Origin: Alloprevotella sp.
GTDB taxonomy: Bacteria > Bacteroidota > Bacteroidia > Bacteroidales > Bacteroidaceae
Assembly (NCBI GenBank): GCA_045631665.1
Contig: JAZQVD010000051.1
Span: 60,754-124,753, forward strand
Length of the DNA: 64,000 nt
Direction of reading: 5' to 3'
The notes beneath the pieces were generated by a model, which worked only from the letters and a program-made list of their open reading frames with translations, was not told the origin of the DNA and ran no database searches. This document shows positions 1-64,000 of the stretch, one piece after another; positions within the stretch are counted from its first letter, which is position 1; every line of letters starts with the position of its first letter. Position numbers and translations under genes: made by a program.

Positions 1-2
1 TT

Positions 3-185
3 TGTACTATCTACTTGCGAGAAGACCAGCGCGAAGCCTATGATCGCTATATGAAGGCTGTAGAAGCCCTTAATGACTTTTATAGGGGCAAAGCACAAGA
101 CGGAGTATTTATAGGTACGCAATTCCCGGTAAAAGACGGCAAGGTATTCCCAAGCCAACTGATAGATTTTGATTATTACAAATAA
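3..185 (+). CDS. 3' end of hypothetical protein (5'-truncated by window)
   Basis: Frame 3 is open from the window start (CTIYLREDQREAYDRY...LIDFDYYK) to TAA at 183-185; the next ORF starts 15 bp later. Confidence 0.55.
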   Translation, partial: CTIYLREDQREAYDRYMKAVEALNDFYRGKAQDGVFIGTQFPVKDGKVFPSQLIDFDYYK

Positions 186-200
186 CTAAAAATATAAATT

Positions 201-518
201 ATGAGTAAACTAACTATTTCAAAAGCAGCGGAAATTAAAAACGGATTTGAAAAAGCCGTTGAATATCTTAACAAGGCGGCATTAGTCGCTAAAGAAGTTG
301 GGGCAGACCTTAAGCGTATTCCTGCCATTTCCAGCATTATCTCATTTGATTATACAAATGAAGAATTTAGGTTTAATGAACCTATATACAAACTTGTATT
401 GTGTATATCACAAAACGGTAATAAAACACTTGAAGAGCAATTGAAGACAAGCGCACTATTGGAGCACATTGAAGAAAATGAGCGAGATATTAACGAAGCG
501 ATAAGAGGTTTGCAGTAA
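201..518 (+). CDS. hypothetical protein (island cargo)
   Basis: 105-aa ATG ORF after an A-rich leader in the AT-rich region; no recognisable motif. Confidence 0.6.
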   Translation: MSKLTISKAAEIKNGFEKAVEYLNKAALVAKEVGADLKRIPAISSIISFDYTNEEFRFNEPIYKLVLCISQNGNKTLEEQLKTSALLEHIEENERDINEAIRGLQ

Positions 519-852
519 AATTTATTTGCTGTGCTTACGAGTAATGCAAATAAAAATATAGCACATTGAATATCAGTAAGTTACAACGTGTCAATTTTAC
601 TCTTGCAGTTTTTTTGCAGTTTTTGCAGTTTTTATACTGCAATTTAGCAGATAGGAAAAATACAAAGTACGGCTAAAAAGCAGTATATTTGCAGTGTTCA
701 CGAAATGCGTTTTATAACATTAGAAAGGGCGGTGCACTAAAATGCGCCGCTCTTTTGTGTTAAATTATCTTAGTTTGTGATTATAATATAATCAGTATGA
801 AAAAATATTTTTCAAAAGTGATTACAATGAAAACACATTGAAAACCAGCATA

Positions 853-882
853 TTGCATAGTTTTTGTTTTTGGCGTATCTTT
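853..882 (+). promoter_or_regulatory. Bacteroidota sigma-A-type promoter for the ORF at 923
   Basis: TTG-N~20-TATCTTTG (-33/-7 consensus). Confidence 0.6.
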
Positions 883-922
883 GCATTGTTAAACAATAGC
901 AAAACACTTAAAATTATTGATT

Positions 923-1375
923 ATGGATAATTCAAACAACTTTGAAGAGAAAATGCAAGAATACGAAAAGCGTATATCTGTATTAGAAGCAGCACAGCAA
1001 GAGCACCAAAACAATGCGCCTGCGTTATCTTGCGAGGAATACAAGAGTATAGCCGCATCTATGGCTAAATTAGAATGTGACGGGCTTATTACTTGCGGTG
1101 ATTATTTCGAAGATTTTATAGGAATCTCATTTAGAAAGTTTTTTGAACTCCAGCCAAAGGCTTTAGAGGTGCTGATAGGTCAAATAAACACCAACGAAAA
1201 CCAGGAGATAAAAAACGAATTGCAGGCCTTTATAGATAATCTTAAAACGGTTAATAAACTGATATATGACATAGTAGAAAATCGCCCGTTCTTTGAAATT
1301 CTTGTATCGTTTTTATGGGAACTTGAGAAGGCGAGAAAATATTATAGTAAAAATCCAACCTTATTTTCTAAATAA
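923..1375 (+). CDS. hypothetical protein (island cargo)
   Basis: ORF with likely ATG at 923, its own promoter upstream and a terminator downstream. Confidence 0.65.
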   Translation: MDNSNNFEEKMQEYEKRISVLEAAQQEHQNNAPALSCEEYKSIAASMAKLECDGLITCGDYFEDFIGISFRKFFELQPKALEVLIGQINTNENQEIKNELQAFIDNLKTVNKLIYDIVENRPFFEILVSFLWELEKARKYYSKNPTLFSK

Positions 1376-1382
1376 ACAGCGA

Positions 1383-1416
1383 GGCGGCAAATCCGTGAGG
1401 ACTAACCGCCTTTTTT
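1383..1416 (+). terminator. intrinsic terminator
   Basis: GGCGG...CCGCC stem followed by a T-run. Confidence 0.6.
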
Positions 1417-1459
1417 CTTAAATTACTTGTACTTTTGCAAGATAAAAGAAGAAATAGGA

Positions 1460-1708
1460 ATGAGTAACCAAGAATTTACAGCAATTCAGTATGCGGAAAG
1501 CTTCGGTTATGATAGCATACGCCCAGCCGGAACAAAAGACGGTTTTTCCTATTTTCACGCCTTCAGCCAATCGGGCATAGGTCATAAAACGGGATTGCCC
1601 CATATCATCAAGATAAATGAAGCGGGGCAACTCTCGGTAGTAAAGAACCTTCAAGAACGAATGTGGGCGGTAAAGGAAGAAATCCGCATAATGCAGGGAG
1701 AAAAGTAG
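1460..1708 (+). CDS. hypothetical protein
   Basis: 82-aa ORF from ATG 1460; -7 box TACTTTTG at 1430-1437. Confidence 0.6.
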   Translation: MSNQEFTAIQYAESFGYDSIRPAGTKDGFSYFHAFSQSGIGHKTGLPHIIKINEAGQLSVVKNLQERMWAVKEEIRIMQGEK

Positions 1709-1789
1709 TATAGTTGTTGAAAAGTTACACCTATGTTACACCTAATAAATGAAATAAGGTTGATAATCAAGCGATTACCAACCTTATTT

Positions 1790-1873
1790 TGTACCCAGAG
1801 CCGGGGTCGAACCGGCACAGGTTTCCCTACTGGTGTTTGAGACCAGCGCGTCTACCGATTCCGCCATCTGGGC
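1790..1873 (-). tRNA. tRNA-Leu(CAA)
   Basis: Reverse complement GCCCAGATGGCGGAATCGGTAGACGCGCTGGTCTCAAACACCAG...GGTTCGACCCCGGCTCTGGGTACA: D-loop, CAA anticodon, long variable arm, TTCGA T-loop. Confidence 0.95.
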
Positions 1874-1910
1874 GCATACTCTTGAAACTATTCGTTTCAG
1901 AATTGCGGTG

Positions 1911-1941
1911 CAAAGGTAGGGATATTTTTTAGAATAGCAAA
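1911..1941 (-). promoter_or_regulatory. promoter of tRNA-Leu
   Basis: Minus strand TTTG-N19-TACCTTTG. Confidence 0.75.
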
Positions 1942-2002
1942 ATTATGGGGCGTTTTTTTATTGGCGTCACTTAAGAATTTACGAAAAAGTGAGTGCGCAC
2001 CA

Positions 2003-2728
2003 CTACTTACGCTTGATGCACGCCAAGTAATCGCAGTTGTCGCCCTTGCAAAGGAGTTCGGCGCGGTAACCCTTCAGCTCGGCGCAACTTTGTAGGCGGG
2101 GGAAGTCGACATACAACCAATTGAAGCGCTCGCCTCGGACTTTGCCGTACACCATTTGGTAATCCACCTCGCCATAATAGTTATCGAAATCCTCGGGGTA
2201 GAAATTGCCGTCCTCGTCTTCGAAAACATAACGGAGGTCTGAGGAGTCCACCAAAAGTTGTCCGCCCGGCGCGAGCAACACATCGAGGCGTTCAAAAAGC
2301 AGTGGGAGGTTGTCGAGCGTACCCACAATGCCTGTGCCATTCATCAGCATAAGGATGGTGTCGAAAGTAACTTCGGGTGCCATAGCAAAGAAATCCTCTT
2401 GACGGGCATCAATGACGCCACGCTGCTGCATAGTTTCAACAGAAAGGGGTGAGATGTCGATGGCCGTAACATGGAGTCCGCGCTCCTGAAGTGGGAGGGT
2501 GTGACACCCTGCTCCGGCACCAACGTCGAGCACTCTGCCCTCGGCACGATTGAGCGCCACCTGCTCCATGCGGTTCATCTCGTCGACAGAACGAAATAAG
2601 GTGGGGACGGGAAGAACATCGGTGTCGAACATCGTAGAAAGCACACGCAGGGGTTTGGCACTGCCCTTCGTGAAAAAGTCACGGATGGCGGTGCCCATAG
2701 GGTCGCGGTGGGGAGGGAGAAGAGGCAT
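2003..2728 (-). CDS. class I SAM-dependent methyltransferase
   Basis: VLDVGAGAG motif I; FDTILMLMNG. Confidence 0.85.
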   Translation of the reverse strand: MPLLPPHRDPMGTAIRDFFTKGSAKPLRVLSTMFDTDVLPVPTLFRSVDEMNRMEQVALNRAEGRVLDVGAGAGCHTLPLQERGLHVTAIDISPLSVETMQQRGVIDARQEDFFAMAPEVTFDTILMLMNGTGIVGTLDNLPLLFERLDVLLAPGGQLLVDSSDLRYVFEDEDGNFYPEDFDNYYGEVDYQMVYGKVRGERFNWLYVDFPRLQSCAELKGYRAELLCKGDNCDYLACIKRK

Positions 2729-2730
2729 AG

Positions 2731-2845
2731 TGAGAAAGGAGAAATTGAGAAAGGAGAAAGGAGAAATGGGGGCTGGTGAAAGGTTAAAGGTTAAAGGTTA
2801 AAGGTTAAAGGCATCGTTCACCGTTAACCTTTCACCGTTAACCTT
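2731..2845. repeat. intergenic 7-mer/14-mer simple repeats
   Basis: (GAGAAAG)n, (AAAGGTT)x4 and (TTCACCGTTAACCT)x2, the last partly complementary to the AAAGGTT run. Confidence 0.8.
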
Positions 2846-3741
2846 TAATCATTTGCCGCCTTCATAGCGGCAATTTTCTGCTGCAAGTAATTGCGGAAGT
2901 CTTCGCTGCCAACCACTTCTATATCCTCGTAGAGTCCGAGCACGAAGCGGGAAGCGCCCTTGAAGTCGCAGACATCGGTTTCAAGGAGGTACGTCCCCTC
3001 AGGTTCGGCAGTAATATAAGGCTCAGCGTAAGGGTGTTCTTCAATCAAGACGCTGTAAGAAAGTTGTCCGAGGCGCAGGGCAATGGGAAAGACCTCCTCA
3101 CCCGAGAAGTGGAAGATGTCGGTATGGAAAGCACGATGCTTGTCGCGGTGTGACCAGCGGAGGTCGATGAGTTCAACACTCTCGGCGCGCGAAACCTTAA
3201 AGGTCTTGTTCTCGCCCGTTGAAATTTCGTAGCAACGCACTTCAGAGTTGCCGGGCAAGAAAACGTAGGGTTCTACAATGCGGTCGCTGACCTTACCGCT
3301 ATGGGGCGAGGCATAGTTTCTCAAACACACCATCTGCTCACAGGTTATGGCGGTAAAAAGCACCGATAAATTTTCCGCCACACGCTCATCAACACCATAT
3401 CCCATTAGGGCTTCGGTATCGTGAAGGCTGGAAAGTTTTTCGCGCAGGTGGCGCACCTCAGGCGTGCGGTCTACGACGGAACTTAGAACGCGCAGCATGG
3501 TGAGCGCCTCATTTTGATTGAAGCGGAAGTCGTGAACAATGTCTTTGTAGAAAGGCGAATGGGGGTCGATGCTATACGCCGTGCCCTTTTTGAGAATGTT
3601 AAAACCCGCCTCTCGAAACTGGTCGAAGTATCGGTATATCATGCGCACGTTTGCCCCCATCTGAGAGGCAAGTCCCTCTACATTCTGAGGACCGCCCTTA
3701 GTCATGGCGCGCAGCAGTTGAAGTTGTCGTTTTAATGACAT
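2845..3741 (-). CDS. HTH-WYL-WCX transcriptional regulator
   Basis: N-terminal wHTH (LASQMGANVRMIYRY), WYL-type region (Y-S-HSG...RIVEPY...KTFKVSR), C-terminal WCX-like region. Confidence 0.85.
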   Translation of the reverse strand: MSLKRQLQLLRAMTKGGPQNVEGLASQMGANVRMIYRYFDQFREAGFNILKKGTAYSIDPHSPFYKDIVHDFRFNQNEALTMLRVLSSVVDRTPEVRHLREKLSSLHDTEALMGYGVDERVAENLSVLFTAITCEQMVCLRNYASPHSGKVSDRIVEPYVFLPGNSEVRCYEISTGENKTFKVSRAESVELIDLRWSHRDKHRAFHTDIFHFSGEEVFPIALRLGQLSYSVLIEEHPYAEPYITAEPEGTYLLETDVCDFKGASRFVLGLYEDIEVVGSEDFRNYLQQKIAAMKAAND

Positions 3742-3836
3742 GGAAAAGTTAAGGTCTGAGTGTTACGTTTTGAGTTGGAGCATCACTTCTATAAAATAGT
3801 GATACGCAGAAGTCTATATCTTTGTCAAAAGCCGTC

Positions 3837-3923
3837 AAAACTATTAGTAACATATTTTAAATTACATTACTAATAATTTTTCTTAGGTTACTAATAGTTT
3901 TTACGAAAATAGGTTTAGTTTTT
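3837..3923. repeat. 21-bp-period palindromic element, copy 1
   Basis: Core AAAYTRTTAGTAA: one forward and two reverse units plus tail TTTTTACGAAAATAGGTTTAGTTTTT. Confidence 0.9.
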
Positions 3924-3930
3924 CCGGCCT

Positions 3931-5844
3931 CTATTTGGGGAAAGAAAAAGGGCGTGTGAGGCGCACGGTTCCGTCACGCAATTCTACACACTCCTGCCCT
4001 ACGAGCCAATCCCACGCCTGTCGCTTTACGGAGGAGGAGACGTCGGTGCAGAGCAACGTGAGTTCGCTCACATGATGCGGCAGTCCGTCAGAAAGATGTT
4101 GGGCAATGGTCTCCGCCACACGGCGTGGGTCGACACTGCGTCGCTCCTCGCCGCAACAAACGTCGCAACCGCCACACGGCGCTGCGCCCGTTTCGCCAAA
4201 ATAATCAAGCAGGTAAACGCTGCGACAGATGTCGGTGCGCGTAGCGTAGTCAATCACCTTGCCGATGCGCTCAATATAGTTTTCCTTACGAAGCGCATAC
4301 ACCATGGGTGGGAACATCAGATGGCGCCCTTCGAGGCGGCGCGTCATGTAAGTAATGTAAGAGGCGCGCTTCTTGGGAATATAATTGAGGATGCGCATGT
4401 GTGTGAGCACCTTTAGGTGTTCGTAGACCTCGCGCGGGGTGCAGCCGCACATTTTTCCGACCACCTCTTCATCCATCATCACATAGTCAGAAAAGAGTCC
4501 GCAGTAATGGCGCAGCAGTGCGTTGAGCACGGCGTCAAGTGAGGGTGTCAGTCCGCGGAAGCGGTAAAGTTCATCGCGCGTAGCGAGGAAGATGACGCGA
4601 GAAACGTTTTCCTCCTCCTCACGATAGTGCAAGTAGCCCGCAAGTTCGAGCAAGCGAATGGCACTCTCGACCTGAACGGGGAAGCGGCGGAAGTTAACAC
4701 AAAACTTATTAAGGTCGAACTCGCGCGTTACGCCTTCGCCCTCGCCCTCTGGCATTTGGAAGAAGTTTGCAAGGTCGTCGTAGACACTGCGTATGTAGTC
4801 GAGCTCGGGATAGTTCTCACTGACCGTACGCAGCATACGAGTGGTGTCGCCACTGTCGCGCAAAAGCACAGCATACGAGCATTTGCCATCACGACCAGCA
4901 CGCCCCGCTTCCTGGAAATAGGCTTCAATGGAATCGGGCGCCTCAAGGTGAATCACGAGGCGCACATCGGGTTTGTCAATCCCCATACCGAAGGCATTCG
5001 TAGCCACCATGATGCGCGTATCGTCTTCCTGCCACGAGCGCTGGCGCACGTCCTTCTCCACATTCGTGAGTCCGGCGTGATAATGCAGGGCGGTGAAGCC
5101 CTCGGCAGTGAGGGCGTCGGCGGTATCTACCGTGCCTTGACGACTGCGCGTATATACAATCGCAGGACCTTCCACACTGCGAAGAATGTGTACGAGTTCG
5201 TTGAATTTATTCTCCGTCGTGCGCACAATGTAGCGCAGATTCTTGCGCTCGAAGCTCATGCGAAAGACATTCTTCTCCTTAAATTCCAAACGCTCTTGGA
5301 TGTCGTCTACCACCTGTGGGGTTGCCGTGGCGGTGAGTGCCAAGACGGGGGCATCGGGAATGAGTTTGCGCAGCGTGGCAATCTTCAAATACGCCGGACG
5401 AAAGTCGTAACCCCATTGCGAGATGCAGTGCGCCTCGTCTACGGTAATGAAGCACACGTTCATGCCCTGCACCTTGTGTTGAAAGAGGTCTGAAGCGATG
5501 CGCTCGGGGGAGATGTACAAGAATTTTACCGCTCCAAAAATGGCATTGTCAAGGATGCGTAACACATCATCCCTGCGCTGTCCCATGTAGATTGCCTCTG
5601 CCTGAATGCCGCGTTGCTTAAGGTGCATCACTTGGTCTTTCATCAGCGCAATAAGCGGCGTAACCACGATGCAAACGCCCTCCATGGCCAGCGCGGGTAC
5701 CTGAAACGTGATACTCTTACCGCCACCCGTAGGCATCAAACCAAGTGTATCCCGACCCTCGGCAATGCTGCGGATGATGTCCGCCTGAATGCCGCGAAAG
5801 TCGGGATACCCCCAATATTGTTGTAAGATAGAACGGTGGAGCAT
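3931..5844 (-). CDS. recQ: RecQ-family ATP-dependent DNA helicase
   Basis: MPTGGGKS, DEAHCISQWGYDFRP, ALTATAT, QEAGRAGRDG, Zn-binding CRS...CGGCDVC. Confidence 0.93.
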   Translation of the reverse strand: MLHRSILQQYWGYPDFRGIQADIIRSIAEGRDTLGLMPTGGGKSITFQVPALAMEGVCIVVTPLIALMKDQVMHLKQRGIQAEAIYMGQRRDDVLRILDNAIFGAVKFLYISPERIASDLFQHKVQGMNVCFITVDEAHCISQWGYDFRPAYLKIATLRKLIPDAPVLALTATATPQVVDDIQERLEFKEKNVFRMSFERKNLRYIVRTTENKFNELVHILRSVEGPAIVYTRSRQGTVDTADALTAEGFTALHYHAGLTNVEKDVRQRSWQEDDTRIMVATNAFGMGIDKPDVRLVIHLEAPDSIEAYFQEAGRAGRDGKCSYAVLLRDSGDTTRMLRTVSENYPELDYIRSVYDDLANFFQMPEGEGEGVTREFDLNKFCVNFRRFPVQVESAIRLLELAGYLHYREEEENVSRVIFLATRDELYRFRGLTPSLDAVLNALLRHYCGLFSDYVMMDEEVVGKMCGCTPREVYEHLKVLTHMRILNYIPKKRASYITYMTRRLEGRHLMFPPMVYALRKENYIERIGKVIDYATRTDICRSVYLLDYFGETGAAPCGGCDVCCGEERRSVDPRRVAETIAQHLSDGLPHHVSELTLLCTDVSSSVKRQAWDWLVGQECVELRDGTVRLTRPFSFPK

Positions 5845-5880
5845 GAGGATTCTGTTGAGTGGGTAAGGGGCTTTTAATTA

Positions 5881-5930
5881 TAGATGTTCTAGATGTTCTA
5901 GACATTCTAGAAATTTCTATAACTTTCTAA
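5881..5930. repeat. degenerate 9-mer tandem repeat
   Basis: TAGATGTTC TAGATGTTC TAGACATTC TAGAAATTTC TATAACTTTC. Confidence 0.75.
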
Positions 5931-7655
5931 CTACGCCTGCTCCAGCGGGCGGATGTCCTCAATCTGAAGTTGCACCTCGCCGCGCTTATGCGTATTCTCT
6001 TCTACCGAGTAACAGATGTCAAACGCACGCTTCGTCTTGATGTAACGCGCCTGTGAGCTTTGCCCGAAAGCAATGCCGTTCATGATGCTGTTACTCTTGT
6101 TGTCGACAAGCTCAAGCTTGATGTGCTCTTGTCCGCGTCCCACCACCTTGCTCGTACCGTAGTCATAAACGCGCGGTGTGAAGAAGATGGGCTTGGGATT
6201 TCCGGGTCCGAAGGGCGAGAACTTCTTCAAGTCTTGATAGAACTTCATATTGATGTCGCAGAAATCGAGTTGCGCGTCAATATCCAGCGTGGGCTGCGTC
6301 TGTTCGTCGAGAATGTGCTCCGCAACATACTCCTCAAAGCGCTGCTTAAAGGCTTCGACATTCTCCACCTTGAGCGAAAGCCCAGCGGCATACGTATGTC
6401 CGCCAAAGTTCTCGAGCAAGTCGGCACAATGCTGCACTGCGCTGTACACATCAAAGCCCGAAACCGAACGCGCAGAGCCCGTGGCGATTCCCTCACTACG
6501 CGTGAGCACCACAGCTGGGCGGTAGTACAATTCCGTAAGGCGCGACGCTACGATACCAATGACACCCTTGTGCCAAGCCTCGTTGTAAATCACCACAGAG
6601 CGGTGGTCGTCAATGCCAGGAGTAGCCTTCGCCATCTCAATTGCCTCTTCGGTCATCTGCTTGTCGAGGTCCTTGCGCGCATCGTTGTACTGGTCAATCA
6701 AGTTTGCCAATTCCAGCGCTTCAGGATAGTTGCGCTCTACAAGAAGTTGCACCGCCTCTTTACCATTCTGCATTCTGCCCGAAGCATTGAGGCGCGGACC
6801 GATTTTGAAAATGATATCGTTCATCGTCACCTCGCGGTCGGCTACGCCACACACCTCACAAACGGCCTTCAAGCCGACAGAGGGTTTGCTGTTCAAGATG
6901 CGCAAGCCATGATAAGCCAGGATGCGGTTCTCACCCATAATAGGCACGATGTCAGAAGCAATACTGATGACGCAAAGGTCAAGCAACTGATGCAACTGAT
7001 TGAACTCGATGCCATTACTTTGGGCAAAGGCTTGCATAAACTTGAAGCCCACGCCACAACCCGAGAGGTCGGTGTAAGGATAGCGGTTATCCTCGCGCTT
7101 GGGGTTGAGAATCGCCACCGCACAAGGGAGTTCCTCATCAGGAACATGGTGGTCGCAAATAATAAAATCGATGCCCAACTCCTTTGCATAGGCAACTTCT
7201 TCAATAGCCTTGATACCGCAATCAAGCACTATGATTAAGCCCACACCAGTTTCGGCTGCAAACTCCACACCCTTCTTTGAAACGCCATAACCTTCGTCGT
7301 AGCGGTCGGGGATGTAGAAATCAATGTTTGGATAAAAGTCGCGCAAGAACTTGTACACCAGCGCCACCGCCGTACATCCGTCCACATCATAATCGCCATA
7401 GACCATGATGCGCTCCTTGCGGATCATCGCCTCATTAAGTCGGTCAACGGCTTCCTGCATGTCGTTCATCAAAAACGGGTCGTGCAAGTCGGCAAGCTGG
7501 GGTCGGAAAAAGCGCTTTGCCTCATGCGGCGTGGTGAATCCGCGTTGGACCAGCAAGTGCCCCAAAGCAGGATGCACTCCCGCTTCTTGCGCCAGCTGCT
7601 CCTCAGCACTCTTCACCTCGGGAGAAGGCAGTTCGTAATTCCATTTGTATATCAT
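5931..7655 (-). CDS. recJ: single-stranded-DNA-specific exonuclease RecJ
   Basis: YGDYDVDG, DCG, DHH, GSARS, FGGH motifs. Confidence 0.96.
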   Translation of the reverse strand: MIYKWNYELPSPEVKSAEEQLAQEAGVHPALGHLLVQRGFTTPHEAKRFFRPQLADLHDPFLMNDMQEAVDRLNEAMIRKERIMVYGDYDVDGCTAVALVYKFLRDFYPNIDFYIPDRYDEGYGVSKKGVEFAAETGVGLIIVLDCGIKAIEEVAYAKELGIDFIICDHHVPDEELPCAVAILNPKREDNRYPYTDLSGCGVGFKFMQAFAQSNGIEFNQLHQLLDLCVISIASDIVPIMGENRILAYHGLRILNSKPSVGLKAVCEVCGVADREVTMNDIIFKIGPRLNASGRMQNGKEAVQLLVERNYPEALELANLIDQYNDARKDLDKQMTEEAIEMAKATPGIDDHRSVVIYNEAWHKGVIGIVASRLTELYYRPAVVLTRSEGIATGSARSVSGFDVYSAVQHCADLLENFGGHTYAAGLSLKVENVEAFKQRFEEYVAEHILDEQTQPTLDIDAQLDFCDINMKFYQDLKKFSPFGPGNPKPIFFTPRVYDYGTSKVVGRGQEHIKLELVDNKSNSIMNGIAFGQSSQARYIKTKRAFDICYSVEENTHKRGEVQLQIEDIRPLEQA

Positions 7656-7971
7656 TGTAGTATATTTTTGTCAGAGTCAAGGGTGCGCCAAAGCGACACT
7701 ATCCCAATTAGCGAGTAAAATTACAAAAATCCCCCGAATTTTGCCCCGTACAAGCCCCACAATTTTGCCCCACACTTATATATTTATCATGCGGGCGCGC
7801 TACTGCCAAAAACAAAGTGTATCTTTGCAGAATGTTTAATTGAGGCAAAAGGTTTTAGGGGGCAGTGATCTTTTTAAGAAACCTTGGGGATGTCTATGTT
7901 TCCCTAAGAGACTCCCCTCCCAACCTCAAAACCTAATAACCTCAAACCTTACTCTCATAACCACCTCCTAT

Positions 7972-9783
7972 ATGCAAGCAATCATCTTGGCAGCCGGCAT
8001 GGGACGCCGCCTTGGCGATCTCACAAAGGACAATACAAAGTGCATGGTAAAAGTCAATGGCGTAACGCTCATTGACCGCCTGCTCACGCAATTATCGAAA
8101 CTTCAGCTCAACCGCGTTGTCATCGTCGTTGGGTATGAGGGAGAAAAGTTGCAAGCCCACATCGGCACGCACTACGATGAGACGCTGAAGATTGAGTATG
8201 TCAATAATCCCGTTTTTGACAAGACCAACAACATTTACTCTCTTGCCCTGGCAAAAGAGCAGTTGGAGGAGGACGACACGCTCCTTATCGAGAGCGACCT
8301 TATCTTTGACGATGCCATGTTCCCCCTTTTGCTGAACGATCCTTACCCCAACTTGGCGCTCGTAGCCAAATATCAGACGTGGATGGACGGAACGATGGTG
8401 CGCATTGACGAAGATAATAACATCGTAAACTTTGTTCCGAAGCAGGCTTTCAAATATTCGCATGTCGATTCGTATTACAAGACGGTCAACATCTATAAGT
8501 TCAGCAAAGAATTTGCGCGCAACAAGTATGTTCCCTTCCTCGAGGCCTACACCAAGGCACTTGGCAACAACGAATACTACGAACAGGTGCTCCGTGTCAT
8601 TACTTTCCTCGACAAGTCGGAACTTAAGGCGCTCCCCATCTCGGATGAGAAATGGTATGAGATTGATGATATTCAGGACCTCGACATTGCAGAAGCCCTT
8701 TTCGCAGAGGGCGAAGAGCGCCTGAAGAAGTACATGAAGCGCTTCGGGGGCTATTGGCGCTTCCCGGGATTATTGGACTACTGCTACTTGGTAAATCCCT
8801 ACTACCCCTCTTCCCGCATGATGGATGAGATGCGTGCGAACTTCAACATCCTGCTTACGGAATATCCCTCGGGCATGTATGTCAATTCACTCCTTGCAGG
8901 AAAATGCTTTGGCGTGAAACAGGAGTATGTTGTTCCCGGCAACGGAGCCGCAGAACTCATCAAGAGTCTTATGGAACTGCTTCCTGGAAAATTAGGTGTA
9001 TCCTACCCCACTTTTGAGGAGTATCCCAACCGCCGTAGTGCCGAAAGTTTAGAAATATTTACGCCCAACAACGCCGACTTCCACTATACGGCCGCAGAAC
9101 TTAAGGCGCATTTTGAAGCACATCCCGTTGACACCCTCCTGCTCGTCAATCCCGACAATCCTTCGGGCAATTTCTTGACACGAGATGAGGTGCTCGACCT
9201 CGCAAAGTGGTGTGGCGCGCGCGGCATGAAGTTTGTCGTAGACGAATCCTTCGTTGATTTCAGCGAAAACTACGAGCAACACACCCTTCTTGCCGACTCC
9301 ATCCTCGAGGCTCACCCCTGGATGATGGTGATGAAGAGTATTTCTAAATCATACGGCGTACCCGGATTGCGCCTCGGCATTCTCGCCTCTGCGGATAAGG
9401 AACTCATCGCCACACTCAAGAAGGACGTAGCCATTTGGAACATGAATTCGTTTGCAGAATTCTACATGCAGATTTTCACCAAGTACGAAGCCGACTACCG
9501 CCGCGCTTGCATGAAATTCCAAGAGGAGCGCCGCCGCTTCCAAGCGGATTTGCAGACGATTCCCTACTTGCGCGTCATCCCCTCACAGGCAAACTACTTC
9601 TTATGTGAGGTTACGGCGAAATATACTTCCCACGAACTCGTGCTTCGCCTGCTTGAAGATTACAACATCTTGGCAAAAGATTGCAGCACCAAGAAGGTTT
9701 TCAACGGCAGAAGTTACATCCGCCTTGCCATCCGCAACCGCGCCGACAATCAGCGCCTTGTTGAGGCACTGAAGCAACTCTAA
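7972..9783 (+). CDS. fusion of LicC/PntC-like cytidylyltransferase and CobD/HisC-like PLP enzyme
   Basis: Likely start ATG 7972 (MQAIILAAGMGRRL..KCM); NNIYSL, ESDL, WYEIDD; C-terminal half has NPDNPSG, VDESFVDF, SISKSYGVPGLRLG (PLP lysine). Confidence 0.85.
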   Translation: MQAIILAAGMGRRLGDLTKDNTKCMVKVNGVTLIDRLLTQLSKLQLNRVVIVVGYEGEKLQAHIGTHYDETLKIEYVNNPVFDKTNNIYSLALAKEQLEEDDTLLIESDLIFDDAMFPLLLNDPYPNLALVAKYQTWMDGTMVRIDEDNNIVNFVPKQAFKYSHVDSYYKTVNIYKFSKEFARNKYVPFLEAYTKALGNNEYYEQVLRVITFLDKSELKALPISDEKWYEIDDIQDLDIAEALFAEGEERLKKYMKRFGGYWRFPGLLDYCYLVNPYYPSSRMMDEMRANFNILLTEYPSGMYVNSLLAGKCFGVKQEYVVPGNGAAELIKSLMELLPGKLGVSYPTFEEYPNRRSAESLEIFTPNNADFHYTAAELKAHFEAHPVDTLLLVNPDNPSGNFLTRDEVLDLAKWCGARGMKFVVDESFVDFSENYEQHTLLADSILEAHPWMMVMKSISKSYGVPGLRLGILASADKELIATLKKDVAIWNMNSFAEFYMQIFTKYEADYRRACMKFQEERRRFQADLQTIPYLRVIPSQANYFLCEVTAKYTSHELVLRLLEDYNILAKDCSTKKVFNGRSYIRLAIRNRADNQRLVEALKQL

Positions 9784-9798
9784 AGACACTTTCCAACT

Positions 9799-10803
9799 AT
9801 GCAAATTTGTATTTGCGGGGGCGGATCGCTGGCACATGTTTGTGCAGGCGTGCTTTCCTCCGACACAAATAACAGCGTGAGCATCTTGACGCGCCGCCCT
9901 TCAGAATGGCACGATTCCATCGAGGTTTTCGACCCTAACGGACGTACCTTCACAGGGCGCTTGGCGCAGATTTCAGCGTCGCCCGCCGAGGTCGTTGCGG
10001 GTGCAGAAGTCGTATTGCTCTGCCTTCCTGGCTATGCCATCGCAGAGGTGCTTCAACAAATCAAGCCTTACCTTTCTGCACAAACTTATGTAGGCAGCAT
10101 CGTGTGTAGCACGGGCTTTTTCTTCTTCGCCCACGAGATTCTCCATCCCGAGACGCCCCTTTTCGGATTCCAACGCGTACCTTTCATCGCTCGCACTATC
10201 ACTTACGGGCAGAGCGCCAACCTCTTGGGATATAAGAGCGAAGTGGCGGTGGCGATTGAAGCCCCTGCGGAAAATGCCGAACAGTTGCGCGAATGGATAG
10301 CACAAGCATTCCTCACGCCCACCCGTTTGCTCAACCATTACTACGAGGCGAGCCTTACAAATAGTAATCCCATTCTCCACACCAGCCGACTCTACAGCAT
10401 GTGGAAGGATTGGGACGGCACGCCTTTCCCCGTCAATACGCCCTTCTACCGTGAGTGGACACTCGAAGCCTCAGAAATTCTCATCGCTATGGATGAAGAG
10501 TTCATGCGCTTGCTCGACCACTTGCCCGTAGACAAGCGCCAAATCCCCACGCTGCTCGACTATTACGAAAGCACCGACGCAGCGTCGCTCACGCGCAAGA
10601 TTTCGTCAATACAGGCGTTTAAAAACATCCTCTCACCCATGACTGAAACGCCCGAGGGTTGGATTCCCGACTTCAAAAGTCGCTACTTCACCGAAGACTT
10701 CCCCTACGGACTCCAGTTTATCAAGAATCTTGCCGAACAGCATCAGGTATCAACCCCTCAAATTGACCAAGTTTTGGCCTGGGGATTGAGTAAATTAAAA
10801 TGA
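9799..10803 (+). CDS. NAD/NADP-dependent opine (octopine/nopaline) dehydrogenase family protein
   Basis: Rossmann ICGGGSLAH; NPILH; SRYFTEDFPYGL; TPQID. Confidence 0.85.
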   Translation: MQICICGGGSLAHVCAGVLSSDTNNSVSILTRRPSEWHDSIEVFDPNGRTFTGRLAQISASPAEVVAGAEVVLLCLPGYAIAEVLQQIKPYLSAQTYVGSIVCSTGFFFFAHEILHPETPLFGFQRVPFIARTITYGQSANLLGYKSEVAVAIEAPAENAEQLREWIAQAFLTPTRLLNHYYEASLTNSNPILHTSRLYSMWKDWDGTPFPVNTPFYREWTLEASEILIAMDEEFMRLLDHLPVDKRQIPTLLDYYESTDAASLTRKISSIQAFKNILSPMTETPEGWIPDFKSRYFTEDFPYGLQFIKNLAEQHQVSTPQIDQVLAWGLSKLK

Positions 10804-10881
10804 AACCTATTGTCGTAAAAATTATTAGTAACCTAAAAAAAATTATTAGTAATGTAATTTAAAAAAGGTTACTAATAATTT
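10803..10881. repeat. 21-bp-period palindromic element, copy 2
   Basis: aaattattagtaacctaaaaa / aaattattagtaatgtaattt / aaaaaaggttactaataattt. Confidence 0.9.
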
Positions 10882-11013
10882 CAAGCGAATTAGAGGCGTT
10901 TTCTCAAACAAGTAAAACGCACTCATCCCCAACTAATAACATTGCGATTACAACAACCCCATTTTTCACGCCCCAAGCAGGGCAGGGAAATAAGGTAACA
11001 GCACCCTTTTTTA

Positions 11014-11802
11014 ATGACAAAAATTGACTCCATACAAGAGTTGCGCCAGTTGCAAATTGACATTCTCGACACGGTGCATCAGTTCTGCTTGGAACGCGGA
11101 ATCACTTATTTCCTCTCCAGCGGCACACTCCTCGGCGCCGTTCGCCACGGAGGTTACATTCCGTGGGACGACGACATCGACCTCTATATGCCCCGCGAGA
11201 GTTACGACCGATTTGTGCGAGAATTTGTGGGAGTTGCGCCCCACTTGGAGGTATATGCTACGGGCAAAGAGGGATATTTCTACACCTTTGCCAAGGTTGT
11301 AGATACGCGCACCCAATTGGTGGAAGATGAATTCCCCGACCTTTCGTTGGGCATCAACATTGACATTTTCCCTGTCGATGGTGTGGCAGACGCAATGTGG
11401 CAACGCAAGTTGGAGTTCAGATTTAAGGAATTCTTAGTCAACTGGCTGCGCATCCGTCGCAAAAAGGAGCGTGAGTCTAAGGGTTTTCTGCGTGACATGA
11501 TGGTATGTGTTTTCAAAAAAATGCCCATTTCATCGGGGAAAATCACTACTTTCTTCCACAAGTTCTGTGCCCGTCATGCGCAGTCGGAATATGTGTGCAA
11601 CCTTTCCGAAGTGGGGCCCAAAATTAAGGGATGTATTCCCCGCGCGTGCATTGCGAATAGCATAGACATCCTTTTTGAGGGCAAGAACTACAAGACCATG
11701 AACGGTTACATCGAATACCTGACGGCGACTTACGGCGACTTTATGAAATTGCCCCCAAAGGAAAAGCAGGTGCCGCATAATTGCACGGCGTATTGGTTGT
11801 AG
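11014..11802 (+). CDS. licD: LicD-family phosphotransferase
   Basis: GTLLGAVRHGGYIPWDDDIDL, IDIFPVD, YL..YGDFM.LPP. Confidence 0.9.
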   Translation: MTKIDSIQELRQLQIDILDTVHQFCLERGITYFLSSGTLLGAVRHGGYIPWDDDIDLYMPRESYDRFVREFVGVAPHLEVYATGKEGYFYTFAKVVDTRTQLVEDEFPDLSLGINIDIFPVDGVADAMWQRKLEFRFKEFLVNWLRIRRKKERESKGFLRDMMVCVFKKMPISSGKITTFFHKFCARHAQSEYVCNLSEVGPKIKGCIPRACIANSIDILFEGKNYKTMNGYIEYLTATYGDFMKLPPKEKQVPHNCTAYWL

Positions 11803-11858
11803 TTTTTGATAAGTCTCTAACAACCTTAAAACCTAAAACCTCATAACCTCAAAAAACA

Positions 11859-13295
11859 ATGAAACGTTTTTCCAGCCTCCTCATTCTCCTTTTCCTTACG
11901 CTCTCTGTCGTAGCGCAAGGCAAGGCAAAATATGTTTTCTACTTCATCGGCGACGGCATGGGCGTCAATCAAGTGAATGCTGCCGAGACTTACCTCGCCG
12001 CCCTTGAGGGACGCATCGGCATCAGTCCGATGGCGTTTTCTTCATTCCCCCATGTGGCGCTCGTACATACCGAATCTGCCACAAATGGCGTGACGGATTC
12101 TGCCGCAGGTGGCACTGCCCTCGCAACAGGTGAGAAAACAAAAAACGGCGTAATCTCTATGACGCCCGACGGACAGGCTTCCATCGCCAGCATTGCCTCT
12201 GAGGCAAAGGAAATGGGCATGGCGGTGGGCGTAGCAACCTCTGTGAGCATCGACCATGCTACTCCCGCAAGTTTCTTTGCCCATGAAGCCTCACGCAGTA
12301 ACTATCACCGCATTGGGCACGACCTTTTGGAAGCAAACTTTGACTTCTACGCAGGCTCTGCCTTCTTGCAACCTACGCACAAAGACTGCCCCAACGAAGT
12401 GCCCCTCTATCAACTTTACGAGAATGCGGGTTACACGATAACAAAGGGGGTGGATTTTAACGAGAAGAAGATGAAGAAGGCCAAGCGCCTCATGATGATT
12501 CAATCAGACGAGGCAAACGCTTTTGACAACACCGCCCTGCCCTACGCCATTGACCGTGGCGAAAACGACCTTACGCTTGCGACCATCGTAAGTAAGGGCA
12601 TCGACTTCCTTATGAAGAAAAACAAGGACGGTTTCTTCTTTGCCATCGAAGGAGGCAAGATTGACTGGGCGTGCCATGCCAATGACGCGGCGGCGGTAAT
12701 CCAGGAAACGCTCGACCTTGACGAAGCGGTGAAAGTGGCGTTGGAGTTCTACAAACAGCATCCCGATGAAACGCTCATCGTAGTAACTGCCGACCACGAA
12801 ACAGGCGGCATGTCGCTCGGAACTGGGGCTTACGAACTCCGCCTCCAATTGTTGCAGTATCAAAAAATGAGTGCGTGGAAATACACCAAGCATATTTCGC
12901 AACTCCACACCACGCTTGGCGACGGATTTACCTGGGAAGTTGTCAAGAAAGACTTGACCGAAAATTTCGGTTTCTGGGAGCACATCGCCATCAGCGAGCG
13001 CCAGGAAGCGCGTCTCAAGAAAGCGTACGAAGCCCTCGTTGCCGGCAAAGCAGAAGGCAGCAAGAGTCTCTATTCTCAGGAAGACGCCCTCGCAACCACC
13101 GCTAAGGAGATTATCAATCGCTATGCCCTCGTAGGATGGACCAGCGGCGGCCACTCAAATGGCTATGTCCCCGCCTTTGCTATCGGTGTGGGCGCAGAAC
13201 AATTCTCTGGACGCATCGACAATACCGAAGTGCCCAAGCGCACTCGTAAAGCATTTACACTTACTCAAGAAGAGCGCAACGCAAGGGTTAAATAA
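11859..13295 (+). CDS. alkaline phosphatase (secreted)
   Basis: Signal peptide; FIGDGMG, VTDSAA, HATPA, EGGKIDWACH, TADHETGG. Confidence 0.92.
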   Translation: MKRFSSLLILLFLTLSVVAQGKAKYVFYFIGDGMGVNQVNAAETYLAALEGRIGISPMAFSSFPHVALVHTESATNGVTDSAAGGTALATGEKTKNGVISMTPDGQASIASIASEAKEMGMAVGVATSVSIDHATPASFFAHEASRSNYHRIGHDLLEANFDFYAGSAFLQPTHKDCPNEVPLYQLYENAGYTITKGVDFNEKKMKKAKRLMMIQSDEANAFDNTALPYAIDRGENDLTLATIVSKGIDFLMKKNKDGFFFAIEGGKIDWACHANDAAAVIQETLDLDEAVKVALEFYKQHPDETLIVVTADHETGGMSLGTGAYELRLQLLQYQKMSAWKYTKHISQLHTTLGDGFTWEVVKKDLTENFGFWEHIAISERQEARLKKAYEALVAGKAEGSKSLYSQEDALATTAKEIINRYALVGWTSGGHSNGYVPAFAIGVGAEQFSGRIDNTEVPKRTRKAFTLTQEERNARVK

Positions 13296-13359
13296 TGCGC
13301 ACCTCTCCGTATTGTCCAACCCCTAAAACCTCAGAACCTAAAACCTCAAGACCTTATAA

Positions 13360-14601
13360 ATGAAAGAATTTATACAATCAGAAGCAAAAGCCGAGACCGC
13401 CATTCTCGTCGCCCTTATCACGAAGCGACAGGACGAGCGGAAAACCAACGAATACTTAGATGAACTCGAATTCCTTGCTGAGACAGCAGGTGCCGTGACC
13501 GTGAAAAGATTCACTCAGCGTGTGGACGGACCGAGCAGCATTACCTACGTCGGCAAGGGTAAACTGGAAGAAATTCGCCAGTATATTGAAATGGAAGAAG
13601 AGGCGGAGCGCGAAATCGGTATGGTCATCTTTGACGACGAACTTTCTGCCAAGCAACTCCGTAACATTGAGGCAGAACTGAAAGTCAAAATCCTTGACCG
13701 CACCAGCCTTATCCTTGACATTTTTGCCATGCGCGCACAAACGGCGAATGCTAAGACGCAAGTGGAATTGGCGCAGTACCGCTACATGCTTCCCCGCCTG
13801 CAACGCCTTTGGACACACTTGGAGCGCCAGCGCGGTGGTGCTGTAGGACTTCGTGGCCCTGGTGAAACGCAGTTGGAAATGGACCGCCGTATCATCCTCA
13901 ACCGTATGTCGCTCCTTAAGGAACGCTTGGCGGAAATTGACAAGCAGAAAACTACGCAGCGTAAGAACCGCGGACAGATGGTGCGCGTGGCGCTCGTGGG
14001 ATATACGAATGTGGGTAAGTCTACCTTAACAAATCTGCTTGCTAAGAGTGAAGTGTTTGCCGAAAACAAACTCTTTGCGACGCTCGATACTACCGTGCGC
14101 AAGGTTATCATTGAGAACCTCCCCTTCTTGCTTACCGACACCGTTGGTTTCATTCGCAAACTTCCCCACGATCTTGTAGATTCGTTCAAATCTACACTCG
14201 ATGAAGTGCGCGAGGCAGACATTCTCTTCCACATCGTTGACGTGAGCCACCCCGAGTTTGAAGAACAAATGGAGGTGGTTAATCAGACGCTCGCCGACCT
14301 TGGTTGCGCCGACAAACCCACTGTGATTGTCTTCAATAAGATGGACGCTTACCGTTGGACGGAAAAGGATGCCGACGACCTCACTCCTGCGGGCAAGGAA
14401 AACGTTTCGCTTGACGACCTTATGAACACCTGGATGAGCCGCGTGGGCGATGACTGCATCTTCATCTCAGCGCGTCAGAAGACAAACGTAGAAGAACTCA
14501 AGGCACTGCTTTACAAGCGCGTGAGAGAGCTTCACGTGCAGAAGTACCCCTACAACAACTTCCTCTTCCAGCAATACAATGCTGAGGGCGAAGCAGAATA
14601 A
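13360..14601 (+). CDS. hflX: GTPase HflX
   Basis: GPGETQLE.DRR, GYTNVGKS, LFATLD, DTVGF, NKMD. Confidence 0.96.
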   Translation: MKEFIQSEAKAETAILVALITKRQDERKTNEYLDELEFLAETAGAVTVKRFTQRVDGPSSITYVGKGKLEEIRQYIEMEEEAEREIGMVIFDDELSAKQLRNIEAELKVKILDRTSLILDIFAMRAQTANAKTQVELAQYRYMLPRLQRLWTHLERQRGGAVGLRGPGETQLEMDRRIILNRMSLLKERLAEIDKQKTTQRKNRGQMVRVALVGYTNVGKSTLTNLLAKSEVFAENKLFATLDTTVRKVIIENLPFLLTDTVGFIRKLPHDLVDSFKSTLDEVREADILFHIVDVSHPEFEEQMEVVNQTLADLGCADKPTVIVFNKMDAYRWTEKDADDLTPAGKENVSLDDLMNTWMSRVGDDCIFISARQKTNVEELKALLYKRVRELHVQKYPYNNFLFQQYNAEGEAE

Positions 14602-14627
14602 CCTTCAAGTTACTCCATGCTTACTAT

Positions 14628-14667
14628 ACACGAGAGGCAGCGCCCACAGGTGCTGCCTCTCGTGTGT
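14628..14667. terminator. hairpin terminator between convergent hflX and LRR gene
   Basis: ACACGAGAGGCAGC...GCTGCCTCTCGTGT stem; a second hairpin GAGGGTG...CACCCTC lies at ~14714-14743. Confidence 0.7.
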
Positions 14668-14779
14668 TTATCCCCCTTGACAAGTCCTCAGGGGAATACG
14701 ACTAAATAAAAAAGAGGGTGCGCCACACGCGTGACACACCCTCATGCTATCTTGCATATCAAAGTTTTGCCGAGTTACA

Positions 14780-15628
14780 TTAACGCTGGAAGAAGCGCTC
14801 CTGCACATTTTCAAAGTTGCCCCAAGGCGCTGTCTTCATATAAGCATCCATCGCACCTTCAGGAATGTAGAGCGTAGCATCTTCGAACTTGTTCATGTCA
14901 AAGAGGTTGTTCTCACAAATGATGGGTACCATCGCCAAAGCACTTACATCCTTCAAGCGCACGCAGCGTGCAAACGCGTTGCTACCAATAGTCTTCACGC
15001 CGCTACCGATAGTAACAGAGGTCAAGTCAGAACACCAGAAGAAGGCATTCTCGCCAATCTCCGTAACATTGTTGGGGATAATCAATGAAGTCAAACCGAA
15101 GCATTCGCTGAACGCTCTATCGCCGATGGTGATAACGCTACTGGGAATTGTGATTGAAGACAAACCTGAGCAGTGGAAGAACGCCCAATCGCCAATTGTT
15201 TCCACATTATTACCCAAAGTAAGCGCTGTAAGACCTGAGCAGTGGAAGAACGCCCAACGACCAATATCAGTAACGCTATTGGGGATGCTCAATGTAGTCA
15301 ATGAAGAGCAGTTGTAGAAAGCAGAGTCGCCAATCACTTCCACGCTCTTAGGAATCGTTACCGAAGTGAGGTTTGAGCAATCGCGGAAAGCAGACTTACC
15401 AATACCCGTAACGCGGTATGTGGCATGCTTGTAAGCAACCAACTTGGGGAAAATTACCGCACCTGCATAGCTTGCATACTTTGTGCTGGAGTAAGTTACT
15501 TCAACGGTCTTGTCTGCCTCAGATGTGATGCTATAGTAAATGCCATTGTCTTCGAAATCGTAGGCACTTACAGTCAAGCTGCACATAAACATAAGCATTG
15601 AAAGCAGCAAGGAGTTCAGGTTCTTCAT
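14780..15628 (-). CDS. BspA/TpLRR leucine-rich-repeat surface protein
   Basis: Signal peptide; 23-aa repeats LTSxTIPxSVxxIGxxAFxxCs; -7 box TAATTTTG at 15761-15768. Confidence 0.88.
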   Translation of the reverse strand: MKNLNSLLLSMLMFMCSLTVSAYDFEDNGIYYSITSEADKTVEVTYSSTKYASYAGAVIFPKLVAYKHATYRVTGIGKSAFRDCSNLTSVTIPKSVEVIGDSAFYNCSSLTTLSIPNSVTDIGRWAFFHCSGLTALTLGNNVETIGDWAFFHCSGLSSITIPSSVITIGDRAFSECFGLTSLIIPNNVTEIGENAFFWCSDLTSVTIGSGVKTIGSNAFARCVRLKDVSALAMVPIICENNLFDMNKFEDATLYIPEGAMDAYMKTAPWGNFENVQERFFQR

Positions 15629-15907
15629 TGTCGTTTTTAGTTATTAGAATTGAGTCGTTTAAGTCAAATTTAGTAACGATTTTTTAAGTGATGCCGCCCA
15701 AAAAAGGAGTGATTTTTTGATTCGTAAAACACCAAAGTTGGGACTTCCGCAAATCAATTGCAAAATTAAGAAAATAAAATGATTCGGAAAAAAATGAAGG
15801 CGTGATTTTTAAGAAAACTTGCAACACTTTTCTGCAATTCCAGTTAAAAAGAATGAGCACCGAGTTTTTGCATTCAACTCGGTGCTCAAATGGAGTTAGA
15901 AGGGGCA

Positions 15908-15993
15908 AAAATTATTAGTAACCTTTTTTAAATTATCTTACTAACAATTTAAATTAGGTTACTAATAATTTTTACGGGAATAGGTTGCGTTTT
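15908..15993. repeat. 21-bp-period palindromic element, copy 3
   Basis: attattagtaac ... ttactaacaat ... gttactaataat plus tail tttttacgggaataggttg. Confidence 0.88.
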
Positions 15994-16076
15994 CGGCGCC
16001 TCACAGAGGAGACGTTTTTCAACTATTACCCCATCCTATGTTAAAGTTTTTCAAGACAGGACGTCGGGCGGTGGCG

Positions 16077-17171
16077 CTACACAAACTCTTCTCCGAGTTT
16101 CATCTGCGCTTCCGTCACCAAGCGGCGCACAATGGCGGCGTCGTTGTTGGGACAAATTACGAGCACTCCGTCTTTTTCTGCCACGAGATACCCTTCAAGT
16201 CCTGCGATGACCGCTGCCTTTGCTTCGGGCAAGCACACGAGGTTGCCGTAGGCCTTGTCAAAGAGCACGCGAGTGGAAGAAATCACGGCGTTGTCGTCAC
16301 CATCCTTCTGCTCCACCTCATGCAGTTCGGGCCAAGAACCGATGTCGGCCCAACCAAAGTTGCACGCCATCACCACCACGTTCTTCGTTTTCTCCAACAA
16401 GAGAAGGTCGATGGATTGATGCACCATAGAGGGATACGTAGAGTAGAACAAGTCCTTTATATCCTCGTCACTCATACCGCCAAGTACCTTTTCGATAGAA
16501 GCGCCAAAGGTAGGAAGTTCACGCGCCAACATTTCCAGCATCGTAGGCAGGTTACACATGAACATACCCGAGTTCCAAAGAAATTCACCACTGTCTACAA
16601 ACATTTCAGCAAACTGAAGGTCGGGCTTTTCCGTAAAGGATTTCACCAGCGGATAGTCGCCGTCCTTCACATCGTCCATTTGGATGTACCCATACCCCGT
16701 GTTGGGCGTTGTGGGGCGCACGCCGACTGCCAAGAAGTTGTTGTGCGCATCAACATATTCCAATCCGCGCGACACCTGTTCCACAAAGCGCTCCTCATTA
16801 ACTATATACTGGTCGGCAGGCGTAATGATGAGGTTGCCACCTCCGAAGCGGTGGGTCAAGTAAAGCGCCGTCCACGCCGCAGCTGGGGCTGTAGAGAGTT
16901 GAACCGGTTCAACGAGAATCTGCGCCTCCTTCACGTCGGGCAACTGTTGCTTGACGATGTCCACATAGTCGGCAAAGGTGGAAACGTAAATATTTTCAGC
17001 AGGGATAAATTGGATGTAGCGGTCGTAAGTCTGCTGCAAAAGTGTGCGCCCCGTGCCGAAGAAATCCACAAACTGCTTGGGCAGGTATTTACGACTGTAG
17101 GGCCACAAACGGCGGCCAACTCCGCCGGCCATAATCACACAGAAATTCTTATTATTCGTCATGGCGTTCAT
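16077..17171 (-). CDS. manC: mannose-1-phosphate guanylyltransferase
   Basis: VIMAGG.G.RLWP.SR..PKQF, TGYGYI, FTEKP, WNSG, GWADIGSW; start at ATG 17171 or 17162. Confidence 0.88.
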   Translation of the reverse strand: MNAMTNNKNFCVIMAGGVGRRLWPYSRKYLPKQFVDFFGTGRTLLQQTYDRYIQFIPAENIYVSTFADYVDIVKQQLPDVKEAQILVEPVQLSTAPAAAWTALYLTHRFGGGNLIITPADQYIVNEERFVEQVSRGLEYVDAHNNFLAVGVRPTTPNTGYGYIQMDDVKDGDYPLVKSFTEKPDLQFAEMFVDSGEFLWNSGMFMCNLPTMLEMLARELPTFGASIEKVLGGMSDEDIKDLFYSTYPSMVHQSIDLLLLEKTKNVVVMACNFGWADIGSWPELHEVEQKDGDDNAVISSTRVLFDKAYGNLVCLPEAKAAVIAGLEGYLVAEKDGVLVICPNNDAAIVRRLVTEAQMKLGEEFV

Positions 17172-17410
17172 TGTATTTAGGTCAGTGTGAAGCACATACG
17201 TCGCCCGCCCCGTCAGAGGAGCACAAGCGCCACTGCTTCTCGGTTGCTAAGATAACGAATATTTCTCACATTTAGTACCTCACGCCGTAAAAAGGAGAAA
17301 CGAAAAAGGAGAATTGAGATTTTTCCCATTCAGCGAAACCGCCCTTCTCGTTTGAGGAACAGTCTCTGAAATAATGAAAATCTCAATTCTCCTTCCGAGT
17401 CAACAACGAC

Positions 17411-18844
17411 TTACTGCCGCTTCTTCAAAATTCTAAATCCCGTAGCGGCAACTACGATAGAGAACAGCGGGCAGAGGTAGTTGAACACGGCATAAGGCAA
17501 ATACGTCCATGTCGATACGCCCATCACCGTGGCTTGTGTCATACCGCAGGTGTTCCAAGGTATCAGGGGCGACGTGACTGTTACAGCGTCTTCCGTTGTG
17601 CGACTCAGGAGGCGCGCTTCGTAACCCTGATCGTGATAGGTCTGCTTAAACATGTTGCCAGTCAGGATTATGGAGATGTACTGGTCGGCGGTCACGAGGT
17701 TAAAGAGAACGCCGGATGCCACGGTGGAGGATACCAGACTGACCGTCTTTCTGACGAAGCGCAGGAATACGCGAGAGATACCCGCAAGGAAACCGCCCGA
17801 CTCCATAACACCACCAAAACACATGGCGCAGAGGATGAGCCAAATCGTGTCCATCATGCCCGACATACCACCAGTGCTGACGAGGTCATTGAGTGGTGCA
17901 CTGCCCATTTCCAACTGCGTTGCGCCGAACACGGTTTGCATCGTGCCCTTGAAAAGCGCCAAAGGTCCGGCGTCCGTGCCTGCCACTTCTAAAAGCACGT
18001 CTGTCTGAAACAGCATGCCGTATACCGCCGCCATGAGGGTGCTTAAAAAGAGGGTGATGAGCGAGGGGACGCGTTTGTAAATCATAATGGCAGTGAGGGC
18101 AGGAACTACAAGCGACCACAGCGTAATGTCGAACTTCGCGGACAGGGCTGAAGCATACATTTCAATGCTCGTGTCTGTGCCGGCCGAGAGTGAGAAACCT
18201 GCTACGAGGTAGACCATTAGCGCCAGGAATAGCGCCGGAATTGTGGTGTAAACCAAGTAGCGGATGTGGGTGAATAAGCGCACGCCAACCGTAGAAGATG
18301 CGAGTACGGTGGTGTCGGAAAGCGGTGACATCTTGTCGCCGAAATACGAACCTGAAATAATGGCGCCGGCAACCCACCCTTCGCTAAAACCTTGTGCTTG
18401 CCCAATACCGACGAGGGCTACGCCGATGGTGGCAACCGTGGTCCACGAACTGCCCGTCATGACCGACACGATGGCGCAGATGACGCAGCTGGTAATGAGG
18501 AAGAACGAGGGGTGAATCAGTTGCAGTCCGTAATAAATCATTGAGGGTACGATGCCGCTCACCATCCAAATGCCCGAGAGCGCTCCGATGACCAGCAGGA
18601 TAAACACGGCTTCGGTAACGCGCTTCACATTCTGCTCAATGGCGTGCTCAAAGGTTTTCCACGCAATGCCGTAACGCCACATGCCGATGGTGGCACACAC
18701 CGCCGACGAAACAAGTAAGCAAATCTGACTGCCACCCGACAGAGCGCCGTCGCCGAAGGTGTAAATCGTGACGGAAAGCAATGCCACCAAGATGAGGAGG
18801 GGCACGAAGGATATGAGGGGCGAAGGAATACGATTTTCCTGCAT
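17411..18844 (-). CDS. nhaC: Na+/H+ antiporter NhaC family
   Basis: GSSWTT..T.G, GAIISG.YFGDK.SPLSD, L.R..ED, LIPW. Confidence 0.88.
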   Translation of the reverse strand: MQENRIPSPLISFVPLLILVALLSVTIYTFGDGALSGGSQICLLVSSAVCATIGMWRYGIAWKTFEHAIEQNVKRVTEAVFILLVIGALSGIWMVSGIVPSMIYYGLQLIHPSFFLITSCVICAIVSVMTGSSWTTVATIGVALVGIGQAQGFSEGWVAGAIISGSYFGDKMSPLSDTTVLASSTVGVRLFTHIRYLVYTTIPALFLALMVYLVAGFSLSAGTDTSIEMYASALSAKFDITLWSLVVPALTAIMIYKRVPSLITLFLSTLMAAVYGMLFQTDVLLEVAGTDAGPLALFKGTMQTVFGATQLEMGSAPLNDLVSTGGMSGMMDTIWLILCAMCFGGVMESGGFLAGISRVFLRFVRKTVSLVSSTVASGVLFNLVTADQYISIILTGNMFKQTYHDQGYEARLLSRTTEDAVTVTSPLIPWNTCGMTQATVMGVSTWTYLPYAVFNYLCPLFSIVVAATGFRILKKRQ

Positions 18845-18892
18845 AAAGGGGAGGATTATATTGGAATTTTGAGGGGGTATGTTAGACTTCTG

Positions 18893-18979
18893 AAAAACTA
18901 AACCCTTTGTAGTAAAAACTATTAGTAACCTAAGAAAAATTATTAGTAACCTTTTTTAAATTACATTACTAATAATTTT
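18893..18979. repeat. 21-bp-period palindromic element, copy 4
   Basis: Tail aaaaactaaaccctttgtagt plus two forward units and one reverse unit. Confidence 0.9.
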
Positions 18980-19079
18980 AGGCATTCCTAATGCGCAGAT
19001 TTTCAGCACTAATTTTGTAACAAAAATTCGCCTCATCCGCGCCCGCAAAACACTACAAAGTTTTCGCTTCTTACAGCCT

Positions 19080-19113
19080 AAAAAAAATCCTGCAAAAGGG
19101 GACTTTTGCAGGA
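19080..19113 (-). terminator. intrinsic terminator after rpsJ
   Basis: TCCTGCAAAAG...CTTTTGCAGGA stem with a U-run on the minus strand. Confidence 0.75.
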
Positions 19114-19183
19114 CTGTTACTCTTGATTCGTAAAACCTTCTGCCGAGCAAAAGGTCTGTGGAATGCAAGTCAAAGTCTAAGAA

Positions 19184-19489
19184 CTACACCTTGATTTCTA
19201 CTTCAACACCGCAGGGGAGTTCGAGCTTCATGAGAGCGTCTACAGTCTTAGGAGTTGAGCTGTAGATGTCGATGAGGCGCTTGAATGTAGACACTTCAAA
19301 CTGTTCGCGTGACTTCTTGTTAACGAATGTAGAACGGTTAACAGTGATGATACGCTTGCGAGTAGGGAGAGGAATTGGACCGCTAACTACTGCACCTGTA
19401 GCCTTAACTGATGCCACGATCTTGGCTGCTGACTTTTCAACGAGCGTGTGGTCGTAAGACTTCAACTTGATACGAATTTTCTGACTCAT
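19184..19489 (-). CDS. rpsJ: 30S ribosomal protein S10
   Basis: [31 protein letters not shown]. Confidence 0.98.
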
Positions 19490-19586
19490 TTTATAATTTG
19501 TTTTTTAATCTTCCCGAGCAGCACAGGCTAAGAGTCATTCGTTAGCCTGCCTGCGCGAAAAGGAGTTTGTTTTTATTGGATGTGAA

Positions 19587-21707
19587 TTACTTCACGAGGT
19601 CTACGCGACCCTTAACTTCTTCGAGAACTTCACGAGCGATGTTCGCAGAGAGTGCGATGTGGCTGTGGTAAGTCATAGAAGATGTTGCACGACCAGAAGT
19701 GATAGTACGGAGTGCAGTTACATAACCGAACATTTCTGCGAGGGGCACCTTAGCCTTAACTACGCGAGCACCTGAACGGCTGCTTTCCATACCTTCTACC
19801 TGACCACGACGCTTGTTCAAGTCACCGATTACGTCACCCATGTTTTCTTCGGGAGTTACAACTTCCAACTTCATGAGGGGTTCCATCAATACAGGACCTG
19901 CCTGTGCGCAAGCGTTCTTGTAAGCCTGGAGCGCTGCGATTTCGAATGACAACTGGTCAGAGTCAACGGGGTGGAATGAACCATCGAGCAATTCAACCTT
20001 GAGGCTGTCGAGGGGATAACCACCGAGTACACCGCTCTTCATAGCGTTTTCGAAGCCCTTCTGTACAGAGGGGATGAATTCCTTAGGAATGTTACCACCA
20101 GTTACCTTGTTTACGAACTGGAGACCACCCTGTGTAAAGTCTTCATCAACGGGACCAACATTAACGATGATATCAGCGAACTTACCGCGACCACCAGACT
20201 GCTTCTTGTAAACTTCGCGGAGGTTAACTGTCTTCGTGATAGCTTCCTTGTAGTTAACCTGGGGCTTACCCTGGTTACATTCTACCTTGAATTCACGCTT
20301 AAGACGGTCAATAATGATATCGAGGTGAAGTTCACCCATACCAGAAATTACAGTCTGACCAGACTGTTCGTCAGTCTTAACTGTGAATGTGGGGTCTTCT
20401 TCAGCGAGCTTAGCGAGACCGTTAGAAAGCTTATCGAGGTCCTTCTGAGTCTTAGGCTCAACTGCGATACCGATAACGGGATCGGGGAAGTCCATAGATT
20501 CGAGTACGAGGGGTGCATCTTCAGAAGAGAGTGTGTCACCAGTACGGATATCCTTGAAACCCACACCTGCACCGATATCACCAGCAGCGATAACGTCAAC
20601 AGGATTCTGCTTGCTTGAGTGCATCTGGAAGAGGCGAGATACGCGTTCCTTCTTACCTGAACGAACGTTGTAGATATAAGAACCTGCTTCAACCTTACCA
20701 GAGTATACACGGAAGAATGTCAAGCGACCAACATAGGGGTCAGTAGCAATCTTAAACGCAAGAGCTGAAGTCTTTTCGTCTTCAGAAGGCATACGGCTTT
20801 CTTCTGCGCCAGTGTCGGGGTTTGTACCGATTGTAGCACCACCGTCCATGGGAGAGGGAAGGAACATACAAACGTAGTCGAGCAACTTCTGTACACCCTT
20901 GTTCTTAAATGAAGAACCACAAGTCATAGGAACGATATCCATTGCGAGTGTAGCCTTACGGATAGCTGCAACGAGTTCTTCCTTTGTGATTGAAGCGGGA
21001 TCTTCAAAGAACTTTTCCATGAGCGCTTCGTCAGTTTCAGCAGCTGATTCAACGAGCTTAGCACGCCATTCTTCTGCTTCGTCAACGAGGTTAGCGGGAA
21101 TTTCTTCTACGCTGTAGTCAGCCCCCATAGTTTCATCGTGCCAGAAGATAGCCTTCATGTCGATGAGGTCTACGATACCCTTAAATGTTTCTTCAGCACC
21201 GATAGGAATTGCGATAGGAGCAGGATTTGCACCGAGCACAGCCTTCATCTGGCGAACAACTTCGAAGAAGTCTGCACCAGAGCGGTCCATCTTATTTACA
21301 TATGCAATACGGGGTACGTTGTACTTGTCAGCCTGACGCCATACAGTTTCAGACTGGGGTTCAACACCACCTACTGCACAATATGCAGCAACTGCACCGT
21401 CGAGCACACGGAGTGAACGTTCTACTTCAGCTGTGAAGTCAACGTGTCCCGGAGTGTCGATGAGGTTGATCTTATACTGAGTGTTTGCGTAGTTCCAGTA
21501 AGTAGTTGTAGCAGCAGAAGTGATAGTGATACCACGTTCCTGTTCCTGCTCCATCCAGTCCATTGTAGCGCCACCTTCGTGTACTTCACCGATCTTGTGA
21601 GTCTTACCAGTGTAAAAAAGGATACGCTCAGACGTTGTAGTCTTACCGGCATCGATGTGAGCCATGATACCGATGTTACGCGTCAAGTGCAAATCATTTT
21701 TTGCCAT
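19587..21707 (-). CDS. fusA: elongation factor G
   Basis: [28 protein letters not shown]. Confidence 0.99.
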
Positions 21708-21728
21708 GTCTTTCAGTATTTAAGGAGA

Positions 21729-22205
21729 TTAGAATCTGAAGTGAGCGAACGCACGGTTAGCTTCTGCCATACGGTGCATATCTTCCTTACGCTTGAATGC
21801 ACCACCCTGTTCGTTGTATGCATCCATGATTTCTGCTGCGAGCTTGTCAGCCATAGTCTTACCACCACGCTTACGAGCGTAACCGATCATGTTCTTCATA
21901 GAAACTGATTCCTTACGGTCGGGGCGGATTTCTGTGGGCACCTGGAAAGTAGCACCACCGATACGGCGTGACTTAACTTCAACCTGGGGAGTAATCTTAG
22001 CAAGCGCTTCCTTCCAGATTTCGAGAGCTGACTTTTCAGAGTCCTTCATCTTTTCACCTACGATAGCGAGGGCGCTGTAGAAGATTTCGTAAGAGATATT
22101 CTTCTTACCATCGTACATAAGGTGGTTAACGAACTTAGAAACCTTCTGGTCTCCGTAAACGGGATCGGGAAGAACCAAACGCTTTTTAGGCTTTGCTTTT
22201 CTCAT
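21729..22205 (-). CDS. rpsG: 30S ribosomal protein S7
   Basis: [23 protein letters not shown]. Confidence 0.99.
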
Positions 22206-22353
22206 TGTAGAAAATTGGTTTTAGTAGGCTGCATCATACGTCTTCAACTCCACGCTTGGAGTTTACTCAACCCTTGTGCAAACCAAAGATTTATAAATTA
22301 GAAAAAGATGCAGGGCACGAAGCCCTGCGAATGTGTTTTAGTTGGATGTAAGA

Positions 22354-22737
22354 TTACTTCTTAGCAGCCTTGGGACGCTTAGCACCGTACTTAGAACGAC
22401 GCTGTGTGCGGTTAGCAACACCTGCAGTATCGAGTGTACCGCGAACGATGTGGTAACGTACACCAGGAAGGTCCTTTACACGACCACCACGAACGAGAAC
22501 GATTGAGTGTTCCTGAAGGTTGTGACCTTCACCGGGGATGTAAGAGTTAACTTCCTTAGAGTTTGTCAAGCGAACACGAGCAACTTTACGCATTGCTGAG
22601 TTAGGCTTCTTGGGCGTAGTAGTGTACACACGAACACAAACGCCACGACGCTGAGGGCATGAATCCAACGCGGGAGACTTAGACTTGTCTGCAGCCACGC
22701 TTCTACCCTTTCTTACCAATTGTGAAATAGTAGGCAT
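22354..22737 (-). CDS. rpsL: 30S ribosomal protein S12
   Basis: [26 protein letters not shown]. Confidence 0.99.
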
Positions 22738-22844
22738 TTTGTTTAATTTTTTATTTGTTTATATATTATATTTTGTATTCAAATGGAGTATGTTTTCGCA
22801 GTGTTTTCCGCTTCTCGTAAGCGCACACTACACCTTTTGGGGTG

Positions 22845-22874
22845 CAAAGTTACAAATTTTTCCTTAACAAACAA
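22845..22874 (-). promoter_or_regulatory. str operon promoter
   Basis: Minus strand TTG-N19-TAACTTTG. Confidence 0.7.
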
Positions 22875-23048
22875 CACAACTCAAGCCTAAATTTTACTTT
22901 TTTCTGTTGTTTCACCCACAAACTATAGTTTACACGATGCGCTTCGGTATAATAACCAACACTTTTGGCACCAGCAACTAACATTTTGCACAGTTGCTAT
23001 AATACACATAAAAAAATAACGGGGAAACTTGCAAGTCTCCCCGTCACA

Positions 23049-24173
23049 TTATCGTTCCACCCCAAGGCGCCAAAGATACAGCCACACACGGAAGGGCAAA
23101 TCAAAAAGAATTTCCTGGGGGTAATGGGTAAGGTATCTCGCCTTTCGCTTCATCGACTCCCATAGGCGTGAGGACAAGCGATTGTAGTGCGTGCGGTCGA
23201 AGCGCTCGTCGTGGTGACCAAAGTTGCCGGCTTGCCATACCTCTTCAAGCAAGAAAGCCCCCTCCTTTGCATCGGGCGCACATAATATATATTGTGTATC
23301 CAAGCCAAACACTTCCTGCATCACCCACATCGTGGCCGCCACGAACTTCTCCATTCCCAACTGTCGGAAAAGCTGCATCGTGCGCGCCCTACTCTCCTCG
23401 CTACCGCCCTGCTTAAGCACATAATAGTAGTCCATCAGTTGGCGGAAGCCTACACCCTCGCCCAGCAGATGTCCGTAGATGTGATGGAGGATATAGAAGC
23501 GGTCAAACTCAAGTGTCGGAGCACTAATTTCGCCGATTTCATCGGGCAAATTGCGGGTATTTGAGAACTGCTCGGCAGCGGTTCCCTCAAAGAAACGCTG
23601 CAGGCGACGATTGTGCCAAAAGTTATAGAAATACGAAGGCGTAATGTGCACCTCAACGCTCGTACCCTTAAAGAAATGGCAGTGCACATGCTGATAATTC
23701 ATCCCCTCCAATTCGCCATGACCACGCATGAACTCATAGATGCGCAGACGGTTTTCATTCAACCACCCCTTGCGCTCCTTGCAAAGATTCTTGGGCGCAA
23801 TCCACAAGTCAATGTCCCCACTGATTCTCGCATAAGGGTCGGGGTAATACATTGCCACCGCCTGCCCCTTCATTACCGCACAGTCAAAGCCCTGTTCTCT
23901 GAAAAACGCACACACCTTTACCGCCTCGCCATTCATGCGACGGTTCTCTGCGGCAATCTCCCCCACTCGTTTGTACCACTTAAAGAGCACCTTCTTCGGA
24001 GGCTTCTGCGCATCGGGCAACCGCTTGACGCCCTCAAACAGCACCCCTACGAGCGTCTGTTCACGCGCCATTTTATACAGTCCCTCCCATTCCTCCTGCG
24101 TGGGGATACAAGAAAGCATCTCCCTGTGGTTCAAGGAGATGCTTATGAGTTCTTTGAAATATGTTCTCAACAT
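23049..24173 (-). CDS. nucleotidyltransferase family protein (NTP_transf_5-like)
   Basis: MKG..A.YYP.P..R.SGDIDL, VEVH, H...H...EG.G.RQ..D. Confidence 0.8.
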   Translation of the reverse strand: MLRTYFKELISISLNHREMLSCIPTQEEWEGLYKMAREQTLVGVLFEGVKRLPDAQKPPKKVLFKWYKRVGEIAAENRRMNGEAVKVCAFFREQGFDCAVMKGQAVAMYYPDPYARISGDIDLWIAPKNLCKERKGWLNENRLRIYEFMRGHGELEGMNYQHVHCHFFKGTSVEVHITPSYFYNFWHNRRLQRFFEGTAAEQFSNTRNLPDEIGEISAPTLEFDRFYILHHIYGHLLGEGVGFRQLMDYYYVLKQGGSEESRARTMQLFRQLGMEKFVAATMWVMQEVFGLDTQYILCAPDAKEGAFLLEEVWQAGNFGHHDERFDRTHYNRLSSRLWESMKRKARYLTHYPQEILFDLPFRVWLYLWRLGVER

Positions 24174-24231
24174 ACCGTCTCGGTCAATAAACTTTGGTCA
24201 ACAGGTTATGCGTGCCACACATTATTATATA

Positions 24232-24615
24232 TTACGCAGGCACATAAGCGCCATCCTTTGCCTCGAATATCACGGAGGGTTCGTGCACAATCACCTTGTG
24301 CCACACGCCCTGCGGCACCTGAATACCATACAGTCCCTCGGCAGGACAAAGGAGGTGACGCTCCGTTTCGCGAAATTCACCATCGACCTGCTCATAAAGC
24401 ATCTCTTCCATACGCCCCTGCAAGCAGATTACCGTCTCCGAAGTGTCTTCGTGGCGGTGAATAGGCACTTCCGTGTGGGGTTGCAAGGCGTTCAGCATGC
24501 GCTGAGAGGTATCGTCGGCACTATTGCGCAAGTCGTAATTCTGACGCAAGCGCGGAGATTGCGTTGCTGCCGCTAAAAGATTATTGAGAAAACTCTTGTC
24601 AAAAATGATTGCCAT
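24232..24615 (-). CDS. wbuC: WbuC-family cupin metalloprotein
   Basis: SPRLRQNY, QRMLNA, PIHRH, WH, E.KDG.Y; likely start ATG 24615. Confidence 0.85.
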   Translation of the reverse strand: MAIIFDKSFLNNLLAAATQSPRLRQNYDLRNSADDTSQRMLNALQPHTEVPIHRHEDTSETVICLQGRMEEMLYEQVDGEFRETERHLLCPAEGLYGIQVPQGVWHKVIVHEPSVIFEAKDGAYVPA

Positions 24616-24708
24616 AATTGTAGTTGTTTGGAGGTAGAAAAAAACCGTGAGCGCCCCGCTTTTGGGGATTACAAGCACTGTTCTAAAAACAAATAATCCC
24701 TACCTCGT

Positions 24709-24795
24709 AAAAACTAAACCTATTGTAGTGAAAACTATTAGTAACCTAAAAAAAATTATTAGTAACATAATTCAAATTACATTACTAATAATTTT
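24709..24795. repeat. 21-bp-period palindromic element, copy 5
   Basis: Tail aaaaactaaacctattgtagt plus two forward units and one reverse unit. Confidence 0.9.
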
Positions 24796-24881
24796 CACGT
24801 TTTAACTCATCTGATTTTCAGGGTTGCACAAGATGCCTAAAATCAGACTTCACGCGGGCGATTTTTGCCACCCGTACGGCG

Positions 24882-26165
24882 TTATTCCGCAATCGCCTCC
24901 TTAATGCAGTCTACGATGTAGCGCACATCGTCGTCCGTAACATAAGGACCTGCGGGGAGGCAGAAGCCCACCTTGAAGATTTCTTCCGACACACCATTCA
25001 CATACGCCACAGCGTCGGCATAAACAGGCTGCTTGTGCATTGGTTTCCACACAGGACGGCATTCCACCTTCTTCGCAAGCATGAAGACGCGCAGGGCCTC
25101 AACATTATCGTTGGGTTGGCAGTCTGTCGTAGCGCTTTCTACCGCCTTAATCACGCCTGCCGCGCCGCCCACAGCACTCTTAATCACTTCCTTATAAGCA
25201 TTCTCCTGTCCCTTCACCTTCACATTGGGGTCCAATGTTGCGGCACAGAGCCAGAAGTTGCTATCGTAGCGAGGATCTGCAGGTTGTTCGTGCAAGGTCA
25301 CGCCTTTCACGTCCTTCAGCAGTTCCTTATAGAGTTCCTGCACATGCTTGTGGTGAGCGATATGCGCATCAAGCACCGTCATCTGTCCGCGACCGATACC
25401 CGCACACACATTACTCATGCGATAGTTGTAACCAATCGCCGTATGTTCGTAATAAGGATATGCGTCGCGCGCCTGAGTGGCATACCACATAATTTCATTG
25501 GCATCTTCTGCAGACTGACAAATCAACGCACCACCACCTGAAGTGGTAATCATCTTATTGCCGTTGAAGCTCAACACGCCAAAGCGTCCGAAAGTTCCGA
25601 GCACTTGACCGTTGAAGCGCGAGCCCATACCTTCGGCAGCATCCTCAATCACGGGAATACCATACTTTTCAGAGATTGCCATCAACTTTTCACAGTCGTA
25701 AGGCATACCGTAAAGAGCCACAGGGACAATTGCCTTCGGATACTTACCCGTCACCTGCTTGCGCTCAATAATCGCTTTCTCAAGCAACTCAGGGTCCATA
25801 TTCCAAGTATCACGCTCAGAGTCAATAAACACAGGTTTAGCACCAAGGTAAGTAATGGGGTGTGAAGACGCGCAGAACGTGAACGACTGCACCAGCACCT
25901 CATCGCCAGGAGCAACGCCACAAGCAATCAACGCCAAATGCACCGCAGCAGTACCCGCCGACAAGCACACCACCTTACGATCTAGCGGTTCACTTCCATC
26001 CAACTTGCTATTTGCCATTTTAGCCAAATCAGCCTCAAAGGCATTCACATTGGGCCCCATAGGCACCACCCAATTCGTATCAAACGCCTCCTTCACATAC
26101 TTTTGTTCCGCTCCGTCCTCACTCATGTGCGCAAGACAGAGGTAAATCATTTTTCTTTCAGACAT
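24882..26165 (-). CDS. DegT/DnrJ-family sugar aminotransferase (PglE/EpsN-like)
   Basis: GTAAVHLAL, IEDAAE, SFNGNKMITTSGGG, GYNYRMSN, WKPMH, CLP. Confidence 0.9.
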   Translation of the reverse strand: MSERKMIYLCLAHMSEDGAEQKYVKEAFDTNWVVPMGPNVNAFEADLAKMANSKLDGSEPLDRKVVCLSAGTAAVHLALIACGVAPGDEVLVQSFTFCASSHPITYLGAKPVFIDSERDTWNMDPELLEKAIIERKQVTGKYPKAIVPVALYGMPYDCEKLMAISEKYGIPVIEDAAEGMGSRFNGQVLGTFGRFGVLSFNGNKMITTSGGGALICQSAEDANEIMWYATQARDAYPYYEHTAIGYNYRMSNVCAGIGRGQMTVLDAHIAHHKHVQELYKELLKDVKGVTLHEQPADPRYDSNFWLCAATLDPNVKVKGQENAYKEVIKSAVGGAAGVIKAVESATTDCQPNDNVEALRVFMLAKKVECRPVWKPMHKQPVYADAVAYVNGVSEEIFKVGFCLPAGPYVTDDDVRYIVDCIKEAIAE

Positions 26166-26252
26166 GATTGTATTTATTTATGTTATTCGCATATTTAGTA
26201 GAGAAAGCACAGAGAGTATAGAGCCCCCTCTCCACTTTCTCTACCGTCTCTC

Positions 26253-26636
26253 CTATTGGTACTTACTACCCTTAGATTCAAATGCTTTTAGGGAGTGGAT
26301 AAAGTGTAAAATTCCTGCACTTAATTGTCTACAATCAGAATACATTTGTTCGTAAACAGCATTGTTGATAAATCCAACATCGTATGCTCTATTAATTTGT
26401 GACCTTAATTCACCACATGACCCTTTAGCTATATAAAGAAACTGAAGAAATTCTCGCTTACCTTGGCGTTCAAATCCTTCTGCTATATTGTCACTCACAG
26501 AACCAGCTGAAGCACGAATTTGTTGCACAAATCTTATGTCAAATCGAAATTCACCTTCCCGAGTAATCTGATACACCTGTTTGGCAAGTTCACGCGATTG
26601 CTGATAAATAACTAGTTCTTCAAAATCAGAAACCAT
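26253..26636 (-). CDS. four-helix-bundle protein (23S rRNA IVP / Avd-like family)
   Basis: F.EL..YQ, QI..SA.SV..NIAEGF.R, FL.IAKGS.GE. Confidence 0.9.
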   Translation of the reverse strand: MVSDFEELVIYQQSRELAKQVYQITREGEFRFDIRFVQQIRASAGSVSDNIAEGFERQGKREFLQFLYIAKGSCGELRSQINRAYDVGFINNAVYEQMYSDCRQLSAGILHFIHSLKAFESKGSKYQ

Positions 26637-26712
26637 TCTTTACTATCTTCACTTTTCTCACCCTCTTTACTTTCGTTACTTTCTTTACCCTCTCCACCTT
26701 CTATAGTTCCCT

Positions 26713-27405
26713 TCACACCTCTTCCCCCGCAAACTTCACCTTAAAGCCCAGCACCGTGGCGAAGATCATTTCGATATCCTTGATGAAACTATAGTTGCGA
26801 TAGTAATAGCAATTTAGGCGAACTTTATCGGGATAAATCACATTATCGTTATACCACACAGCTATCTCTTGGTCCGTCATCTTCGTGAAATCTGGAGTGT
26901 CCGCAAAAACCTTCACCTGCTCATTTTTTCCGGCTTTCACCTCCTTCACAAACTCAGCAATCATCTCATCCTCCATGCGATATTTCAGCGTAGCAGGTCC
27001 AGTAATCCCTGGACGCAATTTTAGTACATCTCTGTCTGCCCCCTCCAATTTATCCGCATAGCCAGGAACGTCCGGACGTGGTCCCACAAACGACATATTA
27101 CCAATCAACACATCCCAAAGTCCAGGCAATTCGTCAATCTTATAATGGCGCAACTTAGCCCCAAAAGGCGTAATACGGCTATCGCCCGCCACAGAGACCG
27201 TAGAACCATTGTGCGCCACCGTCATTGAGCGGAACTTATGGCAGTTAAACAACTTACCACCCTTGCCCACACGCTTCTGCACGAAGAACGCAGGACCACC
27301 CGGCATCTTCACCTTCACCAAAATTGCCGTAACCAAAATCACAGGCCACAAAAAACAAAGACCAATGAAAGCCACCAATCGGTCAAAAATAAATTTTAGT
27401 ATCAT
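26713..27405 (-). CDS. PglC/WcfS-type sugar phosphotransferase (Bac_transf)
   Basis: KFRSM, RIT..G..LR..KIDELP, GNMSFVGPRP, PGITG. Confidence 0.9.
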   Translation of the reverse strand: MILKFIFDRLVAFIGLCFLWPVILVTAILVKVKMPGGPAFFVQKRVGKGGKLFNCHKFRSMTVAHNGSTVSVAGDSRITPFGAKLRHYKIDELPGLWDVLIGNMSFVGPRPDVPGYADKLEGADRDVLKLRPGITGPATLKYRMEDEMIAEFVKEVKAGKNEQVKVFADTPDFTKMTDQEIAVWYNDNVIYPDKVRLNCYYYRNYSFIKDIEMIFATVLGFKVKFAGEEV

Positions 27406-27516
27406 ATTTGTTTTTTTAAGTCAATGGTATTTTTAATATCAATGGTCAATAGTCAACAGTCTGTTGCCTATAGTCTGTCTTCGGACGAATACCTCTCTGT
27501 TGCCCGTTGACTTTCT

Positions 27517-29319
27517 CTACTCACCATCTCCCCTACTTATTCTCTTATACCTCTGAGCAGGATGATTAGGCACAGGAAAAGCTCTTTGTAAAAGTCCTTC
27601 ATCAACCATCTTGCGCATAAAACCTTTAAGGTATTGTGGATTTCGTTTTATTTCACGAGCAATCTCCTCTAAAGACTTCCAATCATTGGCACTTTCTATA
27701 ATCAAATCAAAAAGTTCCTTTTGAGAGCATTTCTTTTTAACACCATTCGAACTAGTAAGGTTTGATGAAGAACTGGTAAGGTTTGATGAAGAACTGGTAA
27801 GGTTTTGTCCTGTATTCAAATGATAGGTCGTACCTCTCCCTATACCATCAGAGATAAGATATCCATCTACACAAAGTTCTTTTAACATTTTTGTTATATC
27901 ATATTTATGGAGATTTAATGTATACCTCAAACGTTCATTTGACACAACCCCTTCCGTTATCGCAAGAGCCAATGTTAAAACCTTATTGTGTTCAATCTGT
28001 AGGACTTGCTCACCAAATATATTAATTAGATTTTCTTTAACCTTATCGTCTAATATAGATATAAGCGGCAACGTCAACACAACCTTGTCCGGTCGATTCT
28101 TTTCTTCTATATTCGGTGAATTCCAATTTGCCTCTTTCCACCCCGATAAAATTATGTCTGCACCACTACCTGCCTTTTCGGCTTTACCAAGCATCATGAA
28201 CATTTTTTGTATGGACAGGTTTCGACACACACTATCTCCACCTTCATAGAATTGTTGCTTTGACACCAACAAACAACCGGGATTTGAGAAAACCAATTCA
28301 CTCTTACTTCTAGTAATTACCGTAGATGCATTAACAGAATAATCAGCATGAACCAAAGTATTTATTAATGCTTCTCTGACTGCAACATGTGCGGATGTTT
28401 CGTCCTTTCTTGTATCACCTTCTAGTTTAAAAGGGACTGGTAATATTTCCTGCAATTTAGGAAGAACACGTTTATAGAATTGGAAAAGATTGACCTCCCA
28501 TGTACCATCCGGATAAATACGATCCAACCATCTTGTGGTAAGAGAATCTTCGCCTAATTCTCTATAATCAAGAAAAAAATTAGGAGCACAAACTTCGTCA
28601 GTAATGGAATCAGTTTTTCCAAACATAAGCAATCCAGCCAACGTAAAGCCTTCTTTACCCGTTTTTCTGTCAACTTTATAACCGCCTATTTTTTTAAGCA
28701 AAGAAATATCGTCCAAGGTCAACCAAGCATGTCCAGGTTTTGCCAAATCAAACAATCTTCTATATTGGTCTAGCGATGCTTTATCAATGTCCTCAAACGT
28801 ATAGTTGTCTAATATACGTGAATCAGCAGATACTGAAACATTGGCATCAGCATACATGCGTCTAACCTCTTGTTCAGTGCATTTGAAGTCTCCTTCGTGA
28901 TTACGCTTATAAGTTCCATTGTAAGGGTTAGGAGTATGATAGATGGGACGTTGTTCTCTTGCTGCTCGAGGTATATAAAATAAAAGGACTTTATGACCAT
29001 CAAGTTCTCCATCCACCACATCATCGTTGCTCAACAAATTCAGATTGACAATATCTCTGTTATTTACCCCACTCCAAAATTCCTTTTTGTACTTATCAAT
29101 CAATTCGTCAGTTAACGAATCCACATAGAACTCCCCCTTTTTCTCTTTTATACCAAGCACAATAGTTCCGCCATTCGTATTAGCAAATGATGAGTAAGTT
29201 TCCCAAAATGCCTTCGGGAATCCGCCTGCAGCAGATTTAAATTCAATCTCTGCAGATTCCTTCTTTTCCATCAATTCTTCTACGAAAGATGATATGTCTA
29301 AATAATCATATTTCTTCAT
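27517..29319 (-). CDS. AlbA_2/Schlafen + HATPase-like + wHTH protein
   Basis: E...IEFK, SFANT.GGTIVLG, REAL.N...H.DY, NPG, RN, E..GSG, G.GRGT.Y; contains a 21-bp tandem repeat (NLTSSSS). Confidence 0.8.
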   Translation of the reverse strand: MKKYDYLDISSFVEELMEKKESAEIEFKSAAGGFPKAFWETYSSFANTNGGTIVLGIKEKKGEFYVDSLTDELIDKYKKEFWSGVNNRDIVNLNLLSNDDVVDGELDGHKVLLFYIPRAAREQRPIYHTPNPYNGTYKRNHEGDFKCTEQEVRRMYADANVSVSADSRILDNYTFEDIDKASLDQYRRLFDLAKPGHAWLTLDDISLLKKIGGYKVDRKTGKEGFTLAGLLMFGKTDSITDEVCAPNFFLDYRELGEDSLTTRWLDRIYPDGTWEVNLFQFYKRVLPKLQEILPVPFKLEGDTRKDETSAHVAVREALINTLVHADYSVNASTVITRSKSELVFSNPGCLLVSKQQFYEGGDSVCRNLSIQKMFMMLGKAEKAGSGADIILSGWKEANWNSPNIEEKNRPDKVVLTLPLISILDDKVKENLINIFGEQVLQIEHNKVLTLALAITEGVVSNERLRYTLNLHKYDITKMLKELCVDGYLISDGIGRGTTYHLNTGQNLTSSSSNLTSSSSNLTSSNGVKKKCSQKELFDLIIESANDWKSLEEIAREIKRNPQYLKGFMRKMVDEGLLQRAFPVPNHPAQRYKRISRGDGE

Positions 29320-29448
29320 AACCCCAAACTATATAGCACCACAAAATTAATACTCATCTGTAAATGATAACACCTTCGTAGTAAAAAATCATGCCATCAA
29401 AAACTCACTCCCAACCGTTTTACTCTCTCTGTCTTTCCCCTGACCAAC

Positions 29449-30045
29449 TTACTCATCTATGATTTCCAAATAAAGTTCATTATGTTCCAATTCCTCTACA
29501 ATTCTCACATTGCTAGCAGAGAGAGCAGAACGATAAGATGCCACATTGTCTTTGGATACCGTCTCAAAGAGTCGAAGCCCTATTCCGAATCCTACATCAT
29601 TCATCATTTTATTCATCAATGTCCCTAACCCTCTGCCACGAAAATCCATGCCGACCATACGTCCTCGGAAGCTCTTCCCCATGAAAAAACTTCTCAGAAA
29701 ACAATACGCAGATACTTGCCCGTTCTCCATTAAGACATAAGCTAAGAAAGAACGGTTCCGTTGAAGTTTCTTTAAACTCTTCACGTCAAAACCATGAGGT
29801 TTAAAAAAAGTATAAGCCTCTTCAGGTTGAGCAGCAAAGAAATTCGCTATCTTATCTGTAGGCACATCCCTAAGACGTACCACTTCCATGCCACTCGTCT
29901 GAGCATATCGCTGCAGCACCGTTTCCTCCACAGACTTCCACTTCCGACCATATCTCAACGTAAACAGACAAGAGTTCAATATATCTATTAGATTCCAAAT
30001 AAACGGGATTTTATCTCTTAAAAAATGTGCAATCTTATAAAGCAT
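29449..30045 (-). CDS. GNAT-like acyltransferase
   Basis: FRGRGLGT acetyl-CoA loop; N.AS. Confidence 0.65.
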   Translation of the reverse strand: MLYKIAHFLRDKIPFIWNLIDILNSCLFTLRYGRKWKSVEETVLQRYAQTSGMEVVRLRDVPTDKIANFFAAQPEEAYTFFKPHGFDVKSLKKLQRNRSFLAYVLMENGQVSAYCFLRSFFMGKSFRGRMVGMDFRGRGLGTLMNKMMNDVGFGIGLRLFETVSKDNVASYRSALSASNVRIVEELEHNELYLEIIDE

Positions 30046-30707
30046 GTTACATTAATTTATATGTTATGACCAACGCGTAACCCAACAGTAAAGAGTGTAT
30101 ATTGATGAATTCAGTCAAAAGACTATGGATTAAAGACTCCAACCTGACAACTGACACAACCAATATTCGTAAAATTTGTGAAATTGACGTTCGCTACCTT
30201 AGTTCATATTCTAATCAGAACAGATAGATTGACAGTTGACAGACATAACAGTATAATCTCGGCAATCATGTTGACAAATAAAAAAGCAACAGATGACACT
30301 GATAATCTCAGCCTGTATTGTCAAAAATATAGTTTAGAACCACGTTGATACCACCCAAACGTTGCCCGTTGTCTGTTGTCCGTAGAACATCACTTCAACA
30401 TCCTCCCCGCATATAGTCACACCTTAAACCTTACAAAATCTCCTCATAAAGTTCATGTAAAAGCCACATCACAAATCCTTGTTCAAACTATCATTAATCG
30501 TCTGTAGAGCACACAAAGCATAACCTTTTCGTTTCTCCTCATTCATGACCACTCTCACTCGAGATTAGCAGGTAGAACTCTTTTCTAAAATGACTGATAT
30601 ATCTTTAGGCCACTGCTTATGCAATTAGGTTCTTTTATGAAATATCATATTTCATTTTTAAATTAACAATCATTCTCATCTGTAATCACGAAACAATTCT
30701 TAAGGTG

Positions 30708-31589
30708 TTATAACTCGACAACTCTCGCACTATTCCAATCAACACCCTTAGCTGCATCCACAAGATTTACAAAATTGCATTCTCTTATCAATCTACTCAT
30801 ACGTTCAAAAGCAGAATTGCGCCCTACAGATTCTTTAAAGTGTCGCATCATTCGATTAATGGTTGAACCCTCTATTCCAAATTGTTGCTCAAAGTTTTCT
30901 TTTGATTGAAGTTTATTATCTGCTAATGGCATCAAATCTGCTATATGAAAATATACAATAGAGTACTCACTATTCTGTATTTGTTTTTTTACGAACCAAT
31001 AAGGAAACAAGCGAAAATATCCTCCACCAGAATAAGCCATTGACCGCCCTAAGATATTAACCATACTAACTGGAAATTCTTTTAGGACTACGTCACCCAC
31101 TTTAACTAAACAAGGTTTGTCTACATCAAACGATGGGAATCCGCCAAAATCACGTTTTGAAGGGTAGATACTTGCGTCAAACTCTATACCGCATTCTGCT
31201 AACACCTCAAAAGCCCATTTATTCTCAGGACAAATAGAAAATGCGGGGGCTCGATAACTTGTTACCTTTTTTCCTACCAAATCTTCCAAAGCAACAACCG
31301 CCGAATGTGTATCCTCTTTTAATTGTTGGCGATCAAAACGTGTCAACCAAAGATGTACATCAGAATGGCATCCAATCTCATGCCCTTTTTCAGCGATTAA
31401 CTTGACAACTTCGGGATACATTGTTGCTAATTTACCTACACAGAAAAAAGTAGCCTTCTGATTTGTTTCATCTAAGATGTCTAAAATTGACCTTAAATAA
31501 TAATCATAGTTCAGATACAGACTCTCTCTGTTTCCATAATAAACCTTTTCAAGGTACCACTCTTCAATATCAAAGGTAAGAATATTCAT
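30708..31589 (-). CDS. polysaccharide deacetylase family protein
   Basis: LTFDIEEW, ATFF, HEIGCH..H, YRAP.FS, GGGYFR, YFH. Confidence 0.9.
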   Translation of the reverse strand: MNILTFDIEEWYLEKVYYGNRESLYLNYDYYLRSILDILDETNQKATFFCVGKLATMYPEVVKLIAEKGHEIGCHSDVHLWLTRFDRQQLKEDTHSAVVALEDLVGKKVTSYRAPAFSICPENKWAFEVLAECGIEFDASIYPSKRDFGGFPSFDVDKPCLVKVGDVVLKEFPVSMVNILGRSMAYSGGGYFRLFPYWFVKKQIQNSEYSIVYFHIADLMPLADNKLQSKENFEQQFGIEGSTINRMMRHFKESVGRNSAFERMSRLIRECNFVNLVDAAKGVDWNSARVVEL

Positions 31590-32614
31590 TTTCTAATGTA
31601 TTTATTAATACCCCAAATTATGGGTGCCATTATAAGAATTGTTATCACAAAGGAAATTCCTGAATAAAGAAAATTTTCCTGAACATCTATAGTAACATGC
31701 AATAAATAAGCAACAATTATTATCACGAATCCCTTTATTGGTATGTGTAAGCACATTACATCCAAACTATTCCTACCAAACCATTTTAATACTTTGCACA
31801 ATCTTATTTTTGATAAACACACACTAAAAAGTATAGAAAACAAAATCATAGCAAAGCAACCAATAAAGGCTCTAATAAAGAATATTCCAAGCGGACAATT
31901 GTAAGAACTAGAACCCATTGAACACACGGAATAGTTTACGGATAATAAAAATAATATTATCCACAACACCAAGGTTAGGCATAGACTATAAATTTTATAT
32001 TCACTTACCACCTCTACTAATTTTTGAAGTGTCACATGCCTCCTTACTGCATTTGCCACACTATAAAAAGGCAAAGCAAAAAATGCCGCATCCAAATTCC
32101 ATGGCAACAAAAATAGGTAGTTATCACCATAAGCTTGAACAAGTATGCACCCAACAATTGCTATTGCAAAACTTAGCAACAATGTAATCCACTCATTAAA
32201 CTTACTAAAAAGGAAATATAAAACCTCTACTGCAAATAAGCAAGGGATAAACCAAAGAGCAGAGTTGTGAACAATGTAAGCACCAGACCCTTGAGCAATA
32301 AAAGTCTGCAACAAAGGCATCAGGTAACTATCAACATCATCATTACGAAAATATCTAAAACATGCCCAAATACACCACGTTACTATTGAATACCAGAGAT
32401 AAGGAACAAATAATCGTTTAGTTCTTTGTTTTATGAAATGTACAAGCGAAAAATATTTTTCTTTATTAAACAAAAAACCAGAGATAAAAAAGAACAATGG
32501 CATATGAAACGCATAAATCATACTATGACTTACACCTACAAGTAGGATATGTGCCCAAACCACCATCAAGATGCCTATCCCTTTCGCGATATCTATAAAT
32601 TCGTATCTATTCAT
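31586..32614 (-). CDS. membrane acyltransferase (Acyl_transf_3)
   Basis: DIAKGIGI..VV..H, FHMPLFFFISG, LWF. Confidence 0.88.
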   Translation of the reverse strand: MNRYEFIDIAKGIGILMVVWAHILLVGVSHSMIYAFHMPLFFFISGFLFNKEKYFSLVHFIKQRTKRLFVPYLWYSIVTWCIWACFRYFRNDDVDSYLMPLLQTFIAQGSGAYIVHNSALWFIPCLFAVEVLYFLFSKFNEWITLLLSFAIAIVGCILVQAYGDNYLFLLPWNLDAAFFALPFYSVANAVRRHVTLQKLVEVVSEYKIYSLCLTLVLWIILFLLSVNYSVCSMGSSSYNCPLGIFFIRAFIGCFAMILFSILFSVCLSKIRLCKVLKWFGRNSLDVMCLHIPIKGFVIIIVAYLLHVTIDVQENFLYSGISFVITILIMAPIIWGINKYIRK

Positions 32615-33769
32615 TTAGCCTTGCTTTGATTTTCGAAATTGAGGATTAAATATTTTCTTTATATTATTCCATGTCCCAATAATAAAAGGCAACGGATCCA
32701 TCCAAGAACTTGCATCTTGATAATATATGTTAGGTCCAAACAGTTTAAACCAATTAGGTTTAGCTGTCCACTTGTTGTCTGCATTTAAAAACCACAAAAA
32801 ATCCAACCCTATATGACGTAGATACACTCCTGTTTTATATTCATATTTTTTTTGAGGTAACCCGAGATAATCATTTACGATAATTTCCCCCCAATTAATT
32901 CCCGCAACAATAGAACCTTTAATACACGCAGGAAGCCTTGGATTAATTTCCATGACTAAGAGTTCCCCTGTATCAGGATCCTCTATAAAATCAAAATCAG
33001 CAAATCCAACCCAATCTATATCCCTCAAAATTTGGGAACATAAGTTCACCAGATTGTTATTCTCCACACTTACAGCACAAGTATTACTACCTCCTTTATT
33101 AGGATACCAACGTAACTTCTGCTGTACAGAGTGTGCCAAAATTGTTTTATGTTTATCTATATACAATTGAACTTTTAATTGGCGCCCACCTGGTTTAATA
33201 AATTTTTGCAGATGATACTCCCCGTACTCTTTATGTAAATCAGGATAACGCTCCAGCAACTCTGAATATGTTTTAACCTCTACCATTCCCCTTCCTCCAG
33301 TCGTACAATTCGGTTTTAACATACCTGGATAAGGAAAATCCCTCACCTCATTAGAAGTTATTTCAGTAACTGATAAATCTATGGTATATGGATGAGGATA
33401 TCCATTCTGTTTGCACAGATCCATTAACTGGTTTTTATCATATCCTCGTAGAAAATTCTTATATGTCGGAAGTTCAAATCTAACTTTAGTCAAAAGACGG
33501 TCTTGATGTTTACACAAGAATTCTGCGTTCGCATCACCTGTTGGGATTATTGCGCAAACCTTTTCTTTATCAATGACCTCATGTATGAAGACCAATTTCT
33601 CATCCTCATCTTTTTCAATACAATAATAAACTTGGTCAACATAACGCGAAACATCGGCGTAATTACCTCTATCATTTGCTATCATCACAACTCGATAACC
33701 ACACTCATGAATTAGTCTAACCAAAACCAACCCTTGAGTTCCAGTTCCGAGAACAAGAATATTTTTCAT
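32615..33769 (-). CDS. ATP-grasp ligase
   Basis: DK...YP..LKP, GGRG, LQKFI, EINPR; ATG 33769 overlaps the upstream TGA. Confidence 0.82.
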   Translation of the reverse strand: MKNILVLGTGTQGLVLVRLIHECGYRVVMIANDRGNYADVSRYVDQVYYCIEKDEDEKLVFIHEVIDKEKVCAIIPTGDANAEFLCKHQDRLLTKVRFELPTYKNFLRGYDKNQLMDLCKQNGYPHPYTIDLSVTEITSNEVRDFPYPGMLKPNCTTGGRGMVEVKTYSELLERYPDLHKEYGEYHLQKFIKPGGRQLKVQLYIDKHKTILAHSVQQKLRWYPNKGGSNTCAVSVENNNLVNLCSQILRDIDWVGFADFDFIEDPDTGELLVMEINPRLPACIKGSIVAGINWGEIIVNDYLGLPQKKYEYKTGVYLRHIGLDFLWFLNADNKWTAKPNWFKLFGPNIYYQDASSWMDPLPFIIGTWNNIKKIFNPQFRKSKQG

Positions 33770-34905
33770 TTTACTACATTCAAATAATATTCCACCCAAG
33801 ATTGACACACTAATTCTGAGGTAAAGTTGTCTTCTACATATCTAATACCATTTTCCCCCATCCTTTTACGTTCTGCTTCATCAAGATAAAGTCGTTCCAT
33901 ACAATCAGCTAATGATTCCACATCGTAGGTTTTACAACGAATTCCCGTTTCACCATCAACAATAGAATCTCTCACTCCGTATGTATCCGTAGTGATAATT
34001 GGTAATCCGGTGCTTGAAGCTTCCAATATAGACAAACCAAAACCTTCTCGATAAGTTGGCAACACATACACATCAGCTGCATTATATAAATCTTCTGGAC
34101 TATTTGTATATCCATAATATACAATATTTTTATTCTCTTGTAAATTTTTATATTCAAATAACCTATCCATTATCTTCTCCTCATCAACTCCGACTATTAA
34201 TAATAGTGAGTTGGGACATTGTAACGCAATTTTATTGTAAGCATCAAGCAACTCAAATGCACCCTTTTCGCGTTTTAATCTTCCCAAAAAGATGAAAACA
34301 ACTGTTTCCGAGGATATATTCAACTCTCGTCGTAGACGTTCACGTACTTCGATATTTTTTTTAAATCGTTGAACATTAATTCCACAAATAGACCCATGCC
34401 CTAAAACAACAGCTTGCTTTTCCCTAAGCACCCCTGTAGACTCTAAGAATTCCATTTGAGAATATCCATCGACTAACATATGAGTATCTGACCATACTAT
34501 AAAGGAGTCCATATATTTGTAGAACCATTTTTTTAGTCCAGTCATAGTTGCCCACATCTGACCTGTAAAATGATGAAGTCGATAAGGAACTTTGGCTATT
34601 CGCCCTGCAATTGATGTTAACAGACTTGCCTTTTTTGTAAGTGAATGTACACTATCAAAATTCATCTCTTTAAAATAATTAGTTAGCATTATCAATGCTC
34701 TGATATCCGTCCCGATTTGCGGATGTCTCTCGATTGGAATACTCTTAAAACCAACAATACTCAAATCAGTCAACTCATCATTGTTTTTTATATTGGCGAC
34801 TAGATAAACATCGAAATGCTCAGATAGTAACTTAAAAGGTTCTTTAAGAAAATTTCTAGCAGTAGATGGCATAGATACCACAAAACATATTTTTTTCTTG
34901 TGCAT
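33766..34905 (-). CDS. glycosyltransferase family 4 (CapM/PglA-like)
   Basis: GRL.REKG, PTYREGFG..ILEA. Confidence 0.9.
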   Translation of the reverse strand: MHKKKICFVVSMPSTARNFLKEPFKLLSEHFDVYLVANIKNNDELTDLSIVGFKSIPIERHPQIGTDIRALIMLTNYFKEMNFDSVHSLTKKASLLTSIAGRIAKVPYRLHHFTGQMWATMTGLKKWFYKYMDSFIVWSDTHMLVDGYSQMEFLESTGVLREKQAVVLGHGSICGINVQRFKKNIEVRERLRRELNISSETVVFIFLGRLKREKGAFELLDAYNKIALQCPNSLLLIVGVDEEKIMDRLFEYKNLQENKNIVYYGYTNSPEDLYNAADVYVLPTYREGFGLSILEASSTGLPIITTDTYGVRDSIVDGETGIRCKTYDVESLADCMERLYLDEAERKRMGENGIRYVEDNFTSELVCQSWVEYYLNVVK

Positions 34906-34914
34906 AATTATAAG

Positions 34915-35700
34915 TTATTTCTTATGAAAATAATCGTAAATAAAACTAGGAACAAAATAAGTAATTATAGGTCTAAGTGAATAGATATGATACCACCAAG
35001 GCAATCCAATCAAACGAAATCCTTTATTCATCAGTATGAACGTATTCTTTCGTCCTCTCCATTTTCTTCTACTTTTAGCGTAGCGATCATCTCTCATCAT
35101 ATACAAACATTCATCCATCATATAAAGTTTGTATCCAGCTGCAAAAATTTTAAACCACAAATGATAGTCTTCGACACGTATAAGTTGCTTTCCGACAGAA
35201 TACCCTCCGACAGATTTAATCACAGTCGTTCTTGCCATACAAGGAGCATGACATATTGGACTTCCCATAGCAAAATCCTCTTTTTTAATTTCACCCGTAC
35301 CCGTACCTCTGCGAAACTCACCATTCTCATCAAAATAAATCATAGGCGCACTCACCACGGCATATTCAGGATGCTCATCCAAAAACTTCACCTGCTTCTC
35401 AAATCGTGTCGATAAAGAGATATCGTCACCATCCATACGAGCTATGTATTCGCCCGTTGCAACTTCTAAGCATTTATTAAGTGTGGCATTTAGTCCAAGG
35501 TTATGCTCATTACGCAGAAGGACAATATTAGGATGATTGCGTTTATTCTCTAATGCCACGTCATAGGTATTATCTTTCGAACCATCATCACAAAGAATAA
35601 TCTCAAAATTCTGAAAGGTCTGAGCGTATAGGGAATCCAGTGCTTCCTGCAAGGTTGAAGCACAATTGTAAATGCCCATAATTACCGATACTTTAACCAT
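34915..35700 (-). CDS. glycosyltransferase family 2
   Basis: VSVIM..YN, DDGS.D, RMDGDD, EDY. Confidence 0.92.
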   Translation of the reverse strand: MVKVSVIMGIYNCASTLQEALDSLYAQTFQNFEIILCDDGSKDNTYDVALENKRNHPNIVLLRNEHNLGLNATLNKCLEVATGEYIARMDGDDISLSTRFEKQVKFLDEHPEYAVVSAPMIYFDENGEFRRGTGTGEIKKEDFAMGSPICHAPCMARTTVIKSVGGYSVGKQLIRVEDYHLWFKIFAAGYKLYMMDECLYMMRDDRYAKSRRKWRGRKNTFILMNKGFRLIGLPWWYHIYSLRPIITYFVPSFIYDYFHKK

Positions 35701-36787
35701 AATAAATTACATTCATAAATAGGGTGAATCCCAAGTGACCTAACATCACTAATCCAAATTTCTTGTATCGATCACGCCCCCACGGTTCGTTCAAGAACGG
35801 ATATATTAACACTATTGGATAGAGGAACCAACTTAGATAAGCGATTCTATTGTTAAAACTAGCATGCATACATAACATCCATAAACTATTCAAGCATAGA
35901 TACAAACATAATAAATTTTGATATTTTTCAGAAATCCGAATTTTCTTTTTAATGACAGTATACCAACCAACCCATACCGGAATCACTGAATAAAGAACAA
36001 AATCAGGTCTAAATCCGCCTCGGAACCCCCCAGTTTTACCATCCCACAGAAGATACTCTGCAGCATGTTCTGTTGTAAATCCTGAGAAAAATTGTGCAAA
36101 GACTTTAACATGTGCCATCGCCATCAACAAGCAGAATAACCATCCGAAGAAATATACTTTAGGATTCTTCACAAACAAAGTGACTACAAACGCAGCGATA
36201 GGCATAATCATACTATGATGAAATCCCCATGAAAGTAAAATTAAAGGTACGCAGATCTTAAAATTGTCTCTATACCCCAAAGCCCAAATAAAAAGTGAGG
36301 TAGCGGCACCTGCTTTCATTCCATTTGTGCCATATGAAAACGTAGAAAAGGCTGCTAAAAATACAATATAGGCAGTTAACCGATGATTGGGAAACAATTT
36401 TCTAATTCCCAAATACGAAGTTGTAAAATAGATTATTGCTAAAAACACAAAAAAAGAAGTATAACCTAATTGCACAGATCCCCACCATGCAAATAGATTG
36501 TCAAAGATTTTGTTATCCGCATCGAAATCTAATACAAATGTTGTCCCCTCATATAAAAACTCGTAAGATAGAACATAGTTCGCCATATCTACAAAGTACC
36601 TACCACTAACAGGACGCAGTCCAATGAAGAGAATTAAGAAGATTACCAACACACCCACCAGTGCATCAGTTCTACTGGGAGCAAACTCCCTTAAACCATT
36701 CCGACTCTGATACTGACTATAAACAAATAGTGTCATAATCGTTACCAGAGTTAAATATATAGTTTGATATAGAGAAGCAGGAATCAT
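35693..36787 (-). CDS. wzy: EpsG-family Wzy polymerase
   Basis: Multi-TM protein, GLR...D..Y, FH.S, R; position within the locus. Confidence 0.7.
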   Translation of the reverse strand: MIPASLYQTIYLTLVTIMTLFVYSQYQSRNGLREFAPSRTDALVGVLVIFLILFIGLRPVSGRYFVDMANYVLSYEFLYEGTTFVLDFDADNKIFDNLFAWWGSVQLGYTSFFVFLAIIYFTTSYLGIRKLFPNHRLTAYIVFLAAFSTFSYGTNGMKAGAATSLFIWALGYRDNFKICVPLILLSWGFHHSMIMPIAAFVVTLFVKNPKVYFFGWLFCLLMAMAHVKVFAQFFSGFTTEHAAEYLLWDGKTGGFRGGFRPDFVLYSVIPVWVGWYTVIKKKIRISEKYQNLLCLYLCLNSLWMLCMHASFNNRIAYLSWFLYPIVLIYPFLNEPWGRDRYKKFGLVMLGHLGFTLFMNVIYYG

Positions 36788-36801
36788 CCTTTATATTCTA
36801 T

Positions 36802-37545
36802 CTACTTATTTTTTACTATATTCTTCAACCAACTCAAACTGTCATTACCAAAATAGCGATGAATGCGACGCACAACCCACGTACGCACGGGATTCTGCTT
36901 CTTCAACCAAGTCTTGGTGTACCAATGAATGCTACGTGTATTCTCAGTGATAACCAGCTTACCCGTATTGTCATCCAACGGATTAAAGTAATCTCGAGGA
37001 TAAATCCACACACCCGCCACTTGTTGTAACTCATTAGTCTGTTTCAAACCATTCTCCACTAACACATTCGTAACATGCTTAACAACGGTCACCTGATTGA
37101 AACTTCCATCCTCACGCACAAAATGCAACGGAGTATAGTAATCCATGATATTTCTATACAACCCCATCTTCGGTTCTGCTCCTAAACCTAAACCTGGAGC
37201 AATTAAAGGAAATACATCCACTTTAGCATCAACCTCAATCCCCATAAACGGACCACGTGCCACAATATCATCCATTGACTTAATCACCTCCACATCGGTA
37301 TCAAAATAGAGACCACCATGATGATAGAGTATCCACATACGGGCATAGTCACTCACAAAGGCATACTTCTTTGCCTCATACGCCTCTTTTGTGTAGGGAA
37401 TAATATTGACATCAAAATTATCTTCGTTCCACTCCTTAATTTCATAATCAGGGAAGAACTTTTTCCAACTGTCAATGCACTTCACCGCCGACTCTGGCAA
37501 TGGATTACGCCCAAACCAACAATAATGTATTATTTTAGGTATCAT
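36802..37545 (-). CDS. GT32 DXD glycosyltransferase
   Basis: IPKIIHYCWFG, SDYAR, GGLYFDTDV. Confidence 0.92.
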   Translation of the reverse strand: MIPKIIHYCWFGRNPLPESAVKCIDSWKKFFPDYEIKEWNEDNFDVNIIPYTKEAYEAKKYAFVSDYARMWILYHHGGLYFDTDVEVIKSMDDIVARGPFMGIEVDAKVDVFPLIAPGLGLGAEPKMGLYRNIMDYYTPLHFVREDGSFNQVTVVKHVTNVLVENGLKQTNELQQVAGVWIYPRDYFNPLDDNTGKLVITENTRSIHWYTKTWLKKQNPVRTWVVRRIHRYFGNDSLSWLKNIVKNK

Positions 37546-37693
37546 AAAAACAAAATTATCACACGATGTAAACTAACGTTATTTTAGCAAATTTACATAT
37601 AAAACTAATCAAACGTAACCAAATATTGAACTATTTTCAAATGTATAAAACTATCGACGCTCGGTTCACTCTGTACGATTGGGTCATATCTTT

Positions 37694-37825
37694 CACAACA
37701 CGAAGTACAGAAAACACCGAAGCAAAGCATCGAACTATCGGTTTAATCAGTTACATCGAGGTGTGAGGCCACAACATGAAGTACAGAAGTTACTGAAGCA
37801 AAGCGTCGAACTATCGATTTGATTT
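37694..37825. repeat. two ~76-bp direct-repeat/palindromic units downstream of the GxxExxY gene
   Basis: CACAACAYGAAGTACAGAA...GAAGCAAAGCRTCGAACTATCG at 37694 and 37770; related units at ~38331 and ~38405. Confidence 0.8.
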
Positions 37826-37860
37826 ATACAATCAAGTTAGTACTCCTATGAGTGAAAGTC

Positions 37861-38238
37861 TCAATAAATGTTGGCAGCCAATCTTTTGATTTGTATTTTT
37901 TCCTGTCCAAAATTAATGAGCAACCCAACCTTTAATCCCGTAGCTTTTAGATAATTTATCACTTGCGCTTCATGAATAGAGTCTAACTCTTTCACAGACT
38001 TTAGTTCAACGATAACCTTACCTTGAACTACAAAATCAGCAACATAACAACACTGCAAAACTCTTTTATGGAATACTATCGGCAGTTGTTTTTCACGTTC
38101 GAATTCTATACCAATCTCTATAAGCATCACCTCTAATGCTTCTTGATAAACCTTCTCTAAAAAACCACAACCAAGTTCTTTATGAACAGATATACAGGCA
38201 TTAATTATTTGACTTGTCAATTCATGATATAGATACAT
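37861..38238 (-). CDS. GxxExxY protein (PD-(D/E)XK nuclease fold)
   Basis: GFLEKVY, ADFVV, VELK, AQVINYL, GLLINF; start ATG 38238. Confidence 0.92.
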   Translation of the reverse strand: MYLYHELTSQIINACISVHKELGCGFLEKVYQEALEVMLIEIGIEFEREKQLPIVFHKRVLQCCYVADFVVQGKVIVELKSVKELDSIHEAQVINYLKATGLKVGLLINFGQEKIQIKRLAANIY

Positions 38239-38467
38239 AAGAACGACACTTTTCAGTTTATAACTAACTACTAAGATTACCTCCCTCAAAGAGGTAAAAA
38301 TCTTAAAAGTCAATAGTGATACTTATATTCACGACACACGGAAGTCACAGGAATAGATAGCACTAAAAAGTCTCTGTTTTATCTGTTCAATCGGGTTGTT
38401 AAATTACAACACAAAGTACAGAATCCGCCGAATGGAAGCGTCAAACTCTCTGTTGTTTATAACCTGA

Positions 38468-39682
38468 CTAATTGTTAATCAAAGCATACACCTTCTCAAC
38501 CTCACCCATATTTCCATAATCATGCGTCTCCAAATACTCCACTATAAAGCACTTCAACTTATCATCCTTTAACGTCTTCACCATCTGCGCCACACAACCA
38601 GGAATATCCATCGGAACAATCACACCATCCACTCCCTGCTGAATCTGCGAAGAAGCCGTAGGATAATTCGTCACAATCACAGGTTTGCAAAGCATCTGTG
38701 CCTCGCGTACCACCACGCTTTTACCTTCATAACGGGATGGTTGCACATACCAATCACACGCCTTAATATAAGGATAAGGATTTTCTTTCTTACCCAATAG
38801 GAATACATGGTCTTGCATTCCCTCACGCTCTATCTCCCTACGGATATAGCCATCACTGCCACCATAACCAATAATATACCAACGCACATTAACCCCTGCC
38901 TCTATAATACCACGGCAAATAGCGGGAACCTCCTCCAGTTTTTTTTGGGGGGAAAACCGCCCTATAGTCAGCAAGTTAAGACAATCATTGTCTACAGTCA
39001 TTTCAGAAGCAAATTCTTGTCTTGAAATCAACTCTGCACGCTGACGCACAAATTCAGGAGACAATATATTCTCAATCTCTACAATTTTATCCTTCAGTGA
39101 GGGGAACACCTTAAGGAAAGTTTTCGTCACATCTTCAGAAATAGAAATGACATGGTCATACGCACTCCACACAGGTAACTCTGATTCTGCACAGACATCT
39201 ATCTGTGAATAATCTGTGTGAATCCAACAGATCTTTTTCTTTGCCGAAACATGATCTAATACAAAGTTATGTGGGGTCAAGAAAGAAATCGCCAAATCAT
39301 ACATCCCTAAATGATGCAAATTGGGTAGAATCTTACTCACCTCATTACCCACAAAACTCATAATTGACGTTCCATGCTTTAAAGCATGAGTCTTAATATA
39401 TATTCTTTTACGAATTTTAGCACGTATACGAGCTATAAGCACCCGAATGAACCCATGACTAAACACCACTTTCAAAGGTTTCTCAAACATGCTCCAAGTA
39501 GGATTCTCGGGCAAGAGATTTATATAAGAAGGTATCAACTTCATCATCTCCCCCTCATGACTGTACACAAAAAGATCCACATCCACCTTTTGCGGGTCTA
39601 ACGCCTGAAGCAGTCCAACAAGAGAAGTTTCTGCACCGCCGAGATGCATGTAATGTATGGCGATAAAAATGCGTGGTTTCAT
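38468..39682 (-). CDS. glycosyltransferase family 4
   Basis: GGAE, WIH, GR..QK, NPYPY, PSRYEG...EA. Confidence 0.9.
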   Translation of the reverse strand: MKPRIFIAIHYMHLGGAETSLVGLLQALDPQKVDVDLFVYSHEGEMMKLIPSYINLLPENPTWSMFEKPLKVVFSHGFIRVLIARIRAKIRKRIYIKTHALKHGTSIMSFVGNEVSKILPNLHHLGMYDLAISFLTPHNFVLDHVSAKKKICWIHTDYSQIDVCAESELPVWSAYDHVISISEDVTKTFLKVFPSLKDKIVEIENILSPEFVRQRAELISRQEFASEMTVDNDCLNLLTIGRFSPQKKLEEVPAICRGIIEAGVNVRWYIIGYGGSDGYIRREIEREGMQDHVFLLGKKENPYPYIKACDWYVQPSRYEGKSVVVREAQMLCKPVIVTNYPTASSQIQQGVDGVIVPMDIPGCVAQMVKTLKDDKLKCFIVEYLETHDYGNMGEVEKVYALINN

Positions 39683-39684
39683 TG

Positions 39685-40584
39685 CTATCTTAGAATCGTA
39701 TTCAACTCATCACAAATTTTATTACAAAGTAACATAGCCCCATCCTCATTAAGATGACTACTATCTTTGAATAAATTTCTTGAATTTATAAAATCTTCAT
39801 CCATAAAATGATTAAGTACAGGTACTGAATACTGCTGGCATAAATCAATCAATGCCGCATACTCAGAATCATCAGACGCCTTATACCAAGGAGATATTGT
39901 AAAAACTAGAATAGTTCCATCTTCTTGACAAGTTTCTATAAGTTTCTTAAACAAAGAAAGTTTTAAATCATCTATATTAACATCTTTTGTGGTCTTAGTC
40001 TCTACATCATATTTCATCAGCCCATGCAATGGAGCATAATCGTATTCTGAAGCAACCATTGGCGACTTTGACATATATTGAGATACAATATCAATAAATC
40101 GAGAATTATATTTATTACACATCATCCAATTTTTATATTTCTCTTTCTTGTCAACAGATAAAATCAAATCATTAATTTGAACGTCATCAAAATAATATCT
40201 CAAGTTCCCTATGTACCGAGTTTTATCATCTTTCAATAAATCAAAACCAGCAACCACATCATATATTATGATTTTAGGGATACAACGTTTGCGTATCAAT
40301 TGATATCTTCCATACATTGAGACAATCCCCATACCATCATCTCCACAATTATAACACGAAAATCCAGTTCTTTCTTGTACTAATTTAGGTGAAAAATGAT
40401 GTATTGCCCGTGACGAGCCAAAAATCAAGCACTCTTTTTCAACTTTAGAGCAAATATAGTTGTTACGACCATAATCCCCTTTATAAGTATTCAAATATAC
40501 CCAATCTAATATATTACCAACGACAAAGTCAAGTGCAAATATTATACATAAAAACAAGAATATTTTCAAAAAGAACTTGTGCAT
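39685..40584 (-). CDS. SGNH-like periplasmic O-acyl transfer protein (MBOAT partner)
   Basis: N-terminal TM, FGSSR, D..HLN..GA; adjacent to MBOAT gene. Confidence 0.65.
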   Translation of the reverse strand: MHKFFLKIFLFLCIIFALDFVVGNILDWVYLNTYKGDYGRNNYICSKVEKECLIFGSSRAIHHFSPKLVQERTGFSCYNCGDDGMGIVSMYGRYQLIRKRCIPKIIIYDVVAGFDLLKDDKTRYIGNLRYYFDDVQINDLILSVDKKEKYKNWMMCNKYNSRFIDIVSQYMSKSPMVASEYDYAPLHGLMKYDVETKTTKDVNIDDLKLSLFKKLIETCQEDGTILVFTISPWYKASDDSEYAALIDLCQQYSVPVLNHFMDEDFINSRNLFKDSSHLNEDGAMLLCNKICDELNTILR

Positions 40585-40590
40585 CGTATT

Positions 40591-42035
40591 CTAGAAATTA
40601 ACATAAATAAATGAGCCTGCATCAAACACACCACATAACATTATCAAAAGAAGTATGCCAACATATCCCAACCATCTAATTATAGTATACTTATTATTCA
40701 ATATAGTATACTTTTGCGGTGCGAATTCATCCATCACATCTTTAATACCGACAACCAATATTGCAATAACTATAAAAACCAAGGCAGAAGGTGATATTTG
40801 CGCTATTGAATCAGAACAATCTGTAAATATTCTTGTTATATAAGAACAAGCATCATCTAAAGTTGGCATCCTAAAAAATATCCATACAAGAGATATCAAA
40901 ATAAACGTAGTAACAATGCGAATTGGTTTTAACCACAACAAAAGGCGACTAGCTGATAACTTCCCCTTCGGGTCTAATCCTAACATTTTCTCAACAATTT
41001 GCAGTAAACCATGTGCACAACCCCATACAATAAAAGTCCAATTAGCACCATGCCAAACACCACTCACCAAAAATGTCACCAAAATATTGAGATATTGTTT
41101 GTACTTCGAACAACGATTCCCTCCAAGGGGTATGTATACATTATATGTTAACCAACGAGTAAGTGATATATGCCAACGTTTCCAAAATTCAGTAATACTA
41201 CTTGCCAAATAAGGTCGTTTAAAATTATTAATCAAGTCAAACCCCATTAATTTTCCAACCCCAACTGCCATAAAAGAATAACCAGCAAAATCACCATAAA
41301 TCTGCAACGAATAGAGCGTAGCACCAAGTACACAAGACAAACCACTCAAATGCTGATAATTATCAAAAATCGTATCTACATAGATGCCGATTCTATCGGC
41401 AAAGACCGTTTTCATAAACATTCCCCACAATAACCATTTTAGTCCATCAACTGCCTGACCATAAGAAAATTCACGTTTCATCTTTATTTGAGGAAGCAAT
41501 TCATTCGCCTTACTTATTGGTCCTGATAAAATTTGAGGGAAAAAGCAAACGAATAACATATAATTCCACCAATTTTTCTCTACTGGGGATCTCTGATAAT
41601 ATACGTCAAATAGATATCCCACCGCCTGAAAAGTAAAGAACGAGATTCCTATAGGCGCAATAAGATTCAACTCAATAGTGCTTCCCGTCCTCAGAATATC
41701 ACAGATACTTGACAAAACGAAATCTGTATATTTAAAAATCAAGAGGGGCAATAATGCTAGAAGAGCACCCGTATATATTAAATACTTCTTTCTTCCATAT
41801 GCTTTATGTTTATCTATAAAAAAAGAGCAGAAAAATAAGTAATAGCAGTTACTCCCAATAGCACTAATGCGTATTGAGGATTCCACTGCATATACAAACC
41901 ATATGAGATGAAGATTAATAACGCATTTGCAACCCGCGTTTGATCGAATTTATACCCCAACAACCAATTGAGAAAATAATACCCACAAAAAATTATAGGA
42001 AATAACCAAACAAATTGAAAAGAATTAAAAATCAT
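40591..42035 (-). pseudogene. AlgI-like MBOAT O-acyltransferase, frameshifted at a T7 tract
   Basis: N-terminus MIFNS.. (42035-41814) and the remainder (PIGISFFTFQ, DFAGYS, FWKRWHISL, SG.WHG) are in different frames, joined at A7 41818-41824. Confidence 0.8.
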
Positions 42036-42107
42036 ATATACCTATCAAAAATTGCAAATTATATAACGTGTTTCTTATCATGATGCACTATTATATTAAT
42101 TGGCGAT

Positions 42108-42194
42108 TCATCCATTCTTTTGAATTCCAATAAGATAATTCTCTGCACTACCAAGGTGCATATAATGAATAGCTATAAAAATGCGTGGTTCCAT
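42108..42194 (-). pseudogene. relic 5' end of a GT4 gene
   Basis: MEPRIFIAIHYMHLGSAE...stop versus MKPRIFIAIHYMHLGGAE of 39682. Confidence 0.8.
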
Positions 42195-42548
42195 TGCTTC
42201 AATTGTTTGTCTAACCATTCTTTCGAAGCTACAGTTATTTTGTTCATGCATGTATTCACTTCAGACACATTCAATTCTCCTAACAAGACGTCATTATATT
42301 CAGAGACAAGTCTGTCGGATAAACCATAATCCTCTAAAATACTCTTCATACGCTCATTAATCGCATCAGCGCGATTGACAACGCTGAACTTAGTGCCCAT
42401 TATTAACGAAAATGCAGTTACATGAAAAAAGTTACTGATTACAAACCAGGCATCACAGAATCCTTCTCCACTCCAAATAAAAGTGAAATGTTTGAAAAGA
42501 TTACTTTAATTTACATATCTCATGACAAGTTATGGTTCAAATTTTCAT
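42173..42548 (-). pseudogene. internally deleted polysaccharide pyruvyl transferase
   Basis: Start MKI*TITCHE fused to the C-terminal DAWFVISNFFHVTAFSLI..N.RM..L..YGL..R. Confidence 0.7.
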
Positions 42549-43710
42549 AATCGCTATCAATTAACAGTTCCACCTTTGCCACCTCACTAATATAGGTTCT
42601 ATTTTCTTCCGCTTTGACAGTAGTAATAATAGAATCTCTTAATTTAACATCTGTCATCAATCTCAAAATATTTTCAGCGACACTCTCACTTGTCATATCT
42701 GCTATAAGTCCATTCTGTTCATGAGTAAGTTGATTGTATACCACCTCAAAATTAGTGCTTACAATAGGTTTTCCTAAGATTTTTGCTTCACCAATTGTAA
42801 GACCAAAACCTTCAGATCTTGAAGGTTGAACATAGACATCTGCCTGTGCCATATAGGCATAAGGGTTTGTTTGCAATCCAAGAAGCACAACTTCTTTTTC
42901 AACGCCAAGTTCTTTCTTCCATTTCTCAATATTGGGGCGTTCAGGACCTTCGCCTACAAAATACCAATGAAACTTAACCCCATGTTGCTTTAATATACTC
43001 GCTGCTTTTACTGCGATGTCATAACCTTTGGGAGGAACTAAACGCGCCACTGTCACAAAAACATATTCATTCAGTTCTGTTCGTAAGTTTGACACCTGCT
43101 CCCCAGAAAGTGTACGAATTAAATTCGGATTTTGGATATCGTAAACCACGCTATACTTTCCCTTAAATTCTGGTAACTTTTCAAGCATCAGATCTCTTAA
43201 AATGCTTGAAACAGGGACAATCCGTGTGAACCTACAATAGAACTTAGAATTAAATTTTGCATTATATCCCTCAGCAAAAATATTAGCATTTACCCATGCA
43301 AACTTTTTGGGCGTTTCAATCTTCTTGGCAACAAGATAAGTAGGGAATCCCTGTTGATACGCAAAAACCGCATCCCATTCTTCCTCGGGAATCTTGTACG
43401 CCCATCCAATACATTTCCACAAAGTCTCAGCATAATTCTCTTTTATGTTCAGAAAGCGCATGATACGAATCAACAGAGAGTAGTAAAGGTGACTAATGCG
43501 AAGTTTCAACTTCTCAAATTGATTGTACGAGGGGTGTTTTATAACACGAACATCCTTAGGAACCAAAGACACGAACGGTCCCGTAGGGGACAACATCCAT
43601 AAAGATATCTCATATTTCTCCTTATTTAGCAATGGGAGCAATGAAACCAAACTTTTCTCTGCCCCACCACAATTGAGAGAGTCTATAATAAAAAGTATTT
43701 TTTTCTTCAT
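42520..43710 (-). CDS. glycosyltransferase family 4
   Basis: GGAEKSL, ARL...KG, NPY, PSRSEGFG...EA. Confidence 0.9.
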   Translation of the reverse strand: MKKKILFIIDSLNCGGAEKSLVSLLPLLNKEKYEISLWMLSPTGPFVSLVPKDVRVIKHPSYNQFEKLKLRISHLYYSLLIRIMRFLNIKENYAETLWKCIGWAYKIPEEEWDAVFAYQQGFPTYLVAKKIETPKKFAWVNANIFAEGYNAKFNSKFYCRFTRIVPVSSILRDLMLEKLPEFKGKYSVVYDIQNPNLIRTLSGEQVSNLRTELNEYVFVTVARLVPPKGYDIAVKAASILKQHGVKFHWYFVGEGPERPNIEKWKKELGVEKEVVLLGLQTNPYAYMAQADVYVQPSRSEGFGLTIGEAKILGKPIVSTNFEVVYNQLTHEQNGLIADMTSESVAENILRLMTDVKLRDSIITTVKAEENRTYISEVAKVELLIDSDYENLNHNLS

Positions 43711-43732
43711 AAACAATATCCCGCAAATAACA

Positions 43733-44848
43733 TCAATTTAAGTATTGAGACAAATAATCTTTAGTTTGATTCTGTTGAAATCTAAGATACTCATCAAATT
43801 TTTGGAAGTTTAATGGTTCCAACATCTCATCGTTAATTTTCCCTACGCATATTTGAGAATCCAGCCCGCTTTCTAACAGCAACTCTTCAACTCTACAATT
43901 CATTCTCGCATATCCACCGACTAAAGGTATTGTACAAAAACGACGATGGTACAAAAGACTAAAGACAGTGCAATGAAATGAGTTTGTAACAATGAACTCA
44001 GCATTGGCTACTAAATCTACAAATTCTCCAACTTGAGCTGGATATTTCTCAAATTCATCAACTTTTCCTTGACTTGCGATATATATTATTTCAAGAGAAT
44101 GTCTTTTTGCAAAAGCATAGAAATCACGAGTACTTTGTTGTATTGGATTACCCAAGAGATAGAGTAATAAATAAGGTTTTTTTACATTAACGGGTATTCT
44201 TATTTTATCATAATCTTCCTTGTTCAACAATAATGTTGGGTCTACCACCTTAACCGCATCCAAACGTTGCAAATCTTTGCATAAATCTACACCAGATTGT
44301 TCTCTGATACCAACAAAATCAAAACGCTTTAGTAGTCGCTGCAACTCATCTTTATAATCATCATCAAAATTTTTACAACCTCCAAACGATGGAGCATATG
44401 CTATTTTGATACTATCTGAAGGAGCAAAACTTAGGTAATAAGCCCAATCACTACCCCATATTTGGTCACTTCCACATATATAAGCATTTGCAAGAGGAGG
44501 AGTCTTGACAATTGACTCTGCTGTGTAAATAACTGGAGACATTTCTACGTAAGTTTCTAAAAATGAAGAAAATTTACGCAAGTCATTATTTGTTACTTGA
44601 GCGTATTTTTGCTCCTCTAATTCCAAAGTTCTTCTGTTAAGAAACCACTTCAAATACAAAGGAAATTTTATTATGTAGTTAAATACATTACTCCATCTAA
44701 AATCAGCACGCTTAGGTAGATTCCTTTGATAACGTATTAAGAAGGGGTTATGCCCCTGCTTTTTAAGATATACCTGCATCGCATATAGTTGAAGCATCTG
44801 GCCATAATTATCTTTAGAGTCCCAGTAAGTAATAACACCAATTCTCAT
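43733..44848 (-). CDS. polysaccharide pyruvyl transferase family protein
   Basis: NYG..LQ.YA, GSDQIW, YAPSFG, RE, DPTLL, NSFH. Confidence 0.9.
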   Translation of the reverse strand: MRIGVITYWDSKDNYGQMLQLYAMQVYLKKQGHNPFLIRYQRNLPKRADFRWSNVFNYIIKFPLYLKWFLNRRTLELEEQKYAQVTNNDLRKFSSFLETYVEMSPVIYTAESIVKTPPLANAYICGSDQIWGSDWAYYLSFAPSDSIKIAYAPSFGGCKNFDDDYKDELQRLLKRFDFVGIREQSGVDLCKDLQRLDAVKVVDPTLLLNKEDYDKIRIPVNVKKPYLLLYLLGNPIQQSTRDFYAFAKRHSLEIIYIASQGKVDEFEKYPAQVGEFVDLVANAEFIVTNSFHCTVFSLLYHRRFCTIPLVGGYARMNCRVEELLLESGLDSQICVGKINDEMLEPLNFQKFDEYLRFQQNQTKDYLSQYLN

Positions 44849-44864
44849 AATTTAAAAATATTTC

Positions 44865-46142
44865 TTATTTTTTTAAAACAAACTTTAGAATCTTATACAT
44901 AATTGTTTTCAAACATATCATCAAAGAAGGTCTTTGTGTACGTCTATGGTACTTCCTAATTTTTTCATGGAAACTTACTCCATCTGAAACAAAGAAAAGT
45001 TGTCTGTTTTTAGGCGTATCACAAGAGTGGAGAAGGCACTTGTTTCTTACAGACAACTCTTCATAAGATGTCGAAAATAGAACCATTGGGATTTCCCCTA
45101 TATACTCTAAACCTTTCAGTGTATTAAGAACTATAGCAGAAATTCCTCTATCATCATCCAAATTAGGCATCAAACTACTTATTCCCCAATAATCTCCAAT
45201 AGTTATATCGCTACCACTTTTCCCCTTTCTAGCAATGCATTTATGACAACTCGGGCGCAAGTATAAATCGCTCAAAAAACCCTTCATGAAGGAATTTTCA
45301 TGCAGTGTATAGGAGAGAGAAACTGAATTTTTCTCTCCTGCGGTTGTCACCTTGGAGAGCGGTTTTAAGGAGAGAACGAAACTGAATTTTTTCCAACCGA
45401 CACGCTTATCGCGGAAGCGGATGTCCTCAATTTCAAATCCTTGTTCACGTGCAAGGACATCAGCTTTCGCAATCGAAGGAATAGGTAAGGAAGAACGAAA
45501 CTGATTTTTTTTGCCGCTCTGGCGAGCGGTTTCCTTTGCAAATTCTTCACCCAAATACCAACGAAAAACACCAGGAGAGGGTGTGCCATGGCAAATAAAA
45601 TCAACCGCTAGGAGATTTTCATAATCTTTACGCAAAAAGAGTTTTAATGCAGCAATCTGACAAGGAGTTCCCGAATAAAGAACTTGCCGTCCTTCCTTCA
45701 AGAAATTCTCTGCTTGTTTGAAGGTTGCTCCTACTCGGCTTTGCACATATTTGCTTCCACGAAATGCAGCCAGACCTTCTTTGGTTTCTGTATAAGCATG
45801 TACCGCTTCAAAATGCTCATTCCACTTTACTCCAAAGACTACACCACCTGCTACAATCGTCTGCTCTGCCAATTGGGTAAATACCCCCCCCGAACTACTC
45901 TCCATACGAATTCGTTCATTGGGATTCTTTGCTGCAAAGACTTCGAGTGGGGTACGTTCTTCTGCTTGATGTATAACGGGGCAAACCTTTTCACACAATC
46001 CGCAATCTATGCAGACGTCAAGATCAACCTCAGGATAAAGGAAACCTTCTTCATCCTCATGCAACGAGATGCATTGTTTAGGACAGCGTTGCACACATGC
46101 AGAACATCCGCAGCAGTCTTGTTTATTTTGAATATTTATCAT
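44865..46142 (-). CDS. 4Fe-4S / coenzyme F420 hydrogenase beta-subunit (FrhB)-like protein
   Basis: CCGCSAC...CP, CIDCGLC...CP, SSSGG.F, GSKY.QS, GTPCQ, CHG.P, LRPSC..C, DITIGDYWG. Confidence 0.88.
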   Translation of the reverse strand: MINIQNKQDCCGCSACVQRCPKQCISLHEDEEGFLYPEVDLDVCIDCGLCEKVCPVIHQAEERTPLEVFAAKNPNERIRMESSSGGVFTQLAEQTIVAGGVVFGVKWNEHFEAVHAYTETKEGLAAFRGSKYVQSRVGATFKQAENFLKEGRQVLYSGTPCQIAALKLFLRKDYENLLAVDFICHGTPSPGVFRWYLGEEFAKETARQSGKKNQFRSSLPIPSIAKADVLAREQGFEIEDIRFRDKRVGWKKFSFVLSLKPLSKVTTAGEKNSVSLSYTLHENSFMKGFLSDLYLRPSCHKCIARKGKSGSDITIGDYWGISSLMPNLDDDRGISAIVLNTLKGLEYIGEIPMVLFSTSYEELSVRNKCLLHSCDTPKNRQLFFVSDGVSFHEKIRKYHRRTQRPSLMICLKTIMYKILKFVLKK

Positions 46143-46210
46143 GAAAATCTATATATTTAACACCATTATTTACACTACATCTATTTTCAAAGGTCTGTTC
46201 TTCTAAGACA

Positions 46211-47719
46211 TCATCGGTTTATTATTTTCGTCAAAGGTCTCACAAATAAATCACGTTCACTACTATTCATACTAAATATGAAGAATGCTGTCAGATAAAT
46301 CATACTGAATAACATACTTGCTATAGTAAAAGATGTCCATGATGTGATAGAATTGTATTGTAAAGCAATATATGACAGACTGCAAATTATAAGTGGAGCC
46401 ATGGACATCTTAACGATTTCTCTCCAAAAACCAATGATATCCAATCCTTGTTTACTACAATAATAAATGTTCATAATAATTATATGTCCTAACGTCAATG
46501 CAGTTGCAGTACCAACCGCACAACCAATTCCTCCATAATACTTGGTTAAAGGAATAGAAATCCCCAAACTTCCAACGGCGATGAAGATATATAGCAAGGA
46601 ACGGAACTTCATTTGATTACGTGCCTGAAGTATGGTGATGCCTAAATTCTGAATAAGAGGAACCGTCAAAGGTATAAAGAAGAGTAACGCTATAATATAG
46701 GCATCCTCATATCCTGCACCGGCCCACAATTCTATAAAGGGGCGTCCTAAAACTATAAATGCACATAAGATAAACGACATCACTATATATTGTATGCGTC
46801 CCGTGCGGATAAAAAGGTCTGATATAGCTTTAGTATTATTTTCCTTCGCCACCATCGCTGTAACCTTAGGCAAGAATACTCCGCTAATCGCGGTAGAAAA
46901 CATCATATACATGCTCTGCAACTGAATAGCCACCGCATAAACAGCAATAGCTGCCGCACCACGATAAATACCCAAAACGAATTGACCTGTGCTCCAATAA
47001 ATACGGTCCATGATGGCATTGAGGAATATCCAGAAACTATAAATTGAAACTTCCTTCAAGAAAGCCCACTTAAATTGTCCATGGCGAACTTTTATGGATA
47101 GTTTGTACTTGCAGTACCACCAATTAATTAGGAGTGTCACTACATTGAATATGGTGGTAACAACTACCATGGCAACAGCCTTATAACCTACAACTAAAAG
47201 CAATACCATCACAATGGGATTCAATACACCTCGAATGATGCTCACCACTCTTTGGAACACGAAACGCTCGTAAGCAGTCATTATGCTACCCCAAATACTC
47301 ATGGGGAAAGTAAACGCCAAGTTAAAAGTCATCAACCATAACATAATGCGAGTGCGCTCGACTTCTGTTGCTGTCATCTTGGCAGAGAACAAACCTTCTA
47401 CATTCCATGCCAATACACCACCTGCGACCATGGCAATAAGTCCAATACCTATATAAAGAACAAGAAACATTCCAAACATTTCTTCTTGCTCTCGCTGTTT
47501 GCCTTCTGCACGAAATTTAGCGGTGTAGCGAACAATGGCATTGCCAAAACCAAGGTCAAGCACTGTCAAATATGCAATGATAGACGCTGCTAACGAATAC
47601 AATCCATATTCGGACTGCCCCAATGTGCGCAACATGTAAGGGGTATATACCAATCCCACAACCATGTGTAAGATGATAGATACATAATTCAAAGCAGCGC
47701 CTGCTTTAAGTTGATTCAT
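46211..47719 (-). CDS. wzx: Wzx flippase
   Basis: LG..EYG.Y, DLG; multi-TM MOP-family pattern. Confidence 0.85.
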   Translation of the reverse strand: MNQLKAGAALNYVSIILHMVVGLVYTPYMLRTLGQSEYGLYSLAASIIAYLTVLDLGFGNAIVRYTAKFRAEGKQREQEEMFGMFLVLYIGIGLIAMVAGGVLAWNVEGLFSAKMTATEVERTRIMLWLMTFNLAFTFPMSIWGSIMTAYERFVFQRVVSIIRGVLNPIVMVLLLVVGYKAVAMVVVTTIFNVVTLLINWWYCKYKLSIKVRHGQFKWAFLKEVSIYSFWIFLNAIMDRIYWSTGQFVLGIYRGAAAIAVYAVAIQLQSMYMMFSTAISGVFLPKVTAMVAKENNTKAISDLFIRTGRIQYIVMSFILCAFIVLGRPFIELWAGAGYEDAYIIALLFFIPLTVPLIQNLGITILQARNQMKFRSLLYIFIAVGSLGISIPLTKYYGGIGCAVGTATALTLGHIIIMNIYYCSKQGLDIIGFWREIVKMSMAPLIICSLSYIALQYNSITSWTSFTIASMLFSMIYLTAFFIFSMNSSERDLFVRPLTKIINR

Positions 47720-47806
47720 GAGGTAATAAAAAACGTTTGCAATATAATAAAAGAATATTGATAAAAACTATGTATTACCAATAAACGATCCTCTCTATTC
47801 ATTTAT

Positions 47807-48070
47807 TTATGAGTGGTTATGTAATTTTATCCACTCCCATGCCCAATCCTTACTCATTATTATATATGAGTCTGAATTGAAATTTGTAGAATGCCGCTCA
47901 ACTTCATCTGACAATAAATCAGCAAAGCAGACTACGGCATAAGCACCCTCTGTAAATTCGTGCATGAAATTACTCTTCTCTAAACAATAAGAAGGCCAGA
48001 AAGCACCAGACTCAAGAATATTGCAAAGTGAATCGTATTTTGTGCAATGATGAAGTTGGGGCGTTTCCAT
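47807..48070 (-). pseudogene. truncated AbiGi-like (abortive infection family) gene
   Basis: LHH.T..L..IL..F.P.YC.E...VCF.D...H...SK.WA, then an early stop. Confidence 0.55.
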
Positions 48071-48265
48071 ATTTTGCAATTTACCTTGAAAATAGAGAGT
48101 GGAGAGTTGATAGTTCTGTGAGGAGAGTTAAATTAGCGAGGAGTGAGGAACTTGGAGTGAGGAGTTGCCGTATGGGGTGCAGATGAGGTATGTATTTAGA
48201 AAGCAGACCGTACGTACTTTTCAAGTGAATACACGATGGGGGGACGAGTGGTTGTTAATCCCCTC

Positions 48266-50200
48266 TTACTTCTTATCGTACTGCTCGTAAATAGAGTTCT
48301 TGGAGATGAATTCGGGGACTACTTGCTTCATGAGTTTCACCATTTCGGGGATTTCCACAATGCGGCTGTAGTTTTCGAGTTTGTCTACTGCGGCACAGGC
48401 ATCTTCGTAGTTGTACTCACGCACCTTAGCAATGTGGATGCGCTTGTGCTCGGTGGGGATGGTGTTTTCGGCATTGGAAAGTACTTCTTCGTACAATTTT
48501 TCTCCCGGACGGAGACCTGTGTACTCAATGCTAATATCCTTACCTTCTTCAAGTCCAGCGAGTTTAATCATGCGCTTTGCGAGGTCTGCAATCTTCACGC
48601 TTTCGCCCATGTCAAACACAAAGATTTGGTTGCCATCGGTCATTGTGGCGGCTTCCATCACAAGGCGACAGGCTTCGGGAATAGTCATGAAGAAGCGCGT
48701 GATTTCGGGGTGAGTAACGGTAATGGGACCGCCCTTTTCAATTTGTGCACGGAAGCGGGGAATTACCGAACCATTGGAACCGAGAACATTGCCGAAGCGG
48801 GTGGTGACAAACTTGGTCTTGCCGGACGTTTTACCTTGCTCCATGCTTAAGCCGAGGCTCTGTACATAGATTTCTGCCAAACGCTTGGTGCATCCCATAA
48901 TGTTGGTGGGATTCACAGCCTTGTCGGTGCTGACCATCACCATCTGTTCTACATCATACTTCAAACAGAAGTCTGCGACATTTCGCGAACCGTATACATT
49001 TACCAATACCGCTTCACAGGGGTTTTCTTCCATCAAAGGTACATGCTTATATGCGGCAGCGTGGAACACTACCTGAGGACGGTACTTGCGGAAGGCAAAA
49101 TCGAGGCGCTGGGGTTGACGCACATCACCAATTACTGGAACGAAGTTCAATTCGGGGAAGCGTTCATCAAACTCCAAACGCACATTGTGCATGGGGGTTT
49201 CAGCATTGTCGAACATCACGAGTTGCTTCACACCAAAAGTAGCCAACTGACGGCAGAGTTCAGAACCAATACTACCAGCTGCACCCGTTACCATCACTAC
49301 CTTACCCGCAAAATTCTTCTTAATTACCTCCATGTTAATCTGAATTTCTTCACGACCAAGGAGGTCCTCAATCTTCACTTCACGGATGACGGTGCGCTCA
49401 TCATTGCGCGACTTGCCATATTCGTCCATCGGGGGAGTAATGAAGAACTTCATCCCACTCTCCATACCAAAGACAATGAGGCGTTCGCGCTCGGAAGCAG
49501 CACTGCGCTGGGTGGGAAAGATTACGGCATCAATATCGTACTTCTCGTGAATTGCCTTAACATCCTGAAGACTATTAAAATAGTTACCAGGCAATCCCTG
49601 CATCGTAAAGCGCTTAGATGACTTTGCATAATCAATAAAACCCTTAATGCGATAGGTTGAAGACCCCTTAAAGCGCATTGCTAAAGACGCAGCCTTCTCG
49701 CCACTACCATACACCAACACATTGAGTGTCTGGTCGTTGTAAGGAAGACTTACTTTCAAGAAGTCGTATACTACCACCATCAACACACGCACAACAATCA
49801 GTGCGCCGAAGGTAAACATCAAGTCGAAGATGAGCAAAGCCAAAGGCAAGCGCCACGACAATGCCAAGAGTGTGAAGGCACCACCTACGATGAGCACCAA
49901 TGCGACCGACTTTACAACAGCTGCACCCAATAAGCGCGTGAAGTCACGCAGGGTGGAGTGGCGAATAATGGTGCGATAGGTAGTCCACAAGCGGAAGCAG
50001 ATGAGCGATAATACCAATGAGACGCCGACCCACCACAATGAGAAATTCCACAAGGGATACCATTTTCCCATCAACACAAACACCAACAGCGTGGCGATTG
50101 AAGCCAATACCGAGCACGCTACATCTATTGCCAAAATCAACATGGGACTCAGGTAGCGCTTGGGAAAGAGTTTTTTTCTGATAAATGTAAACATGGCCAT
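48266..50200 (-). CDS. CapD/PglF-type UDP-GlcNAc 4,6-dehydratase
   Basis: 4 TM, TGAAGSIGSE, HAAAYKHVP, STDKAV, RFGNVLGSNGS, RPGEKL. Confidence 0.93.
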   Translation of the reverse strand: MAMFTFIRKKLFPKRYLSPMLILAIDVACSVLASIATLLVFVLMGKWYPLWNFSLWWVGVSLVLSLICFRLWTTYRTIIRHSTLRDFTRLLGAAVVKSVALVLIVGGAFTLLALSWRLPLALLIFDLMFTFGALIVVRVLMVVVYDFLKVSLPYNDQTLNVLVYGSGEKAASLAMRFKGSSTYRIKGFIDYAKSSKRFTMQGLPGNYFNSLQDVKAIHEKYDIDAVIFPTQRSAASERERLIVFGMESGMKFFITPPMDEYGKSRNDERTVIREVKIEDLLGREEIQINMEVIKKNFAGKVVMVTGAAGSIGSELCRQLATFGVKQLVMFDNAETPMHNVRLEFDERFPELNFVPVIGDVRQPQRLDFAFRKYRPQVVFHAAAYKHVPLMEENPCEAVLVNVYGSRNVADFCLKYDVEQMVMVSTDKAVNPTNIMGCTKRLAEIYVQSLGLSMEQGKTSGKTKFVTTRFGNVLGSNGSVIPRFRAQIEKGGPITVTHPEITRFFMTIPEACRLVMEAATMTDGNQIFVFDMGESVKIADLAKRMIKLAGLEEGKDISIEYTGLRPGEKLYEEVLSNAENTIPTEHKRIHIAKVREYNYEDACAAVDKLENYSRIVEIPEMVKLMKQVVPEFISKNSIYEQYDKK

Positions 50201-50237
50201 ATTTTTTGCTTTTTATATTACAAGGGGACTATTGGGT

Positions 50238-51398
50238 TTAGACTTTTGTAGTTGTGGTTTTCTGCTTACGCCCTTTAATCAGCGCAGAAATCCATACGTG
50301 CATGCTGGTCCAAAGGAGGATGTCAAGACAGAAGAGTAGGTTGATATTTAGAAGGTCTAACAAAAGTAGGTTGAGGAGCACGAAGAATGCCGCTAACATC
50401 AAAATCACCACGAGGGTTGCACGATGGCTCAAACCGAGGTCTATAAAGCGGTGGTGGATGTGCGTGCGGTCGGGTTTAAAAGGATTCTTGTGCGCACGGA
50501 TGCGATTTCCAAAAACGCGGAAGGTATCCAACACGGGAACCATGATAATTGAGAATGCCACAACGAGAGGTGTAGACTGCAACACATCGGTCAGCACACC
50601 TGTCTCTGCAAGATTTACAGCAGCATCTACAGCGGGCGTTCTGCTCATGGAAAAACTGATGGCGAAATAGGCAAGCAGAAGTCCGATTGTTTGAGACCCG
50701 CAGTCGCCCATAAATATCTTGCGACGACGCTCTACACTACCGTAGACATTGAAGAAGAAGAAAGTGAGCACCGCTCCTAATGAGGCAAATGCCAAGACCG
50801 CATTTAGGTATTCACCGAGACTGAAAAACAGACATCCAAAGAAGAAAAATCCGATGATGCCAAGCCCTGCAGCCAACCCGTCTATGCCATCAATGAGATT
50901 CATAGCATTGACAACAAACACCGTAGCTGTAACGCTCAAGGGAATACCAAACCACGCGGGGATTTCTGTGAGTCCGAAGAGTCCGTAGAAATTATCCATC
51001 CACACCCCAGCAACCGCCAGGCATGTCGCCCCTAGAAATTGCACGAGAAACTTGAGTTTGTAACCCGAGTCTAAAATATCATCGGTCATACCTCCGAAAT
51101 AAATCATCAAGAGGGCTGCAATGAAGAGCACAAGTTCAAACGCACCTGCTTGGAATTGCACCGCCAACGCTTTGTCTTCAGCAAGCAAACTCACCCCAAA
51201 CGCCAGCGCCACACCCATAATGATAGAGGGCGCAAATGCTACACCACCGAGGCGTGATACTACCACCTTGTGCACCTTGCGTTCATCGATTTTGTCGAAC
51301 AAGCGCTTCTTATAAGAAAACCTTACCAGTTGCGGAATTAGCAAGTACGTAATTACCACGCTCAGTAAGAAAGCGAGAAGAATTGCTATTTTTGTCAT
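50238..51398 (-). CDS. MraY-family (WecA/TagO-like) undecaprenyl-phosphate sugar-1-phosphate transferase
   Basis: RLGG, G..DD, NA.NLIDGIDG, FMGD.GS, HIHH. Confidence 0.9.
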   Translation of the reverse strand: MTKIAILLAFLLSVVITYLLIPQLVRFSYKKRLFDKIDERKVHKVVVSRLGGVAFAPSIIMGVALAFGVSLLAEDKALAVQFQAGAFELVLFIAALLMIYFGGMTDDILDSGYKLKFLVQFLGATCLAVAGVWMDNFYGLFGLTEIPAWFGIPLSVTATVFVVNAMNLIDGIDGLAAGLGIIGFFFFGCLFFSLGEYLNAVLAFASLGAVLTFFFFNVYGSVERRRKIFMGDCGSQTIGLLLAYFAISFSMSRTPAVDAAVNLAETGVLTDVLQSTPLVVAFSIIMVPVLDTFRVFGNRIRAHKNPFKPDRTHIHHRFIDLGLSHRATLVVILMLAAFFVLLNLLLLDLLNINLLFCLDILLWTSMHVWISALIKGRKQKTTTTKV

Positions 51399-51673
51399 TT
51401 CCAAATAGTTTCAACACCCGCACCGCCCTTACGACAGCACAGATACAGGCACGAAAAAGAGCCTTGCAATAGTGCAAGGATAGAGTTTCTCCAGTAAAGA
51501 TAAGCGATTGATAGATACAATTCACCCTCTTACAAGGGTATGTAACTTTAAGTGTTTCAATATGTTAACAACAATGCCGAAGGGGCGAAATAACGTCAAA
51601 AACCGTAAATCCCTCAGCACTAAATTGTTGCAAAATTCCAGTTGTTTTGAAACCACTCATACGTGTTACCTCG

Positions 51674-51704
51674 CAAAGGTACACTTTATTTATATAATGA
51701 GCAA
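51674..51704 (-). promoter_or_regulatory. promoter of the polysaccharide locus
   Basis: Minus strand TTG-N20-TACCTTTG. Confidence 0.65.
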
Positions 51705-51985
51705 GGAAAAATCAGAGAAAAGTTGGACTGCTGCGCAGCAAATTACCCCCCCTGTTTTGTAAAGTAGATTTTACAAATAAGGAATAATAATAAAACCCAA
51801 CCTGTTTACCACAAAAAACAGCACCCGTTTTTTTGTGAATCTCAACAACCAGTCACACAGTTCATCGTTACTATATACCAAGAGAAAGCACCGAAAAACT
51901 CCGATGAAATCGTGCTTTTTTGAAAACATAAAGGCATCTTTTCACACACATACCCCTCCAAATTTCACCCCTGAAAAGCACCACC

Positions 51986-52072
51986 AAAATTGTTAGTAAC
52001 CTAAAAGAAATTATTAGTAACATAATTTAAATTGTTAGTAATATAATTTTTACAAGGTTACTAATAATTTTT
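51986..52072. repeat. 21-bp-period palindromic element, copy 6 (four units)
   Basis: Three forward AATTRTTAGTAA units and one reverse unit. Confidence 0.9.
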
Positions 52073-52330
52073 ATGGAATTTCTAATACGCACAACAAATT
52101 CACTACCATCACTTTAAATATTTGCCCGTTTTTCAAAAATCTCGCACACTCTTTTCTTAAAAATACCTAAAAACGGGATGGTTGTACGTGGGGTAGAAAA
52201 AATATGTGTATTTTTGCTTTATAAATATATTACGAGGGCGCTGTTTTCTGACAGAGAACAGCAAATAACGGACCTGCATTTTTGCAGAATAGGTCTTTAC
52301 CCTCTCATTTTCAACAAATAAGACACGGTT

Positions 52331-53188
52331 ATGAACAAGCAACTATTTCTTTTACTTGCCTTCATCATAGGCAGCGCTGTTAATACGCTTGCGCAAGACG
52401 ACCTTTACTTTGTGCCCTCAAAGAAGAAGGCGAAGAAGGTGCAGGCGGAGCAGTATGACGCTGTGGAATACGACGATTGGGCAGAGGGGCGCAATAGCGA
52501 TATGGATATTGACGCCTACAACCGACGTAGCGACGCGGCACATAAAGACGCCGACACATACCCCGAACCTGCTGACGAATCAACGTCACTCACCAACCGC
52601 ATCGTGCGCTTTCACGCACCAGGCATTACGGTTGTGAGCAGTCCCTACTACACAGATTATATCGACGTCTACACCGACCCGTGGTACGCCTTTTACCGTC
52701 CCTACAGTTGGTATGATTTCGGGTGGCACAACTATTATGGTTGGCACACTTCTTGGTGGTGGAGCACGCCCTACTATTGGCACTCCAGTTGGTACGACCC
52801 TTGGTGGGGCTGGCACGGACATTATCACCCCATTTATTACCCTGGGTGGCATCCGCACCATGGCGGTCATCACCACCATTATTATCCTTCACGCACGGAG
52901 CATCGCCGTCCCGTCGCAAGCAATCGTGGATACCGCCCCAGCACAGAGCGTGGCACACGTCCGTCAGCCGATCGTCGTCCCAGCCAGAACCGCAATAGCG
53001 TTTCTACAAACCGCAACAACAGTTCGACAAATCGCAACACTATTTCTTCTGACCGTAATTCAAGAACCCCATCTTCGTCAACAGTTTCGCCGAGCAGAAA
53101 CGAACGCCCGCAACGTACAATGAGTGGCGGGGGAGGCGGAAGTAGACCTCAGCGCTCTATGGGCGGCAGTGGCGGACGCAGAAGATAA
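52331..53188 (+). CDS. secreted low-complexity protein (W/Y/H-rich middle, R/S/G-rich tail)
   Basis: Signal peptide, DDLYF, D.DAYNRR, RI.RFH; lies directly upstream of the FadL-like gene. Confidence 0.75.
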   Translation: MNKQLFLLLAFIIGSAVNTLAQDDLYFVPSKKKAKKVQAEQYDAVEYDDWAEGRNSDMDIDAYNRRSDAAHKDADTYPEPADESTSLTNRIVRFHAPGITVVSSPYYTDYIDVYTDPWYAFYRPYSWYDFGWHNYYGWHTSWWWSTPYYWHSSWYDPWWGWHGHYHPIYYPGWHPHHGGHHHHYYPSRTEHRRPVASNRGYRPSTERGTRPSADRRPSQNRNSVSTNRNNSSTNRNTISSDRNSRTPSSSTVSPSRNERPQRTMSGGGGGSRPQRSMGGSGGRRR

Positions 53189-53250
53189 ACAAGGCACGAG
53201 ACACATCGTTGCCTTCCACCGTTAACCTATCACCATCAACCTTTTACATT

Positions 53251-54798
53251 ATGAAACGCATCATACTCCCCTTACTTTTACTTGCCTCAACCGCTACAGC
53301 GCAAGACATTTATCGCATGGAGTCATTCACGAGCAACGACCTTAACGGCACGGCGCGCTTCGTGGGAATGGGCGGTGCGATGAGCGCTTTGGGCGCCGAC
53401 ATTTCGGTGATGGGCACCAACCCTGCGGGGATTGGTCTGTACCGCCGCAGTGATTTTGCCGCTACGGCAAGTTTGACCGCGCAGCCACATGCTGAGGAGT
53501 TTAACGGCATCGGACGCACACGCGCCTCGTTTGACCAAATCGGGTTTGTATATACTGTGGATATGGGCGGCGACTTTGACGGACTGCGGTTCATGAATTT
53601 TGGGGTGAACTATCAGAACAACCGCAACTTCAAGAACCACATCAATGTGCAGAACTTCGCTACGGGCGGACTCTCGCAGTCGTGGCAGATGATGGACCTT
53701 GCTTATTCGGGCGGATGGCTTGATTTGGGGTACAACAAGGATAGAGAATTGACCACGCCCTTTACCAACATGGGTTACGACACCCAACTCATCTATCCCA
53801 CTTACGACAGTGAGGGTTACGTGGACGGTTACGAACCGTCGGATGCCGATAGTTACACGTACCGTCGCGTACAGTGGGGCGGCAAACACGACATTGATTT
53901 CAACGTAGCAGCAAACATCAACGACCGCCTCTACGTGGGTGTGACGGCGACCTATCATTTCTTGGATCAGAAGAGTTACACGGACTATTCAGAAATGCTT
54001 ATCGACCCCACAGACAATAGTCTGCACGAATACTTCTACCTCAACGATGAGCGCACCGAAGGCGAGGGTTACAGCGGTTCATTAGGCGTCATCTTCCGCC
54101 CCATTGAGGAAAGTCCCTTCAGAGTTGGGTTGAGCATCCACATGCCTACGTATTACGAAATCGAGACCTCATCAGACCTCTATATGGAGATGCCCTACGC
54201 CAACGGAGCGCACGACTACTCTGCCCAAAGCGACGGCGTGTATAACCATTACGAAATACGCACTCCCTGGCGCTTTAACGTTTCAATGGGCGGTACGGTG
54301 GGCGACTTCTTGGCCTACGGCGCTGAATACGAATACTACGACGCCAGTTCGATGCGCGTTACATACGACGACGGACTTTACAAGGATTATGCCTTAAAGC
54401 ATGAGGCAGACCGCTGCCTTCAGGGTGTGCACACGCTTCGCTTGGGCGCCGAGCTCCGACTTGTTGACGGACTTTACGCACGCGCGGGTTACAACTATCA
54501 GAGTTCGCCCTTCAAGAAGCATGCCTACCTCAACCAGTTCTTGGATAGCAGCAACTACTACTATTCTACAAATACGGACTACGTCAATCTTGGCGAACTG
54601 CAGCGCCTCACGGCGGGTGTAGGTTACCGCTCGGGCAGTTGGTATGCCGATATGTCGTATCAATATCAGGTGCAGACGGCAGACGTCTATGCCTTCCACC
54701 TCCCCGAAGGCGGAGTGAGCAGCGCCAACCGCCTGCAGGCAGCGCGCGTAGACCTTGACCGTCACAACGTGCAACTCACTGTGGGTTATAAGTTCTAA
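53251..54798 (+). CDS. FadL/OmpP1-like outer-membrane beta-barrel
   Basis: Signal peptide, GTARF.GMGGA..ALG.D.S...NPAG, C-terminal GYKF. Confidence 0.85.
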   Translation: MKRIILPLLLLASTATAQDIYRMESFTSNDLNGTARFVGMGGAMSALGADISVMGTNPAGIGLYRRSDFAATASLTAQPHAEEFNGIGRTRASFDQIGFVYTVDMGGDFDGLRFMNFGVNYQNNRNFKNHINVQNFATGGLSQSWQMMDLAYSGGWLDLGYNKDRELTTPFTNMGYDTQLIYPTYDSEGYVDGYEPSDADSYTYRRVQWGGKHDIDFNVAANINDRLYVGVTATYHFLDQKSYTDYSEMLIDPTDNSLHEYFYLNDERTEGEGYSGSLGVIFRPIEESPFRVGLSIHMPTYYEIETSSDLYMEMPYANGAHDYSAQSDGVYNHYEIRTPWRFNVSMGGTVGDFLAYGAEYEYYDASSMRVTYDDGLYKDYALKHEADRCLQGVHTLRLGAELRLVDGLYARAGYNYQSSPFKKHAYLNQFLDSSNYYYSTNTDYVNLGELQRLTAGVGYRSGSWYADMSYQYQVQTADVYAFHLPEGGVSSANRLQAARVDLDRHNVQLTVGYKF

Positions 54799-54887
54799 AA
54801 CCACGCACACAGTTGCGCGATTTTATGCATATTTATACGCAGCGCGACGCGCAATATACTGCTGCGAAAAACAACATTACTTTTAGC

Positions 54888-54953
54888 AAAAATTATTAGT
54901 AACATATTTTAAATTATTAGTAACCTTTTTCAAAATATGTTACTAATAATTTT
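54888..54953. repeat. 21-bp-period palindromic element, copy 7
   Basis: Two forward units and one reverse unit, no tail. Confidence 0.88.
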
Positions 54954-55046
54954 GACTATCTTTAACCCGCTAATAATCAAGTGGATTTGAAACCGCAAAA
55001 ACGCGGACTTCAAACTGCATAAAATCCTGAAAATTTATACAAAAAT

Positions 55047-55089
55047 AAGCGAGCGAGGGCGCATAAAGCACCTTCGCTCGCTCGTTTTT
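55047..55089. terminator. probable bidirectional terminator
   Basis: AGCGAGCGAGGG...CCTTCGCTCGCT between convergent genes. Confidence 0.7.
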
Positions 55090-55121
55090 ATTGGTAAGAA
55101 TATAGGTATTATACTTGCGTA

Positions 55122-55817
55122 TTATTCTGCCGACGCCGCCATGCGTAAACGGGCAAATTCCTCGATGAAATCGATGGTTTTTGAAATTCCGAGTACCGAA
55201 GAATTGAGGCAAAGGTCATAGGTTTTTGCCTCACCCCAGCGCGAGGAGGCGTAGAAGTTATAATACGTTTCGCGCGTACTGTCACCGTTGTGCATTAAGC
55301 GCTTGGCATCCTTCTCATCCACCTTGTGGTGGTTCATAATTCGGGCAATGCGGTCCGACTCATCAGCAGAGATAAAAATATTGAGGCAATTGGGGTAGTC
55401 GCGCAAGACATAATCGGCGCAACGACCGATGAAAACGCCACCTTTTAACTGCTGCGCCGCCTTACGAATAGCCTCGGCCTGAATACGGAAGAGCGACTCG
55501 TCAGAGAGTTGGTTTTGATAAAAACCCGTAGTGTGCCCAATGACCGGAACCACCGATTCAAAGAGCGACTGAAAGAAACCCTTGTGCTCATCACTACGCT
55601 CAAACACCTCCGTACAGAAACCGCTTTCGCGCGCAGCAATATCAAGCAATTCTTTATCGTAATACTCCATGCCAAAGCGGCGGGCGAGCTCTTTACCCAC
55701 CTCACGGCCACCACTACCCAATTGGCGACCGATATTTATAATCAATGGCGCGGATTTTAATTCGGAGAATGATAGATTTTCAACGGGCGTGCCGTCACTA
55801 TTAAAGAAGTTATGCAT
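55122..55817 (-). CDS. cytidylate kinase-like family protein
   Basis: IGRQLGSGG, GRCADY, YDLC.NS. Confidence 0.85.
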   Translation of the reverse strand: MHNFFNSDGTPVENLSFSELKSAPLIINIGRQLGSGGREVGKELARRFGMEYYDKELLDIAARESGFCTEVFERSDEHKGFFQSLFESVVPVIGHTTGFYQNQLSDESLFRIQAEAIRKAAQQLKGGVFIGRCADYVLRDYPNCLNIFISADESDRIARIMNHHKVDEKDAKRLMHNGDSTRETYYNFYASSRWGEAKTYDLCLNSSVLGISKTIDFIEEFARLRMAASAE

Positions 55818-55870
55818 ACGTAGAGGTTATAGGGGAAAGGTTAGTGAGGGAAGAAGGATTGTATTTGTTC

Positions 55871-56764
55871 TGCTTTTGCCCCGATGGGGCGTAAACATAA
55901 CCACAACATACCCAGGGCGTTGCCCTGATTTGATAGATTTAACCCCTTTGGGGTATCTAATGCCGCCATGCCACCATTTTAGAGGGGCAAAATACAGCGA
56001 GTTGAAGATGCGATACGAAGTGATTTGAGCAGTGCGTTGAGTACGAAGAACAGTACTGAAAGAGTCGCCATACGCTCATTTTTGGAGTGGCATAAACTAT
56101 AGTGGGGAACGGGAATCTGCCCCATCGGGGCTTTAATCCGTCAGACCAGGGCAACGCCCTGGGTAGCAGTACAAACGAGGAGCGCCCCATCGGGGCAAAA
56201 GCAAGGAGCGTCAATCACTCATGACATATTTCTCGTCATACTCAACATTATATAGTTTCAAGAAAGCGAGATACTCATCTTGAAAAGTCTGTTTCTTGTG
56301 ATGTTCTCTTTGGTTATTGACATACGCAATGGTTTTATCTAATCCAGATTGACTTACCGAAAACACAGCGTAACCACTTTGCCAAGCAAAATACCTATAA
56401 TGTGGTGACAGAGTCTTAATCCACCGACTACTGTTGCGTTTAATTTCCTCAACTAGTCTTGCAATGGTTTGCTCTCTACCCAACTGACAGACAATGTGAA
56501 CATGATCTTCAACACCTCCTACCCGCAGCACCTGACAACCAGCTATATTTGTTAGTTGTCCTATATAGCGATGCACATCATCAAGGTTAGACTCCAAGAT
56601 TAGAGGACTTGTAGTTTTTACATGGAAGACCAAATGCAAATATATTTTACATAGAGATTGTGCCATGATAAGTTGTTTTGCTTTTGCCCCGATGGGGCGT
56701 GAATACAACCGCAACATCCCCCAGGGCGTTGCCCTGGGCTGATAGATTTAACCCCTTTGGGGTA
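55871..56764. repeat. three ~85-bp REP/REPIN-like units (55871-55955, 56118-56203 inverted, 56679-56764)
   Basis: Each unit is GCCCCGATGGGGC - CCCAGGGCGTTGCCCTG - R-CCCC-NNN-GGGG. Confidence 0.88.
56211..56666 (-). mobile_element. tnpA: IS200/IS605-superfamily Y1 (HUH) transposase, RAYT-like
   Basis: DHVH, WQSGY, Y..NQ.EHH; flanked by inverted REP units; no tnpB. Confidence 0.88.
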
Positions 56765-56835
56765 ACTTGCACACACAGAAACACCACACACATTCACCTA
56801 AGGCAAACCTTTAAACTATCTGCGGTTGGGCAACA

Positions 56836-58206
56836 TTAGTTATTAGCTGTTTGCATCGCCCTAAAGCTCTTCATTTGGTACCAAAGCATGACGACAGACA
56901 CGATGGTCGCCATAGCGTCGGAGAAAGGCATTGCGTACCACACGCCGTCCACTTTATTATCCAAGAACATAGGGATAATCAGTATGGCAGGAAGCAGGAA
57001 GAGCATTTGGCGCGTGAGCGAAAGGAAGATGCTTTTGCCGGCATAACCGATGCTCTGGAAGAAGGCCGTTGACACAATCTGGAAACCAATGAGCGGGAAG
57101 CACATCACCTGGATGCGCAAGCCGTGGGCGGCTGCAGCGATGAGTTCGGGAGAATCTTTAGCAAAAGGCGTAACGCAAAACTCTGCGAAGAAGGTGCCGA
57201 TGACGAATCCCGTAGTTGTAATGCCCGTAGCCACAATAATAGAAAGTTTCAAGACGCGCATGATGCGGTCAAACTTACGCGCGCCGAAATTGTAACCGGC
57301 AATAGGTTGCATACCCTGATTCAACCCGATGACCACCATTACCACGAAGAGCGCCAAGCGGTTTACAACCCCGAATGCCCCAACGGCAATATCGCCGCCG
57401 TAGGTAGTCATGGAGCGCGTCACGAAGATGGCCACCGTGCAGGCACAAAGATTAATGAGGAAGTTGGGTGCGCCAATCGTCAACGACTCCTTAAGAATCT
57501 TTTTCTTAATGCGAATACGCTTGACATCCAGGCGAATGGGAGAATCTTTAGACACAAACAAATGCAGCTCCCACATCAGCATAATTACCTGAGAGAGAAT
57601 CGTTGCCGCTGCAGCACCCGAGATGCCCCATTTGAAGACAAAGATAAACAAGGGCGCCAGGAGACAGTTGAGAGCTACCGTTCCAAAGGTGGCATACATA
57701 GCTTGTTTCGGGCGGTTGGTAGAACGGAGCAACGAGTTGAGACCAAGGTAAAGATGCGTCACGATATTACCTGCAAGAATCACGGTCATGAAGTCGCGTG
57801 CAGGACCTATGGTCAAGTCGCTGGCACCGAAGAAGCGCAGAATGGGGTCGATGCACAAGAGGAGCAGAATCCCGAGCGAAGTACCCATTATGACATTCAT
57901 AATCACTACATTCCCGAGGATGTCTCGCGCCGTATCGTAGTCCTTCTGTCCGAGCTTTACGGACATAAGTGTAGAACCGCCCACGCCCACCATAGCGCCA
58001 AACGCTGCGGTGAGGGACATAATGGGCCCTGTAAGCGCAAGTCCCATAATTGCCTCTTCACCAACACCTTGTCCAATAAAGATAGCGTCGATAATGTGGT
58101 AGAGCGACGAGGCCGTCATGGCGATAATCGCGGGGATGGCATACTGCATGAGCAGACTCCCCACGGGGCGCTCGCCGAGTTCTAAGAATTTATTTTCGTC
58201 TTGCAT
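56836..58206 (-). CDS. MATE-family efflux transporter
   Basis: P.I..M....Y...D..FIG, QP..GYNFGA; start ATG 58206; -7 box TAACTTTG at 58312-58319. Confidence 0.9.
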   Translation of the reverse strand: MQDENKFLELGERPVGSLLMQYAIPAIIAMTASSLYHIIDAIFIGQGVGEEAIMGLALTGPIMSLTAAFGAMVGVGGSTLMSVKLGQKDYDTARDILGNVVIMNVIMGTSLGILLLLCIDPILRFFGASDLTIGPARDFMTVILAGNIVTHLYLGLNSLLRSTNRPKQAMYATFGTVALNCLLAPLFIFVFKWGISGAAAATILSQVIMLMWELHLFVSKDSPIRLDVKRIRIKKKILKESLTIGAPNFLINLCACTVAIFVTRSMTTYGGDIAVGAFGVVNRLALFVVMVVIGLNQGMQPIAGYNFGARKFDRIMRVLKLSIIVATGITTTGFVIGTFFAEFCVTPFAKDSPELIAAAAHGLRIQVMCFPLIGFQIVSTAFFQSIGYAGKSIFLSLTRQMLFLLPAILIIPMFLDNKVDGVWYAMPFSDAMATIVSVVMLWYQMKSFRAMQTANN

Positions 58207-58339
58207 TGTGAGAGAAAGTAAATCGTTCTTACATGTTGGCGCAATACGAGGAGTGCGATTTCCCAATAAGAGTGTTAAGAAAAATTGCACTTTGTGCGCC
58301 CAACCTGCTTGCAAAGTTAAAAACTATTGACACACGCAA

Positions 58340-58404
58340 AAAATTATTCGGTACTTATTTCAAAACATGTGCCGAATAATTTGAAATAAGTGCCGAACTG
58401 TTTT
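58340..58404. repeat. variant 21-bp-period element (core TTCGG(C/T)AC)
   Basis: aaattattcggtacttatttc / aaaacatgtgccgaataattt / gaaataagtgccgaactgttt. Confidence 0.75.
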
Positions 58405-58586
58405 GAGAGTGTTCAAGGTCATTTTCACGGGGAGGGAGCAGGGGTTGCGCACGCCTTATTTTGCCTTCCAAAACCACCTTACAGAGTCGCCTCGGCGGGA
58501 CAAAAATTTGTGCTAAAAATATTTCTAAAAAAATATTGCACTGACGCTTCTAAAAGTCACTAAAAATCGCTAATTTTACACTCCAA

Positions 58587-59510
58587 ATGAAAGAGCCTAA
58601 AAAAATAGATTGTTATCATGTTCCCGTGATGTTGTCGGAGTGTCTGGATGCGATGAATATTCGTCCAGACGGAACCTATATCGATGTGACTTTCGGCGGC
58701 GGCGGACACAGCAAGGGAATCCTCAAACATCTGTCGGAAGAAGGCCACCTTTTCGGGTTTGACCAGGATGCCGATGCCGAGCAAAATATCCCTGCCGACG
58801 ATGAGCGTTTTACCTTTGTAAGAAGCAATTTCCGTTACCTCAAGAATTGGATGCGCTACTACGATGTTGACGGGGTGGATGCGCTGTTGGCAGACTTGGG
58901 TGTGAGCAGCCACCACTTTGATGCCGAGGAGCGCGGGTTCTCTTTCCGCTTCGATGCCCCACTTGACATGCGCATGAATGGCCGAGGAGGCATGACGGCG
59001 GCCGATGTGGTGAACAAATATTCGGAGGAACAATTGGCAAACATCTTCTTCCTTTTTGGCGAGTTGAAGAATGCGCGCAAGTTGGCGAGTGTCATCGTGA
59101 AGGCACGCAGTCAGCAAACGATTGTCATGATACAAGATTTGCTCGACATCGTTAAGCCGCTCATGGGGCGCGACCGTGAGAAGAAAGATCTGGCAAAGGT
59201 TTTCCAGGCGCTCCGCATTGAAGTCAACCACGAAATGGATGCGCTTCAGGAAATGCTTGAGGGTGCGCTTCGCGTGCTGAAGCCTGGCGGGCGACTCGTT
59301 ATTATGACCTACCATTCTTTGGAAGATCGCATGGTGAAAAACTTTATGCGTAGCGGAAACATCGAGGGGAAGGTGGAGCAAGACTTCTTTGGCAACCGCA
59401 CCGCCCCCATCCGTCCGCTCAGCAATAAGGTAATCATCCCTACGGCTGAAGAGCAGGAACAAAACCCGAGAAGTCGCAGCGCGAAGTTGAGGGTGGCGGA
59501 GAAAATTTAA
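58587..59510 (+). CDS. rsmH: 16S rRNA m4C1402 methyltransferase
   Basis: HVPVM, D.TFGGGGHS, DLGVSS, LDMRM, HSLEDR, NPRSRSAKLR. Confidence 0.97.
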   Translation: MKEPKKIDCYHVPVMLSECLDAMNIRPDGTYIDVTFGGGGHSKGILKHLSEEGHLFGFDQDADAEQNIPADDERFTFVRSNFRYLKNWMRYYDVDGVDALLADLGVSSHHFDAEERGFSFRFDAPLDMRMNGRGGMTAADVVNKYSEEQLANIFFLFGELKNARKLASVIVKARSQQTIVMIQDLLDIVKPLMGRDREKKDLAKVFQALRIEVNHEMDALQEMLEGALRVLKPGGRLVIMTYHSLEDRMVKNFMRSGNIEGKVEQDFFGNRTAPIRPLSNKVIIPTAEEQEQNPRSRSAKLRVAEKI

Positions 59511-59628
59511 AAGGAGAAAGGAAAAAGGAGAACGACCATGCGGGACTCTCAACTTTTGACTCTCAACTTTTGACTCTCGACAGTTCATCTCGTATACTCG
59601 TTTACTAAAAACTCTTCTACTTAAAAAA

Positions 59629-60078
59629 ATGAAAGACCAAACCATCACCCCACCCCAGGAGGTGAACGAAGAAATAGAACAGGCCGCACTTGAGGAAGAG
59701 GTGAAGGTCAAAAAGCAAGACAAGGAGAAATTGTTTAACGAGCTCACCGGTAGCGATGACGTATCGTTGGCAGCTATCCTTGCTGGCGACATTCTGGCGG
59801 GAAGTTGGTTCCGTCAGAATTTCCTTTATATAGTCTTTGTTACTATACTCACCGTGGCTTATGTGAGTAACCGCTACTTCTGTCAGCAGGAGCAGATTGA
59901 AACGAAGCAACTCAATGAGCAACTTATTGATATTCGCTACAAACTGCTGACTACCTCCAGCGAACTGCGTAAGAACTCGCGCGCCAGCATTATTGAGCAA
60001 CACCTGAAAGACACTACGCTACGCGCCGGTACAACTCCAAATTTTAAGATTGTCAGAGATGGAATTTCCGAAAGATAA
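59629..60078 (+). CDS. ftsL: FtsL-like cell division protein
   Basis: Single TM plus coiled coil, between rsmH and ftsI. Confidence 0.75.
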   Translation: MKDQTITPPQEVNEEIEQAALEEEVKVKKQDKEKLFNELTGSDDVSLAAILAGDILAGSWFRQNFLYIVFVTILTVAYVSNRYFCQQEQIETKQLNEQLIDIRYKLLTTSSELRKNSRASIIEQHLKDTTLRAGTTPNFKIVRDGISER

Positions 60079-62323
60079 AATAAAGGGACGCTACACCTTC
60101 ATCAAATGGATGTTTGTAGTATTGGGTCTTGCCATTCTCGGTAAGGCCTTCTACACCATGACTGTCAAGAGCGAATATTGGAGAGAAGTTGCCAAGCAGC
60201 GCGAGCGTGTAAATCTCGAACTCAAGCCTATGCGCGGCAATCTTTTGGCTTCTAACGGAGAAGTCTTGGCGGCGTCAATCCCCGAGTTCTTAATGTATAT
60301 GGACTTCGGAACTTGGGAGAAAGATAGCGCACGAGCAGCGAAAGACCTTAAGTTGCGCGACTCGCTTTTCCTCCAAAACTTGGACAGCATTTGCTTGGGA
60401 ATGGAAGAAATCTTCCCTGATGTTGACGCCGAAAATGTGCGCAAGCATTTGCTGAAGGGGCAGGAGCGCCGCTCACACAGTTGGCCGCTATACACGGCAG
60501 CAGTGCTAAAACCCGAGGCAGCAAAGAAGCGCAAGAACAAGAAGCGCAACCAGCGCGTGACCTACGTGCAGTACAAGGATATGAAGTCGTTGCCCTTCCT
60601 ACGTCGCTCTACGGGCATCAGCGGTTTTTATGTTGACACCATCCCCGTGCGCAAAAATCCCTTTGGTGCCTTGGCACGCCGCACGGTTGGGCGTTTCGAC
60701 AGTTGTGCGCGTTACGGTCTTGAACTTTCTTGCGACTCTCTTCTTGCGGGAAAGTCGGGTAGTTATCACACGCAGAAGTTGATGAAACACTTGGTGCGCG
60801 TAGTGGACGTCCCCGCCATAGATGGTTACGACGTAATGACTACGATTGACGTAGACATCCAAGATATTTGCGAAAGAGTCTTGCGCAACCAGTTGGAGCA
60901 CTTGGTGAAAACCAGCAATGGGCAGACACAAGAGGGCGTAGTTATCGTATTGGAAACCGCCACGGGCGACATCAAGGCGATGACCAGTCTTTCGCGCAAT
61001 CCCGACAATAGTTTTTCAGAAAATCAGCCACTCGCCGTGGGCAACATGTACGAGCCTGGTTCGGTTTTCAAACCTATGTCATTCCTTGTCGCTATGGACG
61101 ACGGGTTGATGGACTTAAACAGCAAGGTTGACGTAGGGCGCGGACTCTACCCCATGTATCGCCGTGTGATGCGCGACCACAACTGGCGCGGCGGCATCGG
61201 TTACGGGCTCATCAACACGGAAGAAATTATCAAGTATTCCTCAAATATTGGTGTGAGCGTCATTATCGACAACGCCTACAAGGACGACCCCGCCCGCTTT
61301 GTGGATGGTTTGTACCGCTTGGGCATTGCAGAAGACCTTAAAATCCCGCTCGACCACTACCACAAACCTTACATCCGCCGCCCGACCAAAGCGAACTGGT
61401 CAAAGACGGCACTCCCCTGGATGAGCATCGGATATGAAACGCAGGTGCCCCCGATTTCTACGGTCAACTTCTATGCCGGCGTGGCCAATAACGGCAAACT
61501 CTTCCGTCCGCGCCTCGTAAAAGCCCTCTTGCGTGACGGAAAAATCGTTAAGGAATTTCCCAACGAAGTCCTCCGCGAGCAGATGGCGAGTCCTGAAGCC
61601 ATAAAGATGATTCAACACTGCCTTTATGAAGTGGTACACTCCGGTCTCGGTCGTCGCGCCGGTTCAAAGATGTTCGACGTATCCGGGAAAACGGGTACCG
61701 CCCAGATTTGGACGCGCGCAGGTAAGTCGCAAGAATACCTCATCTCATTTGCCGGTTACTTTCCCTCTCAGAAACCGCGCTACGCCTGCATCGTCTGCAT
61801 CCGCAAGAGTGGCACGGCATCAGGTGGCGGTATGTGCGGACCCGTCTTCAGTAAGGTGGCCGAAAGTATTATGGCAAAGGCGCACCAGTCAGACTTCTCA
61901 AGCGCTCGCGACACGATAAATCCCTTCCACCCCCAGGTGAAGGCGGGAGACATTGAGGCGGGCAGACAGGTGTTGAAGCAGATTGGCGTGACCCACCAGG
62001 CACACTTCAACGAGTATGCCGCTGAAACCGTTTGGGGCGCGCCTGACTCTGTGGCGCACACCATTTCGCTATCGCCCTCTGAAGAACCCAAGGACTCCAT
62101 CCCCAACGTCATGGGTTACGGACTGCGCGATGCGCTCTACCGCTTGGAGAGTGCGGGCATGCACGTCGAAGTAAAGGGCGTGGGCGTCGTTGTTAAGCAA
62201 AGCAAGAAGGCTGGTACAACGCTCACACCCGGCGATACGATTACGCTGACGTTATCCACAAAAACCAAGGCGCCGAAGAAGAAAATCAAGGAGCAACCGC
62301 CCGTTGCGCCTCCCACTCAGTAG
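60059..62323 (+). CDS. ftsI: class B penicillin-binding protein with PASTA domain
   Basis: EPGSVFK (SxxK), SSN, GKTGTAQ, C-terminal PASTA. Confidence 0.9.
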   Translation: MEFPKDKIKGRYTFIKWMFVVLGLAILGKAFYTMTVKSEYWREVAKQRERVNLELKPMRGNLLASNGEVLAASIPEFLMYMDFGTWEKDSARAAKDLKLRDSLFLQNLDSICLGMEEIFPDVDAENVRKHLLKGQERRSHSWPLYTAAVLKPEAAKKRKNKKRNQRVTYVQYKDMKSLPFLRRSTGISGFYVDTIPVRKNPFGALARRTVGRFDSCARYGLELSCDSLLAGKSGSYHTQKLMKHLVRVVDVPAIDGYDVMTTIDVDIQDICERVLRNQLEHLVKTSNGQTQEGVVIVLETATGDIKAMTSLSRNPDNSFSENQPLAVGNMYEPGSVFKPMSFLVAMDDGLMDLNSKVDVGRGLYPMYRRVMRDHNWRGGIGYGLINTEEIIKYSSNIGVSVIIDNAYKDDPARFVDGLYRLGIAEDLKIPLDHYHKPYIRRPTKANWSKTALPWMSIGYETQVPPISTVNFYAGVANNGKLFRPRLVKALLRDGKIVKEFPNEVLREQMASPEAIKMIQHCLYEVVHSGLGRRAGSKMFDVSGKTGTAQIWTRAGKSQEYLISFAGYFPSQKPRYACIVCIRKSGTASGGGMCGPVFSKVAESIMAKAHQSDFSSARDTINPFHPQVKAGDIEAGRQVLKQIGVTHQAHFNEYAAETVWGAPDSVAHTISLSPSEEPKDSIPNVMGYGLRDALYRLESAGMHVEVKGVGVVVKQSKKAGTTLTPGDTITLTLSTKTKAPKKKIKEQPPVAPPTQ

Positions 62324-62386
62324 CGAAAAAATACGACAAAAACAGAGCGTTCATACTACCCTAAAAATCTTTACATTAGATACGCC

Positions 62387-62474
62387 CAAAATTGTTAGTA
62401 ACCTTTTTTAAATTACATTACTAATAATTTAAATTATGTTACTAATAGTTTTTACGAGAATAGGTTTAGTTTTT
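62387..62474. repeat. 21-bp-period palindromic element, copy 8
   Basis: One forward and two reverse units plus tail tttttacgagaataggtttagttttt. Confidence 0.9.
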
Positions 62475-62566
62475 GAGAACGCTATTTTACCCGTTTCAAA
62501 AGTCCGATTCCGAACGGCAAACGCCGTATCTCGTTCCCCAAAATCTCAGCATCATTTTAAACTCCT

Positions 62567-64000
62567 ATGTTGCTCAAAGACATTCTCACGAAAGTCACCG
62601 TAGAAGAAACGCGCGGTGACCTCAACATCCCCATTGCGGGGGTAAATATCGACAGTCGTCGCGTTGCTGACGCCCACCTGTTTATCGCCGTTAAAGGTAC
62701 GCAGGTAGACGGTCACGCCTTTATTGATAAAGCCATAGCGCAAGGAGCAACAGCCGTGCTCGTGTGCGAGCCCATTCCCGCAGAAGTGCCCGAAGGAGTA
62801 ACCTTCGTGCGCGTGGCAGACACTGAAGACGCCGTAGGTAAGGTTGCCACACAATTCTATGGCGACCCCACGTCAAAACTCAAACTCGTGGGCGTTACGG
62901 GTACGAACGGAAAGACCACCATCGCTACGGTGCTCTACGAGATGTTCCGCAAGTTTGGTCACAAGTGCGGCCTCTGCTCTACGGTATGTAACTACATCGA
63001 CGGAGTGCCCTACCCCACAGAATGCACTACGCCCGACGCCATTACGCTCAATCAGTTGCTCGCCGAAATGGTAGCGCAAGGTTGTACGCACGCCTTTATG
63101 GAATGCTCTTCGCATGCCATTCAGCAAAAGCGCATTGGAGGACTCACCTTTGCAGGAGCCTTGTTTACAAATCTCACACGCGACCACCTCGATTATCATA
63201 AGACATTTGACGCTTACCGCGATGCCAAGAAGGCCTTCTTTGACAATCTTCCCAAGCAGGCGTTTGCCATTACGAATGCTGATGATAAAAACGGCAGCGT
63301 GATGCTCCAAAACTGCAAAGCCACCTTGCGCAGTTACTCTACGCGCACTGCCGCCGACTTTAAGGGGCGCATTCTCGAAGAAAGCATTGAGGGCATGCTG
63401 CTCGACATTAACGGACAGGAAGTTAGCGTGCGCTTCGTAGGTCGCTTCAATGTCAGCAATCTGCTTGCTGTATATGGCGCAGCAATTCTGTTGGGCAACG
63501 AACCGCAGGAAGTGCTCCGCGTAATGTCGGAGTTGGCACCTGTAAACGGTCGCTTCGAAGCCATTCGTTCTCCTAAGGGCGTCAACGCCATTATCGACTA
63601 CGCCCACACGCCCGATGCACTCCAAAATGTGCTCACCTCCATTCGTGACATCGTGAAGAATAAGGCGCAGGTGATTACCGTTTGCGGAGCGGGCGGCAAC
63701 CGAGACAAGGGCAAGCGTCCCCTTATGGCAAAAGAAGCGGCATCACTCTCCGACCGCGTGATTATCACGAGCGACAATCCTCGCTTTGAAGAACCCGAGG
63801 CAATCATCAACGACATGCTCGAGGGGTTAGACGCAGAGCAACGCACACGCACCATTGCCATTACCGACCGTCGCGAAGCCATTCGTGCGGCTGTAATGAT
63901 GGCGCAACCGGGCGACGTTATCCTCGTTGCAGGTAAGGGACACGAACCTTATCAAGACATCAAGGGCGTGAAGCACCACTTCGATGACCATGAAGAGGTG
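62567..64000 (+). CDS. murE: UDP-MurNAc-dipeptide:meso-DAP ligase MurE (3'-truncated)
   Basis: Read by hand from ATG 62567: DSR, GTNGKTT, TTP, DHLDYH, DYAHTPD, DNPR, AGKGHE; runs off the window end. Confidence 0.95.

Follow-up and report, generated by a model that had tools for sequence, protein, structure and literature searches.

In a gut Alloprevotella-like bacterium, three plus-strand open reading frames encode a cytidylyltransferase–PLP fusion, an octopine dehydrogenase (ODH)-fold enzyme and a LicD protein, and together they are likely to represent a conserved, exchangeable module that places N-(1-carboxyalkyl)-ethanolamine phosphate on a cell-surface glycan. As the best reading, to which we assign a probability of roughly 0.6, we propose that phosphoserine is converted to CDP-ethanolamine and then to CDP-N-(1-carboxyalkyl)ethanolamine, from which the headgroup would pass to the glycan. 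These reactions are predicted from sequence, the identity of characterised enzymes to the cassette proteins being only about 25-30%. The first-pass annotation had already proposed the core of this idea (a CDP-aminoalcohol made without a kinase, N-carboxyalkylation and transfer by LicD), in favour of which co-occurrence, gene fusions and active-site residues now argue.

The gene layout described initially, i.e. three co-oriented genes with 15 nt between the stop codon of the fusion and the start of ODH, and licD as the third, was confirmed by the ORFs and Pfam. The fusion (7972..9783, plus strand, 603 aa) is a bifunctional protein of FrbH-like architecture according to Pfam, homologues and a predicted model (pLDDT 89.6), whose folds matched PntC-AEPT, CobD and 6OUX. 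Its cytidylyltransferase domain, PntC-like by residue comparison, covers 7972..8706 and its PLP fold-type-I domain 8737..9783. The start was taken at the ATG at 7972, since 120 listed homologues measure 594-611 aa and a 27-sequence consensus begins at this Met; an in-frame TTG also exists upstream at 7840. The ODH-family NAD(P)H oxidoreductase (9799..10803, 334 aa) and the LicD-family phosphotransferase (11014..11802, 262 aa) follow on the same strand. As annotated before, neither licA nor licB lies beside the three genes (ORF list and Pfam scan), and the single choline-kinase match in this 89% complete genome is found on a different contig and scores below the cut-off.

The N-terminal half of the fusion matches Pfam NTP_transf_3 (6e-13). 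Of its initial assignment as LicC-type, the nucleotidyltransferase part holds; in sequence, it is nearer to PntC (6PD1, E 2e-11) than to LicC (1JYK, 2e-10) and carries the ESDL motif of PntC. PntC-AEPT of Treponema denticola (Tde1415, 6PD1) is its best match in both sequence and fold. The site comprises R13, K23, E107-S-D109, D139, K157, E204, E230 and D232, with K170 in addition. Among these, R13, K23, E107, K157 and E204 correspond to Arg15, Lys25, Glu104, Lys153 and Glu196 of PntC, the roles of which, including that of Glu104/Glu196 as the primary-amine pair of the T. denticola enzyme, are given in the accessible part of PMC6697681. LicC has Asp (Asp105/Asp192) at the positions of this Glu pair. 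PntC likewise provides a CMP-aminoethyl donor for LicD-like transferases, but has a class V transaminase as its fusion partner and requires Ppm/Ppd, whereas the protein described here has a fold-type-I decarboxylase-like domain, is followed by an extra opine-type step and carries Lys, not Glu, at position 170 (Lys in 92/92 fusions, Glu in 2/2 aligned PntCs of aminoethylphosphonate (AEP) pathways). A PEP mutase or other AEP supply is absent from the locus, with none convincing in the genome, where the sole PF13714 match is a borderline, PanB-like gene.

The second gene product matches Pfam Octopine_DH (PF02317, 6e-33; 114 versus a cut-off of 30 bits) and has a two-domain fold with a TM of 0.83 to 3IQD in structure comparison. 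With octopine dehydrogenase of Pecten maximus (3IQD/3C7A) it shares, besides the fold, the His-Asp dyad (H194, D300) and the Arg sensor (R295); a GGG motif is also present. H194, R295 and D300 are conserved in 49/49 ODHs, and R32, which may bear on NADPH preference, in 31/49. Unlike in the scallop enzyme, Q125-R126 replaces E142-T143, i.e. the guanidinium-binding Glu142 is exchanged for Gln plus an adjacent Arg; the predicted substrate is an amine other than an amino acid, and the context is that of a surface glycan. The Q-R motif was found in Burkholderia ODHs as well, in an unrelated context. According to our proposal, ODH would, with good probability, reductively join the amine of CDP-ethanolamine to a 2-oxo acid with NAD(P)H; pyruvate is the likeliest keto acid, a choice we favour to a lesser degree, and would yield N-[(R)-1-carboxyethyl]ethanolamine.

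Linkage of the fusion to ODH is far beyond chance. The genes recur together in many other Bacteroidales, and the lack of co-occurrence in other genomes that the first-pass annotation had named as a counter-argument was not seen. The co-occurrence check suggested by the first-pass annotation was run on 400 Bacteroidales genomes: the PLP domain is present in ten, with ODH directly downstream in five, an OCD gene in three and neither in two. All five close ODH genes lie directly behind the PLP gene, and distant ODHs occur in four of the 400 genomes, none of which has the PLP gene. In nine out of ten ODH loci from GTDB, the gene immediately upstream is that of the PLP protein. In the remaining one (L009), ODH comes after PntC-Ppm-Ppd-AEP transaminase (TIGR03301, 469 versus 360.8), and in L110 an OCD gene stands behind a complete AEP cassette, so that each of these pairings is represented by one locus. 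OCD/mu-crystallin (SbnB-like) enzymes are unrelated to ODH, for which they act as the alternative partner downstream of the fusion. The 80 metagenome loci comprised 36 with ODH (7 fused to LicD), 12 with OCD, 2 with a phosphonate cassette, 21 with none and 9 incomplete ones; in L053 and L082, fusion and phosphonate cassette are found together without ODH or OCD. Fusions joined at 90% or more identity differ in their partner (ODH, OCD or nothing), and ODH is one of several interchangeable partners. Across partners and cassettes, the common denominator would be a CMP-linked 2-aminoethyl-P group. SbnA/SbnB-type synthesis of diaminopropionate (SbnA has a cysteine-synthase fold) was considered and rejected, as it fails to account for the AEP pairing. 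Within this genus, the fusion was found in 22 of 80 genomes. Searches of viral contigs with the ODH alignment gave 94 pattern matches and 0 confirmed ones, plasmids gave no match to OCD, and phages only partial CobD/HisC-like matches to the fusion.

These swaps also bear on the order of steps, which had been left undecided at first. The same product could arise if ODH acted earlier, on phosphoethanolamine that has yet to be cytidylylated, or later, on glycan-bound ethanolamine: small free amines are substrates of characterised opine dehydrogenases, CTP_transf_like-ODH fusions exist, and a lipid-linked repeat unit is reachable in the cytoplasm. We nevertheless consider this rather unlikely. The nucleotidyltransferase pocket with its two Glu residues towards the amine is invariant in 50 ODH, 15 OCD and 23 no-partner loci, among which no alignment column segregates by partner, near-identical fusions exchange partners, and fusions of ODH with LicD occur either way round (ODH-LicD and LicD-ODH). 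Since the nucleotidyltransferase site is the same whichever partner follows, N-alkylation is likely to come after cytidylylation, which narrows the order to this extent; cytidylylation may in turn precede decarboxylation (see below).

The C-terminal half of the fusion (Pfam Aminotran_1_2, 2e-32; PLP Lys459, D424, R467 and R584) does have the CobD/HisC-like fold assigned to it originally, but it scores below the cut-offs of both families, and its best match is the Ser-O-phosphate decarboxylase SMUL_1544 (6OUX, 5e-38), followed by CobD 1LC5 (4e-29) and the best HisC-labelled entry, 3FTB (3e-25). In a 29-row tree, in which a long branch was flagged for the decarboxylase clade and no capsule-locus transaminase is represented, the domain falls into one clade (100/99) with the annotated Ser-O-phosphate decarboxylase WP_025344678.1, sister to three CobDs and apart from four HisCs. 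The motifs D-x-C-Y-L-x-N-P-Y, YPS and WN are common to fusion and decarboxylase. By clade and motifs, the PLP half is thus likely to be of the serine-O-phosphate decarboxylase type, although, in contrast to SMUL_1544 and CobD, to which its identity is about 30%, it lies outside a cobamide cluster and is fused to a cytidylyltransferase. Both phosphoserine and phosphothreonine had been put forward as substrates; the tree favours Ser over Thr. K569, at what we take to be the position of the phosphate-binding Arg of CobD, is Lys in only 68/94 cases. Roles in cobalamin and histidine synthesis were rejected on the basis of profile scores, the tree and the missing cbiB: TIGR01140 (CobD) gave 181 versus a cut-off of 290.55 bits, the neighbours are ODH and LicD, and cbiB had no match in the 89% complete genome; TIGR01141 (HisC) gave 132 versus 276.55, HisCs form a separate clade, and the genome has its own hisC-like gene on contig C6.

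Capsule loci may also contain transaminases of this fold, such as C. jejuni Cj1437, which converts DHAP to serinol phosphate. A transaminase here, supplying another amino-alcohol phosphate to be N-alkylated and transferred by LicD, would agree with the HisC/CobD fold (HisC model, E 3e-38) and with the modest identity to the decarboxylase; given the clade and shared motifs, the architecture of FrbH, which is a decarboxylase, and the interchangeability of the fusion with the AEP cassette, which yields a 2-aminoethyl group, we regard it as unlikely. FrbH of Streptomyces rubellomurinus (FR-900098 biosynthesis) combines a PF12804 cytidylyltransferase with a PLP decarboxylase and converts 2-amino-4-phosphonobutyrate to CMP-3-aminopropylphosphonate, as stated in the accessible parts of PMC6697681 and PMC8007912. 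Compared by description only, it resembles our fusion in both domains, and its substrate is, chemically, the phosphonate isostere of phosphoserine. It differs in serving an antibiotic pathway and a phosphonate, whereas in the present case a LicD gene follows and searches for a PEP mutase-like gene found none. In our proposal the fusion would, with high probability, turn O-phospho-L-serine and CTP into CDP-ethanolamine without a kinase. The FrbH precedent and the Glu-to-Lys swap at position 170 suggest CDP-serine as an intermediate, and cytidylylation before decarboxylation is accordingly given a slight edge over the reverse. A serC match above cut-off lies beside a serA-like gene in this genome.

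The third gene product is a clear LicD member (PF04991, 1e-40; 140 versus a cut-off of 22.6 bits) with the DxD motif in PWDDDID, and would very probably move the phospho-headgroup onto a sugar hydroxyl with release of CMP. Its link to the module is loose: LicD and a TagF-like protein are both absent from the fetched stretch in 10 of the 36 ODH loci, with TagF-like alone in 3/36, and the ODH-adjacent LicDs split over more than one clade (FastTree, 53 rows). On a Gloeothece plasmid, the order is fusion–methyltransferase–LicD. Instead of capsule or O-antigen, the headgroup might go to a lipid, be it a glycolipid, diacylglycerol or ceramide, or to the glycan of a glycoprotein. This would fit with the lipid transferase Mf1 being a LicD family member, with CDP-alcohol phosphatidyltransferases adjoining distant fusion homologues, and with the isolated position of the cassette, 13 kb from the large polysaccharide locus of the window (the whole 64-kb stretch analysed). 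However, the score to Mf1 is weak (76 versus a cut-off of 225 bits) and many relatives have the cassette among glycosyltransferases and flippases (e.g. L033, L060, L116, L117), so that such an acceptor appears improbable.

Least probable is that ODH and OCD leave the headgroup alone and supply amino donors, or make an opine that stays free or is bound to a uronic acid through an amide, fusion and LicD adding plain phosphoethanolamine: 21 of 71 scoreable metagenome loci lack a partner, a second, distant ODH of this genome lies in a capsule locus, next to an ATP-grasp gene, and the OCD family takes in alanine dehydrogenase, but the cassette itself has no ATP-grasp gene, ODH and OCD were never seen in the same locus among those compared, and both the direct ODH-LicD fusions and the above distribution of close and distant ODHs speak against it.

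The proposed headgroup pathway resembles the Lic phosphocholine pathway (LicA/B/C/D) in that LicD transfers a CDP-activated amino-alcohol phosphate. It differs by the lack of an adjacent kinase and transporter, with de novo supply from phosphoserine predicted instead, by the Glu/Glu pocket in place of the LicC Asp/Asp, and by its product. The latter had been imagined as zwitterionic and phosphocholine-like, which would not fit: with one amine versus two acid groups (phosphodiester and carboxylate), it is chemically expected to be net anionic. Phosphocholine and phosphoethanolamine headgroups govern surface charge, binding of antimicrobial peptides and phages, and host recognition. If the keto acid is pyruvate, the predicted product would be exactly N-[(R)-1-carboxyethyl]ethanolamine phosphate (R-Cet-EtnP) of Proteus mirabilis, where the serogroup is presumably O14. 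The first-pass annotation had named N-(1-carboxyethyl)ethanolamine phosphate as a substituent of some Proteus O-antigens, and R-Cet-EtnP is a reported substituent of the P. mirabilis O-antigen (accessible part of PMC9630907); the portion available of a Proteus review mentions no such genes for O14 (PMC5560731). The literature searched, with most subscription journals outside its scope, contained no genes assigned to N-carboxyethyl-ethanolamine phosphate and nothing on an octopine-type enzyme with LicD or polysaccharide, or on SMUL_1544. Proteus matches are 26% identical, scoring like a Serratia siderophore-cluster enzyme, and no counterpart of the cassette was found in Proteus; among the clusters looked up for 20 mid-identity ODH representatives, none bore an enterobacterial name.

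If our reading is correct, genes would be at hand for this orphan substituent, which gut Bacteroidales would commonly produce; opine dehydrogenases would extend to nucleotide-linked amines that are not amino acids, and many capsule-locus genes named 'ornithine cyclodeaminase' or 'histidinol-phosphate aminotransferase' would need re-annotation. More tentatively, one may imagine a swappable 'amine-tailoring slot' of Bacteroidales, in which one FrbH-like enzyme makes and decarboxylates CDP-serine, and ODH and OCD/SbnB-like enzymes, as unrelated imine-reductase folds, add N-carboxyalkyl groups, plausibly of opposite handedness, to CDP-ethanolamine or CMP-aminoethylphosphonate. The resulting surface epitopes, opine-phosphates along with opine-phosphonates that have yet to be described, might be traded among close relatives like serotype cassettes.

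To the left, the cassette is flanked by a recJ-like gene (5931..7655, minus strand; named by sequence inspection), which is not part of the pathway, and to the right by an alkaline phosphatase gene (11859..13295, plus strand; profile match and gene order in relatives). The latter probably lies outside the pathway too, since it adjoins the recJ-like gene in relatives without the cassette. Promoter and terminator scans of the region were no better than chance. RNA-library contigs (4 runs, 2 studies) span much of the region, one bridging the fusion-ODH junction; they leave part of ODH uncovered, and contigs as such cannot demonstrate transcription. Joints that skip the cassette were set aside because the flanking repeat has 181 matches genome-wide. 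Between ODH and licD lies a 27-nt inverted repeat (10819..10881, 81% complementary), possibly a hairpin or a dispersed repeat, at which RNA-library contigs have loose ends.

By its nearest GTDB records, the window belongs to a Bacteroidales genome resembling Alloprevotella. The cassette consists of three co-oriented genes, as the first-pass annotation had it, and forward-strand ORFs and Pfam domains bear this out: a fusion of a cytidylyltransferase with a PLP fold-type-I domain (7972-9783; NTP_transf_3 and Aminotran_1_2), an octopine-dehydrogenase-family enzyme (ODH; 9799-10803; Octopine_DH) and licD (11014-11802; LicD). Fusion and ODH are separated by 15 nt; the 210-nt gap between ODH and licD contains a 27-nt inverted repeat (palindrome) at 10819-10881. 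Low-complexity repeats flank the cassette (7921-7949 and 11821-11849), and their motif has 181 matches genome-wide. Within the window the cassette is isolated, 13 kb away from a large polysaccharide locus. This low-GC locus (24882-51404, reverse strand), with a flippase, polymerase-like genes and many glycosyltransferases recognised by inspection, is a possible acceptor source for the cassette product; no second LicD match was found within it. The literature searched yielded no description of this gene set, which is real and conserved and, as a variant of nucleotide-activated headgroup decoration, apparently uncharacterised.

The gene set is one instance of a recurring module. In nine of ten GTDB ODH loci a PLP gene lies directly 5' of ODH (eight whole fusions, one PLP half only), and in the tenth (L009) ODH and a TagF-like transferase come after PntC, PEP mutase, phosphonopyruvate decarboxylase and aminoethylphosphonate (AEP) transaminase. 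From metagenomes we took the best 80 of 584 confirmed fusion loci, seven of which are cut inside the gene while two end just past it. In the remaining 71, the next gene is ODH in 36 (seven as ODH-LicD fusions), an ornithine cyclodeaminase/mu-crystallin protein (OCD) in 12, one of them inverted, and a phosphonate cassette in two; the other 21 have none of these partners, one of them having a GNAT. Clustering at 90% identity left 45 clusters, of which three group ODH loci together with loci that have OCD or lack a partner. No classified locus holds ODH and OCD together. The closest solved relative of OCD is the opine-type enzyme 4M54 (SbnB), a name that the OCD match to TIGR03944, below cut-off, also bears.

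We sampled 400 genomes evenly across the order and used this one set for three queries; the PLP domain was present in ten of them, adjacent to ODH in five, to OCD in three and to neither in two. All five close ODHs of this draw, from five different families, adjoin a PLP gene, and four genomes with ODHs at ~30% are without one. Three of five close OCDs adjoin a PLP gene; another follows a full AEP cassette (L110), and the last, next to two LicDs, is at the end of its contig. A lack of co-occurrence in other genomes, which would have spoken against the first-pass reading, was not observed: fusion and ODH are found together in GTDB loci, metagenome loci and the 400-genome draw. LicD is tied more loosely: it is present in 23 of the 36 ODH loci, a TagF-like gene alone in three and neither in ten (within the stretch fetched), and the LicDs adjoining ODH belong to more than one clade. 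ODH-LicD, LicD-ODH and CTP_transf_like-ODH fusions occur among 50% representatives (8 long matches scanned, of 150 listed).

The N-half of the fusion is nearest to Treponema denticola PntC, and its R13, K23, E107 and E204, which correspond to PntC Arg15, Lys25, Glu104 and Glu196, are invariant across 90 classified loci (K157 in 87/90). According to two papers, FrbH of the FR-900098 pathway cytidylylates L-2-amino-4-phosphonobutyrate (PMC6697681) and decarboxylates it as well (PMC8007912). This compound is an isostere of phosphoserine, the proposed substrate of the fusion, which makes FrbH the nearest precedent in function. At position 170, Lys is present in 92/92 fusions and also in the more distant ones from Gloeothece, Fusobacterium, Bacillus, Rahnella and Pseudonocardia, and Glu in both AEP PntCs (L009 and L110), a residue pattern that would fit a substrate bearing a carboxylate.

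Among solved structures, the PLP half matches best 6OUX, the Sulfurospirillum decarboxylase SMUL_1544 (5e-38), followed by Salmonella CobD (4e-29), and it scores below both the CobD and HisC cut-offs. An IQ-TREE phylogeny of 29 PLP-domain rows, in which the decarboxylase forms a long branch and capsule-locus transaminases are not represented, unites this decarboxylase (annotated as 'norcobamide biosynthesis serine-O-phosphate decarboxylase') with every fusion (support 100/99), as sister to three CobDs and separate from four HisCs. In the window's genome we saw no cbiB and no convincing PEP mutase match. A separate hisC-like gene is present, and serC (above cut-off) adjoins a serA-like gene, so phosphoserine supply is encoded. 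Elsewhere in this genome (contig C6, 47016-49427), an 803-aa ORF seemingly joins a hisD-like to a hisC-like region, either as a true fusion or through an assembly artefact.

The ODH matches scallop octopine dehydrogenase best, both in sequence (E 1e-30) and in predicted structure (pLDDT 97; TM 0.83). Its H194, R295 and D300, kept in 49/49 close rows, align to scallop His212, Arg324 and Asp329, the last of which, numbered from the alignment, we take to be the dyad Asp. For the scallop enzyme, PMC2924402 gives a His-Asp dyad, Arg324 as sensor and Glu142 as guanidinium ligand. Scallop Glu142-Thr143 is replaced by Gln125-Arg126 (48/49 and 49/49 close rows), a change that would suit an amine donor with negative charge. 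This motif is not diagnostic, because Burkholderia enzymes in other gene contexts have it too.

Two unrelated upstream modules each occur with either of two unrelated imine-reducing folds; N-carboxyalkylation is the simplest reading. The common product of both modules would be a CMP-linked 2-aminoethyl-P group, whose amine ODH or OCD would N-carboxyalkylate. This step probably comes after activation and before transfer, because the nucleotidyltransferase site is the same whatever the partner and ODH-LicD fusions exist. To the full route, from phosphoserine via CDP-ethanolamine and CDP-N-(1-carboxyalkyl)ethanolamine to a glycan, we assign a probability of about 60%. Points against it are the loose tie to LicD, the AEP pairings seen at one locus each and the isolated position of the cassette in the window. 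In L009 (3628-10255) and L110 (5614-10835), single loci each, a complete AEP cassette lies directly 5' of ODH or OCD, respectively; both are candidates for making N-carboxyalkyl-aminoethylphosphonate. N-[(R)-1-carboxyethyl]ethanolamine phosphate is listed among the components of P. mirabilis O-polysaccharide in PMC9630907. The available text of PMC5560731 on the O14 cluster lacks the words carboxyethyl, Etn and licD; its supplements may list genes.

On a Gloeothece verrucosa plasmid (L106, 5796-11439), fusion, SAM methyltransferase and LicD lie among glycosyltransferases, an order expected if the middle gene were an amine modifier; the methyltransferase specificity is putative. This locus is a possible kinase-free de novo route to a (methyl)ethanolamine or choline phosphate decoration.

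Within the genus the fusion occurs in 22/80 genomes. The interval between a recJ-like gene and a phosphatase (window 7656-11858), which holds the three-gene cassette here, contains one different LicD alone in two relatives (G766, phosphatase 97% identical, and G761), and neither cassette gene nor LicD in the close relatives G750, G772 and G764. With its content varying in this way, the site acts like an exchangeable surface-modification slot.

Several further loci were also seen. At a folK-adjacent site identical to that of ODH versions, L053 (8001-14100) and L082 (6775-14170) have the fusion followed by an NTP transferase-cytidylyltransferase-PEP mutase, phosphonopyruvate decarboxylase and Fe-alcohol dehydrogenase (hydroxyethylphosphonate-type cassette). 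A Bacillus cereus plasmid (L105, 4443-13741) carries a distant fusion homologue with a DXR gene, ACP, an aminoacyl-tRNA-ligase-like gene and ATP-grasp, a set of genes resembling a small-molecule cluster of a kind not yet characterised. On a Rhizobium sp. 007 plasmid (L102, 1462-12815), a single cluster combines PEP mutase, PLP enzymes, cytidylyltransferase, CDP-alcohol phosphatidyltransferase, ODH and methyltransferase. Paraburkholderia and Burkholderia plasmids (L099, L100) bear a convergent ODH-family gene pair with methyltransferase, dioxygenase and tyrosinase, the aligned ODH having Tyr at the Arg-sensor position. The window's own genome has a second, distant octopine-DH-family gene, which tblastn searches using the window's ODH did not retrieve. 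It is part of a capsule locus (L098; contig C20, 78645-82797) that also contains LicD, a CapA-like gene and, as its neighbour, a gene that is TupA-like and ATP-grasp-like; these labels come from similarity to homologues that were scanned. A comparable pair, ODH with ATPgrasp_TupA, is present in L123, and such pairs may serve to make opine amides on uronic acids.
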